Below, in pieces: positions 1 to 64,000 of a stretch of 64,000 nucleotides of DNA (position 1 is its first letter; the number at the start of each line of letters is the position of its first letter). The DNA comes from Candidatus Uhrbacteria bacterium (GTDB lineage: Bacteria > Patescibacteriota > Patescibacteriia > GWA2-47-26): contig JACPJN010000007.1 in the NCBI GenBank assembly GCA_016187515.1, positions 140,336 through 204,335 of the forward strand. The letters run 5' to 3'. The notes beneath the pieces are model-generated. The model was not told the origin of the DNA, did no database searches, and saw nothing but the letters and a program-made list of their open reading frames with translations. The position numbers and the translations under genes are program-made.

Positions 1-2
1 CA

Positions 3-164
3 GTGCTGACTGGGGCAAATTTCCAGATCAAAGACAAGCAGAAACCCGCACCCCGGCTGCGGACAGCGCACGGACGCTTGCTGGGGTTTTCCCAGATCCT
101 CAATGGAAGTTTCCAGCGGTTTTTGGTGGACAGGGCATCTCTCCAGCGTAGGAACAGCAAGCAT
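3..164 (-). CDS. Small Cys/His-rich (zinc-ribbon-like) hypothetical protein, truncated by window edge
   Basis: Not in ORF track. Minus strand AAGGAGG (170-176) precedes ATG at 164; translates MLAVPTLERCPVHQKPLE...VRCPQPGCGFLLVFDLEICPSQH with CPxH and CPxxxC pairs. Confidence 0.6.
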   Translation of the reverse strand, partial: MLAVPTLERCPVHQKPLETSIEDLGKPQQASVRCPQPGCGFLLVFDLEICPSQH

Positions 165-211
165 TGCTTCCTCCTTGATTTGGCGGTTGACTGGGCCTGA
201 TTGGGTTAGGT

Positions 212-392
212 AAAGAGCAAAACGAAATACCACCGGTACCTCCGGTGGCTTGCTGACAAGGTGAACTCTTGGAACTCCCTTGCTATGGTATCCTTACCAG
301 CTTAGCCACCGGAAATACGGAAATAAGCGTCGCTTTCACGTTAAGCGCGACGATCTTGCCGCAATTCTTAATGGCTTTCTGGTATGGCATAC
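212..392 (-). ncRNA. Candidate structured leader/sRNA with terminator-like hairpin
   Basis: Downstream of a sigma70-type promoter; rod 295-384 (TACCAG/CTGGTA, AGCCA/TGGCT, CGTCGC/GCGACG) and CCACCGG-AGGTA-CCGGTGG hairpin (230-248) followed by a T-rich tract. Confidence 0.4.
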
Positions 393-398
393 TTATGC

Positions 399-428
399 AC
401 TTTATCACATCGCCACTTTCTTTGTCAA
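399..428 (-). promoter_or_regulatory. Sigma70-type promoter
   Basis: TTGACA (428-423), 18 bp, TGn-TAAAGT (404-399). Confidence 0.6.
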
Positions 429-446
429 ATCCAGGTGGGGATAAAC

Positions 447-1037
447 TTAAAATCCCAGCTCTTCCCCCACCCTCTTATATTCAAAAATCTCCGGATGCTT
501 GCCAAACCAATGCTTGATTTCATGCTCGGCTTCTTCCGGGGTCTCTGACACATGCAGTATGTTCTGCACCGCCCGTTTTTCTTTATTAGCTATCGCGGCA
601 GAATCACCTGAAAAATCGCCGCGAATCGTGCCCATCTCCGCAAGCACCGGCATGGTGTTCCCGGCAAGTTTGCGCACTACATCAATGGCGTGCGGACCTT
701 CAACTACGGCTTTAACCAGCGGGTAAGATACCATAAAATCAATAAGCCAGCCGCGCACCATTTTCCCAATCGCGAGTTTGTCCGCCGTGCCAAATTCTTT
801 GCGCGCATTGTAGCCGTACTTTTTATAGGTCAACAGGGTTTTTTCGCCAAGCCGCGCGATCCACTTTTCATCTTTGGGATAATGATCGTCAATCTGCTTA
901 CGCGTCGGCTTAAACATTTGCAGTGCGACAATTTTAAGTCGGCGCTGCTCAATGCGGGAGATTACCTCGCCAATCAGACCCTTGGCCACGCCGTCGGGTT
1001 TAATCAGCACGAATACGCGTTCTTGCTTATGGTTCAT
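447..1037 (-). CDS. ndk: Nucleoside diphosphate kinase
   Basis: ERVFVLIKPDGV, GTIRGDF and NILHVSE (catalytic His); start placed at MNHKQ. Confidence 0.95.
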   Translation of the reverse strand: MNHKQERVFVLIKPDGVAKGLIGEVISRIEQRRLKIVALQMFKPTRKQIDDHYPKDEKWIARLGEKTLLTYKKYGYNARKEFGTADKLAIGKMVRGWLIDFMVSYPLVKAVVEGPHAIDVVRKLAGNTMPVLAEMGTIRGDFSGDSAAIANKEKRAVQNILHVSETPEEAEHEIKHWFGKHPEIFEYKRVGEELGF

Positions 1038-1068
1038 ATGCCAAATACCATACCACACCCACAAGAAC

Positions 1069-1097
1069 TTGACAAATTCCGCCCACTATGATAGTGT
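1069..1097 (+). promoter_or_regulatory. Sigma70-type promoter divergent from ndk
   Basis: TTGACA 1069-1074, 17 bp, TGa-TAGTGT 1092-1097. Confidence 0.65.
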
Positions 1098-1103
1098 ATA
1101 AAC

Positions 1104-1557
1104 ACGTAAGAAAGGACCGGCGCGGGTCCGCAAGGGCCTGGCTGGTCTAAGGGTTGTATGCGGAGGAGTCCGCCTGAACCTTCGCACAGTGGGGTAAAGA
1201 GACACTAAAAATCAACAGGTGGAATCAACAGATGGGTAAAATTGCCGTCTCACCCGGTCCTGTCGCGCGCAGGGCTGAAACCTCATACTTTCTTCGCACC
1301 TTCACCACAGTCGGGCATGGGAGTCATGGGTGTTGTCGGGTGGCAGCACACCTAGCGGGACTCCCGGAGAATGATTAGCAGTCACAATGCGCCTGACTGT
1401 GGCGCCACCTTTGTGGAACAGTTGTGGAAGCGGCGTAACCCCCTGGAGGAAGCATGCAGCACAAGGCCAGGGCCCAGCGTCCGTGCGCCACATCGTTGCA
1501 TTCCACATTCCCCCCCGAACCGTCACTGCGGCGCGGGGGGGGTTTTCTTTATTTTTT
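1104..1557 (+). ncRNA. Candidate ~450 nt multi-domain structured RNA, family unrecognised
   Basis: Promoter and terminator bound a region with no convincing ORF; many stems with G-U pairs favouring the + strand, a GCAA tetraloop hairpin at 1114-1148 and a long-range stem 1305-1402. Confidence 0.6.
1510..1557 (+). terminator. Intrinsic terminator
   Basis: C-run/G-run stem (CCCCCCCG...CGGGGGGGG) followed by TTTTCTTTATTTTTT. Confidence 0.7.
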
Positions 1558-2652
1558 CCGCTGCACGCGATATTGAAGCGCGGTTCCATCACTTTCAAAC
1601 ACCACATCCCCATCCTGATCATTTCTCAAAATCTCCACCCCTTGCTGTTTTAGTCGCCAGAGAGTTTGAAAATGCGGATGGCCAAAACGATTTTTGCGGC
1701 CGGATTGAATTACCGCATACTTTGGCGCCACCGCTTGCAAAAATTCTTTACTGGTTGAGGTTTTTGAGCCATGATGCCCGACTTTCAACACGTCTGAGCG
1801 CAGACGTGAGTCATCAGTTATCAGTTCACAGTTCACAGTTTTGTTTTGACACTTCCGTGAACCGTGAACCGACGACTGTGGACTAAGCAACGCGTCCTCC
1901 ACCCCTTCTTCCGCATCTCCGGTAAATAGAAAACTGGTTTTGCCATAAGTAAGTTTAGCCGCAATTGAGGTGGCGTTCAATCCTCCATCCGCTTCGCTTT
2001 TCTCGGCAATACGTTTTCCCGAAAGATCTTCTTGCGGCCAAAGAATTTCAAGTTTAGGTATTGGTATTTGTGATTCGTTTGGAAATTGGGAATTGTCTCC
2101 CTTTGGGAGATCTTCCGTAGGGAGAGAAATTGGAAATTCTTGGCTGGCTTTTGCGACCGCCATTGGGATCTCTCTATTCTTTATCTCTTTTAGCCACTCC
2201 AGATATTCGTCGGTGGTGTGCAGGACTCCGGTGGCCAATACCTGCTTCACGGTAAACCGTCGCAACACCTCAATTTGTCCCACGAGATGATCCGCGTGCG
2301 GATGGGTCAAAATCAGGAGTTCAATGGTCCGGTCCCAAAACGGTAAAGTGCGGCCCAATTTTTCCACCACCCGCGCGGATGGCCCGCCATCAATGAGTAC
2401 ATCAAATCCCTGCGCGGTACGCACATGAATCGCATCCCCCTGCCCCACATCATAAAAATGCACCGTAAGCGGCGCACCATCAGGGATGCCTTGAAACCAC
2501 AGCACGGAGGAAAGCGCGAAAATCCCCCAGACCCAGCGTGCCGCGGTACGATACTGGGGCGGTACCAGTGATCGGTACCCTTTGTAGATTGTCTGCTTCA
2601 GATCCGCCGCCGCTTCAGTTAATCGGGTTAAGCGAACTGCCGTTTTGAGCAT
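1549..2652 (-). CDS. ComEC/Rec2-type metallo-beta-lactamase-fold domain protein (stand-alone)
   Basis: DVGQGDA, THPHADH, LFTGDAE, LKVGHHGS and NRFGHPH motifs; two repeat-derived inserts. Confidence 0.92.
   Translation of the reverse strand: MLKTAVRLTRLTEAAADLKQTIYKGYRSLVPPQYRTAARWVWGIFALSSVLWFQGIPDGAPLTVHFYDVGQGDAIHVRTAQGFDVLIDGGPSARVVEKLGRTLPFWDRTIELLILTHPHADHLVGQIEVLRRFTVKQVLATGVLHTTDEYLEWLKEIKNREIPMAVAKASQEFPISLPTEDLPKGDNSQFPNESQIPIPKLEILWPQEDLSGKRIAEKSEADGGLNATSIAAKLTYGKTSFLFTGDAEEGVEDALLSPQSSVHGSRKCQNKTVNCELITDDSRLRSDVLKVGHHGSKTSTSKEFLQAVAPKYAVIQSGRKNRFGHPHFQTLWRLKQQGVEILRNDQDGDVVFESDGTALQYRVQRKK
1806..1884 (-). repeat. In-frame heptamer/inverted repeat insert in MBL gene
   Basis: (CAGTTCA)n ... 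(GTGAACC)n in inverted arrangement; encodes SPQSSVHGSRKCQNKTVNCELITDDS. Confidence 0.65.
2053..2139 (-). repeat. In-frame composite repeat insert (heptamers plus TCTCCC palindrome)
   Basis: TTGGAAA-like units around TCTCCCTTTGGGAGATCTTCCGTAGGGAGA; encodes FPISLPTEDLPKGDNSQFPNESQIPIPK. Confidence 0.65.
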
Positions 2653-2671
2653 AAGAAAGTTTATTATCCCG

Positions 2672-2703
2672 GATCTATTATAAGCGATCGCTTATAATAG
2701 ATC
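2672..2703. promoter_or_regulatory. Perfect 32 bp palindrome, putative operator
   Basis: GATCTATTATAAGCGATCGCTTATAATAGATC, 20 bp upstream of the MBL gene start. Confidence 0.75.
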
Positions 2704-2734
2704 TTATTCAGTATCGGCTTTTGAATTGCTACTG

Positions 2735-3316
2735 TTAAATCTTGAGCTTGCGCAAAAAACGTACGCTGCATTTTTTACAATCCACCTCTAAAACCTCGAA
2801 GAAACGCTCCAATCCGATATATTTCAACAATTCATCAATGCTGGGACGCGGATCACAGCGTGAAATCCAGATACTCCGCTGCAGCATGATAAATCCCCCC
2901 TGCTTTAGTAGCCGCCGAAAAAATTCCCGATGCGCCCGCTTGGATTCCGGCACATCATACATCGCCAGCCACAGTCGGCCATCGCGTTTTTTCTGATCGG
3001 GATTGCGCATCTGCATGAGAAACTGCAGTCGGAGAACTTCATACTTACCCTTGGCAGTTAGTTTGACAAGCTGCCGCTCGCCTTCTTTCACGGTTTCAAT
3101 ATAATGCTGATCCTTCAGATGCTTAATGCGCTGCCGCAGCCAATCGCGGTCGCGTAGGCGCCGCCGACGCTCTCGTTCACGGTAACCCCCCAGTCCTATC
3201 GCACTTTGACCGCGGCGCACATAACCCGGGATGTGGATAGAATCGGGGTTCATGTTGGCGGCCTGTAATTCCAGCAACGCAATCTGAAATTCCATTAATT
3301 CTAGGCGTATACTCAT
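2735..3316 (-). CDS. PaaX-like transcriptional regulator (wHTH plus Cas2-like domain)
   Basis: IKHLKDQHYIE...VKLTAKGK wing, then WLAMYDVPESKR...FIMLQRSIWIS; start at MSIRL just after TGtGGTACAAT -10. Confidence 0.85.
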   Translation of the reverse strand: MSIRLELMEFQIALLELQAANMNPDSIHIPGYVRRGQSAIGLGGYRERERRRRLRDRDWLRQRIKHLKDQHYIETVKEGERQLVKLTAKGKYEVLRLQFLMQMRNPDQKKRDGRLWLAMYDVPESKRAHREFFRRLLKQGGFIMLQRSIWISRCDPRPSIDELLKYIGLERFFEVLEVDCKKCSVRFLRKLKI

Positions 3317-3347
3317 ATCCTTCTGATTGTACCACATTAACTGCGCG

Positions 3348-3381
3348 GGAGCTATAATAAGCGATCGCTTATTATAGCTCC
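3348..3381. promoter_or_regulatory. Perfect 34 bp palindrome, putative operator
   Basis: GGAGCTATAATAAGCGATCGCTTATTATAGCTCC; same TAAGCGATCGCTTA core as 2672-2703; covers the regulator's -35 region and the comEC stop codon. Confidence 0.75.
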
Positions 3382-4916
3382 GATTCCTCTGACTGAATAA
3401 GCGGCGATTTTTGCTGCGGATTTTCCTGACGTTTCCATTGCCGCATTGTCCAGACGATCGCACAAAATAAAACTACGGCGGATAAAAAAGAAAGACGAAT
3501 TTGAAAAACGCCAAATTGGGCCAGCCACTCCGCGATACGCACGATGTATTGAAGCGGCACGCGCGCGACCAGGGCAATCCCCAAGCCGAAAGGACGCCAG
3601 AGGAAATCCGCAACTACGGAGAGGAATCCCAGCGCCATCACCGCCGGAACCATGGGCACCACCAGAATATTAGCGAACAGCGAAAAGGGGCCCAAAATGC
3701 CGGTGTGATAGAGCAAAAGCGGAGTGGTAAACAGCAGGGCCGCCACTGAAGCCGCGCCAGCTTTGCGAATTTCCCAGACCTCGGGAAGCTTGCGCACCAG
3801 AGTACGCCGCGCAATATCATCAGCAAAATATATCAGCGCGATGGTGGCGACAAAAGAAAGCAAAAATCCTAAATCAAAACGCAGCAGCCGAGGATTAACG
3901 GCCAGCATTATCACGCCGGCCAGCGCGAGAGCATTGCGCGGATGGCGCGCGCGGCCAACTCCCTGCGCCAGAGAAACCAGCGAGCCCATAATCGCGGCGC
4001 GCACCACCGAGGATTCCGCGCCCGTGGCCAGCACAAAGACCAAAATCAAAAGCAGAGTTACGGGCAAGGCCTGTTTACGAGTCAGCCCCACATACACCAA
4101 GCCCCCCACCAGCACCCAAGAAATAATGGTGATGTTATAGCCGGAAAGCGCGGTGATATGGGCCAGACCAGTGGCGCGGAAGGCCTCTTTCAGCTCGCGC
4201 GTTAGACCAGAAGTATCGCCATAAAGAATTCCCGCCAGCAGTCCCCCGTAGGGATCGGGGAAAAGAGATTGCAGGCGAGAGTGGAAAATTTCACGGATTT
4301 GATAAAGTACGCCTCTCACCCCGCTCATCTCCTTAAGTAGCGCGGGGGCTAGTCCCCCGCTTGGCGGCACATTAAATGCCGCGCTACGCATCACAGAAAC
4401 ATGTTCCGGAAACGCGCAGGAAACATGAACTCCTTCGCGCACCGCCCAACGTTCATAGAAGGAGAGCGGCTGGGGTGCGCATTTAATAAAAAGTTCATCG
4501 CCAAAACGATACTCCGGGTATGTTGGCGCGTTAAGCAGCAGCTTACCGCTGGGGGCGGACAGTTGGAGGATATAGGCCGTGTTTTTTTCTCGCTTCCGGG
4601 GCGGACTATCCACTAAGCCGCGAACGGATATTTCCTGTCCAACATAGTAGGCAATATGCCGGGCGTTAATAACCGGTATAACTTGCGCGAAACGAAAAAC
4701 GCCAAGAAAAAATATTCCCAGCGCCAAGATCCCAATGACGGTTAATCGGGAACCCCCGAAGCTAAAACCGAGCGCGGATAAAACGCCACAGCCAATAAAT
4801 AAGGCGTACCAGATAAACGGCGGAGTAATCAGCCGATCCGCGGCGATCAAGGAGTGCAGTCCAATGCCGGCGATAAACGCGCAGCAAAAAGCAAAAAATG
4901 CCTTGGATTTGGTCAT
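3372..4916 (-). CDS. comEC: ComEC competence protein (DUF4131/OB plus competence membrane domain)
   Basis: FRATGLAHITALSGYNI, SVVRAAIM, GFLLSFVAT and LFANILVVP; start placed at MTKSK. Confidence 0.93.
   Translation of the reverse strand: MTKSKAFFAFCCAFIAGIGLHSLIAADRLITPPFIWYALFIGCGVLSALGFSFGGSRLTVIGILALGIFFLGVFRFAQVIPVINARHIAYYVGQEISVRGLVDSPPRKREKNTAYILQLSAPSGKLLLNAPTYPEYRFGDELFIKCAPQPLSFYERWAVREGVHVSCAFPEHVSVMRSAAFNVPPSGGLAPALLKEMSGVRGVLYQIREIFHSRLQSLFPDPYGGLLAGILYGDTSGLTRELKEAFRATGLAHITALSGYNITIISWVLVGGLVYVGLTRKQALPVTLLLILVFVLATGAESSVVRAAIMGSLVSLAQGVGRARHPRNALALAGVIMLAVNPRLLRFDLGFLLSFVATIALIYFADDIARRTLVRKLPEVWEIRKAGAASVAALLFTTPLLLYHTGILGPFSLFANILVVPMVPAVMALGFLSVVADFLWRPFGLGIALVARVPLQYIVRIAEWLAQFGVFQIRLSFLSAVVLFCAIVWTMRQWKRQENPQQKSPLIQSEESEL
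4318..4367 (-). repeat. In-frame GC-rich hairpin insert in comEC
   Basis: GCGGGGG-CTAGT-CCCCCGC stem; encodes PPSGGLAPALLKEMSG. Confidence 0.45.
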
Positions 4917-4919
4917 GGG

Positions 4920-5050
4920 GTGCGAATTGCGAATCAAACCCGAATTTACGAATCTGCGAATTCGAAATTCGCAAATTCTCCGCCCAAGGCGCTGTGCCCG
5001 CCTTGGGCTGGGGATCCGCCTCGGGCGGAGAACCTCATTCGTTATTCGCA
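4920..5050. repeat. Intergenic composite repeat (GCGAATT-like units plus nested palindrome)
   Basis: CGAAT/ATTCG units around TTCTCCGCCCAAGGCG...CCGCCTCGGGCGGAGAA. Confidence 0.7.
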
Positions 5051-5053
5051 CCC

Positions 5054-5386
5054 TTATCTGCGGTCATCAAGATCGCGCAAGGCAATCTTTTTTACCAAAT
5101 CCGAAAGCTGATGTTCGAGGTTTTCGAGCTTTCCAAAAAGCCGAAACACCGTATAAAAAAGCAGAATTACGGAAATGTAAAATACCGCGTCCGCTCCGCG
5201 GCCAACCCCGAGGAAGGTCGCGAGGCGGTTGGTAATTTGCGGTACCCAGACCAGCGCCCCGGCGGCAATCCATAGAACAATCCAAAATAAAAATCCGGCG
5301 CGAGAAATTGCTCCGTGCTTAAAGCGGCGGATTACTCCACTTGCGGCAATCAGCGCCAGGATGGAAATCAGGGGTTTAATCAGCAT
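5054..5386 (-). CDS. DUF2304-family small membrane protein
   Basis: Three hydrophobic segments, LGVGRGAD motif, coiled C-tail; typical partner of a DPM-synthase-like GT2. Confidence 0.85.
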   Translation of the reverse strand: MLIKPLISILALIAASGVIRRFKHGAISRAGFLFWIVLWIAAGALVWVPQITNRLATFLGVGRGADAVFYISVILLFYTVFRLFGKLENLEHQLSDLVKKIALRDLDDRR

Positions 5387-5391
5387 ATTGC

Positions 5392-5482
5392 AGTAAATTA
5401 AGTGAATAAGTTGTAAGTGAGTAAGTTGTAAAGTAACCTACTACTCACAATTACTTACTACTTACAACTTACTTACTTACAC
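5392..5482. repeat. Intergenic heptamer inverted tandem repeat
   Basis: (GTAAGTT/GTAAGTGA)n followed by the complementary (ACTTAC)n. Confidence 0.75.
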
Positions 5483-5492
5483 ACTAAATTTA

Positions 5493-6245
5493 CTATCGGA
5501 AGAACTTCAACACAATGAGTTTCCAGAGCGTTTCCAGTCCTCTTAAAAATCCCTGGCCTTTGGAAAGCGAATATTTATCGTACTTAACCGTAATCGGCAC
5601 TTCCGCCATTTTGAGTTTTAAGCGGGCAATCTCGCGGATAATTTCGGAGGAAACCTCCATGGTGGAGGTGCGCAGGCGCAACTTCTCGGCGGCTGCTCCG
5701 GAAAAGGCCCGAAAACCGGACTGACTATCAGTTACCCATATTCCGAACAGCAGCCAGGTAAAAAAGTTGCCACACCAATTCCCTATCTTCCGTGTTATTG
5801 GTATCCACCGTGCTGTCCTGTTGTCATGCTGTCCTGTTGTCATAAATCTTGAACCGATCACCACCTCCGCTTGCCCCTCCAGGATTGGCTGTATCACCCG
5901 CGCTATCTCGGCGGGATCATGCTGAAGATCGGCATCCAGAGTAACAATTATTGAGTTATTAGTTATTGAGTTATTGGTTATTAGTTGAATTGCTCCGTCA
6001 ATGCCGGTAGAAAGCGCCGCGCCCAGTCCGCGATTAATCGGGTGACGCAGCACGATCGCGCCGGCGGCGCGCGCAACTTCCGCAGTGCGATCAGTGGAGC
6101 CATCGTCAACTACAATAGTTTTAACCCCCTCTTCATCTCCCCCTTGAAAAGGGGGAGAAAGAAAGGGCTGCATTTTACATTTCCCCACCACCTCACCCAC
6201 CGTGCGTTCTTCGTTATAAGCAGGGATTACGACTACGACTTTCAT
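5493..6245 (-). CDS. GT2 polyprenyl-phosphate glycosyltransferase (DPM1-like)
   Basis: IPAYNEE, VDDGSTD, DADLQH and DSQSGFRA; three repeat inserts. Confidence 0.92.
   Translation of the reverse strand: MKVVVVIPAYNEERTVGEVVGKCKMQPFLSPPFQGGDEEGVKTIVVDDGSTDRTAEVARAAGAIVLRHPINRGLGAALSTGIDGAIQLITNNSITNNSIIVTLDADLQHDPAEIARVIQPILEGQAEVVIGSRFMTTGQHDNRTARWIPITRKIGNWCGNFFTWLLFGIWVTDSQSGFRAFSGAAAEKLRLRTSTMEVSSEIIREIARLKLKMAEVPITVKYDKYSLSKGQGFLRGLETLWKLIVLKFFR
5811..5842. repeat. Perfect 16 bp tandem duplication inside GT2
   Basis: TGCTGTCCTGTTGTCA x2. Confidence 0.8.
5947..5987. repeat. Heptamer tandem insert inside GT2
   Basis: (GTTATTG/A)n encoding QLITNNSITNNSII. Confidence 0.75.
6123..6167. repeat. 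CCCCTC/GAGGGG hairpin element, in frame in GT2
   Basis: TCTCCCCCTT-GAA-AAGGGGGAGA; encodes PFLSPPFQGGDEEGV. Confidence 0.8.
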
Positions 6246-6265
6246 AGTCCATTAGTGTAACACAA

Positions 6266-6291
6266 GGGGCCGGGTTTTCAAACCCGACCCC
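6266..6291 (-). terminator. Hairpin downstream of the surface protein gene
   Basis: GGGGCCGGGTTT-TC-AAACCCGACCCC; weak U tract. Confidence 0.45.
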
Positions 6292-6320
6292 TAATTCATG
6301 CTTCCTAATTTTCATGCTTC

Positions 6321-7550
6321 CTACTGAAGCGCGTAGCCCCAGGCGCGTACGGTTGCCCAATCAATTGGTGACTTCGGAATGCGCCCAAAGACCGCTTTGA
6401 ATTTGGTAATACCGACTCGTTCCTTGACAAGATCCCGTTTGAATCGAATCCGATAAAGCATCGTATTCCAGGCCAGATCTTCTTTAGCAACCTTGAAGTC
6501 CGGCGCGGATTTACCAGTAAGCACTTTCCAGTATTTATCCCGCGCCACTCCGGCTTGCGCCACCTCTTTAGTCAGATTGCGCACCGTCGGCTTTTGTCCG
6601 TTCGAAATCTGCTCCGCAGCCAAGAGGAACTTACCGGCATCAGCGGCCACGGTTGCACCCAAAGTTTCGAGCATATCGCGTACCACCGCCAACCGCTCGC
6701 CAGAACCCAGCGCTTTAACCGCGGAGTTGATTGTTCCATAAGTGACGAAGTTGCTAGCCACTGCGCTGACTTCTGCGCCGAGCGTAACTTTGAATTCGCC
6801 GGCGCTGGATCCTACTTTCGCCGTATTCTGGGTTTCGGCCGCGGTATTGCGGACCACTCCAACGGCTTGCGCAAGAGCAGTCGCGTCTTTAACTATATTG
6901 ACTGAAACAGTGGGTGTAACAATCGGGGCCACCGGTGTTACTCCGGTTGTAGCGGCTGGCGCCGCCACGGTTGGCGCCGCAGTTGGGAAGGTCGGACCGG
7001 TTGCTCCGCCGCCGCCACCACCAGATGCTACTGCGGCTGTTCCACCACCGGAAGAGGTGGTAGTAAATGAGCCAGTCAACGCCGCGCTATCGTTCAGGTT
7101 GTTATCACGAGCGCAAACTGCCACATTATAGGTGGTTCCAGCAGTCAAGCTGCTCAAACTCACTGAGGTAGAAGTTGAGGTAGTAGAGCTTCCGCCGGAA
7201 CATCCGGATTGCGCGCTAGTGCTGTAATGGATCAGATAAGTGGAAATACTGCCGCTGCCAGTGGCAATCGCAGTCCCCAAAGTTGTGGTAGTTGGCGCGG
7301 TCCAGGAAACCGTAACCGAGGTCTGCTGCATACTGCTTGTGGATAAACTCGTAGGCGCTCGCGGCGGGGCATCAGAAGATGTCCTTGCGGCATTATAGCC
7401 ATAGCTTCCGCTGTAGTATCCATAATTTCCTGCGGCTTGGTTCAAGGCCTGCACGCTTTGGTTTACAAACGCGGATGAAAGCACAAAAAGGGTAAATATA
7501 GTAATACCCAGTCCACTTTGCCAGCTCTTCCTCTTTTTCGAATCACTCAT
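6321..7550 (-). CDS. Secreted fibronectin type III domain surface protein with S/T/A/P/G-rich linker
   Basis: N-terminal signal/TM segment, PRAPTSL..SVTVSWTAP..LTAGTTYNVAVCA FN3 pattern, low-complexity linker, helical C-domain ending DWATVRAWGY. Confidence 0.8.
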   Translation of the reverse strand: MSDSKKRKSWQSGLGITIFTLFVLSSAFVNQSVQALNQAAGNYGYYSGSYGYNAARTSSDAPPRAPTSLSTSSMQQTSVTVSWTAPTTTTLGTAIATGSGSISTYLIHYSTSAQSGCSGGSSTTSTSTSVSLSSLTAGTTYNVAVCARDNNLNDSAALTGSFTTTSSGGGTAAVASGGGGGGATGPTFPTAAPTVAAPAATTGVTPVAPIVTPTVSVNIVKDATALAQAVGVVRNTAAETQNTAKVGSSAGEFKVTLGAEVSAVASNFVTYGTINSAVKALGSGERLAVVRDMLETLGATVAADAGKFLLAAEQISNGQKPTVRNLTKEVAQAGVARDKYWKVLTGKSAPDFKVAKEDLAWNTMLYRIRFKRDLVKERVGITKFKAVFGRIPKSPIDWATVRAWGYALQ

Positions 7551-7637
7551 CACGTTTTTAAAAATTTTCTCGACAAAATGACCAAAATCTCGCATATATA
7601 TGGGTATTTACGATATTACTTTTAATTAAAGAGAGAA

Positions 7638-7713
7638 TTATCCACACCTTTCGGTGTTTTACATGGTCTATTATAGCACTTTGTATAAAGAACAGAAACC
7701 CTACTTATCCACA
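7638..7713. promoter_or_regulatory. Two perfect DnaA boxes flanking an extended -10 promoter
   Basis: TTATCCACA at 7638-7646 and 7705-7713; minus-strand TGCTATAAT at 7670-7678. Confidence 0.6.
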
Positions 7714-7768
7714 ACAAACTACCCTAAACTATGGGCCGCAGTCCACCCGCTTGTTCATTAAGACGTAA

Positions 7769-7797
7769 TTGACAACCCTCTTGTTACAATTCATACT
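7769..7797 (+). promoter_or_regulatory. Sigma70-type promoter
   Basis: TTGACA, 17 bp, CATACT upstream of 7824. Confidence 0.5.
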
Positions 7798-7823
7798 ACC
7801 CTACACGCTTACACGCGTAATAT

Positions 7824-9557
7824 ATGGGATTAGTATCCGCTATACAATCCGGGACAGGTCAGCGCGCACTCAAAGCGGCGTCGTTTCTCATTTATCTTAC
7901 AGCGATTGTCCTGGTACTGCCGGGATTTATTTCCTGGGTTCATCGCCTGATCTTTATTGGCTATGGCTTATTCATTTTATGGGTAATCCGAGACAAGTCC
8001 GCCAATAATAAATCAGGGGATGCGGATCCCGAAATAATCCCAGGCAAAAATTTCTGGACGGCTTTACTGATATTTTCTCTACTATATTTATTCTTAGGCC
8101 GCCTTTACATGTTTATCCGCTATGGCGCCTCCCCGCTGGGATATGATACCGGATTCTATTGGCAATATTTTCGCCTCATTATTATTAACGGGAATATCGG
8201 CACCGCGGTCGGTTCGCACCTGACCTATTCTTCGTGGTTTCCGTTGGGATTTTTAGGGTTGCCCGCGCTTACCGTAATTCATCTACTCCACGTCTTCCAT
8301 CAGTTGCTCACCGCCGGCGCGCTTTATTTTCTTCTGCGCTCGCTGCCGTTGCGCAAGTACTCGTTTCCCATCAGCGTACTTGGTGTATTTTTGTTCGCCC
8401 TTTCCATCAACCAATTCATGGCCTTTTGGTGGATGTTTTATAAACAGCTGCTGGCGATTCCGTTTCTCCTTTTGGCCATGGGATTATTTTTCCGCCGCTC
8501 CATAATCGCGATACCGGTCGCCGGGCTTGCCGCCGCTATACATCTTTCAAGCGCCATCCCGCTTGGCTTAGCGTTAATTATATTTATTACTATTCAACTT
8601 CTCATCTGCGTTGCCAAAAGACATCTTCCGGAAAAAGAATTCATCTACCTTATTCTGGCGGGACTACTGGGGTCAATACTGTTCATTGCCCTTAAAGGTA
8701 CCGCGGACATCCACTACTATCTTACGCTGTTTCTCAAGTATAAAGGGCTGGCGACCAACGCGCGCTCCTGGGAGATTGAACAAATCCGCGGACTGTTTAT
8801 TCCCTTTACTACTTTTCGCCTAAACGCGCTCTTCTATCTTCCCTTCGCGCTTATCGGAATCCTACAATTGCGCCGCTTTATCGAAACTCGCCTAACCGAA
8901 CGCACCCTCTTAATTCCCATAACTTTTGCGGCCTCGCTGATTTTGGTCAGCTTTCCATTTATCCACCAAACTCGCTCGCTGATTTTCTTTGACCTTTTAC
9001 TGATTATTTTAGCGGCCGCGCCGATATTTCATTTTATTAAAAACTTCCGGCGCGAGCGTCATGGCACAGTACTGCTCGGCCTCTTATGCTTTGGTTTTGT
9101 GGCCTTTACCTCTAGGGTAATCTGGAATCATGAACCGCAATTGTACGCCGCCGAGGCCGCTGAACTGCGAGTATTGGAACGCCAAGGCACGGCCGAGGAC
9201 CTTCGTAAAATTGACGACTACGTCATGGTGGTCTCTTCGCTCTATACCCCTTGGGCTTATGCGTTTACCGGATTTGGACCAACTATTGTGCCGGGCTGGC
9301 TAACCTGGGATAAATGGGATTTAAAAATGTGGGAGGAATTCTGGTTTAAAGCCAATAATGATCGGCGGCTGCAGCTTCTGCAAATGTACGGAGACCATGT
9401 TATATATATTTTTATTGGAGAACATCAGCTAAAACAGGTTAATACCCCGCGGCTAAAAGAATTTATTGAGACCGATCCGCACTTTACCCGTTTTAGCCCG
9501 CACATCTGGAAATATACGCCGCACCTTCAGGATACCGATTCACCCACAAACCTATGA
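7824..9557 (+). CDS. Multi-pass membrane protein, probable GT-C fold glycosyltransferase
   Basis: ~12 TM segments, PLGYDTGFY loop after the early TMs, soluble C-domain. Confidence 0.65.
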   Translation: MGLVSAIQSGTGQRALKAASFLIYLTAIVLVLPGFISWVHRLIFIGYGLFILWVIRDKSANNKSGDADPEIIPGKNFWTALLIFSLLYLFLGRLYMFIRYGASPLGYDTGFYWQYFRLIIINGNIGTAVGSHLTYSSWFPLGFLGLPALTVIHLLHVFHQLLTAGALYFLLRSLPLRKYSFPISVLGVFLFALSINQFMAFWWMFYKQLLAIPFLLLAMGLFFRRSIIAIPVAGLAAAIHLSSAIPLGLALIIFITIQLLICVAKRHLPEKEFIYLILAGLLGSILFIALKGTADIHYYLTLFLKYKGLATNARSWEIEQIRGLFIPFTTFRLNALFYLPFALIGILQLRRFIETRLTERTLLIPITFAASLILVSFPFIHQTRSLIFFDLLLIILAAAPIFHFIKNFRRERHGTVLLGLLCFGFVAFTSRVIWNHEPQLYAAEAAELRVLERQGTAEDLRKIDDYVMVVSSLYTPWAYAFTGFGPTIVPGWLTWDKWDLKMWEEFWFKANNDRRLQLLQMYGDHVIYIFIGEHQLKQVNTPRLKEFIETDPHFTRFSPHIWKYTPHLQDTDSPTNL

Positions 9558-9961
9558 AAAAATCGCAACTTAAAAAAATCAGCGCTATCTTCGCGCTTAT
9601 CTTAATCGGACTTTTTCTGTTGTTTAAAACCTGGCTGCCGGACCGTGGGGCATTCTTACTTGCCATTGGAATGCCTTTTCTCTATTTTCTGCCGGGATTT
9701 TTAATAACCAAGGCGTTTTTCCGCTCCGGCCTGGATCAAATAGAGACCATTTTTCTGGCCCTGCTCTTTTCTTTAATGTTATCTCACCTGGGCATCTATA
9801 TTGTTGAGGAAACCACTCGCCAAATAACTAGATCGGGCATCGCGTTCACGGTTATCGCAATCAATATCCTAGCCGCGCTTACTTATCTTGTAAGCCGCAA
9901 GCAACTATCGCCCGCGCGCTTGCTTACGCGCTTGCGAAGCAAACTCTACAAACACGACTAG
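9554..9961 (+). CDS. DUF1616-like small membrane protein
   Basis: YFLPGFLIT...E.IFLALLFSL pattern, four TM segments; ATGA overlap with the upstream gene. Confidence 0.65.
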   Translation: MKKSQLKKISAIFALILIGLFLLFKTWLPDRGAFLLAIGMPFLYFLPGFLITKAFFRSGLDQIETIFLALLFSLMLSHLGIYIVEETTRQITRSGIAFTVIAINILAALTYLVSRKQLSPARLLTRLRSKLYKHD

Positions 9962-10990
9962 AAACAGCCCCAGGATAAACCCCACTCCGCCAAAGATCGC
10001 GAGCGTCTGATACAAGACGCCCTCCAATGGAAGCCGCGGGAGTCGTGAGGGTTCCAGTGAAACGCGCGTGCTGCGGAAATTATCAATTTGAAAGGTGATA
10101 TTATCAATCACCTGCTGTTGTTCGATTTGCGACCGCTTTAGTTGCGCCACTTCTCCGTCAAGCACAGTACGCTCTTGCGGAAACTGCACAAACAGTTGCT
10201 CTTCAAGCGCGCGGAGTTTTTCACGATGTTTCGCAATAGTGTCATCCAATAAAAGAAAGGTGGTCGCCAGAGATTGATCAATACTTTCTTTGGTTGCTGC
10301 GGAAATCAGCGCTCGCGCCCGATCTTTTTCAGCGGTATTGATCAGGTCTTCGGTTGCCCCTATTTGACGCTTCACCAGCGCTATTTTTTCATCCAGCAAT
10401 TCGCGCTTGCTCGGCAACAACGCTTCCGCTTCTTTCAGTTCATCCAGCTTATGTTCAGCGCGCACTTTTTCTTGCGCCAGCTCTCTTTTCTGCAGTGCGG
10501 CTTGCTCCACATGGTCATCCACCAAACGCTTGGCAATCCTTTTATGGATCTCTAAAAGCGCTGGGGTCGTGCTTTCTCCGCCTTTTGATTCAATCACCAG
10601 CGTATTACTACTCGTGTTTTCCTGGTTTTTGCCTTTCCCTTCTTTTTCTTCTTCTTCACCGTTGATCTTCACCCCATAGCGAGCATCAATATACCCTTCC
10701 TCTTTGGCATGACCCACCAACACCTCAGGAATATAGACACCTTCCAGTTTGGCCTTAACCGAGGGTAATGATTCAATTAGAGTTCCGTCTCCTTTAGTGC
10801 CGATTTCAAAAGCGGTACGATGCACAAATGGAAGCAGGGGGCGGCCCTTAAACTGCACAGTTCCAACCGTTAAAAAAATCACTACAATAAACGCAAACAG
10901 TTTCCAATGCTTAGCCCAGGAATTTATAAAATCCGCCAGGGTAAAGCTGGGTTCGGCTTGATGATCAATCTCGGATGGTCGTTCCATCAT
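9905..10990 (-). CDS. Wzz-like polysaccharide co-polymerase/chain-length regulator
   Basis: N- and C-terminal TM segments, long coiled coil, Pro-rich segment before a Gly-rich TM2. Confidence 0.75.
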   Translation of the reverse strand: MMERPSEIDHQAEPSFTLADFINSWAKHWKLFAFIVVIFLTVGTVQFKGRPLLPFVHRTAFEIGTKGDGTLIESLPSVKAKLEGVYIPEVLVGHAKEEGYIDARYGVKINGEEEEKEGKGKNQENTSSNTLVIESKGGESTTPALLEIHKRIAKRLVDDHVEQAALQKRELAQEKVRAEHKLDELKEAEALLPSKRELLDEKIALVKRQIGATEDLINTAEKDRARALISAATKESIDQSLATTFLLLDDTIAKHREKLRALEEQLFVQFPQERTVLDGEVAQLKRSQIEQQQVIDNITFQIDNFRSTRVSLEPSRLPRLPLEGVLYQTLAIFGGVGFILGLFLVVFVEFASQARKQARGR

Positions 10991-11051
10991 AAACGGCTAA
11001 TTTAGGGCCATACGACTGTTTCGAGTATCCTATCAGATGGCGTTTTCTCTG

Positions 11052-11861
11052 TCAAATGCCGCCGGTTTTAAGCCCTAGCGCAACTATCCAGTAACCGGCG
11101 CGGCCAATCCATTCGTGAAGTGCGGCGAGCGAAGCGCTAAACGCGTCAATGGAGGGAAGCCATTGCAATGGACTTAAAAAAACTGGCTGGGTAACTCGGA
11201 AATCCGCCGGTATTGGCAAAACTTTGATATTGTGCCGCTCCATTACCGAAACGGCGCGCGGCAAATGCGTAGCCGAGGTGACGAGCACAATCGTGTGTTG
11301 CGCCGCCTTCGGGAACCGTTCATCAAGCATGCGGCGCACATAAATTCCGCTTTCGGCGGTCGTGCGGGCCTCAACTTCAGTCCAAAAATCATCCTGGGGA
11401 ATACCCATGGAAACCGCATACTGCTTCGCCAGTCCCGGCTCGCCCGCATATTGATCAAACGGATCTCCGGAAATACCGCTGTATATGATCGGCATTTTTT
11501 TATCGAGCTGGCGATAGATTTCCAGGCCGCGCCAGAGCCGCCGCCAGCTTATTCCGGAAAGTTCGGCAAAGGGCTTGTCTTTACCGGACTGATCAGCCCC
11601 GCCGGCCAAAATCACAATCGCCTCGGCTCCGCCGGTCTCCGGAGACGGCGCCGCAAGATACTGCTGATCCAAACTGCGCGTCAGGAAATATGCCGCTGGC
11701 AAAGTGGACAGCAAATAATAAACGGCGAGGGTCGCGCCAAGGATAAGCTTACCGGCGCGCGTTCTTTTTTTAAGAATCAAAATTAAACTGGCGAGCATCC
11801 CCAGGGCAATAAGCGTCGGCGGCAGAAAAAACGGTTTAATGACTTTTAGGATGGTAAACAT
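11052..11861 (-). CDS. YdcF/DUF218 (ElyC-like) envelope protein
   Basis: AIVILAGG, EARTTAES and LVTSATHLPRA. Confidence 0.9.
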   Translation of the reverse strand: MFTILKVIKPFFLPPTLIALGMLASLILILKKRTRAGKLILGATLAVYYLLSTLPAAYFLTRSLDQQYLAAPSPETGGAEAIVILAGGADQSGKDKPFAELSGISWRRLWRGLEIYRQLDKKMPIIYSGISGDPFDQYAGEPGLAKQYAVSMGIPQDDFWTEVEARTTAESGIYVRRMLDERFPKAAQHTIVLVTSATHLPRAVSVMERHNIKVLPIPADFRVTQPVFLSPLQWLPSIDAFSASLAALHEWIGRAGYWIVALGLKTGGI

Positions 11862-13687
11862 TTATCAAATTCCTCAATGCGCACGGAAAATTGCCGCACT
11901 TTTACCGGATGACTTAATTTCTGCTCCAGGCCGCGGGCAAAGGCGCGCACCCGTTCTTCTTTAACATTGGCAGACGATACCCAGATTTCGTGTACGGTAT
12001 GTTCGGCCTCCGCCGCGCCGGAGATAAAGTCCTCTTGTTTATGAATGACCAGTCCGGCCATGGCCAGATTCCATTTGTTCGGATCATCATCCACAAATCC
12101 GACAATGTAGTGCTGTCCATAATTGGGATTTTGCAAACATTCCTCGTAGAGCAATTTTCCCGCCTTGCCGGCTCCATACACCACTATGTTTACGGTTTTG
12201 CCGCGCCAGGCGCGCTCCCGAATCACCTCATCAAGAATGCGCATGGACAAGCGGCTGCCGGTTACAAATAAAAACAGCAGAAATCCAAAATTGATAAATA
12301 CGGCCCGCGAGTAACCGTTAAACTGATAAATAATCGCGATCAAGAAAACGCTCATCCCCACTCCGACAATCACGCCTTTCATATATCTTCCCAGATCCGC
12401 GACCGTAATCAAACGCCAAAGTCCCCGATATACTCCGGAAATATAAAATCCAATAAGGCAGGCGGCCACGATAAGCGGCAGTGACTGCACATAATAGGCG
12501 GCCTGCTCCCGCAACAAGCCCTCAAAACGCAAATAATACGCGCCGTAATAACTCGCGGAAATTATCAAAAAATCCAACAGCACTTCGGCGGCGCGCCGTT
12601 TATATAAAAACTCCGTAACGAGCGGTGTCCAACGGCCTTTTTGCTCGCCCTCCGCCGGTTCTTGGTAGGTTTTTACCCGACCCAGATACAACCCCACCAA
12701 AATTAAAAATATGCCGTAGAAGATCAGCAGCGGAACCGCGTAGGATTGCCACAGTTGAATGGCAATCGCCACTAGTCCGCCAACGACCGAAAAACCGTAC
12801 AAAATCAAGACGGCGTGATCTTCGGAAAATCCCAAACCCACCAGCCGGTGCGACGAGTGGTCTTTTCCGCCCTGAAATGGCGAATGTCCGTGCCAGATCC
12901 GATTGAAGCTAACGAGCAGAGTGTCAAAAATCGGAATCGCCAAGACGGCAATGGGTAAAATCAGGGTCAGCATGGCGGAGGAGGTTTTTAGCAAACCACT
13001 GCGATCCAGCGGAATCGCGAGCGCCGCCAACATATATCCGATAAACAAACTGCCGGAGTCCCCCATAAAAATCGAAGCCGGATAACGATTAAAAATCCAA
13101 AAACCGGCGAGCACATAGACAAACACCACGGCCGCAGCGAAAAGAATATCCTGCGGAACCGCCCCGGCGGCGATAATGCGCAAGGCGATAAAGGTCAGCG
13201 CCGCGATGATGGCAATGCCGGAGGCCAAGCCATCCATATTATCCAGCAAGTTCATCGCGTTCATAATGGCGATAAACCAAAAAAAGGTCAGCAGGACATT
13301 GACCAGATGCCAAGGAGTCGCCGCCAAGACCACTCCGGCGGCAATCGGGATGCTTACGGCGATAATCTGACCGATAAGTTTAGTGGCGGGTTTGATGTTT
13401 AGCCGATCATCCACCAACCCGACCACAAAGGCGGTAAGCGCGCCCAAGGCCAGCGCGGATAATTTCCAGGCCAGCGGTCCAATATCAAATAAGATCAAGA
13501 CCGACCCGATACCGGCCGCAAAGGCCAAGCCAATCCCGACTCCGCCGTAAAGGGCGACCGGTTTAGTATGCCAGCGGTTTTTTTGAGGATAGACCACGAA
13601 GCCCCAGCGGTAGGCCAGTGATCCGACAATCCAGACGGCTAGCAAGCTAAATAGAAAAACTCCAAACCCGATAATCACAATGCTCAT
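11846..13687 (-). CDS. WecA/MraY-family initiating phosphoglycosyltransferase fused to a CapD-N/CoA-binding-3-like domain
   Basis: GLVDD, NAMNLLDNMDG, IFMGDSGS and DHSSHRL; C-terminal VYGAGKAG..VGFVDDD. Confidence 0.88.
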   Translation of the reverse strand: MSIVIIGFGVFLFSLLAVWIVGSLAYRWGFVVYPQKNRWHTKPVALYGGVGIGLAFAAGIGSVLILFDIGPLAWKLSALALGALTAFVVGLVDDRLNIKPATKLIGQIIAVSIPIAAGVVLAATPWHLVNVLLTFFWFIAIMNAMNLLDNMDGLASGIAIIAALTFIALRIIAAGAVPQDILFAAAVVFVYVLAGFWIFNRYPASIFMGDSGSLFIGYMLAALAIPLDRSGLLKTSSAMLTLILPIAVLAIPIFDTLLVSFNRIWHGHSPFQGGKDHSSHRLVGLGFSEDHAVLILYGFSVVGGLVAIAIQLWQSYAVPLLIFYGIFLILVGLYLGRVKTYQEPAEGEQKGRWTPLVTEFLYKRRAAEVLLDFLIISASYYGAYYLRFEGLLREQAAYYVQSLPLIVAACLIGFYISGVYRGLWRLITVADLGRYMKGVIVGVGMSVFLIAIIYQFNGYSRAVFINFGFLLFLFVTGSRLSMRILDEVIRERAWRGKTVNIVVYGAGKAGKLLYEECLQNPNYGQHYIVGFVDDDPNKWNLAMAGLVIHKQEDFISGAAEAEHTVHEIWVSSANVKEERVRAFARGLEQKLSHPVKVRQFSVRIEEFDKCLPS

Positions 13688-14652
13688 ACGCTCTTGCGCT
13701 GCTCTTGAATTACGGATTCCAGGATATTATCCAAAGTCGCCGTAGTTTGCCACCCCGTCAGCGCGCGTAATCGCTCCGTAGACGGAAATCTGCGCTGCAT
13801 ATCTTCAAATCCCTCTTCGTAGGCCTTCTCGTACGGCACATAAATAATCTTGGATTGACTCTTAGTCATGGCAATGACCTTTCGGGCCAGCTCCTCAATA
13901 GTAATTTCGTCTTCATTGCCAATGTTAAAAACCTTGCCGACCGCGGCCGGGTGGTCCATGAGCTTCACCATGGCCGCGACCGCGTCTTTGACATGTAAAA
14001 ATGAACGCAACTGTTTTCCGGTCCCAAATACGGTCAGGTCTTTTCCTTGCAGGGCTTGCTCGACAAACCGCGGTACCACCATGCCATAAACCCCCACTTG
14101 TCGCGGTCCCACCGTATTAAACAATCTGATGATCACGGTCGGCACGGCTTTTTCCTTAAAATATATGTAAGCCAACAATTCATCAATCGCCTTGGCGGTA
14201 GAATACCCCCACCTACTTTTCAAAGGCGACCCTAAGATACGATCGTCATCTTCGCGCAAGGGGCCATTGGTATTTTTCCCGTAAATCTCCGAGGTGGAAG
14301 CCACCAATACTTTTTTATGGTACCGATGCACCATCTCCAGGACAATTTCACTGCCTTTGATATTGGTAATCAACGACTCCAGGGGCTTCGCGACCACGAG
14401 CTCCACTCCCACTGCCGCGGCCAGATGATATACCTGGTCAGCGCGCTCAACCAGCTTATCTACCAACTGCTCATTGAGAATCGTGCCGTTTACAAATTGG
14501 AAACGCTCCTGATTCACCAACGGTTCAATATTGCGCAAACGACCGGTCGAGAGATTATCCAAGACCGTAACGCGATCACCGCGCGCGATTAATGCGTCGG
14601 CAAGATGCGAGCCGATAAATCCTGCTCCGCCGGTAATTAAAACATGGGTCAT
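13684..14652 (-). CDS. NAD-dependent nucleotide-sugar epimerase/dehydratase
   Basis: ITGGAGFIGSH, STSEIYG, YSTAK and RLFNTVGPRQ. Confidence 0.92.
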   Translation of the reverse strand: MTHVLITGGAGFIGSHLADALIARGDRVTVLDNLSTGRLRNIEPLVNQERFQFVNGTILNEQLVDKLVERADQVYHLAAAVGVELVVAKPLESLITNIKGSEIVLEMVHRYHKKVLVASTSEIYGKNTNGPLREDDDRILGSPLKSRWGYSTAKAIDELLAYIYFKEKAVPTVIIRLFNTVGPRQVGVYGMVVPRFVEQALQGKDLTVFGTGKQLRSFLHVKDAVAAMVKLMDHPAAVGKVFNIGNEDEITIEELARKVIAMTKSQSKIIYVPYEKAYEEGFEDMQRRFPSTERLRALTGWQTTATLDNILESVIQEQRKSV

Positions 14653-14676
14653 AACTTCGTACTCGTCAATAAGGTA

Positions 14677-15123
14677 TTACCGTTCTTCCGCTTTCCAAAT
14701 ATCCCAATACCGCGCCTCAAAGCGATAATCATCGGTTTTGGTTTCCTCCAGGGTGTCCGTGGCAAAGTACATGATTTTCGCGTCTGAGGTCAGGGTCATC
14801 GCGCCATTGGCATAGCCGGGCGGTATATACAGTACGGCTGGTTTATTAGCGCTCAACACAAAACGATGTACCTTTGCTTCTTTTGAAGGTGCTTCAAAAT
14901 TATCCAGCCGTACCGCGCCAATCAAAGCCGCGCCGTTTATCACCAACACATATTTACCGGCTTGCTTATGCCCATGCCAGGCGCGCACAAATCCTTGAGC
15001 ATAATTTTCCACCAAATAAAACCGCTTGACTCCGGCAAAATTAAACTCGTTTACAAAAGCGGTTTGCCCGCGGTCGTCAACCGAGAGTCCGCCCGTAATT
15101 ATTCGTGGTTCTTCAGCGGGCAT
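14677..15123 (-). CDS. Cupin-fold nucleotide-sugar epimerase/isomerase (RmlC-like)
   Basis: DDRG, RAWHGH and LYIPPGYANG. Confidence 0.85.
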   Translation of the reverse strand: MPAEEPRIITGGLSVDDRGQTAFVNEFNFAGVKRFYLVENYAQGFVRAWHGHKQAGKYVLVINGAALIGAVRLDNFEAPSKEAKVHRFVLSANKPAVLYIPPGYANGAMTLTSDAKIMYFATDTLEETKTDDYRFEARYWDIWKAEER

Positions 15124-15131
15124 AAAGCAAG

Positions 15132-16115
15132 TCAGCTGACTGCCTCGTTAATTTCGTTAAAACCATTTTCGTATTTGGCAATGGCCTGCAGGAGATATTT
15201 CTCGTTCGAATAAAACTCATGGTCAAAATTCCGCACGCGGTTGGAAAGCACCAGGCCCTTAATTTCCCGAATGCCATAACGAACATCAAACGGAGTAATC
15301 TCGGGCAAGATCATGGCCGCGCGGGCTTTGGTCGTATCCGCGTTGTAGTTGCGGGGATCCTGAAATTTTCCGGTTTTGGTTTCAATCGCGCACCCGGTTT
15401 CTTGTTGAATCAACGCTCCCACCTGATCAATCGTAATATTTTGGGTCGCCAGATTAAATATCCCGCGATGAGCAGTGTCCAGCGTACGCGCGATGATAAT
15501 CCCGATGTCCTTAATATGGATAAACGGACGCCATTGCTGGCCGCCGAAAATGGTCAACTTCCCTTGGGTCATCGCGTTCATCGTCATATAGTTGATGGCC
15601 AGATCCATCCGGATGCGCGAGAAAGCGTCCGGTATGCCAAAAGCCGTGCCAAGCCGAAAGATCAAGGCGTTGCTGCCTTGCAGATACTGCTCGGCGGCAT
15701 ATTTGGTCTGCGCGTACATGGACAAAGGACTGATGAGCGAATTCTCGGATACCGGATTATCATTCGCGCCATATACTGAACAGGTCGAGGTAAAAATAAT
15801 TCGACCGGTGTAAACTTTGGAAAGCCACGCCAGCGGGTCTTGATTAATTTGCCGAGTCAGTTCGGGTTTAATCGCGCAAGCGCCGTCACCGACAAGCGCC
15901 GCCAGCCAGACGACATGGCTATAGCGCGGCAGAAGCGCGGCTAATTTTTCGCGGTCGCGAATATCGCCATACACAAAATCCGCCGGCTTTAGATAATGAT
16001 TTTCGTAAGTCAAGTTATCGTACACGGTAAATGGAATATTGGCGGCAACCAGCTGATCGGTTACCGCGCCGCCGATGTATCCGGCTCCGCCCACTACCAA
16101 AACTCGTTCGATCAT
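15132..16115 (-). CDS. NAD-dependent epimerase/dehydratase (extended SDR)
   Basis: VVGGAGYIG, STCSVYG and YAQTK. Confidence 0.9.
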   Translation of the reverse strand: MIERVLVVGGAGYIGGAVTDQLVAANIPFTVYDNLTYENHYLKPADFVYGDIRDREKLAALLPRYSHVVWLAALVGDGACAIKPELTRQINQDPLAWLSKVYTGRIIFTSTCSVYGANDNPVSENSLISPLSMYAQTKYAAEQYLQGSNALIFRLGTAFGIPDAFSRIRMDLAINYMTMNAMTQGKLTIFGGQQWRPFIHIKDIGIIIARTLDTAHRGIFNLATQNITIDQVGALIQQETGCAIETKTGKFQDPRNYNADTTKARAAMILPEITPFDVRYGIREIKGLVLSNRVRNFDHEFYSNEKYLLQAIAKYENGFNEINEAVS

Positions 16116-16159
16116 ACCCGTCTAAATTTTTGACTTTACAAGTAATGTTGTGTCAACGA

Positions 16160-16188
16160 ATTTTATACCCCCTGTTTTTCACTGTCAA
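16160..16188 (-). promoter_or_regulatory. Sigma70-type promoter
   Basis: TTGACA (16188-16183), 17 bp, TAAAAT (16165-16160). Confidence 0.6.
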
Positions 16189-17441
16189 TGTGGGCGATTT
16201 GTGATTAACTTCGCGAGGATATCCAGGCAGGATGACCGGCTAAAATGCTTCGCCGCGTAGGTTTGGCCGCTTTTGCCATATTCTTTCAACTTTAATCGTT
16301 CAGTATACATCTGACGAATCATTTTTTCCGCCCGCTCGGGGTCATCTGAAACAATGGAGTAACCGCACCGGGCTTCCCGGATAATCCGATGACCCTCGCT
16401 TACTGCCTGCAAAAACGCCGCGACCGGCAAACCGGCCGCCATATAACCCAAGAGTTTGCCCGGAACCACCGCAGTCGTATTTTCCGGAGCCAAACACATT
16501 AGTCCAACATCCGCCTCGGCCAGGAGCGCCGGATATTGCCGCGGCGGCACAAACGCTCCAAAAGTAACATTTCCCAAACCGTATTTATTAGCCAGTTGCT
16601 TTAGCCGCTCTTTTTCAGTGCCCTCTCCCACCAATAAAAAATGCGCCTCCTTAATGTCCGCCATACGCCGCGCCACTTCAATTACCAGCTCTAATCCTTG
16701 GGTTGGTCCAAAAATTCCGGCAAACAAAAAAATGAACTTGCCTTCCAGTCCATACTGTCTGCGAAATGACTCATGCTCTCCCTCTCCCCCGGTGGGAGAG
16801 GGTGGGGGTGAGGGGCAAGCAAATCCCGCGACATCTATCCAATTATATACGGTGGTAATCTTCTCCGGCGGCACGGCTTTTTTTTGAATAAGGAATTCTC
16901 GACCACCGCTCGTATGGGTGGTCAGCGCATCGGCCGCACGATACGCGCGGCGTTCCAGATACTCGTAAAACTTAATCAGCGCTTGGTGCTTCATTATGCC
17001 CGCATCGATCGCATTTTGCGGAAAAATATCCTGCACGTTTAAAAGATAGCGCGCGCCATATTTCTTTTTTACCCAAGCGCCCACTTGCGCCAAAGGAAAA
17101 TGCGGTATATAGACAACTACACCATCAATCGTCCCTGCCACGAACTTTTTTATGGCGCGTCGGTATACAAAAGGGAGCGTAAGCTCGCTTAATCCGCGCA
17201 ACACATAATTGGATGTCCGCTGTCCAAATGTTTTGATTCTTACCACCGTAACCGCTCCTTCTTTGACAACTGTGGGCCAGGATTTCCCTTTTTCATCATC
17301 AGGCAGGTTATCCTCCGGCTGGGGAGTCATAACCGTTACCGTATGTCCGCGCGCCACTAACCCTTCCGCCAACTCGCGCATCATCGTCGAAATTGAGCGG
17401 ATCTCCGGAGGATAAAAGCTAGTAAGCAGAAGAATATTCAT
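16185..17441 (-). CDS. GT4 glycosyltransferase (WbuB-like)
   Basis: FYPPE, VQDIFPQNA and VPGKLLGYMAAGLPV. Confidence 0.9.
   Translation of the reverse strand: MNILLLTSFYPPEIRSISTMMRELAEGLVARGHTVTVMTPQPEDNLPDDEKGKSWPTVVKEGAVTVVRIKTFGQRTSNYVLRGLSELTLPFVYRRAIKKFVAGTIDGVVVYIPHFPLAQVGAWVKKKYGARYLLNVQDIFPQNAIDAGIMKHQALIKFYEYLERRAYRAADALTTHTSGGREFLIQKKAVPPEKITTVYNWIDVAGFACPSPPPSPTGGEGEHESFRRQYGLEGKFIFLFAGIFGPTQGLELVIEVARRMADIKEAHFLLVGEGTEKERLKQLANKYGLGNVTFGAFVPPRQYPALLAEADVGLMCLAPENTTAVVPGKLLGYMAAGLPVAAFLQAVSEGHRIIREARCGYSIVSDDPERAEKMIRQMYTERLKLKEYGKSGQTYAAKHFSRSSCLDILAKLITNRPH
16776..16815. repeat. CCCTC/GAGGG hairpin element, in frame in GT4
   Basis: CCCTCTCCC-CCGGT-GGGAGAGGG-TGGGGGTGAGGGG; encodes PSPPPSPTGGEGE. 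Confidence 0.85.
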
Positions 17442-17452
17442 ATCAATCCAAT

Positions 17453-17491
17453 CTCCTCCCCTTAAAGTAAGGGGAGCTAAGAGGGGTTATG
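17453..17491. repeat. CCCCT/AGGGG hairpin element, intergenic
   Basis: CTCCCCTTA-AAG-TAAGGGGAG-CTAAGAGGGGTTATG. Confidence 0.75.
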
Positions 17492-17564
17492 AGTGTAGTG
17501 ATCATAACAAAAATCGACTCACCCGGCAAGAACCCGCCTTTAGCAGCGCCGCTCATACCTCGGG

Positions 17565-17608
17565 AAAAAACAAATAAAAAAGCGACCCTCGCGCCGCGAG
17601 AGTCGTCG
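17565..17608 (-). terminator. Intrinsic terminator after the MFS gene
   Basis: Minus strand CGACTCTCGC-GGC-GCGAGGGTCG followed by a long T tract. Confidence 0.75.
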
Positions 17609-17619
17609 TTTTCCACCTG

Positions 17620-18783
17620 CTATAGAATCTCCCCTGCGATCCGCTCCCGCACCACCGCAAGCGGAACACGGCGCAACGGAAGAAATATGAGATAAGAGAA
17701 GACGATGACCGCGAGAGACACCGAGTAGACCGCCTGTCCTTCAAAAAACACTGAAACAACAAGCGCCGCGGTAAACGCAATGCTTTGCACCATCCAAACC
17801 AGCGCCGAGACGGATTCGACATTTTGTTCGTTGGAGATATCGCCTACGAGCGCAAAGGTAATCGTGCGAGAAATTCCAAAGTTGAACGCGAGCAGAAGGA
17901 TCGCCGCCACCAGTACTGCCGGAACACGCGCGCCAAGCATAAGGCCAACCCCGGCAATGCTTAACACATACATCAGCGTGATCATGCCGCGCCGTCCGCG
18001 CAAATCAGAAAGTTTTCCAAATAGGTAAGCAAAAAGCATGGGCATGATATAAAAACTTCCCACAAGCAATCCAATCGCCCATACTCCAATGGTGCGCTTT
18101 ATCTCAAGAGGGACAATGCCGAGCATGAGCCCCTGAATGAAATTAAAAACAAACCAAATCGCCGACATCCGCAGCGCGGTACGACTGACCATCGCACGTC
18201 TCATCTCACGCCATTTATTGCTTTTCACCTCCACACGGATGTCATCGACGCGCCCAAGAAATGGCAATGCGACAAGCGGAACAAGCGCGAACAAGGCGAA
18301 CCCTCCGCGATAGCCCAGAATCGGAAGCAAGAGTCCCAGGAGCAATACTCCGCTTGCGGCGCCAACCGAAAAAAGCGTGGAAAAGAAACCGGCATTTGCG
18401 CCATACACCGCGGGGTCGCTGGCGCGAATAAGGTACGAATTCTGCGCGGTCCACAGCACCGCGCCAAACGCGCCAAGCAGCGCGGAAGCCGGATAAATCA
18501 GTGCCGGGTTTGCTGTCAGCAATGAAAGACAATAAAGCGTGTAAAAGAATACTGATCCAATCATGCTTCGCTTGGCGCCAATCTTGGAGATCACCACCGC
18601 GCCGATTGGATTTACCAGCGTGAAAACCGAGTACAGAATGATAAGCGAGACAAAACCAACTTGCTTGATCCCCGCCCCATCAAAAAACGTAGTCACGTAC
18701 TGCTGAACTCCGTCAAATCCGAAAAAGATAAGCAGGAATGCTGCGCTCAAGAGCTTGGCGTTTCGATTTATGGAATGTGCCAT
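17620..18783 (-). CDS. MFS transporter (UNC-93-like)
   Basis: ~12 TM segments, GKLSDLRGRR MFS motif, GAVLWTAQNSY. Confidence 0.88.
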   Translation of the reverse strand: MAHSINRNAKLLSAAFLLIFFGFDGVQQYVTTFFDGAGIKQVGFVSLIILYSVFTLVNPIGAVVISKIGAKRSMIGSVFFYTLYCLSLLTANPALIYPASALLGAFGAVLWTAQNSYLIRASDPAVYGANAGFFSTLFSVGAASGVLLLGLLLPILGYRGGFALFALVPLVALPFLGRVDDIRVEVKSNKWREMRRAMVSRTALRMSAIWFVFNFIQGLMLGIVPLEIKRTIGVWAIGLLVGSFYIMPMLFAYLFGKLSDLRGRRGMITLMYVLSIAGVGLMLGARVPAVLVAAILLLAFNFGISRTITFALVGDISNEQNVESVSALVWMVQSIAFTAALVVSVFFEGQAVYSVSLAVIVFSYLIFLPLRRVPLAVVRERIAGEIL

Positions 18784-18800
18784 ACTATTCCTCCGCCCCC

Positions 18801-18829
18801 ACCCTATCACCACGCGCGTCAGTTGTCAA
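18801..18829 (-). promoter_or_regulatory. Sigma70-type promoter for the MFS gene
   Basis: TTGACA, 17 bp, TGa-TAGGGT. Confidence 0.5.
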
Positions 18830-18854
18830 AAACAAAAAGAATCCCGTATCCATC

Positions 18855-19280
18855 TTACTTGTGTGTGGCAATAAACTTTGTAATCGCTTCGATATATTGC
18901 GGGTACTCGCGCACCGCATCACTTATCGCGTCATATAATACATCGTAGCGGATCCCGTCATATTCATGAATAAGGCGATTGCGAAGGCCGGCGGACTTGG
19001 CGACTTCACCGGCAAATTTCGCCGTAAGTACTCCAAACTCTGCGAGTTTCAAAAACGAATCTTCATAAGTATCTGGGGGAGCTTTTCCTGATTCCACTAA
19101 AAGATGACTATTGATATCAATCGCGCGATTCACAATATGTTCAAGCAAATGCTCGGTAACATGCCGTGTGCGTGAGTCCTCTAAAAATACTTCCCAATGC
19201 GGTGGTTTTTCCCGCCGAAGTTCTTCAAGATCCGCCTTGATTAATTTTAGTTTTTGCTCCACAAATTCTCGATCAATCAT
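18855..19280 (-). CDS. hepT: HEPN/DUF86 RNase toxin (type VII TA)
   Basis: RNRLIHEY = RX4HXY motif; coupled to an upstream nucleotidyltransferase. Confidence 0.9.
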   Translation of the reverse strand: MIDREFVEQKLKLIKADLEELRREKPPHWEVFLEDSRTRHVTEHLLEHIVNRAIDINSHLLVESGKAPPDTYEDSFLKLAEFGVLTAKFAGEVAKSAGLRNRLIHEYDGIRYDVLYDAISDAVREYPQYIEAITKFIATHK

Positions 19281-19684
19281 ACCGCACGGAGATATTTACG
19301 AGTAAGCGCGCGGAGATGCGCAGTATCTAAATATTCAGAAACTGCTCGCGTTCGAAATTGTGCCGCGGTTCTAGGATCGCCGTATAAAAGTTTCGAGGCG
19401 CGCACCAGCTGCATTTTAAGAAGCGGACTCGTATGCGTCAAAACCGTCAAGTCAACATTTTTTTTAAATACACGAGTTAAATCAGAAATAAGATCCAATT
19501 CGTCTTTATTGGAAAGCGACTTGGTTGGGAGCACGGCAATATCAAAATCACTATCCGGCCTGGCATGACCTTTTACGTAAGACCCAAATGCAAAGATAAG
19601 CGCAAGATGATATTGCGCCGCAATGCGATCTATCTCTTTAGTCGGTATATTCTTTAACTTCTCCATATGGTGTAATTCTACCAT
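19277..19684 (-). CDS. mntA: Minimal nucleotidyltransferase antitoxin
   Basis: FGSYVKGHARPDSDFD = GSX10DXD. Confidence 0.9.
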   Translation of the reverse strand: MVELHHMEKLKNIPTKEIDRIAAQYHLALIFAFGSYVKGHARPDSDFDIAVLPTKSLSNKDELDLISDLTRVFKKNVDLTVLTHTSPLLKMQLVRASKLLYGDPRTAAQFRTRAVSEYLDTAHLRALTRKYLRAV

Positions 19685-19701
19685 ACCTCCAATAATCAGT
19701 C

Positions 19702-19737
19702 AAAAACAAAAGCCGCCCGTGTTGTGCCACGCGCGGC
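19702..19737 (-). terminator. Intrinsic terminator after the HAD gene
   Basis: Minus strand GCCGCGCGTG...CACGGGCGGC followed by TTTTGTTTTT. Confidence 0.7.
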
Positions 19738-19760
19738 AGTAACCCCCTATCGTTTGTGTA

Positions 19761-20399
19761 CTACTTGAACAATCCGTGCTCGCGCAGGGCGGCGCGGAGT
19801 TTTTGTACGCCCACAACCGGGGTGGGGTCGTACTGGTGCGTCTGCAAGCCGGCGCGGCGGGCCGCTTCGCAGTTGGCCAGCGCATCGTCCACAAGGAGAA
19901 TCGCGGATGGATCTTTGTCCTGCCAGTGAAGCGCCTTAAGGATCACCGGCCAGGCGCCTTCATCGGTCTTGGTCTTGCCGATGTCGTGTGAACGAACGAC
20001 CTGACCGAACCGCTTCTCAAGCTCGATGAGTTGCATCTCCCGCATGGTCTGCCACTTGTTGGTGGTCGTGACAAACGCAAGCGGAACCTTGACCATCTTG
20101 AGTCCATCAAGCAGGTTCACCACAACATCATCAACGATGTAAATGTGCGCATCGTGGGCGGCGCGCAACTCGATGTAGCCCAGCCAGCTGTTCTTGAGAT
20201 GGCGAGATCCGAGCCGGTTTGCAAACTCCGTACCAGTCAGCTTCCCTCGCGCGAAGTCGGCGTAATCCTCGTTCCGAAAAAATTGCACCGCGACATCGGG
20301 GGGGATGCCGTAGTCCTCGAGGATCGCCCATGTAATGGCATGCGTTGCGCGCACGATCACGTTGCCGACGTCAAAGAGCACAAATTGGATTTGGGTCAT
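19761..20399 (-). CDS. HAD-superfamily phosphatase (YihX-like)
   Basis: LFDVGNVI, TTTN, GKTK and LVDD..N motifs; AAGGAG RBS. Confidence 0.88.
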   Translation of the reverse strand: MTQIQFVLFDVGNVIVRATHAITWAILEDYGIPPDVAVQFFRNEDYADFARGKLTGTEFANRLGSRHLKNSWLGYIELRAAHDAHIYIVDDVVVNLLDGLKMVKVPLAFVTTTNKWQTMREMQLIELEKRFGQVVRSHDIGKTKTDEGAWPVILKALHWQDKDPSAILLVDDALANCEAARRAGLQTHQYDPTPVVGVQKLRAALREHGLFK

Positions 20400-20420
20400 C
20401 GAGCTTCTCCTTGTCTGTTA

Positions 20421-20533
20421 TTGTCATTTCGACCAAGCGAGCCGGGCGAGCGCGTGGAGAAATCTCTACCGCCAGGCATACCATGGTGTAGGGATCTCTC
20501 GCCCCGACTTTATGTCGGGGCTCGAGATGACGA
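20421..20533. repeat. GTCAT...ATGAC-bounded REP/MITE-like palindromic element
   Basis: TTGTCATTTCGA ... TCGAGATGACGA terminal inverted repeats with internal hairpin GCCCCGAC-TTTAT-GTCGGGGC. Confidence 0.75.
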
Positions 20534-20539
20534 AAATGG

Positions 20540-21490
20540 TTACTTCAGCCACCCCAGCGCCTCCAGCACGGCGCGGCCGATATGGGTTACGGCCAGCGCG
20601 CGGTTTTCGCCGTCAAGCACAAAGTGGTGACCAAAGTCATTCAGCCCGCCCTCGAAATTGAGGGCGAACACGACCGGCGAACGATCCGGACGCGGCGCGA
20701 TTGCGACCATGCGGCGGCGCATGGGCGTGCCGTTATGCGTCTCCAGGTCGCGGAACTTCCAACCCGTACCTTCAAGCTGCAACTTGGCTACGCTCGTGAT
20801 GGCAAAATCGCCAACCGGGCCGGCGGTTACAACACCGGCCTGGCCATTGAGAGTGTCGCGACCAACTGTAAGCAGCTCAAGTCCCACATCCCGGCTGAAA
20901 AAACTCGTAGACGGACTGACGTCTCCCTCTGGACGAGCAATGAAAGGATCCCACGCCTGCGTCTGCACGACGTCAAACTTTTCCTGATGATCTGTCAGCT
21001 CTCTGGGGAGCACGAAACGCGCCCGACCATCTTCCTTATACACCCCCATCTCCACCATCTCGCCGATCTGGTCGACCAAGAGATTTACGGTCTCGGCCAT
21101 TCCGCCGGACGGCTCGGCATCGTTTTGCCGCCCAGGCGCGCCGGTATTGCGCACGTGCATGATCGCGACCCACTCCGGAAACGCCGGCTCGGGCATGTAC
21201 CCGAAGTACTTTTCCAAAAGCCGCGACATGCGCCGCTCGTCCAGATGAGCGAGCGCCACCCACCGCACGAGCATCGCAGTTGCGCCGCCAAAGTGCGCCA
21301 CACCTTCAAACTTGCCCGGCTTGCGCTCCTTGTGGACGCGCTCAAGCGTATCCACGTCGAGTCCCGCTTTTCTTGCCGCATCCGGATCCGGCGGCTTGGG
21401 TGTGGTCATAACCTGCAGATCGCGCGTTTGCGCCACGATCCGACCGTCTTGCGTCACTTCTCCGAAAACGATTCCTTTGGTCCAGGGCAT
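20540..21490 (-). CDS. Hypothetical protein (possible degenerate Nudix fold)
   Basis: AAGGAG RBS before MPWTKG, protein-like composition, co-oriented with HAD gene. Confidence 0.7.
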   Translation of the reverse strand: MPWTKGIVFGEVTQDGRIVAQTRDLQVMTTPKPPDPDAARKAGLDVDTLERVHKERKPGKFEGVAHFGGATAMLVRWVALAHLDERRMSRLLEKYFGYMPEPAFPEWVAIMHVRNTGAPGRQNDAEPSGGMAETVNLLVDQIGEMVEMGVYKEDGRARFVLPRELTDHQEKFDVVQTQAWDPFIARPEGDVSPSTSFFSRDVGLELLTVGRDTLNGQAGVVTAGPVGDFAITSVAKLQLEGTGWKFRDLETHNGTPMRRRMVAIAPRPDRSPVVFALNFEGGLNDFGHHFVLDGENRALAVTHIGRAVLEALGWLK

Positions 21491-21541
21491 TGGTTTTCTC
21501 CTTGTGTTGTGGGGGGTTTCGTGGTTGTCAATGAAATGAAC

Positions 21542-21594
21542 AAGCATCCCTTTTGGGATGCTTCTACCTTACATAAAACGCTACACCGTGTCAA
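21542..21594 (-). promoter_or_regulatory. Promoter plus 5' hairpin/operator
   Basis: TTGACA (21594-21589), 17 bp, TAAGGT (21571-21566); AAGCATCCC-TTTT-GGGATGCTT at 21542-21563. Confidence 0.6.
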
Positions 21595-22430
21595 GTCCAG
21601 GAAAGCATTGCCCGCACTGGCAGATGATCGGAAACGTCTACCTCCGGCGCATCAATGGACTCCACGCGAAAATGCGGCGAGGTGTAGATAAAGTCCACCA
21701 ATCGCCCGGCGCCGAGAACCTCCGCGGCGCGGTGCGTGCGAAGATTAAGGGTATTGTTGATGCCCGAACCATAGCAGGTATTACTCGCCGCCTTATCAAG
21801 AATCCGTATCACTTCCGAACCCGGCTCCATATTAAAATCACCGCCCAGTATAAATGGCTCATCGCCAAGTCCCCGCAGATACTCCGCGAGCAGGCGTGCC
21901 TGACGAATTTTTTCCGGCGTATCAACTGGAGCTTTGGTCCAAGCGCCATGAGTGGAAAGTATATGGAAAATACCCTCTCCCACCCCCTCTTCTCCCACCA
22001 CCCCCCGCCCCTCCTCTGGCAGGAGGGGAGACCCCCCTCGGGCAGGGGGAGAAAAACGCACGATTACGTCCAGCGCATTGCGCGGCATTTCCGGCCCGTC
22101 TTTTTCCCAAAGCAAATCCGAATAATCACGATATGCTTTTAACTGAACCGTATTACTGGCTAGGATTTTACCGCGAGCAAGCACCGCGTTACTTTCATAC
22201 GAAGATGAGTCGCCAATCAAACGAAACATCGGGGCTACAACCCCTTCAAGACCCAAGGCACTCCTAAGGTGCTGAAAAATATCCATACGCTGATCAGCCC
22301 AAAAGTTAACCCGCCCGCCAGAAACCTCCTGCATGGTAATGATATCCGGCTGCTCGCCGCGCAAAAACGAAATCAACTTATCCAAGAATTTACCGTGATA
22401 GATATTGATCTGAATGACTTTCAACCGCAT
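21591..22430 (-). CDS. Endonuclease/exonuclease/phosphatase (EEP) family protein
   Basis: PDIITMQEV, GGDFN, VDFIY and SDHLPV. Confidence 0.92.
   Translation of the reverse strand: MRLKVIQINIYHGKFLDKLISFLRGEQPDIITMQEVSGGRVNFWADQRMDIFQHLRSALGLEGVVAPMFRLIGDSSSYESNAVLARGKILASNTVQLKAYRDYSDLLWEKDGPEMPRNALDVIVRFSPPARGGSPLLPEEGRGVVGEEGVGEGIFHILSTHGAWTKAPVDTPEKIRQARLLAEYLRGLGDEPFILGGDFNMEPGSEVIRILDKAASNTCYGSGINNTLNLRTHRAAEVLGAGRLVDFIYTSPHFRVESIDAPEVDVSDHLPVRAMLSWT
21973..22052. repeat. Nested CCCCTC/GAGGGG element, in frame in EEP gene
   Basis: Two C/G-run hairpins; encodes SPPARGGSPLLPEEGRGVVGEEGVGEG. Confidence 0.85.
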
Positions 22431-22431
22431 A

Positions 22432-23316
22432 CTAAATAATTTTATGGCGTCGCGCCAGCTCGGACATGGTGATTATTTTCCGGCCGCTTTGCAGGATATT
22501 CTCAATGGCCCGCTCCAAGTGGTGGATTTTTTCTTCCAAAGGCGTACCCAGCCGCTCTAGCGGAACTTTTCGTCCGGGATCAAGATCGCGGCGATCCATC
22601 AGATCCGCCGGATGGATTAAATAGTAAAACGCATCAATCTCCCGCAGGCAGGACTTAAGCAGTTGCAGATGCCGCTTCCAACCAATCATAAATCCCAGCG
22701 TATGCCAACAGGCGACTCGGAAGCGATTGGTCGGCAAGGGCAGGACGGTCACTCCTTGTTTCTGACATACTCCTCGCGTTCCAAACGCAAGCGTGAGCCA
22801 ATCCTTGCGCTTCAATATAGCAAAGAATTTTTTGTTTCCCAGATGATTGTACAGATTTTTTGCAATTACTGGAAACATGATCCATGAAGGAAATATGGAT
22901 GTATCATACTCATACCCGAGTTCGCTAAGCACTGTATAAAGTGTCCGAGACGTATTCCAGGCAGGTGAGATAAATCCTCTAGGCGCGCTCCCCGTAGTTT
23001 CTGCAATGGCATCGTGCGCGTGTTTCACATCTTCGTAGATCGCCGCGCGTGACATTGCGCCCAAATCCATCTGATGCAGCCAAGAATGGTTTCCTATCTC
23101 ATGTCCATCGCGTGCCCACGCGCGGACCCGCTCACGATTTTCGGGCTTTTCCAAATCCTTTCCCACCACATAAATACTGTATTTGAAATCATATTTGCGC
23201 GCGATCTGAAAAAAACGATCCGCGATTTGAAAAAAAGACGGGTCCGGGTATCCCGACGGCCATCCGTATGCCTCTCCAAGCGAGTCAAGATTCAAGCTAA
23301 TCGCGGCGTACTGCAT
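22432..23316 (-). CDS. Polysaccharide deacetylase (CE4)
   Basis: GHEIGNHSWLH, GFISPAW, YEYDTSIFP and YLIHP. Confidence 0.88.
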   Translation of the reverse strand: MQYAAISLNLDSLGEAYGWPSGYPDPSFFQIADRFFQIARKYDFKYSIYVVGKDLEKPENRERVRAWARDGHEIGNHSWLHQMDLGAMSRAAIYEDVKHAHDAIAETTGSAPRGFISPAWNTSRTLYTVLSELGYEYDTSIFPSWIMFPVIAKNLYNHLGNKKFFAILKRKDWLTLAFGTRGVCQKQGVTVLPLPTNRFRVACWHTLGFMIGWKRHLQLLKSCLREIDAFYYLIHPADLMDRRDLDPGRKVPLERLGTPLEEKIHHLERAIENILQSGRKIITMSELARRHKII

Positions 23317-24082
23317 ACAATAGATCACTCCATTTAGCAATGCTACAATCGTTCTTTTTTACATCCACGCGCGTCGGAAGGCCAGAATAACTAGATGGGA
23401 TATCCGGACGCGGGTTTTGATATTCTCCGCGCACAAGGCGCTCCACCGCGCGCGACGCAAGATCGGGGAAATCGCGAAACACTTGGATATAAAACCGCAG
23501 CATGGATTGGTTGCGAGCATATTCTTTCTGCACCAGGATTTTTCCGGCATCAATCTTCTCCTCTACCTGATGAAAGGTTACGCCAGTCGGCTGATTGTGC
23601 GCGTGCGCCCAAAAATACGGAAACAATCCGCGACAGGACGGCAACATGGCCGCGTGCTTGTTAATAATGCCGACTCGCGGCGCGCCAATAATTTCTTTTT
23701 TAAGCACCTGGCCCACGGTAATCAATACCACATCAATCTTATTATCTTTGATCCATTGCGTTACGGCAGGATCGTTGGGGGTATCGGCGGTATGCAGGGT
23801 TAGGCCGTGTTTATTCGACAACTGTCGCCAGGTTTTTATACCGGAGCATAACTGCACTAGACGAGTTTTAGACGCATACAATCCAAGAATCACAAAATTC
23901 CAAAACCCGAAAACTCGCCGGTACCATAATGAGATCCGCGCACCTTTGAATTTCCCCAGCTGATCCGGAAACACATACAATCCCACTACCCGATACTGCT
24001 TTTGCAACTCTGGGATGGCGCGCTTCCAGGCCGGAAACGCCCAAGTATAATCATTGGCTGTAAAAATGGCAAGGCGGATCAT
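23297..24082 (-). CDS. Formyltransferase family protein
   Basis: IINKHAAMLPSCRGLFP, GVTFH and IDAGKI. Confidence 0.88.
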   Translation of the reverse strand: MIRLAIFTANDYTWAFPAWKRAIPELQKQYRVVGLYVFPDQLGKFKGARISLWYRRVFGFWNFVILGLYASKTRLVQLCSGIKTWRQLSNKHGLTLHTADTPNDPAVTQWIKDNKIDVVLITVGQVLKKEIIGAPRVGIINKHAAMLPSCRGLFPYFWAHAHNQPTGVTFHQVEEKIDAGKILVQKEYARNQSMLRFYIQVFRDFPDLASRAVERLVRGEYQNPRPDIPSSYSGLPTRVDVKKNDCSIAKWSDLLYAVRRD

Positions 24083-24099
24083 GTCTAAACAGTTCACGA

Positions 24100-25251
24100 T
24101 TAAAATCCAAAAAATCCTAAAATCTTTTTCGCTGTCCGTTTCATCTTGGAAGGCCAAAATACTCTTCGACTGCCATCCGTATAAACACTCTTCTCTAACA
24201 CCATGGTGCGGTAGTATTCCAATGTTTGTTTTTCTTTAACGTATTCTTTAAAAAATGGGGAGTGATCAGCAATAATAAGATCAAGCTCTTTCGGACTTTC
24301 CGTAAATGCGGCGTGATTTTCAAAATAGTGCGCGTCCAGGGTGCGATAGTAAATACCGTTTTTTTTGATTACGGCCCAAATATTGATGGTTTGATTCACC
24401 CGCGGCGCAAAATCAGTATGCTCCTCCGCGATAAGATAGGGCCGCTCCTTTTCGGAAAACAAAGAAATTCCGTCAATATTCTCCGCCACCGGCGCCCCGA
24501 TAATTTCGCACAGCGTCGGATAAATATCCATGACGGATGAAAACCGTTCGCTGACGACCAGGCCGCGGTCAGCTTTCTTTCTGTGCAATAAAAAAGTATT
24601 GGTGCGAGCTTTATTTAAAAGCAGATAAGCCGGTTCTTTCTTAAACTCGCGGCGCAGCTTAAAGCCATGATCGGAGAAAATCAGAAGGTGATCAAAGTCG
24701 TCAACATTCAGATCGCGGCGAAGTATCCGTAGGGAATTCGCGACTTTTTGATGTCCTTTTTTGACAAACCGCGGATAATAATCAAAATCATCCATCGCAT
24801 AGTGAAAATCTGCTAAAGAAATATAGACCAAACTTTTATCTTTAATGTCCAATCCTTGTAAAAATTTCTCCAGATTCAGATCTGTATTGTGTACTCCTCT
24901 GGAGTTAAATCCCGGGGGGAATACCCCATTCCTTTTTTCATTCGGATTATTGAAAAAAGATAAATTAAAGCCATGTTCCAACAAAATTTCCAGGATATTT
25001 TTTCCGTCATTTTTCAAAAAAAATCCCGGATATTTTATCCGTTTATCACAGCCATTTTTGTAAGGATACTTTCCTGACCAAACACACGCCAAACTCCTGG
25101 CCGTGTCCGGGGCCGGCGTAAAACAATTTCGATATAATGTCCCGCCGATCTTTTCAAATTCTTCATCCAGCGACCCCTTCTCCCGAGTGCGGTTCACGAC
25201 ATGCAGCATCTCCGGCCGCAGCATGTCTATAAAAATAATGAGAATCTTCAT
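24100..25251 (-). CDS. Alkaline-phosphatase-superfamily (sulfatase-like) hydrolase/transferase
   Basis: IFIDMLR, TPAPDTARS, FSDHG, DIYPTL and IDGISL. Confidence 0.82.
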   Translation of the reverse strand: MKILIIFIDMLRPEMLHVVNRTREKGSLDEEFEKIGGTLYRNCFTPAPDTARSLACVWSGKYPYKNGCDKRIKYPGFFLKNDGKNILEILLEHGFNLSFFNNPNEKRNGVFPPGFNSRGVHNTDLNLEKFLQGLDIKDKSLVYISLADFHYAMDDFDYYPRFVKKGHQKVANSLRILRRDLNVDDFDHLLIFSDHGFKLRREFKKEPAYLLLNKARTNTFLLHRKKADRGLVVSERFSSVMDIYPTLCEIIGAPVAENIDGISLFSEKERPYLIAEEHTDFAPRVNQTINIWAVIKKNGIYYRTLDAHYFENHAAFTESPKELDLIIADHSPFFKEYVKEKQTLEYYRTMVLEKSVYTDGSRRVFWPSKMKRTAKKILGFFGF

Positions 25252-25940
25252 ACCCGCATTACAACATTAAAGTTAAACGGGCTATTGCCGTAACCCTGTA
25301 TCTCCTGTCTGGATATTTCCACCTCCGCGCCATAGTGCGCTCCCAATTCTTCAAACCATTCCTTACTGTAGTATAAACGGGGCAAATCCTTGTACTTCTG
25401 ATCATACTCGTTTGGGCTAAGCTTTCCCCGCCGTACATTTTCCGCCTCCATCTCCAGCGCTTTGTTTGGCACATCCAAAACCGCTATTGATTTTTTTGCT
25501 TTTTTTATCATCCGCGCAATAACTGCTTCGGCGTAGGCAAGTGTGGAAAAATACTGAAACACGCTGTTGGAAAAGACCACGTCATACAAGGGTTCCTCTT
25601 CCAGAGCCACTGCCTCGCGACAGATAAAGTCACTTCCCATGGTCTTACACGCCTCTTCAATAAGTACAGGTGAATAATCTAATCCCCCAACCCGGTGACC
25701 TGACTGCCAAAACGGATACAAAAACGCTCCGCTCCCGCATCCTACTTCATACAACGAATCGCCTGCTTTTATGCCAAGGTTTTCGGCAATGCGTTTCGCG
25801 TACATTTCCCAATCCGCGACTTCTACCGCACCGGCTCCGGTATCAAAACCATCCAGGCGAATCAAACGCTCGAGCGTATTTATCGCCGCGGGACTGGCGG
25901 ACCGTGAGTCCCAAATTTTTTTCCACCGATTACTGTCCAT
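25248..25940 (-). CDS. Class I SAM-dependent methyltransferase
   Basis: YEVGCGSG, GLDYS and NSVFQY. Confidence 0.9.
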   Translation of the reverse strand: MDSNRWKKIWDSRSASPAAINTLERLIRLDGFDTGAGAVEVADWEMYAKRIAENLGIKAGDSLYEVGCGSGAFLYPFWQSGHRVGGLDYSPVLIEEACKTMGSDFICREAVALEEEPLYDVVFSNSVFQYFSTLAYAEAVIARMIKKAKKSIAVLDVPNKALEMEAENVRRGKLSPNEYDQKYKDLPRLYYSKEWFEELGAHYGAEVEISRQEIQGYGNSPFNFNVVMRV

Positions 25941-25943
25941 AAG

Positions 25944-26690
25944 TTATTTTGTAAGACGCGGATAAATAACCTCTCGCGCGCGCTTTAAATCCTCTTCACG
26001 ATCAATCTCAATCCACGGAAAAGCTGTAGGGAGCGTATAGACCGGCAAGTCCTCGGTCGTAGCGCGCATAACACACTCTTCATAATGATAAAGGCGTTCC
26101 CCTCGCGCGTAATCGTCTTCGGCGGTTTTAAAAAGGTGTTCTAAAAAATTCGCGGAAAAACGGGAAATGCCCACCATCTCGCCGCAGGCCTGACGCTTTT
26201 GATCATCGGATAATTGCTTTCCCAGCGCGCGAAGTTGATTCCGTTTATCAGCGCACACATACACTTCATCTCCTGAACCGGAAAGCGGTGAGACCAGCAT
26301 TACATTCCGGTGCGGCGAGCGAAGCGCGATATCAATAAGCTGTTGATCATAGAGAAGATCGGATTCCAGAAGAAGCACCGCGCTATTTTTAACCGCCTCT
26401 TTTGTCTTTGAAAACGAATACATACTGCCCGTCACCGCGTATTCTGCGTTTAAAATATAGCGCAACGGCATTCCTTGAAAATTATCCCCAAAACGAGTTT
26501 GGATCATCTCATGAAGGTATCCTGCCGCGATAACAACTTCGGACATACCGGCTTGCTTGAGCGCTAGAAAAGATCGTTCGAGCAAAGTTTTACCGTCAAC
26601 TTCCAAAAGACCCTTGGGCAGTTTTTGAGTCCGCGGTCGCAAACGCAGTCCCATCCCGGCCGCGAGAATAACCGCTTTTAAATTGCTCAT
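25944..26690 (-). CDS. Phosphocholine/phosphonate cytidylyltransferase (LicC/PntC-like)
   Basis: ILAAGMGLRL..PKGLL, ESDLLYD, GEMVGI and WIEIDREED; adjacent to AEP genes. Confidence 0.88.
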   Translation of the reverse strand: MSNLKAVILAAGMGLRLRPRTQKLPKGLLEVDGKTLLERSFLALKQAGMSEVVIAAGYLHEMIQTRFGDNFQGMPLRYILNAEYAVTGSMYSFSKTKEAVKNSAVLLLESDLLYDQQLIDIALRSPHRNVMLVSPLSGSGDEVYVCADKRNQLRALGKQLSDDQKRQACGEMVGISRFSANFLEHLFKTAEDDYARGERLYHYEECVMRATTEDLPVYTLPTAFPWIEIDREEDLKRAREVIYPRLTK

Positions 26691-27769
26691 ACAACCTCTT
26701 GCATGGCTACAAACAGCCGGTCAATATCAGTTTTCTCAATCTCTCCCATATTGGCAATCCGAAACATCACTTTGCCCGCCTCTCCTTGCCCGGCATAGAT
26801 TATAAATCCGGCGGCCTTTAAATGATCATGCAAAGTTTGGTAGGACATACCGTGGGGCAGACGAAACGCAGTAAGCGTGGATGCCAGCATTCCTTCTTCC
26901 AGATACATTTTTATCCCCAGCTCCTGCGCGCGGGTTCGGATATATTGGGCGAGCTGACGGTATTTTTCATGGCGCGCCCTCCAGCCGCCTTGTTCCTGAA
27001 ATTCCCGTAACGCTTCATCCAGCGCATAGAGCACTTGAACCGTCTGAGTAAATGGCGTTCCGCCGCGTTCCTGCTCGCGATAATATCCTCGCAGATCAAG
27101 GTATACTGAACGCGGCTGAAAATCAATCTGCTCCAGTAATTCTCGCCGAACGACTACAAAAGATATTCCCGGGATGCCATGCAGACATTTATTGGCTGTC
27201 GCGCAAACCGCGCCGATATTCCATTCGTCAAAATTCAGCTCTTCTCCGCCAAAGGAGCTCACTCCGTCGATCAATAACACTTTCCCATAAGTCCGCGCAA
27301 GCTCGGAGATCATGCCAAGATCATTTAGCCGTCCGGTGGTGGTTTCATGATGGATAGCCGCAATATGGCTAATTGCCGGATCGCTTTTTAAGGCCTCCTC
27401 AATTCTATACCGATCCAGCTCTTGTCCCCACTCATGCTCAACCATCGTAAAAGCAATTCCATGGGCCTTGGCTATTGCCGCGATACGCTCACCATAGACC
27501 CCATTTTTAAGCATCAGCAGTTTTCCGTTTGGCGGAACAATACTTGTCACCATCGCCTCCACCGCGGCAGTGCCCGATCCGGTTAAAATAACGCTCGTGT
27601 AACGCGCTTTGGGTAATCCATACACCGCAAGCAGGCCTTGTCGCACCGCTTCTTGCAAAACCGAAAATTCATTCTCGCGATGGCACATATCGGACTGCAT
27701 AAGCGCGCGGCGCACACGCTCGCTAACATTGACCGGCCCGGGATTAAGCAGAATCATTTTTTTGTCCAT
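26687..27769 (-). CDS. aepZ: 2-aminoethylphosphonate aminotransferase
   Basis: LLNPGPVN, GSGTAAVE, HHETTTG, DGVSSFG, TANKCLHG and TPFT. Confidence 0.92.
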   Translation of the reverse strand: MDKKMILLNPGPVNVSERVRRALMQSDMCHRENEFSVLQEAVRQGLLAVYGLPKARYTSVILTGSGTAAVEAMVTSIVPPNGKLLMLKNGVYGERIAAIAKAHGIAFTMVEHEWGQELDRYRIEEALKSDPAISHIAAIHHETTTGRLNDLGMISELARTYGKVLLIDGVSSFGGEELNFDEWNIGAVCATANKCLHGIPGISFVVVRRELLEQIDFQPRSVYLDLRGYYREQERGGTPFTQTVQVLYALDEALREFQEQGGWRARHEKYRQLAQYIRTRAQELGIKMYLEEGMLASTLTAFRLPHGMSYQTLHDHLKAAGFIIYAGQGEAGKVMFRIANMGEIEKTDIDRLFVAMQEVV

Positions 27770-27770
27770 A

Positions 27771-28901
27771 TCACTTACCGTTTAAAAATTGCATAAAGGC
27801 CGCTTTATTTTGCTGCGGCGTAGTGGTTGGTCGCCCGAGATTTGCGCGCGCGCCCTTGCGTACGCGCACCTCTAAAAGACATGGCCCTTTTTGCAAACGT
27901 AATTCGTTAAGTGCGCCGACCAGTTGCGCGGCGGTCTCTACACACCAAGCTTTTTTATAAGCGCACGCCAAGGCAACTTTGGCTATATCAACTTTAAAAC
28001 CCGCGGTGGGCTGACCCCCTACTGAATCGTGGGCGCCGTTGTTAATCACAATGTGCTTCAAATTCTCCCGCGCTTGCGCGCCAATTACTGCCAGCGCCCC
28101 CATATGCATAATCAACGCTCCATCACCGTCAACACAATATACCTGGCGATCCGGTTTAGCAAGCGCGATCGCAAGCGCGATCGAGGAAGAATGGCCCATC
28201 GATCCAACCGTTAAAAAATCGCGATGATGACCTTGTCCTTTGGCTTCTCGATATTCGTAAAGCTCACGGGACGCCATTCCGGTGGTTGAGACTATTACAT
28301 CGTTTTCTCCCAAGGAATCTACAATGCGCTTAAGCGCATCTTCGCGAGTCATCTCCAAATGAGTTTCAACCGGCGCGCCTATCGGATACGCTTCAAAAAC
28401 GCCTTTTCGTACGATAAGCGCGTATGGCTGACTCTCGGATTGCATTATTTTAAAAGCACGCGCCAGCGCGGCATTGGCACCCTCCGGATCCGATGGAAGA
28501 ATCTCAAATGGAATACCAAGCGTTTCAAAAAGTGTAGTGGTAACCTCCCCTTGCTTAAGATGCTGGGGCTCATCATGGACGCCCGGCTCACCGCGCCAAC
28601 CAATCAAAAGTAGCATGGGGATCCCGTATACTTTTGGATCGGTAAGCGAAGTTAAGGGGTTCACAATATTGCCTTGACCGGCATTTTGGAGATAAACCAG
28701 GGCCGGATTGCCGGTTGCCAAATAATGCCCGGCGGCAAGCCCAACGGCGTTACCCTCATTGGCCGCGATAATATGGTTCTCTTGCGAAACCTCCGCGCTC
28801 ACGCACGCGCAGAACTCTTTCAGCAGGGAATCCGGCACGCCGGTAAAAAAATTTATACCCTGCGCCCGTAACCTGACGACAAAATCTTTCGGGGATATCA
28901 T
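27771..28901 (-). CDS. aepY: Phosphonopyruvate decarboxylase
   Basis: [36 protein letters not shown] and DGDG TPP motif. Confidence 0.96.
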
Positions 28902-30550
28902 AATTGCCTTTGATAAGTAAGCCCTTGGGTAAAAGTCGAAGCGCGTTCAACATCCGGTAAATTATTTACGTCCAGCCAGTCACCGCTTATATACATCACT
29001 CGCGGCGGATGTTCGAAAGTCACAAGATCATCTAAAAGATCCGTCACGCTAAAATTCGGAAAATCTGAACGACTTTGCAGGCGCGTCAGGGACTCTTTTA
29101 GCAAGCCCAGCCCTGGTCCGCGCACCAGCAGGGCGCCGATCCATTGTCCATGGGCCTGCCGGAAGGACTCGCCCGCCGCGCTGTTCAGGCATTTCACAAG
29201 GCGCGCGTCTGGACTAAACACGCTGCGCTCGTCCGGAACATTGCAGACCACATAATCACCTTTGACCTTGTCCGTAATCTTCTGACGCACATTCGAATCT
29301 ACCACAATCGTTATTGGAGCATCCGATTCAATAAGATCGCGTACAATATACCGCCGTAACAGTAAATCTCCATACAAAATCAGCGTATTGTCTTTAACTT
29401 TGGGAAGCGCGCAAGCCAAGGTAGCCAGATCTTTGGAATGCTCAAAATCAGGATTATGCAGGAGTGTGATTCCGTCAATGGTAATTGTTTCTGGTTTGTA
29501 TCCGGCCACAACCGCGATATCACGGATACCGTGGCTTCGCAAATCTTCCACCAACCGCGCCAGTATTGGTTTACCGCCAATCGGCAACATGGCCTTGGGG
29601 CGCGCTTGGGTAAGTTCCCCTAATTCACTGCCCCGCGAGGCCGCTAAAATGACAGCGTTGGGCTGCTTTGTAAAAGAGGGTTGGAGATATTTTTCTTCCG
29701 CTGCTATAAGTTCTTCGGACTTTTGTAAACGAAATATCTCTTTGACTGGAACAATGTGATCTTCTACATTCGTGAGTGACTCTTCTTTGTAAACCTTAGC
29801 CGCGGTTTGCTGCATCGCGGAGATTGCGGCGCGCAACAAATGATTGGCCCAAATGACCACGCTAATTTTATGGGCGCGAAACTGCTGGGTCGGCGTGCTA
29901 TAATACATGGTTGGCACAATTATGAGCGGCGCGCGGCCGTCCCAGGTGCGGGCAAATTCAAAAATTTCTCCAGCGTCTTTTTTCTTACTATGCATCAAAA
30001 TGGCATCCGCCCCGGCGGCGCGATAGGCCTCTGCCCGTCGCATCGCCTCCGCCAGCCCCCAGCCTGCAATCAGCGCCTCGACCCGCGCGACTAAACAGAA
30101 ATTCGGATCTTGCTGGGTATCTTTGGCCGCTTTAATTTTCCCGCAAAATTCGGCAATCTCTGCCAGCGGTTGGGCTTCCCCGTTAATAAAGCTGTTGGTC
30201 TTTGGAAATAATTTATCCTCAATGCACAACCCCGCAACTCCGCGCTGTTCCAACTTTTTTACCAGACGGCGCACACTATTAAAATCACCGTAACCAGTAT
30301 CCCCGTCAACCAGGATGGGAATACTGGTCGCGTCGCTCATGAATTCCAGCGTCTCAAGAACCTGCGTCCAAGACGCCTCATTATTGTCGCGCACTCCAAG
30401 AGCCGCCGACATCGTCAGCCCGCTGGCCCAGATTCCTGGAAATCCGGCTTCCTCCACAATCTTGGCGGACAAACCATTATGCGCTTCCATTAGAAAATTA
30501 AGACCATTGCCGGTCAAGAGATCTCGCAGTTGTGCCGCCCTGCTTTTCAT
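28898..30550 (-). CDS. pepM: Phosphoenolpyruvate mutase fused to a C-terminal nucleotidyltransferase
   Basis: EAHNGLSA and diagnostic [10 protein letters not shown]; C-domain ILAASRG..PKAML..YGD. Confidence 0.97.
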
Positions 30551-30558
30551 AAAAAATT

Positions 30559-31743
30559 CTACAAGCCATCTTCCCGATACGATCGTTCAATCCAAAGATG
30601 GTGGTCCTCCGGCTTATGCATGCGGAAGGCGTCATTGTCCAGCCGCCAAAGCAGATCGTCAGCAATGCGCTTGGACGCCAGCCCATCACCTAAGCCATGG
30701 TTCCACTTTTTTCCGTACAGTCCTTCAAATTTTTGAAACACTGTCTCGGCCGGATATTTTCCCGGCTCCGCCGGGTCAAACTTAACTGATGATCCAACAT
30801 CATATACCTGCGGTCGTTCAGTGGACTTGCGCATCTGAAGCGATGGTACTTGCAAGACGCAGGTTTCTTCAACAATCGTACCTGAATCGGTAATTACTCC
30901 GCGACTGTTTACCATCAATGCCACAATTTCCATATAGCCAATCGGATCTACCATAATCACATTGCGAGGAAGCGCCAGTCCATACTCTTTAAGCACTTTT
31001 TGCGTGCGATAGCTCAAGGGCAGATAAATCTTGCGCTTGGTACTGCCAATCAACTTCAAAATTGCCTCAAACGAGGAGCGGATATGCACATTTTCACGGC
31101 GATGCCAAGTCATTAAATAATATTCGCCTTTTTCCAAACCGCGCGATTGGAAAAATTCCGGCGTGGCCAGCGCGTCAAACTTGGCTTTTTGCTTGAAATA
31201 ATAAGTATCCAGAATCTCCACAATCGGATTACCGTAGGTAATCACAATATTTTTTGGATTGAGCCCGGCAAGCATGCCTTGATATTTGTATTCCGGAAAA
31301 TAGGTGTAAATCACATCCGAAAGCTGATCAATAAGATTGCGGTACTTCGTTTCCGGCATGCGCCAGTCGTACGCGCTCCAACATCCTTCAAAATGCACAA
31401 TCGGGATATTTAACTGCGCCGCGGCAATCGACCCTACTACGGTATTGGTATCGCCTAAAAACATTACGGCCTCGGGCTGCAATTTTTCAAGCACCGGATA
31501 GAGTTTTCTTAACACATCCGAAGCGACCTCGGCATCATTGTCGCCGGTTGCTCCCAGTTCAATGGAGGGGCGCGGTACGTCCAATTCTTGAAAAAAAACT
31601 TCCTTCAGATTATCCGAGTAATGCTGGCCAGACCAAATAAAAACAATCTCATGCTTGTCCTGCGCAAACAGTTGTTTTAGTACGAGAGAAGCCCGGATAA
31701 TATCCGGACGAATACCGAGAATGATGGCGAGTTTCTTCTTCAT
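30559..31743 (-). CDS. UDP-N-acetylhexosamine 2-epimerase (non-hydrolysing, WecB/FnlC-like)
   Basis: [28 protein letters not shown] and TERP. Confidence 0.9.
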
Positions 31744-31750
31744 ATTTGTG

Positions 31751-31865
31751 TACGAATTACGAATCTTGTACGAATACTACGAATCCGCACCCCCTCTAAC
31801 TCCCCCTCCGGGAGGGGGAGAAATCGATTTTCCTCCCCTGCCCGAGGGGAGGTTAGGAGGGGTGG
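31751..31865. repeat. TACGAAT tandem plus complete inverted pair of CCCCTC/GAGGGG hairpins
   Basis: TACGAAT x4 at 31751-31785; CACCCCCTCTAACTCCCCCTCCGGGAGGGGGAG-AAATCGATTT-TCCTCCCCT...AGGGGAGGTTAGGAGGGGTG. Confidence 0.85.
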
Positions 31866-32665
31866 GAGAACTTTTTTAATTCCTCCACCGCTTCCTCCAT
31901 CGTCCTTCCATACGGAAACAACTTCTTCAACCCTTCATACTTCGTCGTAAGCACTCTCTCTACCGAACCACGATGATCTTCCATCCGTTCCACATTTACA
32001 TTTTTTTCAAACACCTTTTTAAACAGGCACAGTAAATCATATTTCGTAATCGGTTCATTAGGCGTGAAATGAAAAACTGACGCCTCAGCGCGCAAGTCCT
32101 CAAACCGGTCTTCGCGGATTATCTTCTCACAAAGCTGGGCAAATTGCAAGGTGGTTACGCCATTCCAGATATGGTTGGTAAAACCCTGCACAGTGGCACC
32201 CTCCGGCTGGGACAAAAACCACTCCAGAAGCCCTTTTTTCTTATTTGGACTGGGGCCAATGATGGAGGTGCGAATATTGATTACATTGGGCGCTTCAACC
32301 TCTCCCTTAATCTTACTTTTTCCGTACGCATCTTCAGCATCACACGGCGAATCTTCATCATATGGACCACTCTTGCCGGAAAACACTCCGTCGGTAGACA
32401 TGTGAATGATCCTTGCGCTAGTTGCCTTTGCTAGCCAATGTGGAAACTCTGCGTTCACTTTTTTCATCTTTTCTTCTTCACCGCCAGCCAATACGCCAAT
32501 GCAGTTGATCACATAATCGTAGTCATGCGTATCCGGGACATCATTTGCGGCATCAAAATCACTCGCATTCATTCCCTTCACCTTCCATGCTTTTTCCTGC
32601 GCCAACACCTTAAGCACCATGTGCCCGAGCATTCCGGTACTGCCGAGGACAAGAATTTTTTTCAT
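31853..32665 (-). CDS. RmlD-like NDP-4-keto-sugar reductase
   Basis: VLGSTGMLG, STDGVFSG, YGKSK and RTSIIG. Confidence 0.88.
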   Translation of the reverse strand: MKKILVLGSTGMLGHMVLKVLAQEKAWKVKGMNASDFDAANDVPDTHDYDYVINCIGVLAGGEEEKMKKVNAEFPHWLAKATSARIIHMSTDGVFSGKSGPYDEDSPCDAEDAYGKSKIKGEVEAPNVINIRTSIIGPSPNKKKGLLEWFLSQPEGATVQGFTNHIWNGVTTLQFAQLCEKIIREDRFEDLRAEASVFHFTPNEPITKYDLLCLFKKVFEKNVNVERMEDHRGSVERVLTTKYEGLKKLFPYGRTMEEAVEELKKFSHPS

Positions 32666-32698
32666 AACTCCCCTAACCCCTCTTATCTTAAGAGGGGA
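32663..32698. repeat. CCCCTC/GAGGGG element containing the RBS and ATG of the reductase gene
   Basis: CATAACTCCCCTAA-CCCCTCTTA-TCT-TAAGAGGGG. Confidence 0.75.
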
Positions 32699-32702
32699 AA
32701 AA

Positions 32703-33968
32703 TTATTCAGGTACAATTTTTACGTTCGGCAGCGGCACAATAAACTTTCCCCCGCGCGCCACATAATCCTGCCGCTTGTTTAATACCTCTTTCATAAAAC
32801 TCCACGCAAAAAGCAAGGCGTAGTCCGGAAATTTTCCCTGCTCGACATGCTCCCATGGAAAAATTTGAACATGGGTCCCTGGGGTATAAAATCCATGCTT
32901 AGCCGGCGCGTCGTCAACGACATAATCCAAATGCCGTCCATCAATCCCGCAATAATTCATCACCATGGTTCCACGGCCGGAAGCGCCATAGCCGATAATC
33001 ATTTTCCCCTCCGCTTTCAGCTTCTCGAGAAGATCCATCAGCGCGACCTTCGTGCTCTCAATCTTTTTTCCATACGCCATAAATGTTTCGGCCCGGTCGT
33101 AACCCTTCGCCAGCTCATCCCGTTCCATCGTCCGAACCGCTTCGGTTATCGCGCGACCGCCGCCTTTTTTTTGTCCGTAAAATCTTACCGCTCCGGAACG
33201 CACGCCCGGGGTGAATTTAATGTCAAAAATTTCCATCCCATGCCGGCCAAGAAAATTTTGCAACGACTTCAGCGAATAATAGTTACAGTGTTCATGGTAA
33301 ATCATGTCATATTGCATCTCCTCCATCAGCGTACCCAGATAATATACCTCAATCATCGCGACCCCATCATCTTTGAGAAGCTCGGCCACGCCCCTACCTA
33401 CGCTAACCATGTCATCAATATGCGCGAACGAAAAACTGGTGGTAATGGCATCGAATTGTCCGTACTGCGCGCGGATCCGCTTCGCCACTTCTTCATTAAA
33501 AAAATCATTGATAATCGTAAATCCTTCCTGCTTGACGGAGTTGACTACATTGGTGGCCGGATCAACTCCGACGGCTTTGACGCCCAGCGCCGCAAACGGT
33601 TTAAGCATTACGCCGTCATTGCAGCCGATTTCAAACACCGAGGGATTGGGGCGATTTTTTAGAAATCGCTCATGCGCTTCGCTCGCCCACTGCGCGCAAT
33701 GATCAACCAGGGTCTTGATTGCCGAGGAAAAATAAAAATAATCTTTAAACAGCGTTTCCGGGGGAATGGCTTGCGGAACCTGTACTAAGGTGCAGTCGCG
33801 GCAGAAAGACACATGCAACGGATAAAGTTTTTCATCCGCAAACTGATCTGGCTTCAAAAATCCGCCCGCCAGCGGCATATTCCCAAAATCAATAACTTTT
33901 ACCAAATTTGACCCTTTGCAACAGCGACAGGTAGTGTGATCAGTATAAGCTCCGATTTGTGGATTCAT
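32703..33968 (-). CDS. NDP-hexose C-methyltransferase (Zn-binding)
   Basis: CRCC..CRDC Zn site, EIGCNDG, YDMIYHEH, GYGASGRG and GGKFIVPLP. Confidence 0.92.
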   Translation of the reverse strand: MNPQIGAYTDHTTCRCCKGSNLVKVIDFGNMPLAGGFLKPDQFADEKLYPLHVSFCRDCTLVQVPQAIPPETLFKDYFYFSSAIKTLVDHCAQWASEAHERFLKNRPNPSVFEIGCNDGVMLKPFAALGVKAVGVDPATNVVNSVKQEGFTIINDFFNEEVAKRIRAQYGQFDAITTSFSFAHIDDMVSVGRGVAELLKDDGVAMIEVYYLGTLMEEMQYDMIYHEHCNYYSLKSLQNFLGRHGMEIFDIKFTPGVRSGAVRFYGQKKGGGRAITEAVRTMERDELAKGYDRAETFMAYGKKIESTKVALMDLLEKLKAEGKMIIGYGASGRGTMVMNYCGIDGRHLDYVVDDAPAKHGFYTPGTHVQIFPWEHVEQGKFPDYALLFAWSFMKEVLNKRQDYVARGGKFIVPLPNVKIVPE

Positions 33969-33995
33969 AAAAAATTCTATAACAATTAACGGGGT

Positions 33996-34733
33996 TTATT
34001 TAAAGAAATTTATAAATTTTACAATTACCCATACCACCGGACGCGGAATAAATTTTATAACAATATTGTACATTCGCGCCCGGGGAAGATACTGTTTGGG
34101 ATGCACTAGGGATAGCACCGCTGACTCGGCTTGTTCAAATTCTTTTTTTAGCTTGTCATTTGTTTTTAGATAATCTTTTTTAGCAAACAGCAAGATATTT
34201 TGGGCATACCAAAAACTTACCTCCTCATTATTCCAAATTTTTTTTCTAATACAATCAATGGGGGCATAATCTTTTTGGGCAAAAAGTTTAGCCCAGTATT
34301 CCGGCCATTGCTCATTGATATGATGAATTCCTCCTTGAAATGGAATTGCCGCGGAGAACACAACGATTGGGGAAAGATCCGTAAGGGTTTGTACAAATGT
34401 TGACGCGGAGTCCTGAGACAAGTGCTCCGCAACCTCCAAAGCAATTGCCAGATCAAATTTTTTATCAATGCTAACCGGTTTTTCCAAATCGGCATGCTGG
34501 AAAAATTCTTTTGGAATACGCAGTTTGTCTTTATCTATCCATGGGCCATCTATGCCGAAAATGTTTTTTATGCCTTGCTCTTGAAAAACAGATAAAAACT
34601 CTCCGGTTCCGCATCCAACATCAACTACGCTCTGGGGCTGAATCAAATCTACTATAATTGGCACAATTACCTTTGCCGATTTCAGCGAATCTAATCTCTC
34701 GCCAAAGGAATTTCTATGATATTTTTTGTTCAT
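33996..34733 (-). CDS. Class I SAM-dependent methyltransferase
   Basis: VDVGCGTG, LEVAEHL and FSAAIPFQGGIHHINEQ. Confidence 0.9.
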   Translation of the reverse strand: MNKKYHRNSFGERLDSLKSAKVIVPIIVDLIQPQSVVDVGCGTGEFLSVFQEQGIKNIFGIDGPWIDKDKLRIPKEFFQHADLEKPVSIDKKFDLAIALEVAEHLSQDSASTFVQTLTDLSPIVVFSAAIPFQGGIHHINEQWPEYWAKLFAQKDYAPIDCIRKKIWNNEEVSFWYAQNILLFAKKDYLKTNDKLKKEFEQAESAVLSLVHPKQYLPRARMYNIVIKFIPRPVVWVIVKFINFFK

Positions 34734-34756
34734 ACTAAAATAGGGTTGATCCAAGA

Positions 34757-35989
34757 TTAACTATTATACACATCTGTAAATAATTGTACAAGGGTAACGG
34801 CGGTGTCCTCCAGCTTATACTTTTTTACCTGTTCTTTACCGCGGACAATCAATTGCGCGCGCGCTGGAGCATCCGCAAGGACACGCGCAATGCATGTTGC
34901 CATATCCTCCGGATCAAACGGATTAAAGTATACTGCGGCATCGCCGCAAATTTCCCGAAAAGGATTAAAACACTTTCCGCGATACGCGGGATCAAGATCG
35001 CAATCAGCGGCGGCAATAGACACACCGGCCGCCATTGCCTCCAGAAGCGGTATGCCAAAGGTTTCCTCCAGTGAGGGGAAGACAAATGCATCAGCGTGGT
35101 TGAAATAGGTACCGACATCGCGATGCGGCACCTCATCCTTGAATACCACTTTTGAACCGAGTCCAAGCTCGTGAACAAGCGCATCAAGCGCTCCCCGCCA
35201 TGTGTGAGATCCTGTGTTGCCCACCACCATCAAATCGCCGCCATACCCATATCGCGTTACGAGGATGGAAAACGCCTTGAGCAATCGTACAGTATTACGA
35301 TGCGGGCCATTGGCGCCGATCGTGAGGATGTAGGGATTCCCCCTCCTGCCCGAGAATTTCCCCCCCTGCCCGAGGGGGGGCTCGGGGGGGTGGGAGGGGG
35401 TGATGGAAACCATTCCCACAAGACCCCTCCTAACCTCCCCTTCAAAAGGGGAGGAAATATTCGCAACCCCGTGCGGAATCACCTCGCACTTTTTAGAATC
35501 CACTCCGAGTCGCGGCACAATCAAATCGCGAGAATTTCGAGACACAAATCGAATTTTTGTTGCTCGCCGCGCCGACAACCATCCTAAAGACCGCAACAGC
35601 CCTAACCGCACTTGTTCCTTGCGCGACCACGGAAGTTTAAGCCGCGAATATGGATTGGCGTTCTCCATTAAAAGCGCGACTTTACACGGGGCCAAGATGC
35701 AAGTAGTGTTTCCAACTGAATAAAGCACATCTACTTTATGCCACGCTAAATAAACAGGAAATATCAATTGCTCCCACAACACACGCGCAAACGGATTGCG
35801 CGGAACATACGCAATTTCCACTTTTTCAAACTGTCCCGGAATCACGAGAGCAAACGCGCGCTGGCGCGCGGAATAAAAGACGATATATGAATTTTTCTGA
35901 TCCGTCCGGGCAAGTTCCGGTAAAAGTTTTTGCATCTGGCTTATACCGGCGCCGGTTTGCGCGCTCAAGGCATTGATGCCAATTTTCAT
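34757..35989 (-). CDS. GT4 glycosyltransferase
   Basis: FVFPSLEETFGIPLLEAMAAG; ~40 aa repeat-derived insert after IPHGV. Confidence 0.92.
   Translation of the reverse strand: MKIGINALSAQTGAGISQMQKLLPELARTDQKNSYIVFYSARQRAFALVIPGQFEKVEIAYVPRNPFARVLWEQLIFPVYLAWHKVDVLYSVGNTTCILAPCKVALLMENANPYSRLKLPWSRKEQVRLGLLRSLGWLSARRATKIRFVSRNSRDLIVPRLGVDSKKCEVIPHGVANISSPFEGEVRRGLVGMVSITPSHPPEPPLGQGGKFSGRRGNPYILTIGANGPHRNTVRLLKAFSILVTRYGYGGDLMVVGNTGSHTWRGALDALVHELGLGSKVVFKDEVPHRDVGTYFNHADAFVFPSLEETFGIPLLEAMAAGVSIAAADCDLDPAYRGKCFNPFREICGDAAVYFNPFDPEDMATCIARVLADAPARAQLIVRGKEQVKKYKLEDTAVTLVQLFTDVYNS
35337..35455. repeat. Nested CCCCTC/GAGGGG element, in frame in GT4
   Basis: Multiple C/G-run hairpins; encodes SSPFEGEVRRGLVGMVSITPSHPPEPPLGQGGKFSGRRGN. 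Confidence 0.85.
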
Positions 35990-37605
35990 AGTCCGTCAGC
36001 TATTCGCTCGTAGAGGAAAAATGCGCCGTCTGAATGCAGCAGTTGCCATTGTTTAGGGCTATTCATAACTTTCGGTATTTCCGGAACAACCTTAAAGACC
36101 ACCGGACTTTCTGGCGGTAAACCATTATGCGTAATATCCAGCAACACATATTCAGCGCGCACTAACCCATCCTCGGATTGCAGCCGCGGAAATACCATAG
36201 CGCCTTTTTTCTTAAACAGCCGAGGCACGAGAAATTCATTCGCCGACACTACCGCATCATCGGGAATCATTCGTACGAATCGCTCCGCATTGCGCTGGTG
36301 GTTATTCACTAGATACACTGACCAGTGGAAATCTTGGGTTCGAAATGGCGCCGGGCGCAAATCCTTAAACCAGAATTGCAGAGAGATCGGCGACGGCCCA
36401 AACCAGATGTTTGAGAGTAAGACACCGGCAAGGACCGCGCACATGAATGGTGTCTGTGTTTGTACCCTCACCCCAACCCTCTCCCAAAGGGAGAGGGAGA
36501 TCAAACGAGGCCAGGCTTTAATAAACGCATAAAAAATAAAAGGAATAGCCGGCGAAATATAATATAACATATATGAGTTATGCAGCGGAGAAACGCTGAT
36601 AAGCCCAATGCCAATCGCGGCCAGCGTCCCTAAAAGCGCGCCAGACGCCAAAAATGGGATCAGCAGAAGCGGTACAAACAACATGAGCACATTGGCAAAC
36701 TTTTGTACGGACAGTATGGTTGTCAGGGCGCGAGCCGGATGGGTAAGAATATTTATGGAAATCTCCGATAAGCTACTGCCCCACTGATTGAGGGATCCCG
36801 CCGCCACCTGATGCGCAAACGAATCCAAAGTATTAAACGCTGGCATAACTGCGCTGACGATAATAAAAAACATGGCCAGACCAAAAATCGCGGTAATAAT
36901 CCCGAGGCGCTTTTGTTTCCTAAATAACCAAGCATACAGACCGAACATCAAGATGGTCAGGCCAACCTCCTCGCGCGCCAGTGCGGCGGCCAACACCAAG
37001 ACCGCATAAAGCACGGTGCGCCTGGTCTCAAAAAGATAAAGCATCCAGAACAGTATTGGAATACTGAAACGCAGCATTTCAAATTCATAAAGCGTAATGT
37101 ACTGAAAGCTGGGATACCAGAGAAATGCAACTGCAACGACACGCGCAAACAAACGGTCTTTGGAAAAGTGCAGCGCGAGTTTGTAGAGCGGTATGATCGC
37201 GGAAAACATCAAAAGAAAGTTTAATACAAAAATAGTTTCCGCGCGGGGTAACAGTTTAAATGGCAGAGCGAAAAAATAAATGAAGGGCACAAAATGCGCG
37301 GCAAAATAATTGCCGAAATCAGGATCAGAAAACGCCGAATTGGGGCTTAGCGGTATTCCGGCAATTCCGAGGTTATACAGCACCTGCAGCCAATGTGAAA
37401 CATCCGCGTACATGTGCAACGAAGAATACTTTAAAATCTCCGCGGCCGGGATATATAAAACCAAACCGAAAAGTATCGCCAGCGCGATATAAAACCAACG
37501 GTTTATTAGCGCACTGAAGCGTGCGGATAAAAAATAAACCAGCGCACTCCCGCCAAATATCACTGCGACTCCGACAATGTAGAACGTCATCAATCGTGAG
37601 TCCAT
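35986..37605 (-). CDS. DUF2079-like membrane protein (predicted GT-C)
   Basis: YAD..WLQ, FAAHFVP and LAREE motifs, many TM segments. Confidence 0.8.
   Translation of the reverse strand: MDSRLMTFYIVGVAVIFGGSALVYFLSARFSALINRWFYIALAILFGLVLYIPAAEILKYSSLHMYADVSHWLQVLYNLGIAGIPLSPNSAFSDPDFGNYFAAHFVPFIYFFALPFKLLPRAETIFVLNFLLMFSAIIPLYKLALHFSKDRLFARVVAVAFLWYPSFQYITLYEFEMLRFSIPILFWMLYLFETRRTVLYAVLVLAAALAREEVGLTILMFGLYAWLFRKQKRLGIITAIFGLAMFFIIVSAVMPAFNTLDSFAHQVAAGSLNQWGSSLSEISINILTHPARALTTILSVQKFANVLMLFVPLLLIPFLASGALLGTLAAIGIGLISVSPLHNSYMLYYISPAIPFIFYAFIKAWPRLISLSLWERVGVRVQTQTPFMCAVLAGVLLSNIWFGPSPISLQFWFKDLRPAPFRTQDFHWSVYLVNNHQRNAERFVRMIPDDAVVSANEFLVPRLFKKKGAMVFPRLQSEDGLVRAEYVLLDITHNGLPPESPVVFKVVPEIPKVMNSPKQWQLLHSDGAFFLYERIADGL
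36465..36499. repeat. CCCTC/GAGGG element, in frame in DUF2079 gene
   Basis: CCCTCACCCCAA-CCCTCTCCC-AAA-GGGAGAGGG; encodes SLSLWERVGVR. Confidence 0.85.
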
Positions 37606-37611
37606 AGGAAA

Positions 37612-38352
37612 CTATATTCTTTTGGAAAGGCGCTTTGTCCAAAACGCTTTCCAAACATACTTAAGATACGCTTTGTAGGTTGGCCAGCCGTAGGAAAAAC
37701 TGGTCCGCCCTCGCGCCTCCGCGCGGCTAGTCAATACATACGGAACTTCGCAAAAAGTTCGCGCGTACTTTTTGGCCTGCCAAAGTTCTTCCACAATAAT
37801 TGGGAAGCTACGCTCGGTAAGCGCCATTTTCGCAAGTACACTCACTTTTACGGCTCGAAATCCGTTGGTAAAATCACTTATCGGAATCCTAAAAGCCGGA
37901 CCCGCAAGCGTATTACCTGCCCACGATACAATTCTTCTTTGCCAGGGTACTCCTTCCACTTTTCCACCTTTGGAATACCGCGTGGCTTTAATATAATCGT
38001 AACCTTGCCCCATTTTCTCGTAAAATTGCGGAAGGTCGCGCGGGTGATTGGTCAGATCAGAATCCATGAACACCGCGTAATCATAGCCGCGGTCAATCGC
38101 ATAGCGTATACCCGTGCGCAGAGCGGCGCCATATCCTTGGTTCCGCTCATGCGCGACCAGCGTAACTTGTCCACTTCCCCACGTAGAGATAAAATCTTCA
38201 ACAATCTTTCTGGTCGCGTCTTTAGATCCGTCTTCCACCACGAGCACGGTGTTTTCTCCGGGTAAGGCGCGAAGATATGGCACAATCACCGAAAGGCACT
38301 CGTGCGCTCCGACTTCTTCATTATACATGGGAATGATAATGCAAACCCTCAT
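37612..38352 (-). CDS. GT2 polyprenyl-phosphate glycosyltransferase
   Basis: IPMYNEE, EDGSKD, MDSDL and DFTNGFRA. Confidence 0.9.
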   Translation of the reverse strand: MRVCIIIPMYNEEVGAHECLSVIVPYLRALPGENTVLVVEDGSKDATRKIVEDFISTWGSGQVTLVAHERNQGYGAALRTGIRYAIDRGYDYAVFMDSDLTNHPRDLPQFYEKMGQGYDYIKATRYSKGGKVEGVPWQRRIVSWAGNTLAGPAFRIPISDFTNGFRAVKVSVLAKMALTERSFPIIVEELWQAKKYARTFCEVPYVLTSRAEARGRTSFSYGWPTYKAYLKYVWKAFWTKRLSKRI

Positions 38353-38368
38353 AATGTGATGGGATATT

Positions 38369-39955
38369 TTATTCGCTCCGGCCGCTAAATATCCGTTTAA
38401 ATCGCACTAATGGAAGCTTACAAACCGCGAGAAATACTCGCCGCTCATGAGGGCGAAACCATATCAGATAAGTACCGAGCAGTCCGATGATGGCCGCGGC
38501 GGCAAAAGTTATGCCGAGGCGAAGCGCCCAATTTATCTCCAATCGTCCAATAAGTTCAACAACCGTAAATTGCAATCCGGCAAACATGGCTCCGACCCCC
38601 AGCATTCCGACAAAACGCCGCATTGGTTCCTTGATAAGGCGCAAGGTCATATAAGGGATCACCGTAAGATCAACCAGCGCCTCCGGAATTAAAAATCCAA
38701 CCACAATGCCGGCAATGCCGAAACGGCGCACAAAGTACGCCGCCAAAATCCAACCAATGATTGCTGAAAAAACTCGGACTATAGCATACCATCTATATTG
38801 ATTTACCGCAATTTGAAAACGCGCGCTCGCGTCTACCACACTATAAACCACCACCTCCGCAAGAAGCAAACCCCATAGCAGATTATTAAACCCAATCGCG
38901 CCTCCGGTCCATACCGCCAGAACATCTTTGCCGACTACGAGCAGAAACGCGGCGGACGAGATTGAAACGGCTACCACAATCTTCATGAATATATTATAGA
39001 TGTCTTGCACTTTGCGCAAATCGCCGCGTTCTAAATTCGCGGTAACCTCATGTTGGAGCGCCGGAGTCATGATACTTATGGCGCGGGGAATAAGATGCGC
39101 CAGCGTCCGATGAATGCTAAAGAGCGCGACAATTGCTCCTCCAAATATTGAACCAGCCAGCAAGACGCTCCCTTGCATTTTTATAAACTGCGCCAACGGA
39201 ATAAGTAAAAACATGAATCCGGGAACCAAAAAACTCCGAGCTAATTTTTTATCCCGATATTTTATCGTACCGCGAAATTCAACTTCCGGATGCCGCCGTA
39301 AAATATCTAAATATAACAGAGCCGCGAAAGCCACAAACACGCTAAGATACGCGCCTGCCACAGTAATAAATCCACCCTTAAAAAGCAGCACTATGCCAAC
39401 CAATGCCAAAGTCGCAATCTCGCGGATGTTCAGCAGCATTCTCCAGCGCGGATATTCTCCGGTCCCAATGTAGATGCCGCTGAACAAAACCATCAGACGG
39501 CTCAACAGCAGCTGCAGGCCCAGGAGAAAAATCGCGATACGCACTGATGCTTCGCTTACATGCGTAAAATGAAACCACTGTGTAAACGGCGCAAAAAACG
39601 CGAACCCGAAAAAAATAAAAAAAAGCGCGCCGATATTTAACCGATACAAATACCACGCGCTCCAAAGCGTTCGCTTATATCCGTCCGTATCTCCAACCGC
39701 GTAACGCTGCAGCATCCGATTGATTACAAAATTGGTCATTCCAATATCAGCAAACACCAGGTAAGCCACTCCTGAAAACACAATCAGCCACTCTCCGTAA
39801 ATCGCGCCACTCCAGGCGAAGAGAAAAAGCGGCACTAAAATAATATGCTCCAGCGCGCGTATCGCCTCGCCAAAAAAATTTGCAAAGCCACCGCGCACTA
39901 CCCGTCGCGTGGCTCCGAAGGTTGGAAATACATTCGCTTTATTTTGATCACTCAT
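38369..39955 (-). CDS. Wzx-type (MOP) oligosaccharide flippase
   Basis: ~14 TM segments, VPLFL..W...YGEW..ADIG pattern. Confidence 0.85.
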   Translation of the reverse strand: MSDQNKANVFPTFGATRRVVRGGFANFFGEAIRALEHIILVPLFLFAWSGAIYGEWLIVFSGVAYLVFADIGMTNFVINRMLQRYAVGDTDGYKRTLWSAWYLYRLNIGALFFIFFGFAFFAPFTQWFHFTHVSEASVRIAIFLLGLQLLLSRLMVLFSGIYIGTGEYPRWRMLLNIREIATLALVGIVLLFKGGFITVAGAYLSVFVAFAALLYLDILRRHPEVEFRGTIKYRDKKLARSFLVPGFMFLLIPLAQFIKMQGSVLLAGSIFGGAIVALFSIHRTLAHLIPRAISIMTPALQHEVTANLERGDLRKVQDIYNIFMKIVVAVSISSAAFLLVVGKDVLAVWTGGAIGFNNLLWGLLLAEVVVYSVVDASARFQIAVNQYRWYAIVRVFSAIIGWILAAYFVRRFGIAGIVVGFLIPEALVDLTVIPYMTLRLIKEPMRRFVGMLGVGAMFAGLQFTVVELIGRLEINWALRLGITFAAAAIIGLLGTYLIWFRPHERRVFLAVCKLPLVRFKRIFSGRSE

Positions 39956-40965
39956 ATATACCGCGCTAAAAAGCGCCCGAGTTTTGATTGTTTGAGGCGA
40001 TGGCGAGTGGCAATTGGCAAGTTATCTCTAACCACGCGGAAAATAAACTTCACGGCCGGGCGCCGGTCGCTTAAACGAGCCGCGCTAAGCCGGCGCTGCA
40101 TATTACTTTTAAGATATGCTCGGACACCCGGGGTCAATTCAAAGGTCTGTTCCATATATTTGTAAAACTGCCCGATCAGCGCGATCAATTCGGCTTTATA
40201 CGCGGTCGGTAAAAAGCGCGTCGGTTCAACCAGCCATTCGCACGCCGCCAAAGACGGCGTACTGCCGATAACGCGGGTAAAAAATGCGCGCCGAATCTCC
40301 GCGTCATACCGGCGCTGTGCCGCGTAATGCGCACTCCCGACGGATTTTCCATGCATACGCCGATAATGCAGGACCTCAGGAAGATTTGCGAATTTCGTGC
40401 GTTCAAGCAATCGGCTCCAAAGTTCCGTATCTTGCGCGCACGGGAATTCTTCATTATATCCATGGACGGCATTAAAAAGATCGGCGCGCAGCATCACCGT
40501 GGGATGCTGCAGCGCTAATCCGAAAAAGAATCGCCAAAAAATCAGTTCATGCGTTTCCGGATATACCAGCGTGGACAGCGCGCGCCCGCGTGCATCGGTT
40601 TGCCGCACCGCGGTACCCACCACTCCGACTTCGGGATTAAGCTCAAAGAATTTAACCTGCTTTTCCAATCGCGCGGGGTGGCTGACATCATCCGCGTCCA
40701 TGCGCGCCAGGTATTTACCCTGCGCTTTTTGCGCCGCGAGATTCAACGACCGAACTAACCCGAGATTTTCCGGGTTGCGCAGGCGTAAAATACGAGTATC
40801 GTGAAACTGATCAAGAATAGCGGCGGTGCGATCAGTGGAGCCGTCATCAATAACAATCAATTCAAAATCGCGATAGGTCTGCTCCAGCATGCTTTGTACA
40901 GCTTCCGCGATGAACTTCTCTCCATTGTACACGGGAAGCAGCACTGATACGGTTGGGTTGGTCAT
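39952..40965 (-). CDS. GT2 glycosyltransferase
   Basis: LPVYNGE, IDDGSTD, RMDADD and HPTVM. Confidence 0.93.
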   Translation of the reverse strand: MTNPTVSVLLPVYNGEKFIAEAVQSMLEQTYRDFELIVIDDGSTDRTAAILDQFHDTRILRLRNPENLGLVRSLNLAAQKAQGKYLARMDADDVSHPARLEKQVKFFELNPEVGVVGTAVRQTDARGRALSTLVYPETHELIFWRFFFGLALQHPTVMLRADLFNAVHGYNEEFPCAQDTELWSRLLERTKFANLPEVLHYRRMHGKSVGSAHYAAQRRYDAEIRRAFFTRVIGSTPSLAACEWLVEPTRFLPTAYKAELIALIGQFYKYMEQTFELTPGVRAYLKSNMQRRLSAARLSDRRPAVKFIFRVVRDNLPIATRHRLKQSKLGRFLARYI

Positions 40966-41002
40966 ACTAAAATTATCGATAAACGACTTGCTCAAAGGAT
41001 AT

Positions 41003-42865
41003 TCATAGATTTTTTCGCGACCAGTGCATCAGGACATACCAAACCCATACCCGCGCGCTGGTAATTCTATTCTTTCCCGCAAGAAATTGTTCCCACAAAT
41101 TACGGCACGCCTGTACATTAAGCCCCACCGGATTATCTTCAGGAAATTCAGCCAGCAATGCTTCGATATCAGGGCGAAATACGGTACGCAGCCAATATTC
41201 CCAAGGAAAGGTAAACCCCATTTTCTTGCGCTGATATATTTCTTTGGGCATTTTATCCATTACCGCAGAGACCAAAAGCGGTTTGGCCATACCACGGGCC
41301 ATTTTTTCTCCTAGGGGCACTCCCCATACATATTGTACCAGACGATGATCAAGAAACGGTACACGCACCTCAAGACTATGCGCCATACTCATCACATCTC
41401 CATCGCGCAAAAGCATATTACCAAGATATCCTCGCAATTCCAAAAGAGAAATCGCGCTGAATATATCACTGTCCTTAATCTGGGCGCGCAAGAGCTCGCG
41501 CATTTCTGGTATAATTCCGTCGTCGGATAGCTGCGGACCGGATCGTAATTCATTTCTTTGAATGGGCGGAAGGAGTTGGCGGGCAATCATATAAAGCGAG
41601 AGTATATCTCCTCCCGATCCAATAAGCTGCGACAGTTTTGAAACTCGAATATGCCGCGTGGGTAACTGTGCCACGATTGCGTTACGTAGTGTGGAGGGCA
41701 GCAGCGCAAAAAACCGTGCCAAGCGCCGCATAGAGGGAATTTTTTGAAACGTGGGATATCCGCCAAATACTTCATCGCCGCCTTGCCCGGACAATACCAC
41801 TTTAATTCCGGTTTGTGCCACCGCATGCGACACGACATACGAATTTAAACCGTCAACCGTGGGTTGATCCATAGCCGCAAGTGCAGCAGGGAGCATGCCC
41901 TGTAAGTCAGAGGCCGAAAGAGAAATTTCATGATGCGCGGCACAAAACTGCTTCGCAATTAACCGCGCGTACTGCTCCTCCGAGAATTGTTTTTCCGGAA
42001 ATACCACGGAAAACGATTCCAATCCTTTCCCACCGCTTACCTCATGGGCCGCAATGGCAATCGCGCTTGAATCAATGCCCCCGCTTAAAAACAAGCCTAC
42101 CGGCACGTCGCTTACCAAGTGATGCCGAACACTGTCATAGAGCGCCTCTTTGCAAGAAGTAAATTGCGATTCCCCCGCATGCAACTGCCAATAGATTTGC
42201 GGTGCAACCGCACCTGTAGCGGCCTTGTAGATCATGTAGTGCGCAGGTAAAAGCGCACGCACCCCTTTGATCATGGTCAACGGCGCCTGCACCGCGCCAA
42301 ACGCAAAAAATGAATCAACCGCCTGTAAATCAATCTCTTTTGGAACCAACCCGCTTGCAAGAAGCGCGCGCACCTCCGAGGCAAATACCAAAGTTGTCCC
42401 ATTGTGAAAATAATACATCGGCTTAATGCCGAACCGATCAACTGCCAACATCAATTTTTCCTGTGCCGTATCCCAAAGCGCAAAGGCAAACATGCCGTGC
42501 AGTTTTTCCAAACACGTAATTCCGTACCGTGCGTATGCTTTTAAAATAACTTCCGTATCACTATCAGAAATGAATTTATCTCCGAGCCGTATCAGTTCGC
42601 GTTTCAGTTCGCGATAATTGTAAATCTCCCCGTTAAAGGTAATCCAGTTCCCGGTTACCGGATCCTTCATCGGCTGATGGCCCGCGGGCGAAAGATCAAT
42701 AATGGAAAGACGCCGGTGTACCATGCCCAGCATCTTGGTATGTGCCACAACGGACATTCGTTCGATTCCCTCATCATCAGGTCCGCGGTGCATCAGTGCC
42801 TGCGCCATTCGCTTTAGGCACATTTCATCCACTTCATGCGCCATTATTCCTGCGATACCGCACAT
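41003..42865 (-). CDS. asnB: Asparagine synthase-like glutamine amidotransferase
   Basis: MCGIAG, HRGPD, RRLSIID, LSGGIDSS, SGQGGDE and EVRVPFLD. Confidence 0.95.
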   Translation of the reverse strand: MCGIAGIMAHEVDEMCLKRMAQALMHRGPDDEGIERMSVVAHTKMLGMVHRRLSIIDLSPAGHQPMKDPVTGNWITFNGEIYNYRELKRELIRLGDKFISDSDTEVILKAYARYGITCLEKLHGMFAFALWDTAQEKLMLAVDRFGIKPMYYFHNGTTLVFASEVRALLASGLVPKEIDLQAVDSFFAFGAVQAPLTMIKGVRALLPAHYMIYKAATGAVAPQIYWQLHAGESQFTSCKEALYDSVRHHLVSDVPVGLFLSGGIDSSAIAIAAHEVSGGKGLESFSVVFPEKQFSEEQYARLIAKQFCAAHHEISLSASDLQGMLPAALAAMDQPTVDGLNSYVVSHAVAQTGIKVVLSGQGGDEVFGGYPTFQKIPSMRRLARFFALLPSTLRNAIVAQLPTRHIRVSKLSQLIGSGGDILSLYMIARQLLPPIQRNELRSGPQLSDDGIIPEMRELLRAQIKDSDIFSAISLLELRGYLGNMLLRDGDVMSMAHSLEVRVPFLDHRLVQYVWGVPLGEKMARGMAKPLLVSAVMDKMPKEIYQRKKMGFTFPWEYWLRTVFRPDIEALLAEFPEDNPVGLNVQACRNLWEQFLAGKNRITSARVWVWYVLMHWSRKNL

Positions 42866-42886
42866 ACTGCTATATTACCGATGCCT

Positions 42887-44332
42887 TTATATGGCATCTT
42901 TTGTATAATCTTCCCTCTGTAGAATATCCCCTTTTGCATAACCAAGATAGATGCATAGCCCGAATGCAACCCATAAATAGGTATCATTGAGTAGACCGGA
43001 AAAAGATAATCTTTGGACGAGAATTCCCACAAGCCCGAGCATAAATATCCAATTGATCTTTCTGAAATCTAAATCAGTTGAACGCCTACGATAATTTCGA
43101 AAAAGCCCGTATATTATCGAACCAATAAACACAAAAAAGATGCTCAATCCGATCACTCCGGTATAGAGGATAATTTGATTATACAGGTTGTAGGAGCCGC
43201 CTATTCCGCCTTTCCAGTTCGCATCATTACCCAGACCTACACCGAACGCAAGCCGCTGATTCTCTATAAGCGGTTGAATTTCTTCCACCGCTCCGGCCCG
43301 GCCCCACGGTTTTATCTCATCATATTTAGTTTTATGAAGGATTAGGCGAGTCAATAATGCTTGCGAAACCGGATTGGATTGTTTTACCTCTTCAGGCGTC
43401 ATTGTGCCGGCATACACAATCAAGAAGATAAGCGCTCCGACTGTCAAAACTCGTATCCAGCGATCAGTAAAAAATCCCAGCGCGGTTTTTACCCGTCGAG
43501 GATACAGCAGAAAAAATAACGGCGCAAGCACGGAAATCGTCAAAATCGTGGATCTTGAAAATGTTCCTAAAAGTACCAGCAACTGTAATACTAAAAGCGG
43601 CCAATACTTTTTCCAGGGTATTTGATATAAAACACGATAAACCAGGGAACTCATAATGCCTAGTATCTGGAAATTATTCAACTCAATCGGTTCAATAAAT
43701 GTGACACGAGCTCTAAATATGTAGTACCCAGAGGCAGTTCCAAATCCGGAATACCAATAGTACGGAACCATATTGTTTAAATTAAGATACGGCAGATGGA
43801 AGTAGCTTGCCGCAAGCTCGTAGAGCGCCGCGAGAGCCACGGCAACCGAAAGCCAATGCAAAACGCGTATGGTATGGCGGAAGTATTGTCCTTTTTTTAA
43901 AATTGCAAAGGTTGTCATGGTAATAAAAATCATCATAATCAGTTGACCGGATTGTATTAAAGGCCGAAGAAATGTCGCTCGAGACTCGCCCGAAGTTGCC
44001 GCGCCAATCAGATCAAGGTTCAAAAATATACCCGCGATTCCGGTAAGCACAAAAAGCGCAAGGAATAAGGCATATTTCCAAGGAAAGGTCAGGCCACGCG
44101 CCACAGTTCTTATCGCAAGTATCAATCCGATTACATAACTTGGGCGCACAAAAAAACCGATATCAATAACAAAAGCTGTTTCAAAAATCAAAGTAATAAG
44201 AAAAAGCGTGAATAACCGCTTTTCTTTCCGCATCCAATACGGGCTAAAAAAAAGAAGCGCGCCGTAAAATACCCAGGTTAGATAGGGGTACAGATTTATC
44301 TCCCGCAGGGTACTTTGTGAAAAAAATTCCAT
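42887..44332 (-). CDS. Wzy/O-antigen ligase-like membrane polymerase
   Basis: Many TM segments, TFIEP, TFSRS, FGVGLG and YNLYNQ..TGVIG. Confidence 0.8.
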   Translation of the reverse strand: MEFFSQSTLREINLYPYLTWVFYGALLFFSPYWMRKEKRLFTLFLITLIFETAFVIDIGFFVRPSYVIGLILAIRTVARGLTFPWKYALFLALFVLTGIAGIFLNLDLIGAATSGESRATFLRPLIQSGQLIMMIFITMTTFAILKKGQYFRHTIRVLHWLSVAVALAALYELAASYFHLPYLNLNNMVPYYWYSGFGTASGYYIFRARVTFIEPIELNNFQILGIMSSLVYRVLYQIPWKKYWPLLVLQLLVLLGTFSRSTILTISVLAPLFFLLYPRRVKTALGFFTDRWIRVLTVGALIFLIVYAGTMTPEEVKQSNPVSQALLTRLILHKTKYDEIKPWGRAGAVEEIQPLIENQRLAFGVGLGNDANWKGGIGGSYNLYNQIILYTGVIGLSIFFVFIGSIIYGLFRNYRRRSTDLDFRKINWIFMLGLVGILVQRLSFSGLLNDTYLWVAFGLCIYLGYAKGDILQREDYTKDAI

Positions 44333-44344
44333 GTTGGCAATGCA

Positions 44345-45139
44345 TCAAGAATCCTTTCTCAAGAAAGTGGCAAGCTGATTTTTACAAAATACAGCCGTAT
44401 AGCGAATAATGGCGTAATAATATCTTACCCGATTTACATACTCCCTGTTTTTAGAAAATGCTCGAAGCACATTCTTAAAATGACGCCAACTATTCTTCGC
44501 CGAGATACTTTCCGGACGATCTATATACCACACTAATGCTTCGGGAATCATAACAATATTCAACAAGGGCGACATTCTAAGCCACATCTCATAATCTTGC
44601 GCGGAAGGAAATGTTTCGTCAAATCCGTTATAGGATAATAATATATCGCGTTTACATACCACTGCAGAAGTACCGATGAAATAATTAGTAAAGAGCTGTT
44701 TGGGAAGAGGAATATCCCGCCGATAACGTGAAGCGAGATCCTTGAGCACCTGCTTACCATTTAAAAAATGGTATACATTGTGGCAAAAAAAATTTACCCC
44801 GTGATGCGCGCGAATCGCCACGCAGACGCGTGCGATTTTCTCCAAATGCCAAAGATCATCAGAATCAAGAAATGCGATCCATTCTCCTCGCGCTGCGCGA
44901 ATTCCCGCATTACGCGCTGCGCCAGGTCCGGCATGAGTATTCTGTAAAATTTGCACAGGAAAGGGAGCCTGCTCAGTCGCCTGCCGCACTACTTCAAGAG
45001 TTTGATCGGAAGATCCGTCATCCGATATGATCAATTCAAATGGCGACACGGATTGTTCAAGAACTGTCCTAATAGTTTCTTTTACAAACGCGGCTGAATT
45101 CCATGTTGGACAGACGACTGATATTTTCGGAGAAGCCAT
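44345..45139 (-). CDS. GT2 glycosyltransferase
   Basis: DDGSSD, GPGAARN, FLDSDD and QDYEMW. Confidence 0.93.
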   Translation of the reverse strand: MASPKISVVCPTWNSAAFVKETIRTVLEQSVSPFELIISDDGSSDQTLEVVRQATEQAPFPVQILQNTHAGPGAARNAGIRAARGEWIAFLDSDDLWHLEKIARVCVAIRAHHGVNFFCHNVYHFLNGKQVLKDLASRYRRDIPLPKQLFTNYFIGTSAVVCKRDILLSYNGFDETFPSAQDYEMWLRMSPLLNIVMIPEALVWYIDRPESISAKNSWRHFKNVLRAFSKNREYVNRVRYYYAIIRYTAVFCKNQLATFLRKDS

Positions 45140-45177
45140 ATTTATACTGTTACCCCAAAAAATAATGCCCGTATAAT

Positions 45178-46008
45178 CTAGTTAATTTTTTTGGCAATAA
45201 TGCCAAAGGAATTTTTTATGCGCAATTGCGAACCTATCTTTTGCCAGAAAGGGCTTTGTGTGGAAAAATATTTAACAATCAAACAGTCAAATTTGAGTTC
45301 GCTAAATAATTTCTGAATAGCCTCTTGATCAACACCATTGCGCCCCACATGATACTCCGCGTCATCTTCCATGCTTCCTGTTATGTAGATGCCTTTGCTT
45401 CTCCGAATGCGCCGACGAATTCCACCAATAATGTCTCCTTGAAAAATGCGCCAACAAAAGTATGCTAGGATACTAAACGCATAGGTGGCTTTACTTAAAG
45501 AATCGTACCGCAGCGGATCCTGAAATGAAAAAAATTGACCATGCGGAGCAATAACACCGCCCGTAAGGCGAATTAATTCCAAATAATCTGGAATGTGGTG
45601 GAGAAAGGAATTCGCAACGACAATATCAAACTGTTTTCCATCGCGTTGCAATGATCTTAAGGCCTCAACTACAGCCTCGCAACGCGTCTCCAGGCGATCT
45701 CCATAGTTAACGCATTGCTTTCTTAATAATATTAACTGATCATTGGAAATATCAACTGCCATAACTTTCGCTCCCAAATCTAAAAATTGACGAGTAGCTG
45801 ACCCCTCTCCCGCTCCCAAATCAAGGATCCGTGGCACCGAGAAATAGTGTGTCGCGTAATTATAACGATCCGCAACCATCCGCCCGTACATCTTTCGGAG
45901 AGCGGCGTGTTTAACATGAGGAGCGCCATGTACATATTTTTTGATATGTTCCGAATTATACATCGCGGCATTCGCAAGAGCGGCTGCTTTATCAATTCGT
46001 TGATCCAT
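45178..46008 (-). CDS. Class I SAM-dependent methyltransferase
   Basis: ILDLGAGEG, VDIS and FLHHIPD. Confidence 0.9.
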   Translation of the reverse strand: MDQRIDKAAALANAAMYNSEHIKKYVHGAPHVKHAALRKMYGRMVADRYNYATHYFSVPRILDLGAGEGSATRQFLDLGAKVMAVDISNDQLILLRKQCVNYGDRLETRCEAVVEALRSLQRDGKQFDIVVANSFLHHIPDYLELIRLTGGVIAPHGQFFSFQDPLRYDSLSKATYAFSILAYFCWRIFQGDIIGGIRRRIRRSKGIYITGSMEDDAEYHVGRNGVDQEAIQKLFSELKFDCLIVKYFSTQSPFWQKIGSQLRIKNSFGIIAKKIN

Positions 46009-46094
46009 AATACTGGAATTATACGGCACGATACCTAATAAGAAATCGACCGGCAGAAAAGTTATCGTAACATAGTCAAAGAAGAATGTCCAAC

Positions 46095-46874
46095 TCATTG
46101 ACTCAACGCAGCGAGGCGACTCCGTTGAGATCTATAGTACCAATCAAACCCACCCTGCAGAAGAAACTCCTGGTACTTTATAGGACAACCAAGGTCGATC
46201 GGATCCCGCCATTGTGTATATTTATTTTCATTCCCGATATTATTTCCACGAATTCCAGTAAAACACGAGCGATAACGACGCCTGATTATCTTATAGGCAC
46301 GCTCATCAATACTTTTTAGATCCCCAAATGGGTAGGCAAAATGATCAACTTTTACTTGCAGCATATCCTCAATCCGGTCTCCTGAACCGATGATCTCATA
46401 TTCCAATTCCTTTTGAGATCTAATCTTGGAAAGCCGTGCGTGCGTCATAGTATGAGAGCCAATTGCATGACCAAGCTTCACGAGCGTGCGTAGATCATCC
46501 CACGAAGCGGGCCGTACCGCCCGCTCCAATTCGTACTGACGCAGGTCTTCTGTACGTAGCAAATTATGATGAAAAAACTCTTGCCACCGGTTGGTATGTG
46601 CGCGATTAATAAATTCAGGGGCTACAAAAAAGATCGCCTTCCTATTTTTGAGCGCCTGAATAGCACGGTATGAGGAATGGAATCCATCATCGAACGTAAT
46701 GGTTGTCTGTATCGCTGTAGATGCATCCAGAAAAGAAAGGAAACTGCGTAAGGGTGCCTCCTGGAAGGCATGAATATCATGAAAAATGATCACCCGTTGT
46801 TGTGGTCCTTTTTTTGCAAGTAAAAGGGCGGTCATTCTCCATAAATAAAGTTTTAAGAATGAGCGTAAAATCAT
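46095..46874 (-). CDS. Polysaccharide deacetylase (CE4)
   Basis: ITFDDG, IGSHTMTH and FAYPFG. Confidence 0.92.
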   Translation of the reverse strand: MILRSFLKLYLWRMTALLLAKKGPQQRVIIFHDIHAFQEAPLRSFLSFLDASTAIQTTITFDDGFHSSYRAIQALKNRKAIFFVAPEFINRAHTNRWQEFFHHNLLRTEDLRQYELERAVRPASWDDLRTLVKLGHAIGSHTMTHARLSKIRSQKELEYEIIGSGDRIEDMLQVKVDHFAYPFGDLKSIDERAYKIIRRRYRSCFTGIRGNNIGNENKYTQWRDPIDLGCPIKYQEFLLQGGFDWYYRSQRSRLAALSQ

Positions 46875-47878
46875 GCAAAGTGTGCTACGATGTTTTTAGT
46901 TAACCGAGCGAGCGTTCCATGCGCTGCTTCAAAAGTGCCAACCAGTTGATAAGCGGTTCCACGGAAACCAGACTTAAAACGGAGGATACCCTCCGGGGTC
47001 TCCTTCGGATGTACGCCTCCAAGATCGAGTAAGAGAAACCCTCGCTGTTTCAACCCAAGGAGCGCGTTCCAAAAAAGCAATCTTCCCGCATTACTCTGCC
47101 GGCCTTCTTCATTCAATGTCTCGGCCAAAAATTCAGCCGTATGCCCATAGCAACCAAATAGAATACTCCCTTGACTTTGTTTGTCTTTATATCCTCGTAT
47201 AATATACATCTTGCGCTCTAATGGAAGGAGATTCTGCAACGTGCGAATAAAATGCGGGGTAAAATTTGTTTTAAACCTCTTCCTCTGCAAGAAAATCTGA
47301 TATTCTTCATTGATCCTTTGGACAAAATTCTCTGAACTGCCAACTTCGTAACTAAGCCCGGACTCCTCCGCTTTCTTAAGTCCACGTCTCCAATTTTGGC
47401 TCAACTGCTCTCGTAGGTCATCTACATCTTTTGTAAGATCAACCCGAGCAGAAATCCATTGCGACTTAGGAATAATCTGTAAACCGCATTCCTCCATCAA
47501 TTGTAACGAGGAAGGACTATCCGGGAGTGTCGGCACGATGCGAAGATACATCCTCCGCTCATCAACCCAATACCTCTTGAGGGTGAAACTCATTTCCTGG
47601 AGTAGATCACTGTAGGGCGCACCATAAAGCTTCGCGAGTGGTGCGCGGTTTATCCATACCAATCCTCGGCGCGTAAAAGGTAACGTCTTCACTAATGCCT
47701 GCGCAGCTCCTACGATCTTTCCATGTACCCGAAACAAGTGGCGAAAGACCTGCCATCCTTGAGTAATGCGTTTTGCTTCGCCATATTCCCAAAGCTGCAT
47801 GAAATTCAGATCTTCAAATTGTACTACAACAGCATTCCATTCCTCCTGCAAAAAATTTCTCGTCTCCATTGTTAGCAT
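46871..47878 (-). CDS. FemAB-like GNAT (aminoacyl/acyl transferase)
   Basis: Q.WEYG, LSQNWRRGLKKA and DLGG...GILRFKSGF. Confidence 0.85.
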   Translation of the reverse strand: MLTMETRNFLQEEWNAVVVQFEDLNFMQLWEYGEAKRITQGWQVFRHLFRVHGKIVGAAQALVKTLPFTRRGLVWINRAPLAKLYGAPYSDLLQEMSFTLKRYWVDERRMYLRIVPTLPDSPSSLQLMEECGLQIIPKSQWISARVDLTKDVDDLREQLSQNWRRGLKKAEESGLSYEVGSSENFVQRINEEYQIFLQRKRFKTNFTPHFIRTLQNLLPLERKMYIIRGYKDKQSQGSILFGCYGHTAEFLAETLNEEGRQSNAGRLLFWNALLGLKQRGFLLLDLGGVHPKETPEGILRFKSGFRGTAYQLVGTFEAAHGTLARLTKNIVAHFA

Positions 47879-47923
47879 ACATTCATACCTCCAGCCTACT
47901 ATAATAACTCTACTTTTTAATGC

Positions 47924-48469
47924 TTACACATGCTCGAAGTTCCATCGCTCATAAAATCGCACCGCCGAAGGCCTCCGGCCATCAATCACAAGCAGAAGTC
48001 GTCGACATCCTTGCTGTCTCGCATAATCAAGAATTCTTACAAGTACGGAGGAATATACAAGAGTTCCGCGCGCACTAGGGTGAGTAAATACAGGACCAAC
48101 ATAGGCATCTCCTTTCTTTGCTTTGCGTCGCTGAGACCATACCTTCATAAAGGGTGATGCGGTTGCATCATGGAAAAACCATGCATAGTGAATAATTTTA
48201 CCTTCTCTTTCTGCAATAAAACATTGCGCACGAGGATCTCCCAATCTTAAAAAGTAATGCTTATCATACTCGTGCTCCTTTATAAGCACAGGAAATAAAT
48301 CACGGGTTATTTGCTTATAATCCGCGGGGGTTGCAATATGAATTTTTAGCAAGTCTGAAATTGGAAATTGAATCAGAGGTCGATCGAGGGAATACGCAAA
48401 GCATACCAAATGTCGCTCCTCAAAAAGATGATAATGCGCGTATTTTAATATTTTCCGCCCGAAATCCAT
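47924..48469 (-). CDS. GNAT N-acetyltransferase
   Basis: VFTHPSARG and AVRFYERWNF. Confidence 0.8.
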   Translation of the reverse strand: MDFGRKILKYAHYHLFEERHLVCFAYSLDRPLIQFPISDLLKIHIATPADYKQITRDLFPVLIKEHEYDKHYFLRLGDPRAQCFIAEREGKIIHYAWFFHDATASPFMKVWSQRRKAKKGDAYVGPVFTHPSARGTLVYSSVLVRILDYARQQGCRRLLLVIDGRRPSAVRFYERWNFEHV

Positions 48470-48519
48470 AGCATTACACTTCCATGCTCTGATCAATGAT
48501 GAACATTGTTTCATAGCAA

Positions 48520-50262
48520 TCACCAAGAGAAATGATGTGTCATCGTACAAGGGAGATTCGCCTTACAATAAACTTTCGTCGTCAGAGAAGGTATCATAAC
48601 ACCGTAGGCGGGGCATGTCCAATCCGAAATCGTCTCAGGTGCCCCAGTGGAATGCCGGCTATATATTCCTTCAATGCCTGGAGCAAAATGAAAAAAAGTT
48701 TCAACCGCATGAGCGCGCGCGCCATATAATTCGTCTTCTACCTCGAACGCAGGACGATTGCACTGAACTTTGAAGCGGCGTGTGTGCTTAATCATATCGC
48801 CTTGGATCCGAAGAAAACCAGTATGGCTGATTGAAAACACGAATTGATCGCCGATCTTTTGCCACTGCGCGAACACATTACGCTTCTGATAAAACGCCGG
48901 AAACTTCTGCGCACGGTCATAAAGAAATGGACCCAAACTATCTATAGTAAGTGATGTATGTGCCGAAGCTCCGCCGCTATAGATATACAAAGGGTCGCTT
49001 GCTTTATAGGTTGGCCTTCCTGGGTCAATAACTACCGGCACCCCGGAAGCAAAAAATACAAAAGAGCACACATCTGCATGACCATGCGATGCGCGGTGAA
49101 TCATGCATGCTTGCGGGATGTGCCAAAAAAGCGTATGAACACCATGGTTCAAACGAAACCAGCCGCTTTCCGGAAACGCTTGCCACCCTCCCCTAGCCCC
49201 TCCCACAAGTGGAGGGGGATTTCCATTTACTACCTCTCCCTTTATGGGAGAGGGTTGGGGTGAGGGTGATCCTATCAAAGGCATCAGATAGTGGATCAAC
49301 CACTCCGGCGTACAATCCGGCGATACATCCCCGATAAGCGGTATCTGCCAGTGTCCATCTGTATCCTCCACCAGAAAAAACCAACACCGCTCTGCAAGTT
49401 TTTTAACCCATGGCGCAAGACACATCTCCATTTCCTGATGCCCTGTTTCCTGCGCAAGTTCATACATCTCCAATATCCAGCGGGTAAAAAGTAAATGATA
49501 ATGGCTTGACTCTTCGCGCAAAAATCCATCCTCGGTTACAAGCCATGGCAATGCGTCTTTAACAATAGCAAATGCCAAATCTGATAACTCTTTTGCCTTA
49601 AGCATTTGTCCGGCAAAAAATAGCGCGCGTGCGTTATTAACCACATGATTGCCGGTTCCGCGCGTTCCGTGGTATTCCAAATGCCGTGCCACATGGTATG
49701 CCATCTCTAACAGTGCCGCACTAATATCTTTCGGGGTCTCCGATCTCTGTTGCGCAAAAAACAACAACGCATTTACCATTCGCTCCCCTGTGGTATACGT
49801 TGTCCCGGAAATCCCTTCCGGAACCGGCCTCATTGCCGAAAGCCAAGAACGCATCAACGTAACACCTTGCTCATTGTCCATCTCATCGTAGATTAGCCAA
49901 TGCCAGCGGTGGAGCGACATGGTCTGCTCCGGATCGTCAAATTGTGTGTGCCAGTTCGGTTCACCATCGTACTCGAGAAATCCGGTGGCGAGTTTAAGGC
50001 GACCGCACGCGATACCGTCATTCTGAGGAATCGGAGATGACGAAGAATCCCGTGGGTACGTGGACGGGATCCTTCGTTGTCGCTCAGGATGACGAATTAT
50101 AGAATTAAACGCCCTCCGCACCTCTTTCGGATAATTCCACACCGGCGGAGTATAACGATATTGCAATGAAAACAAACCACGACGCACGAAAAAAAGTAAA
50201 GTCCGCGCGCAAAAAATCGGATTCACACAACGCCATAGTAAATTGCGGACTTCATTGGTCAT
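48520..50262 (-). CDS. Heparinase II/III-family protein
   Basis: NHVVNN, EESSHYH, PESGWFRL, HGHAD, DPG..TY and AHTSLTID; two repeat inserts. Confidence 0.88.
   Translation of the reverse strand: MTNEVRNLLWRCVNPIFCARTLLFFVRRGLFSLQYRYTPPVWNYPKEVRRAFNSIIRHPERQRRIPSTYPRDSSSSPIPQNDGIACGRLKLATGFLEYDGEPNWHTQFDDPEQTMSLHRWHWLIYDEMDNEQGVTLMRSWLSAMRPVPEGISGTTYTTGERMVNALLFFAQQRSETPKDISAALLEMAYHVARHLEYHGTRGTGNHVVNNARALFFAGQMLKAKELSDLAFAIVKDALPWLVTEDGFLREESSHYHLLFTRWILEMYELAQETGHQEMEMCLAPWVKKLAERCWFFLVEDTDGHWQIPLIGDVSPDCTPEWLIHYLMPLIGSPSPQPSPIKGEVVNGNPPPLVGGARGGWQAFPESGWFRLNHGVHTLFWHIPQACMIHRASHGHADVCSFVFFASGVPVVIDPGRPTYKASDPLYIYSGGASAHTSLTIDSLGPFLYDRAQKFPAFYQKRNVFAQWQKIGDQFVFSISHTGFLRIQGDMIKHTRRFKVQCNRPAFEVEDELYGARAHAVETFFHFAPGIEGIYSRHSTGAPETISDWTCPAYGVMIPSLTTKVYCKANLPCTMTHHFSW
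49184..49268. repeat. Inverted pair of CCCTC/GAGGG hairpins, in frame in heparinase gene
   Basis: CACCCTCCCCTAGCCCCTCCC...CCTCTCCC-TTTAT-GGGAGAGG-GTTGGGGTGAGGGTG; encodes SPSPQPSPIKGEVVNGNPPPLVGGARGG. Confidence 0.85.
50016..50094. repeat. GTCAT...ATGAC REP-like element, in frame in heparinase gene
   Basis: CGTCATTCTGAG...CTCAGGATGACG; encodes RHPERQRRIPSTYPRDSSSSPIPQND. Confidence 0.8.
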
Positions 50263-50368
50263 ACAGCTTTTGTAACGGCATGCCGGTCTGCAAAGAAACG
50301 GTAAGTCGTTGATACACATCGGCAACCTGTGCATAATCAAACTCTCACAACGCATTCTTAAGTTCATT
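50252..50368 (-). pseudogene. 3' relic of a paralogue of the 57510-59204 gene
   Basis: NELKNAL*EFDYAQVADVYQRLTVSLQTGMPLQKL aligns without gaps to REEIQQCIRTYNEDDARDAYKKLTRSLQEGVSLQEI. Confidence 0.65.
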
Positions 50369-51376
50369 TCATTTTTTTATGCACGCGGTAACAATACGCC
50401 AAAGCCATGGGGGGGCGTCTGCTATGCGCACAATGCGAATGTGCCCGTCGCGTACGCGGATACCGGAGGAATCGGACTTGACCGCAGTGACGTATCTGCC
50501 GTGCAAATAGACGCCGCCAAACGCACGGATACGGCGCTCAATTTCCGCAACACTCAGCGCACGCGCATCATCTATAGTAGCAAACCGCTTCAATGCCTTG
50601 CATGAATAAGACGACGCCTCACCGTGCTGCGGCGTACCCGCACTCCTGCTCGTGATAAGGGTGAGGAGTTCCGGCACGCGCGTCGCTGCCAAAAGCACCT
50701 TTTTCCATTCATGCGCATACCATCCTTCTCTACGATCAACCGGTACTGCGTCCTGAATAAGCACATTGCCTGCATCAAGCCCCTCGGTCAGGATATGGAA
50801 GGTAAAACCGGTATGTGTTTGTTGATGGTAGAGTGAAAGCGATGTCGCGCCAATGCCGCGGTAACGCGGGAGCAGCGAGTTATGGTAATTAACACCATAC
50901 GCAAAACGCGCAAGCAGGGCAGCAGAAAGTATCTGGTGATTTGCGACAGAAAAAATAATGTTTGCGTGCGCGGTCAACAGAGCCAGCATGTCAGGCATAT
51001 CTATCCGCCCTCCCTTTTTGTTCAGCACCGGAATGCCGTGTTGTTCGGCAAGCTGCTTAAGCGGTGTATAGCTGCGAAACTGCTTATCAGGATTGAGGGA
51101 GCGTTTCACCCACTGCTCTACGCTCGCGCAACGGCTACGTAACCGCTGAACGCTCCGCATCGGGACCGACTCTACCACACAGCCAATGCTGATATCGGTG
51201 CGCTCTCGCGTCACCGCGATCAACGATTCCAAGAGCACGGAACTAATAAATGACTGCGCGGTTCCGATGACGGCAATGCGATCCGCAACACCATCATGTC
51301 CCGGTGCAACATTGTACTTATAAGCCATACGGCGAGACATAATTCTGCGAATGAAAGGGAAAAAGACACTACTCAT
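50369..51376 (-). CDS. Formyltransferase family protein
   Basis: VNYHNSLLPRYRG, TGFTFH and LDAGNV. Confidence 0.88.
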   Translation of the reverse strand: MSSVFFPFIRRIMSRRMAYKYNVAPGHDGVADRIAVIGTAQSFISSVLLESLIAVTRERTDISIGCVVESVPMRSVQRLRSRCASVEQWVKRSLNPDKQFRSYTPLKQLAEQHGIPVLNKKGGRIDMPDMLALLTAHANIIFSVANHQILSAALLARFAYGVNYHNSLLPRYRGIGATSLSLYHQQTHTGFTFHILTEGLDAGNVLIQDAVPVDRREGWYAHEWKKVLLAATRVPELLTLITSRSAGTPQHGEASSYSCKALKRFATIDDARALSVAEIERRIRAFGGVYLHGRYVTAVKSDSSGIRVRDGHIRIVRIADAPPWLWRIVTACIKK

Positions 51377-51415
51377 ATGATAAAAGCATATCAAAAATGG
51401 TATGTCTCCTTAATT

Positions 51416-51931
51416 TCAATCAAATCGTGTAATTGATAATGATCTATCATATTTTGACAACCCGATTTTTGCAAAACGCCGCAACGCAGACATAAGGCGC
51501 TCATTAAACATACCGTGCTGTACCAGCCAATCGCGCCGGCAGACTACAGCCGAAGTGGCAAACGGACAATTGCGAAAAAGCTGACGAGGTACAATCATGC
51601 CTTGATACCTCTTTGCAAGATTGAGTGGCTCTTCGCGCCCATCTAAAAATCGATGATATTGATCGTGGTAGAAAAAATTGGTCCGGGGGTACTGTGAATC
51701 AGAACACATCCTTTGGCTGCTCCGATAAACCTCGCGATAATTGCGCTCCAAATCTTTCTCGTTTGGCACAGGATATGCAAAACCGATGCACTCTTCCGGA
51801 CACCAGTATAGACCCATTGACTGCGAAAATATCCCTTGATCTTCATTAAAAGGAGACCAGTACTGATCTATAAATCGCGCGGGCCTTACACAAAAACGGC
51901 AAGCAATGGAGGGAATGGTTTGGGTGGGCAT
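51416..51931 (-). pseudogene. Chimeric deletion relic: Zn-ribbon methyltransferase N-terminus fused to an internal GT2 fragment
   Basis: CRFC..CPEEC..YPVP..L..NY followed by NFFYH..KRY..PRQLF..TSAVVCRRD, similar to the middle of GT2 44345-45139; lacks SAM and DxD motifs. Confidence 0.7.
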
Positions 51932-51997
51932 AACGTAACTATTGGCAAAAATTTCTAAAGATGGTAGTATCGTATAGAATACGATATTATTCTTTCT

Positions 51998-52921
51998 ATG
52001 TCCAGTCAGATTAACCTGGCACTTATTGGTAGGGGACACTGGGGAAAGGTATACGAAAGAACGATCACCGGCCTTACGCAAGTGACCGCCGGAGGTTATT
52101 CCGTCTCCCTCCTCCAACACATCTTTGGGAAAGATTACAAAGAGGCATTCACGCACCCCCAAATGCGTAACGTGGATGGAATCATTGTGGCCTCCTCAAC
52201 CTCCGCGCACTATGAAATTGCCGCCCACCTTTTCTCACGGGGTTTCCGCAATCTGCTTATTGAAAAACCGCTGACGAGAACGTATGAAGAAGCGCAGAAA
52301 CTGCAAGAGCTTGCGCAAAAGCATCCTGAGGCGATTCTAATGGTGGACCATACCTTGCTTTACGATCCGGCGGTACGCCTGATGAAAGAGCAGGCAACGC
52401 ACACCATAGGCACGATCAAACACGTCAATTATACGAGTCTAAAAACGCCCCTGATTGAGGGCAACACGATCATTCCGGACGCGGGCTCGCCCCCAATATA
52501 TCTTTTTTTGGATATTGCCGGAGCTTCTCCTTTAAGCATTGCCGCAAAGCCAAAAGAAAACGACAACGTGGAGATTACGGTTGAATTCAAGAATGGGATG
52601 CGTGCGGTTGCCAAAATCGGTAGTGTCTATTCCGAGCGAAAAAGAGAGATCGTGTTTTCCGGCGAGCATGGTACGCTTATGCTTACAGAATTTATGAACC
52701 CGCGGGAGATCATTTTTGCCGATCTGAATGGGAACCAAACACCCTTAGCGTTTCCGACCGACCGCACCGCGCTTGAGGGCGCACTCTTGGAGTTTGCTGA
52801 GTGCATCGCAGATAAAAAACAGCCGGCCACACCGTTTTCCGCCGGAGCTGAGGTGGTCAAAATGATTGAACTGGCGGAACAATCATTTAAAAAAGGGGGT
52901 GAACCCGTACTATGCATATGA
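51998..52921 (+). CDS. Gfo/Idh/MocA oxidoreductase (candidate NDP-hexose 3-ketoreductase)
   Basis: LIGRGHWG, LLIEKP and MVDHT..YDP. Confidence 0.85.
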   Translation: MSSQINLALIGRGHWGKVYERTITGLTQVTAGGYSVSLLQHIFGKDYKEAFTHPQMRNVDGIIVASSTSAHYEIAAHLFSRGFRNLLIEKPLTRTYEEAQKLQELAQKHPEAILMVDHTLLYDPAVRLMKEQATHTIGTIKHVNYTSLKTPLIEGNTIIPDAGSPPIYLFLDIAGASPLSIAAKPKENDNVEITVEFKNGMRAVAKIGSVYSERKREIVFSGEHGTLMLTEFMNPREIIFADLNGNQTPLAFPTDRTALEGALLEFAECIADKKQPATPFSAGAEVVKMIELAEQSFKKGGEPVLCI

Positions 52922-54063
52922 GAGTGCCATTCAACATTCCCTACCTAACCGGTAAAGAAGAAGAATATATCCTAGCGGCGTTAAAATCGCGCGCGCACTG
53001 CGGTAATAATGAATTTTCCAAACGCTGCATCGCGTTCATGAAAAAAAAATATGGTTTCAGCGAAGTGTTTTTAAATACCTCTTGTTCCACCGCTATGGAA
53101 ATGGGGGCAATGCTCGCCGGGGTAGGCCCGGGAGATGAAGTCATTCTACCTTCCTACACTTTTAGCTCTACCGCAAACGCTGTACTTCGACAAGGTGCGC
53201 GTCCGGTATTTTGCGAGATAGAACCGGACACCATGAATATTGATGTCGCTAAAATCAATGCTCTTATTACTAAAAAAACAAAGATGATTATCCCAGTTGA
53301 TTACGCAGGAATTCCCTGTGATATAGATCCTATCATGGAGATTGCGCACAGACATAATCTCATTGTGATGGTTGATGCGGCACAATCGTTTCACTCTTTT
53401 TATAAAGGAAAGCCCGCAGCAGCGATTCCCGATCTTGCGGCATTTAGTTTTCATGAAACAAAAAATGTTACCTGCGGCGAAGGGGGCGCGCTAGTGGTAA
53501 ATAAACCGGAATGGATTGAACGTGCACATTTCTTGCAGGAAAAAGGTACTGACCGCAAACTCGTACTTGACGGTGTAAAAAACAAATACCAATGGGTGGA
53601 TATTGGTTCAAGCTTTCTGCTTTCCGATATTCTCGCCGCGATGCTTTTGGCGCAAATTGAGGAAGTGGAAAATATGGTGCAGGAAAGAGCAAAGTTGACT
53701 TTTGCCTATTACACACTTCTTGAACCATATGAAAAAGCGGGTCGTATCACGATTCCACACCCACCTGCCCATACCGAGGTAAATCATCATGCGTTTTTTG
53801 TCATCTTTGACATCAAAGAAAACCGCCAACGATTCCTCGCACTCCTGCGCGAAAAAGAAATCTCGGCCTATATCGGCTATGTACCTTTACATTCCTCCAC
53901 CATGGGGCTACGTTTAGGTTACAAACCTGAAGACCTTCCTTTAACTGAGGATATCGGCTCGCGCATTGTACGCTTACCGTTCTACACAGATTTGCCGAAA
54001 AACGGCATGGATTACTGTATAACCGAGATGAAAAACGTACTTTCCACGCTTTATGAACATTGA
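52918..54063 (+). CDS. rffA: dTDP-4-amino-4,6-dideoxyhexose transaminase (WecE/RffA-like)
   Basis: PFNIPY, PSYTFSSTANA, DAAQ, FSFHETKN..GEGGAL and EKGTDR. Confidence 0.88.
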   Translation: MRVPFNIPYLTGKEEEYILAALKSRAHCGNNEFSKRCIAFMKKKYGFSEVFLNTSCSTAMEMGAMLAGVGPGDEVILPSYTFSSTANAVLRQGARPVFCEIEPDTMNIDVAKINALITKKTKMIIPVDYAGIPCDIDPIMEIAHRHNLIVMVDAAQSFHSFYKGKPAAAIPDLAAFSFHETKNVTCGEGGALVVNKPEWIERAHFLQEKGTDRKLVLDGVKNKYQWVDIGSSFLLSDILAAMLLAQIEEVENMVQERAKLTFAYYTLLEPYEKAGRITIPHPPAHTEVNHHAFFVIFDIKENRQRFLALLREKEISAYIGYVPLHSSTMGLRLGYKPEDLPLTEDIGSRIVRLPFYTDLPKNGMDYCITEMKNVLSTLYEH

Positions 54064-55582
54064 CGCGGATACCGCAAAAAACGCGATTGATCGCCTTTAT
54101 GATGAACTCCGACAGATTCTTCATTTTTCCGGCGAATCAAAAAATGTGGATTTTTATCTGTCAGCTCTGATCAAATACAATCCGTTTAACGGTACGGAGG
54201 AAATTGAGGGGTGGCTTCGTTCTCTAAACAGCCAGCAATATTTTTCCGTCCAGCAAATTCCACTGCGAGAATTACGCCAATGGAGTTTTCATCCGACTAC
54301 CGGCAACCTTGAACATGCCTCCGGCGGATTTTTCAGCATTCGCGGCTTGAAAGTTAGGACTAACATCGGGTCAGTCACGGAATGGTCCCAACCGATTATT
54401 TACCAGCCGGATATTGGAATTTTAGGGATAATTACAAAAAAATTTCATGGCATCTTATATTTTTTGATACAAGCTAAGGCGGAACCAGGCAACCTGAACA
54501 ACTATCAGCTTTCCCCGACCGTCCAGGCCACGCGCAGCAACTACACGCGCCTGCATGGTGGAAAATCGACTTTGTATCTTGAGCATTTTTTAGGCGACCA
54601 GCCAGCACACGTGCTGATTGATCAATTGCAATCCGAGCAAGGCGCCAGGTTTTTCTGCAAACGCAATCGGAATATGATCGTGCGTCTTCGTGATGATGAA
54701 AACATCGAGCTGGGACCATACCACCGTTGGGTAACCTTAGGGCAACTGCACACCCTTCTGCAAAAAAATAATGTTGTAAACATGGACACGCGTTCGGTTA
54801 TTTCGGAAATTAATTTTGCTCCAGAACGCGTATCCTCGCTTGAGCCGGTGCGTGCCTCTGCCCTGCGTGCCGCACTCGAGGCCTCACCGCTGGTTCAAAA
54901 ACCGATCTTTGATCTGGCCGTGTCGCTCATGATTTCTCTGCATCCAAACACTACGCCTCTCCATACTACGGAAGAGCTTCTGCAAAAAATAACCAGAGAA
55001 AAATGCAAAATCATTCTGGAGCGTCAGCTTATTCCTCTAAATGAAGTTACCCACTGGCCCCAAACAGCAAATGAAATTTTCCACGAAAAGAAAAAGTATT
55101 TCTCAATTATCGGCGTGCAGATTCAGGCGCATGATCGCGAAGTTACGTCCTGGGACCAGCCCATCGTTAAGCAGCATCACGCTGGAATTATTGGTTTTAT
55201 TGCCAAAGAGATAAACGGAGTTATTCACTTCCTGGTTCAACTAAAAATGGAAAGCGGGGTTATGGATCTTCTGGAGATGGCGCCGACTGTCCAATGCATT
55301 ACTGACAACTATACTCCGGACGACATGCCGCTCTACACTCAAAAATTCCTCAATCATGAAGGCTGCGCCATTATCGCTGATTCCTACCAGTCCGAGGAGG
55401 GGGGAAGATTTTTTCAAGAATCAAATCACAACATTGTCTTGCTCGCCGATCAAATCTTCTCCGAAGCCGAGCCGCCATTTTTTATGTGGATGAGTCTGAA
55501 ACAGCTCAAAGAATTTATCCAATTCAGCAACTTCATCAACGTGGAGGCGCGAAGCTTATTAGCGTGCCTAAAAATGATATGA
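54053..55582 (+). CDS. NDP-hexose 2,3-dehydratase
   Basis: Duplicated domain: WSQPII..QAKAEPGN..LSPTVQATRSNY..LQSEQG and WDQP..MAPTVQC..SEEGGRF..NVEARSL. Confidence 0.95.
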   Translation: MNIDADTAKNAIDRLYDELRQILHFSGESKNVDFYLSALIKYNPFNGTEEIEGWLRSLNSQQYFSVQQIPLRELRQWSFHPTTGNLEHASGGFFSIRGLKVRTNIGSVTEWSQPIIYQPDIGILGIITKKFHGILYFLIQAKAEPGNLNNYQLSPTVQATRSNYTRLHGGKSTLYLEHFLGDQPAHVLIDQLQSEQGARFFCKRNRNMIVRLRDDENIELGPYHRWVTLGQLHTLLQKNNVVNMDTRSVISEINFAPERVSSLEPVRASALRAALEASPLVQKPIFDLAVSLMISLHPNTTPLHTTEELLQKITREKCKIILERQLIPLNEVTHWPQTANEIFHEKKKYFSIIGVQIQAHDREVTSWDQPIVKQHHAGIIGFIAKEINGVIHFLVQLKMESGVMDLLEMAPTVQCITDNYTPDDMPLYTQKFLNHEGCAIIADSYQSEEGGRFFQESNHNIVLLADQIFSEAEPPFFMWMSLKQLKEFIQFSNFINVEARSLLACLKMI

Positions 55583-56904
55583 CTGCTCCCCGCAAAATAC
55601 GCCTCGGGCTTTTTATTTATACGCCGATGATTGGCGGCGCCGAACTTTATTTCAAAGACCTGCTTTGGAACCTTGACCGAGAGCAATTCACTGTGACTTT
55701 GTTTTGCGAACCATGGGACGAATTTGTCAGCTACTTAGACCTGCCCCATTGTCCGCCAGTTACCATTTGTACAATTAAAATGCGCGAAGTGGGCGGACAC
55801 TACGGCGCCAAGGAATTGACGGATGGGGCTGCGCCAAAGCAGTTGCGCTGGTCGGAAAAGAAATTATTGCGAGCCATCACCGCGCAAAAAAAACTTCGCT
55901 CCCCACTCTTGAAAATTCCGGGAAGAATTGTAAGGGCGTTCATGCATTATGGATTCATGGTTTCAAATACCGCGCGCTTATTTGCCGCATTCCGTAAAAA
56001 TCCGATTGACGTGCTGCATGTGATAAATGGAGGGTATCCGGGAGCGCAAAGCGCCCAGCTTGCCGCATTTGTGGCAAAACGCGCCGGATGCCAAAGAGCG
56101 CTCATGAGTGTCTGTAACACTCCGGTTCCCTACCATTTCCCAAAGACATACGAGCGACTACTCGACCGCTTGGTCCGGCGTTATTTTGACGCCGTTATTA
56201 TAGCTGGGGACTTTATAGGTAAACTTTTGATTGACCTCCGCGGATTTGATCGGACGCTCTTAAAAAAAATTCCGGAGGGAGTGGCTAGTCCGGAAGAATA
56301 CGGAGCCGCGCTTTACGGAGCGCCGACGCAGGGTCAGCGCTTAGAAAACCCAACCATAGCCATGGTAGCCGGTTTCCTTCCCCACAAGGGCCACCGCTTC
56401 TTACTGGAAGCCCTGGCGCTATTGCGCTCGGAATTCCCTAGCACCCGCGCAACGCTTATTGGCGACGGTCCAATACTCGGCGAAACGCGAGAGCTAGCTA
56501 ATCGCCTTGGTGTTTCAGATGCAGTCATTTTTGAGGGATTCCGTCCACTCAAAGAAATGCTGCAGATCGTGAATACCGCGGATATGTTGGTTCACCCCTC
56601 ACTTATGGAAGGAATGCCTTACGTCATTCTCCATGCTATGAGTTTAGGTAAACCGGTTATTGCAACACCTGTTGGTAGTATACCGGAAGTCGTCCTGCAT
56701 GAAAAAACCGGTTTTATTATTCCAGTAAATAACAGCGTCGCGCTCGCAAACGCCATACGCGGACTACTAACTAATGCGAATCGCGCCAAGGAAATGGGGA
56801 CTGCGGGGAAAAAAAGATACGATGAAAATTTTACTATTACAGTCATGGTACAGCGTCATACTGACCTTTATAAAACCCTCTACCAATCTAATCCTCGCCG
56901 CTAA
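55579..56904 (+). CDS. GT4 glycosyltransferase
   Basis: IGGAE, KGHRFL and PSLMEGMP..AMSLGKPV. Confidence 0.9.
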   Translation: MTAPRKIRLGLFIYTPMIGGAELYFKDLLWNLDREQFTVTLFCEPWDEFVSYLDLPHCPPVTICTIKMREVGGHYGAKELTDGAAPKQLRWSEKKLLRAITAQKKLRSPLLKIPGRIVRAFMHYGFMVSNTARLFAAFRKNPIDVLHVINGGYPGAQSAQLAAFVAKRAGCQRALMSVCNTPVPYHFPKTYERLLDRLVRRYFDAVIIAGDFIGKLLIDLRGFDRTLLKKIPEGVASPEEYGAALYGAPTQGQRLENPTIAMVAGFLPHKGHRFLLEALALLRSEFPSTRATLIGDGPILGETRELANRLGVSDAVIFEGFRPLKEMLQIVNTADMLVHPSLMEGMPYVILHAMSLGKPVIATPVGSIPEVVLHEKTGFIIPVNNSVALANAIRGLLTNANRAKEMGTAGKKRYDENFTITVMVQRHTDLYKTLYQSNPRR

Positions 56905-56918
56905 AATTGCGCCAAACC

Positions 56919-57485
56919 CTACCCGGCCTTAATTTCCCAAAACCCTGTTCCAAAGTATTCCGGCGGCAAACGGAACTCGTCACAGACCTTCGAATTGGAA
57001 TTGAACTGCTCGGTAACAAAATAAATCAAACTCATCGGGCGCTCATACGGATTCGCCACGCCATGCGCTACGCCATTGGGAATCCGCACCATCCGCGCGC
57101 GTCCGGCACCCAAAACAAAGCGCATCACTACTCCTTCGGTAGCTGAACCTGAACGAATATCCTTCAAGCCAACCAATAGCCGGTCATGTGAGGGGACGAA
57201 CCAAAAATCAACTTGCTTTTTATGAAGATGAGTTGCTTTTATCGCGCCGGGTAAGACTACAGAGTAATTAATCTGCCGCACTTCCAAACCGGAAGCACCC
57301 TGTAAATGCCCTGCATCAAGCCGACCCATTTCCAAAAATGACCCACCGTCGTCGGCAAACTCCTTCAAATCAATAACCTCGACTCCGCCAATTCGTTGAG
57401 TGGGTGTATAATCTTGTTTTGTTAATTGTGCTTCTATATCGCTATCAAACATATTTGAGATGGTTACGTTTTCATTATACTGCAT
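56919..57485 (-). CDS. dTDP-4-dehydrorhamnose 3,5-epimerase family
   Basis: DDGGSFLE, IKATHLH, DIRSGSAT and RIPNGVAHG. Confidence 0.88.
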   Translation of the reverse strand: MQYNENVTISNMFDSDIEAQLTKQDYTPTQRIGGVEVIDLKEFADDGGSFLEMGRLDAGHLQGASGLEVRQINYSVVLPGAIKATHLHKKQVDFWFVPSHDRLLVGLKDIRSGSATEGVVMRFVLGAGRARMVRIPNGVAHGVANPYERPMSLIYFVTEQFNSNSKVCDEFRLPPEYFGTGFWEIKAG

Positions 57486-57509
57486 TTGCTAATTTGCGTC
57501 CATCCTATG

Positions 57510-59204
57510 CTACGCAATTATTTCTTGAAGCGATACGCCCTCCTGTAACGATCGGGTAAGTTTCTTATAAGCGTCGCGCGCATCATCCTCATTGTAGGTC
57601 CTGATACATTGCTGAATTTCCTCACGATTGTATGCGTGGGGAAGGCCAATACTTTTAAGAACACCTAAGCGATCAATGCCCATGCCAAAGGTAATAATTG
57701 GGATGCCGGAAGCGACTGCCTCAAGAATCCCTGTAGTCGCGCCCATAATAACAAGATCACATCCGAAAAAACGGTCCTGTTTATACGCCTCTACAGTATG
57801 CAGCTTAAATTCCATTTCCAGTTCGTCTTGGAGGCGTTGAAATCCTTGATGCTTCGCGTCCATCACCGCCTTGATTGATGAGTGATGAAAAGAAACTAGG
57901 ATATTTTCTCCAGCTACTCCAGCCGTTCTTAATCCGTTATATATTTCTATAAAGTCAACTATCGCGCAGTCTTCCCGGCCCGCCAGGGAAACCCCGTACC
58001 ATTCCGGGATAAAAACAAATACTTTCCACTGCGCGCGGTTGGAAGAAAGTGGACGCAATGGCTGCGACTTATTTTGGAATTGAGGATGGCGGATGGTCAG
58101 CGACGGCCATTTTATTTTTTCAAATTCCTCTTCAGACGAGCAAGACCACGCGAGAACCCGGTCCGGTTGAAATGGAGAGTCAAGCCGTTTTTTCCCAAGA
58201 TAACTCTCCCACACCACGCCATGAGGTAAATAAGCGGTGTCTACTCCCTCTTGCTTTGCCGCGGCGTACAAAAACCGATTAAGGTCATTCTGATCAGTGG
58301 CCCCTACGTAGCATTTCGGCTTCATCACCTTAAATATGTATCTAACACGCTCTACAACCCGATCAAGGATGCGCGCTTTGTAACGATCAAAAAACCGCGT
58401 GAGTATATGATTAATAAGCACGCGCTCGTCAGAAGAAAACAGTGACCAGATTGAATCCTGTATCAGCATTGGTACTCCTGTATCCATGGTATTGTCAAGA
58501 TCAACAAGTGTTTCCGGCTGTGGAATATGTAATATACGCCGGAGTTTCTTTTTTAGCGCGGACAAAAATCCAATTGACCTGGCCAGGCGAAACACTAAAA
58601 AATTCTTTGGCAACTTTGTAAGATTGCCATAAGTCTCAATAAAAACCTTCTGTGGACGAGACAAGCTACTAATTCTCCAACGCAACGCAAAAAACCACCA
58701 CGGATCGTAGGCCCGCGGTATGCCATAAGGCGCCTGACGATATAAAATATTGGTAGTAGTTTGATCAAGTACTCCATTCCCGATCTTGCAAAGTATGTTC
58801 ATTTCTTTGGCCACCGCAACGGTTGCCGCGACCATTTCCACATCCTTATCCGAGGAGATCGTCACGGATGTTGAATTGAACTCGCGCATCATCTTGCGCA
58901 GGCATTCCTTTAACCAGCAGTAACGCGACAGACGCCACTTGACCTGCTGGAGCGCAAGCGGCGCCCATTTCAATCGCGGATTGCTACGAGATTCGTCATG
59001 CAAGCATTGATCAATTTTTTCATGCAGTTCAATATCCATCACCTTACCCTTCTCATTTCCGGGACTAAAATCGCTAAAAAGATAGTTCTCTACACCATCC
59101 CGCTTGAGTCCGTGATATCGAATCGGACACCAGGTTACGATCGCAGTAAATCCATCAAGGGAACAATCCACCTCCCCGCATAAAATAAACAACGCACCGC
59201 TCAT
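57510..59204 (-). CDS. Hypothetical protein, possible GT-B/capsule-synthesis-like
   Basis: Long ORF coupled to the upstream gene; AYLPHG and TTGILEAVASGIP motifs. Confidence 0.65.
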   Translation of the reverse strand: MSGALFILCGEVDCSLDGFTAIVTWCPIRYHGLKRDGVENYLFSDFSPGNEKGKVMDIELHEKIDQCLHDESRSNPRLKWAPLALQQVKWRLSRYCWLKECLRKMMREFNSTSVTISSDKDVEMVAATVAVAKEMNILCKIGNGVLDQTTTNILYRQAPYGIPRAYDPWWFFALRWRISSLSRPQKVFIETYGNLTKLPKNFLVFRLARSIGFLSALKKKLRRILHIPQPETLVDLDNTMDTGVPMLIQDSIWSLFSSDERVLINHILTRFFDRYKARILDRVVERVRYIFKVMKPKCYVGATDQNDLNRFLYAAAKQEGVDTAYLPHGVVWESYLGKKRLDSPFQPDRVLAWSCSSEEEFEKIKWPSLTIRHPQFQNKSQPLRPLSSNRAQWKVFVFIPEWYGVSLAGREDCAIVDFIEIYNGLRTAGVAGENILVSFHHSSIKAVMDAKHQGFQRLQDELEMEFKLHTVEAYKQDRFFGCDLVIMGATTGILEAVASGIPIITFGMGIDRLGVLKSIGLPHAYNREEIQQCIRTYNEDDARDAYKKLTRSLQEGVSLQEIIA

Positions 59205-60967
59205 AATTGATATATTTGTATCTCTTTATCCTCGTATATTTTTCTTAGCTTCGGATTTTGAATTACTGGATCTTCAGCGCCAAGCGCTTTTTCATTTGGT
59301 CCAAAATACACATAATCTAATTTAAATGGCGGGTTGTTGATGTCCATATCTCTATAGCGCACAATTTTTTCCTCAAACACCTCCGGTGGAACTTCTTGCG
59401 AATTTCCGGCTTGGAAGTAACTGTTTAGTTCTTCGGAATAAAACATATTGTGAAAAAGATAAAGTCCCATTTCGCTATCTTCCGTAAGCAATCCCTTTAA
59501 CTTATGCTCCGGCACATTGTATAGGTGCGCTAGATAGAAAAACCTTTGCCAAATTTCTTCGTTGGGGGCAATAGTATTTAATCCGTAGGGAAGAAACAGT
59601 TTAGTATTGGTATACAATTGAAGATCAAGGTTGGTTACAGGCGATATAACACCCACTACCGTGCCCTTTTTAAAATTATCCTTCATCCAACGATAACTTG
59701 CCGCACCATGTTTTGGCATAAGATGCTGTGCGCGGGTAACTTCCGCCCCCTTAAACGCATCATGCGTTTGTCCGCGCTCCCCCACTTTGACCAAATAATA
59801 CCCCTCCACGGAAAAAAGCAACATAAGAAGCAAAACACCGCTGACAATCCACCACCGCATGGAAATGCGTTTCAAATAGCGCTCATGCACTGCGAGCGCG
59901 ATCACGGCCAGTGCCCCATACAGGAATGGCAATAATGGACGCGCCCAGTGATCAGGTTGGGGTACCACCCCGGTAATCACCTGCAGATTAAGTGTTACAA
60001 AAATAGGCAAAATAAAAGCCAGAAGATAGGCGGTGGTTTGCGTATCGCGTTTTCGCCATAGCCAAGAGAGTAACGCGGATATCACCGCAACGCGCGCATA
60101 AATACCCCAGGTGAAGAAACGCAATCCATGGGATCGCTCAACTCCCACGCGGGTAACTAGATCCTGATATTGCGGCAAATGTGTGAGATCCCAAAAATTC
60201 ATCCAATAGCCGATTGAAACCGCAAGCCCGATGGCAATAATTGAACCGATAATTTTCGCGTCCTTATACGCGCGCGTTAAAATAAACCCCGCTAAAAGAA
60301 AACCAAGTCCGGTATAAAAGGTTACCCACTCATACAGATCCGTAAAAAAAAGCGCTCCGGCAAAAATGCCAGCCAACCCAATCATCAGATTACGCTTCCC
60401 CGTAAACGCAAGATAGGTGAAAATGGCGGCTAAAAGGTAAAATGGCATGGTCAGCTTTGGCCAATCAATGTGGTCAAAAGGAAAACTAAAAATCGGAGGT
60501 ATAATATTGTCCGTGAATTGCCAAAATGGCAACCCTGGCCCAAAAATAAAAAAACAAGCCGCCACCAGCGCAACCAATTTTCTTTTTGTCAATAAACTAA
60601 TAAACCAATAAAATAATAAAAATATCCCGGCTGGAAAAACAAAATCAGAAACCACCATTCCCATTTTCATGGAGCCGAACAATTTTGCAAAATTCCCCAT
60701 GATTATGGGACTGATGATGGACATCCAAGCAGGGCTGGCAACATATTCCGCAACATTAAAATCACCCACCAGCAAATCCCCCTCAAACACCGCTTTTGCC
60801 CGCGGGTAATACGTGGCCGCGGCGTCAAAATCAGATGCAATTGTAATCGGTTCGTACGAATCAAATCCTAACTTATTAATCTGCAAAATGTGGCCCCTAC
60901 CGTAAATCACACTTACCGCTATGGCCAGTACAATCAAAGCCCGATATTTCTTTAGCAACATATACAA
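59201..60967 (-). CDS. Multi-pass membrane protein, probable GT-C glycosyltransferase
   Basis: Acidic loop SDFD..TYYPR after TM1, ~12 TM segments, soluble C-domain; divergent from gtrAB. Confidence 0.65.
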   Translation of the reverse strand: MYMLLKKYRALIVLAIAVSVIYGRGHILQINKLGFDSYEPITIASDFDAAATYYPRAKAVFEGDLLVGDFNVAEYVASPAWMSIISPIIMGNFAKLFGSMKMGMVVSDFVFPAGIFLLFYWFISLLTKRKLVALVAACFFIFGPGLPFWQFTDNIIPPIFSFPFDHIDWPKLTMPFYLLAAIFTYLAFTGKRNLMIGLAGIFAGALFFTDLYEWVTFYTGLGFLLAGFILTRAYKDAKIIGSIIAIGLAVSIGYWMNFWDLTHLPQYQDLVTRVGVERSHGLRFFTWGIYARVAVISALLSWLWRKRDTQTTAYLLAFILPIFVTLNLQVITGVVPQPDHWARPLLPFLYGALAVIALAVHERYLKRISMRWWIVSGVLLLMLLFSVEGYYLVKVGERGQTHDAFKGAEVTRAQHLMPKHGAASYRWMKDNFKKGTVVGVISPVTNLDLQLYTNTKLFLPYGLNTIAPNEEIWQRFFYLAHLYNVPEHKLKGLLTEDSEMGLYLFHNMFYSEELNSYFQAGNSQEVPPEVFEEKIVRYRDMDINNPPFKLDYVYFGPNEKALGAEDPVIQNPKLRKIYEDKEIQIYQL

Positions 60968-61025
60968 TGATACCTTCTAAAATTAGAGAATAAGTATCTC
61001 AACAGATAGTACAACAAGATCGGGG

Positions 61026-61054
61026 TTGACGCAAGAATGCCCTGCTGGTACGAT
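61026..61054 (+). promoter_or_regulatory. Sigma70-type promoter
   Basis: TTGACG, 17 bp, TGg-TACGAT. Confidence 0.6.
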
Positions 61055-61065
61055 AGAGCTATTCT

Positions 61066-61542
61066 ATGGCTAATGCACGGCATCATCCTTATCTGGAGTA
61101 CCTATTGATCAAACTTCCTTGGTTTGAAAAATTCCCCACCCACTTTATTTTTTTCGCATTTTTCGGAGGGATTGCGACTGCAGTGGATTGGAGCGTATTC
61201 TATGTAACTCATCTGCGGCTTGGCTGGCACTATCTTCAAAGCGTGACCTTGACCTTCATTTTGGGCACACTGATAAGTTTTTCCGGCAATAAGTATCTTA
61301 ATTTCCAAGATTCCTCAAAAAAAATAATCCGTCAATATGTAATATTTGCCTCTTTGGCGGCAGTAGGTCTACTGATCACTTACGGACTGCTTACAATATT
61401 TATTGAGTATCTGCACTTGCACGCGATGGTCGCTCGCGCCATTTCAACCTTCATCGTGCTTTTCTACAACTACTTTTCGCAAAAACACATTACTTTCAAT
61501 AAACGATTCACTCATAACCCCTCCCCCCTCCCCTTACCTTAA
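61066..61542 (+). CDS. gtrA: GtrA-family flippase
   Basis: FGGIATAVD, four TM segments, NKYLNF and NYFSQKHITF. Confidence 0.9.
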   Translation: MANARHHPYLEYLLIKLPWFEKFPTHFIFFAFFGGIATAVDWSVFYVTHLRLGWHYLQSVTLTFILGTLISFSGNKYLNFQDSSKKIIRQYVIFASLAAVGLLITYGLLTIFIEYLHLHAMVARAISTFIVLFYNYFSQKHITFNKRFTHNPSPLPLP

Positions 61543-61551
61543 GGGGAGGAG
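61513..61551. repeat. CCCCT/AGGGG element containing the gtrA stop codon
   Basis: CATAACCCCTCCCC-CCTCCCCTTA-CCT-TAAGGGGAGG. Confidence 0.75.
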
Positions 61552-61562
61552 AATGATGGAGT

Positions 61563-62504
61563 ATGTCTACCATATCTTTGGTCCTGCCGGTCTACAACGA
61601 GGAAGAAAACTTGCCCAAACTTTTTGCTGAACTACAGAAATTGATTGCTAAACTTCCAAACGAAGAGGTGGAGCTGATTTTTGTTGATGATGGAAGCCAC
61701 GACCGATCGTATGAAATCCTAACGGGATTTGCACAACAATATCCATTTGTAAAAACAGTCAGCTTTTCTAGAAATTTTGGTCATCAAATTGCTTTTACTG
61801 CCGGCATTGATCATGCAACAGGAGACGCGGTAATTGTCCTGGACTCTGACCTGCAAGATCCGCCGGAAGTTGCGCTCCAGATGATTGAACAATGGCGCGG
61901 CGGTGCAGCGGTAATCTATGCCAAACGCCGCAAACGTCCGGAAGATGAGAGTTGGCTTAAAAAAACCACCGCGCATTGGTATTACCGGATCCTTAATCGC
62001 CTTTCCGATATTCCGATTCCAACCGATACCGGGGATTTCCGATTGATGGATAGAAAAGTAGTGGAGGAACTGAAACGCTGTCGGGAGCACAGTCGCTACA
62101 TGCGCGGTCTTACCTCTTTTGTAGGATTTCCGCAGACAGCCATATTCTATGATCGTCATGAGCGGTTCGCCGGGAAACCAAAATATAAATTATTCAAGCA
62201 ATCATTGAAACTGGCCCTTGACGGCTTAACTGGATTTTCTGCAAAACCACTACGACTGATCTCTTATATTGGATTTGTTACCGCATTGCTAAGTTTCTTG
62301 GGTATCATATATGCAATTTTTATGAAAATATTTTTCCCCGAGATTACCGTATCTGGTTTTACCTTAACCATCATTGCAATATTTTTCATTGGAGGCATGC
62401 AAATGCTTATCTTGGGGATCATCGGCGAGTATATCGGCCGTATTTATATCGAAGCGCAAAATCGCCCGCTCTACATTGTAAAGCATAAAATGAATTTGGA
62501 TTAA
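61563..62504 (+). CDS. GtrB/CsbB-like bactoprenol glycosyltransferase (GT2)
   Basis: PVYNEE, FSRNFGHQ, DSDLQDPP, DTGDFRL, two C-terminal TM segments and GEYIGRIY. Confidence 0.93.
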   Translation: MSTISLVLPVYNEEENLPKLFAELQKLIAKLPNEEVELIFVDDGSHDRSYEILTGFAQQYPFVKTVSFSRNFGHQIAFTAGIDHATGDAVIVLDSDLQDPPEVALQMIEQWRGGAAVIYAKRRKRPEDESWLKKTTAHWYYRILNRLSDIPIPTDTGDFRLMDRKVVEELKRCREHSRYMRGLTSFVGFPQTAIFYDRHERFAGKPKYKLFKQSLKLALDGLTGFSAKPLRLISYIGFVTALLSFLGIIYAIFMKIFFPEITVSGFTLTIIAIFFIGGMQMLILGIIGEYIGRIYIEAQNRPLYIVKHKMNLD

Positions 62505-62516
62505 ATCCTGCCGCTT

Positions 62517-63836
62517 ATGCCTAAACGGATTGCCGTAATTGGCGGCGGATTTACCGGGCTGGTTGCCGCCTATGAGCTTGGGAAGCGCGGTTGCCAGGTT
62601 GCGCTTTTTGAGCGCGGCGATTATCTTGGGGGCTTGGCCAGCGGCTTTGCTATTGAAGACCATCCGCTGGAAAAGGCCTATCATCATCTGTTTACCACGG
62701 ATTCCGCCATGCTTGCGCTGGTCCATGAGCTGGGGCTGGACTTTGAGCTGATCATGTGCGCTGATTCCAAAGCGCTCTACCATGCCGGACGCCTGTATCC
62801 CTTTACTACCCCTTTTGACCTATTGCATTTTACGCCGCTTTCTTTTTTTAACCGCCTGCGCTTCGGATTTGTAACCTTGTATCTTACCCATGCGCCGAAT
62901 TGGCAGCGTTTTATTCCCATCCCGGCCGCCGCATGGCTTAAAAAATGGTATGGCGCGCAGGCCTATGCGATCGTCTGGGAACCACTCTTAAAAGGAAAAT
63001 TTCACAATCACTATACGGATGTTTCCATGGCTTGGCTTTGGGCGCGGATTAACTCCCGCGGAAATTCAAAAGACCAGGGAAGGGAACGCGTAATCTATTT
63101 CAGGCATGGCTTTGCCGTCGTCGTGAAAGCGCTTACGCGCAAACTCAAAGAGCTTGGCGTAGACATTAAATACCAAACGCAAATTACCGCGGTTACTTCG
63201 TCAACCGTGCCGACAATCACATTTACGGACGGTACAAGCGAATCATTTGACCGGATTATCTGCACTACCCCAAGCCATGTGTTTGCTCGCCTTATTGAAA
63301 CCGATGCGCATGCATCGGAGGAATATCTTGCGCAGTTAAACAGCATTAACTATCTTGGAGCAGTGCTCATTATATTTTCCTCATCCCAATCATTAAGTAA
63401 ATACTTTTGGCACAATCTTAATGACCCGGCCTCTCCCTTTCTGGTATTTTTACAGCATACCAATCTGGTGGACCCGGCCTGGTACAACGGCAAGCATATT
63501 TATTATCTGGGCGCGTATTTGTCCCATGAGCATGCGTTTTTCCGCAATAGTGACCAAGAAGTGGCAAGCGAAGGATTTGACTATATTAAAAAACTCTTTC
63601 CTTCTTTTAAAAAAGAAGCGGTGCGGCAGATGCAGGTGTTCCGTTTTCCCAATGCCCAGCACATTGTAGATACAGATTATACAAAAAAAATACCGGACTA
63701 TAAGACCCCGCTTCCCGGAATCTATCTCGCTAACTTTTCCCAAATTTTCCCGGAAGACCGCGGCACCAATTTTGCGGTGCGGGAAGGCATAAAAATCGCC
63801 AAACTCGTCTGCGCTGATCTACGGCCTCTTCTTTAG
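62517..63836 (+). CDS. FAD-dependent oxidoreductase (amine oxidase/HemY-like fold)
   Basis: IGGGFTGL..E, LEKAYHH and QIFPEDRGTN. Confidence 0.88.
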   Translation: MPKRIAVIGGGFTGLVAAYELGKRGCQVALFERGDYLGGLASGFAIEDHPLEKAYHHLFTTDSAMLALVHELGLDFELIMCADSKALYHAGRLYPFTTPFDLLHFTPLSFFNRLRFGFVTLYLTHAPNWQRFIPIPAAAWLKKWYGAQAYAIVWEPLLKGKFHNHYTDVSMAWLWARINSRGNSKDQGRERVIYFRHGFAVVVKALTRKLKELGVDIKYQTQITAVTSSTVPTITFTDGTSESFDRIICTTPSHVFARLIETDAHASEEYLAQLNSINYLGAVLIIFSSSQSLSKYFWHNLNDPASPFLVFLQHTNLVDPAWYNGKHIYYLGAYLSHEHAFFRNSDQEVASEGFDYIKKLFPSFKKEAVRQMQVFRFPNAQHIVDTDYTKKIPDYKTPLPGIYLANFSQIFPEDRGTNFAVREGIKIAKLVCADLRPLL

Positions 63837-63851
63837 TATACTTCTCCTGTT

Positions 63852-63998
63852 TTATACCCTTCCATTCGGACTGCCCAAAATTACCTGACTCTTAATATTC
63901 CCCCACGTCCAGCGTGCCGCATAGCGCTCTTCATATGACGCGGTGCTCGCGATCATTTTCCGAAAATTTCTATACATCGCTTCTTTTCCGCGCGCATC
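63852..63998 (-). CDS. C-terminal end of a gene entering from the right edge
   Basis: Open frame DARGKEAMYRNFRKMIASTASYEERYAARWTWGNIKSQVILGSPNGRV*. Confidence 0.45.
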   Translation of the reverse strand, partial: DARGKEAMYRNFRKMIASTASYEERYAARWTWGNIKSQVILGSPNGRV

Positions 63999-64000
63999 GG

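Follow-up and report, generated by a model that had tools for sequence, protein, structure and literature searches.

Discoveries of large RNAs in bacteria are rare, and the few families known so far (raiA, OLE, ROOL and GOLLD) show unusual structures. These families are defined by conservation and covariation across many genomes. The raiA motif RNA occupies one locus per genome and binds KhpA/KhpB (PMC12968392), and OLE, ROOL and GOLLD self-assemble (PMC12286853). Judging from search results, we found no description of large structured RNAs of this kind in CPR bacteria, and the literature on orphan sRNA emergence yielded nothing relevant. Lineage-specific orphan sRNA genes form a general class, each running from its own promoter to an intrinsic terminator.

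Here we characterize a unit of this anatomy in the window, a stretch of 64,000 nt (G000:C6:140336-204335) from a 1.215-Mb genome in 10 contigs that is rated 100% complete. Genome size and the lack of SRP54 suggest a CPR bacterium. A first-pass annotation, made from the letters alone, had read the unit as an unrecognised large ncRNA. Its anatomy and its plus-strand-specific fold agree with that reading, as do the missing coding signal and the failure of Rfam to match it; the searches returned no homologue, so covariation adds no support, and the case rests on one sequence. Like raiA (RF03072), OLE, ROOL and GOLLD, the element stands alone, contains many helices, spans several hundred nucleotides and has no known biochemical job; unlike them, it has neither an Rfam match nor a second member. 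The resemblance is one of anatomy only, and the element belongs to none of these families. With lineage-specific orphan sRNA genes it shares its single copy, its position between conserved genes and its absence from the relatives searched, but it is longer and more heavily paired than the usual base-pairing sRNA and has no significant complement in the genome. We read it as a structured RNA that stands alone and is restricted to its lineage, and that probably serves as a scaffold or decoy for binding a protein. We give this reading about an even chance of being right.

The spacer between ndk and the MBL gene

The element lies between two minus-strand genes: ndk on its divergent flank (447..1037; PF00334, E 9.7e-33) and, on its convergent flank, a gene with a metallo-beta-lactamase (MBL) fold (1549..2652; PF00753, E 3.3e-13), which is located downstream of comEC (3372-5051; PF03772). 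The distance from the MBL stop to the ndk start is 511 bp, versus about 100 bp in the family genomes G003 and G004. An ndk match is present in four of the five family genomes; one of them, G001, shows no MBL match within 1.5 kb of ndk, and another, G005, carries a 435-codon ORF at this site, which reads by eye as CoA-transferase-like. At L011:1033-2340, where the gene order matches that of G005, a 435-codon gene equipped with a promoter and a terminator separates the MBL gene from ndk. By sequence comparison, the stretch between the MBL gene and ndk is thus an insertion, and the gene found at the same site in G005 shows that the spacer accepts unrelated cassettes. The genome is carried by four groundwater DNA runs, all from one study; no RNA run is listed among its carriers. 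Contigs of all four bridge the locus with zero differences and no variant in the element, which rules out misassembly, although that one study is possibly the source of the genome itself and the runs are no independent support.

The insert could also be without function as an RNA and form a cis-acting junction, in which a divergent promoter and a terminator flank hairpin-prone DNA; any transcript would be a by-product, and the effect, if there is one, would be the uncoupling of ndk from the comEC-MBL run. We consider this unlikely. It would account for the failure of every search to find a homologue, for the small internal duplications of the element and for the fact that the site takes other inserts too, as in G005. 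It sits less well with an element that is single-copy in the genome (the best other own-genome matches span 14-39 nt at E >= 0.5) and bears no terminal repeats, features that also set it apart from MITEs and foldback elements.

The neighborhood also contains palindromic sequences. Within the MBL gene, positions 1816-1877 hold a palindromic in-frame insert made of 7-nt words, which yields chance microRNA matches, and the MBL genes of relatives contain other, differing inserts. A short palindrome occurs at 2669-2703 and at about 3350-3380, on both sides of a PaaX/Cas2-like gene (2735-3340), and is seen again in further contigs of the same runs; it is possibly an operator or a small repeat.

Promoter, terminator and reading frames

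The sigma-70-type promoter of the predicted RNA (1069..1097, plus strand) consists of a TTGACA -35 box at 1069-1074, a 17-nt spacer and an extended -10 element at 1089-1097, in which TG at 1089-1090 precedes TAGTGT at 1092-1097. The first-pass annotation had described this arrangement (TTGACA-17-TGaTAGTGT) as near-consensus. The sequence is as reported, but the -10 box matches TATAAT at only three of six positions; this is why a consensus scanner did not list the promoter. It nevertheless fits a pattern that is enriched about 18-fold in this genome, the -35/extended -10 combination giving 141 matches versus 5-12 in five shuffles, and by its sequence it would belong to the genome's dominant promoter class. 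Promoters of the same general kind precede the rnpB and tRNA genes. Transcription would start near 1104.

Back-to-back with this promoter is that of ndk (1047..1075, minus strand), whose -35 overlaps the -35 of the RNA promoter. Because the two share this region, they are likely to compete, which would be a side effect of the insertion; the same double use of one -35 box is what a cis-acting junction would display. By eye, ndk also has its own promoter-like site in G003, G004 and G005, and the plus-strand -35 is absent from the MBL-ndk spacers of three relatives.

At the other end lies the intrinsic terminator that the first-pass annotation had proposed (1509..1556, plus strand); it borders directly on the convergent MBL gene, at that gene's stop codon. 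It is formed by a hairpin at 1509-1542 (about -26 kcal/mol, z -4.1) and a T-rich tail at 1543-1556 that exists on the plus strand only; the first six bases of the tail fall outside the MBL frame (by eye), and the scanner did not list this hairpin either. Since both neighbors lie on the minus strand, the simplest use of the terminator would be to end the transcript from the 1069..1097 promoter, the only plus-strand promoter-like site upstream that it could serve. Its orientation is wrong for stopping MBL transcription, which argues against the cis-acting junction. Promoter and terminator together predict an RNA of about 450 nt (1104..1550, plus strand).

No reading frame within this unit is convincing, in line with the original description: in coding score the small ORFs resemble non-coding frames, Pfam matches none of the five frames examined, and six-frame translations of the element, run against the genome and the compared loci, never improve on E 0.04. 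A 48-codon ORF (1232..1378, plus strand) is probably no gene. Its score in an in-frame hexamer model is -0.006, versus 0.64 for ndk and 0.38 for the MBL gene, and 26% of 1566 off-frame chunks score higher. The 48-aa peptide matches only itself among 5.8 billion proteins, a search confined to candidates of 26-84 aa, and finds no match in Atlas; no relative was found, so the ORF gives no signal of codon-type conservation.

The unit could still be the mRNA of a small protein, with a long structured leader ahead of the 48-codon ORF, or the relic of a cassette made of promoter, small ORF and terminator. Such cassettes are common in this genome: there are 63 promoter-terminator units outside long ORFs, and 32 of them contain an ORF of at least 30 codons that is led by an SD site. 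The 48-codon ORF also scores above 9% of 394 real-gene chunks. However, the example cassettes mostly show an AGGAG-type site soon after the start, and no start codon follows the purine run of the element at 1108-1115; the 48-aa product is without a homologue in the size-limited protein search, and a 40-codon ORF that begins in the loop of the third domain scores -0.30 and runs through the terminator with no stop before it. We regard the small-protein reading as distinctly improbable.

Fold of the predicted RNA

The whole region folds with z -3.56 on the plus strand and -0.90 on the minus strand (z -2.3 once the terminator is removed), and the RNA would fold firmly in two domains and more loosely in a third. 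Domain 1 (1108..1298, plus strand; z -3.5 versus 0.1 on the minus strand for 1104-1296) is a multibranch 5' domain with firm hairpins at 1114-1148, 1230-1250 and 1255-1277, and it contains a 13-nt tandem duplication at 1210-1235. The stem at 1114-1148 has the features first noted for it (8+7 bp, a GCAA loop and four G-U pairs, p 0.98-1.0), and the stem at 1255-1277 is predicted equally clearly (p 0.98). A stem drawn at 1218-1254 is predicted with confidence only in its inner part, the 6 bp of 1230-1250. The stem at 1149-1182 and the closing helix 1108-1114/1288-1294 are present in the best fold of 1100-1304 alone (-78.3, with rivals within 3.5-4.6 kcal/mol) and are lost in the full-length ensemble, where the bases of both pair otherwise; the closure of domain 1 is ambiguous, with rival folds near.

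Domain 2 (1305..1402, plus strand) is predicted with pair probabilities of 0.93-1.0. A 12-bp closing helix (1305-1316/1391-1402, p 1.0) surrounds an 8-bp helix (1318-1325/1359-1366, p 0.93), both as had been proposed; the inner helix is capped by an apical hairpin, the 3' junction is rich in purines, and the interval 1300-1404 gives z -4.8 on the plus and -3.3 on the minus strand. Domain 3 (1412..1507, plus strand), which the original description lacks, is a long irregular hairpin whose loop carries part of the GGAGGA/ATG start of the 40-codon frame; with z -0.8 on the plus strand versus 0.7 on the minus strand (1403-1510), it is no more stable than shuffles. The claim of a G-U strand asymmetry holds across the element, with 111 pairs at p>0.8 (16 of them G-U) on the plus strand versus 45 (four G-U) on the minus strand. 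Promoter, terminator, several helices and the strand asymmetry thus survive from the first-pass annotation, and its fold of domain 1 survives in part.

For the interval 1104-1404, which was picked after looking at the data, the fold reaches z -4.4 on the plus and -0.7 on the minus strand, and none of 150 shuffles attains its strand energy difference. The same test singles out the two rnpB genes of the genome (1/40 and 0/40 shuffles) but misses some RNA genes (36/40 shuffles for tmRNA, 28/40 and 3/40 for two 6S-like rods), and is no clean marker of RNA genes. We also surveyed 200-nt windows, with eight shuffles each. Among 149 random gap windows, a set that includes real RNA genes and small ORFs, 27% fold at z <= -3 when the better strand is taken, and 8.7% also show an asymmetry of at least 2.5, versus 10% and 2.4% of 82 coding windows; of five windows placed across the element, only the first passes z -3. 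The fold of the element ranks towards the top of the distribution for this genome, yet it is not unique, and because the spacers of the genome are hairpin-rich, it is by itself weak evidence. The frequency of folded gaps is what one would expect if the element were a cis-acting junction; on the other hand, foldback inserts fold on both strands and the element does so on the plus strand only. Selection at the RNA level, which had been argued from the G-U pairs, may have shaped the fold, but this suggestion is drawn from a single sequence, and hairpins are frequent in the spacers of this genome.

Known RNA families, relatives and a possible role

Nothing in the window reaches the Rfam gathering score, be it OLE, ROOL, GOLLD or another Rfam 15 family, and the element itself draws only a 12.8-bit chance match to a snoRNA at E <= 10. 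The absence of RNase P, tmRNA and SRP hallmarks, noted from the start, extends to all profile and motif tests of the element. ARAGORN finds no tmRNA (a tRNA-like domain with a CCA end, and a tag frame) in the window; the genome's copy is at C6:64713-65151, and its local alignment to the element is at chance level. RF00169 and RF01854 give no SRP match, and PF00448 (SRP54) was not found in the genome. The raiA model RF03072, which comprises P1, P3, P4 and two pseudoknots, finds nothing in the genome or the element. RF00013 likewise finds no 6S RNA in the genome, and 6S RNA is a single rod of about 190 nt with a central bubble, whereas the element is multibranched and about 450 nt long. We dropped the readings as a group I intron, T-box or CsrB-like RNA, which have no Rfam support (motifs judged by eye). 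The element shows no local likeness to the tmRNA, the rnpB genes, the 6S-like rods or an unassigned unit on contig C7 of the same genome.

Type A RNase P RNA (RF00010) is similar to the element in length, promoter class and degree of strand-specific folding; the element differs in having no P4 core and no profile match, and two intact rnpB genes are present elsewhere in the genome. One could imagine a third, heavily degenerate RNase P RNA that kept a specificity-domain-like fold and lost the catalytic core, given that the genome already has two rnpB genes and that several short purine-rich words of the element stand in roughly RNase P order (by eye). Diverged CPR RNase P RNAs have been reported, and Lui et al. 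required a 5-bit threshold to find some of them (PMC8172020). For the element, however, RF00010 gives no match at E 10 even on a 321-nt core, and two P4-like words cannot pair. A degenerate copy is already largely refuted by the failure of an HMM built from 36 rnpB sequences of the class, which gives no match at E 20, and by two ordered-motif tests at shuffle level, in which 160/300 and 559/1000 shuffles score as high; we hold it to be highly improbable.

The two intact-looking RNase P RNA genes are located at C5:30832-31355 and C4:about 171030-171817 and are about 58% alike by alignment. The C4 gene is greatly lengthened by insertions, and both genes keep the 5' core once a long insertion in the C4 gene is allowed for. 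Two RF00010 matches, several of them weak, occur in eight of 150 genomes searched.

The element's status as an insertion would also suit an RNA left behind by a mobile or defence module that lost its protein gene, either retron-like or a nuclease guide RNA, and reverse transcriptases are present in 87 of 201 class genomes. We think this very improbable. No reverse transcriptase (PF00078) was found in the genome, the neighbors of the element are ndk and the MBL gene, and the RNA runs straight into its terminator, leaving no relic of a gene. With nhmmer, the flanking sequences of 30 RT loci show no likeness to the element, nor do those of 27 of these loci with the domain 2 model, where the best match (14 bits) lies downstream of an RT. 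The element has no Rfam match to guide RNAs of TnpB, IscB or Cas nucleases.

Homologue collection with BLASTN and nhmmer, which the first-pass annotation had suggested, found none in related genomes, and with zero homologues a covariation alignment is impossible. In BLAST searches of genome sets that are overlapping samples, 100 relatives gave one 22-nt match that is a mere promoter before a protein gene, 0/400 class genomes and 2/400 phylum genomes gave matches (both short chance matches within coding genes), and phages and plasmids gave chance words only. Single-sequence covariance models of domains 1 and 2 hit 0/149 relatives, with a sensitivity limited by candidates drawn from a sequence-based first look; they found nothing in G003, and the domain 2 model found nothing in 20 selected loci. 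Nhmmer returned no match from 80 metagenome ndk loci plus the compared genome loci. Run unfiltered on 915 kb of the about 1.0 Mb of G003, it again gave no match to the element and recovered, as positive controls, two other RNAs of the genome at E 2e-38 and 1e-9. In G004, which is 77% complete, the search took in 612 kb (contigs 1-80 of about 140) and met neither the element nor either control, and G001, G002 and G005 were partly covered. Six DNA patterns matched viral contigs 1, 10, 0, 0, 0 and 4 times, none of the matches extending, two translated-frame scans of these contigs found no match, and such a scan of species genomes gave one chance match among the at least 600 candidates listed.

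A conserved housekeeping RNA should have appeared in the family genomes searched. The nearest ndk anywhere is 76-78% identical, and the metagenome scan on ndk reached only 76%; at this distance no same-genus genome is available for comparison, and a young or fast-evolving RNA would stay invisible.

Taking the element as a lineage-restricted structured RNA, we propose that an RNA gene was inserted into the MBL-ndk spacer in opposite orientation and that RNA polymerase would start near 1104 and stop near 1550. The resulting RNA would most likely act in trans as a folded protein-binding surface, not by target pairing or catalysis, which is the weakest step of the proposal. We prefer this mode because the RNA is predicted to be mostly locked in helices, lacks a significant complement in the genome and matches no catalogued ribozyme. 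A bolder version, possible but on the whole doubtful, would make it the first known representative of a new class of large structured CPR RNA: abundant, 450 nt long, with a selected three-domain fold and a specific partner, its gene being among several additional RNA genes that this 1.2-Mb genome retains. In the boldest form, which strikes us as barely credible, domain 1 would bind tRNA through a module that resembles the RNase P specificity domain and has no catalytic activity; profiles do not support such an ancestry, but convergence on such a fold is possible. If such RNA units are real, small CPR genomes would gain and lose RNA genes quickly.

Other promoter-driven units came to light during these searches. 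At C7:86449-86929 (minus strand), a unit of about 480 nt runs from a promoter to a terminator-like hairpin (z -3.0), with no Rfam match and no homologue in 250 class genomes. A short unit on the minus strand of G003 contig C20 (about 13700-13870, counted from the locus end) has a promoter and would yield a structured RNA of roughly 150 nt that a 9-bp stem closes; its -10/start region is much like that of the studied element, and no sequence homology was found. Two rod-like RNAs of the genome, each with promoter and terminator, have homologues in G003. The one at G000:C4:324255-324430 (plus strand; G003 homologue at E 1e-9) draws from Rfam only a weak Ms1 match (21 bits). The other (G000:C6:139400-139610, minus strand), about 180 nt long, missed by Rfam and 6S-like by shape, lies about 730-940 bases before the window start, and its G003 homologue (E 2e-38) lies at a similar distance downstream of ndk.
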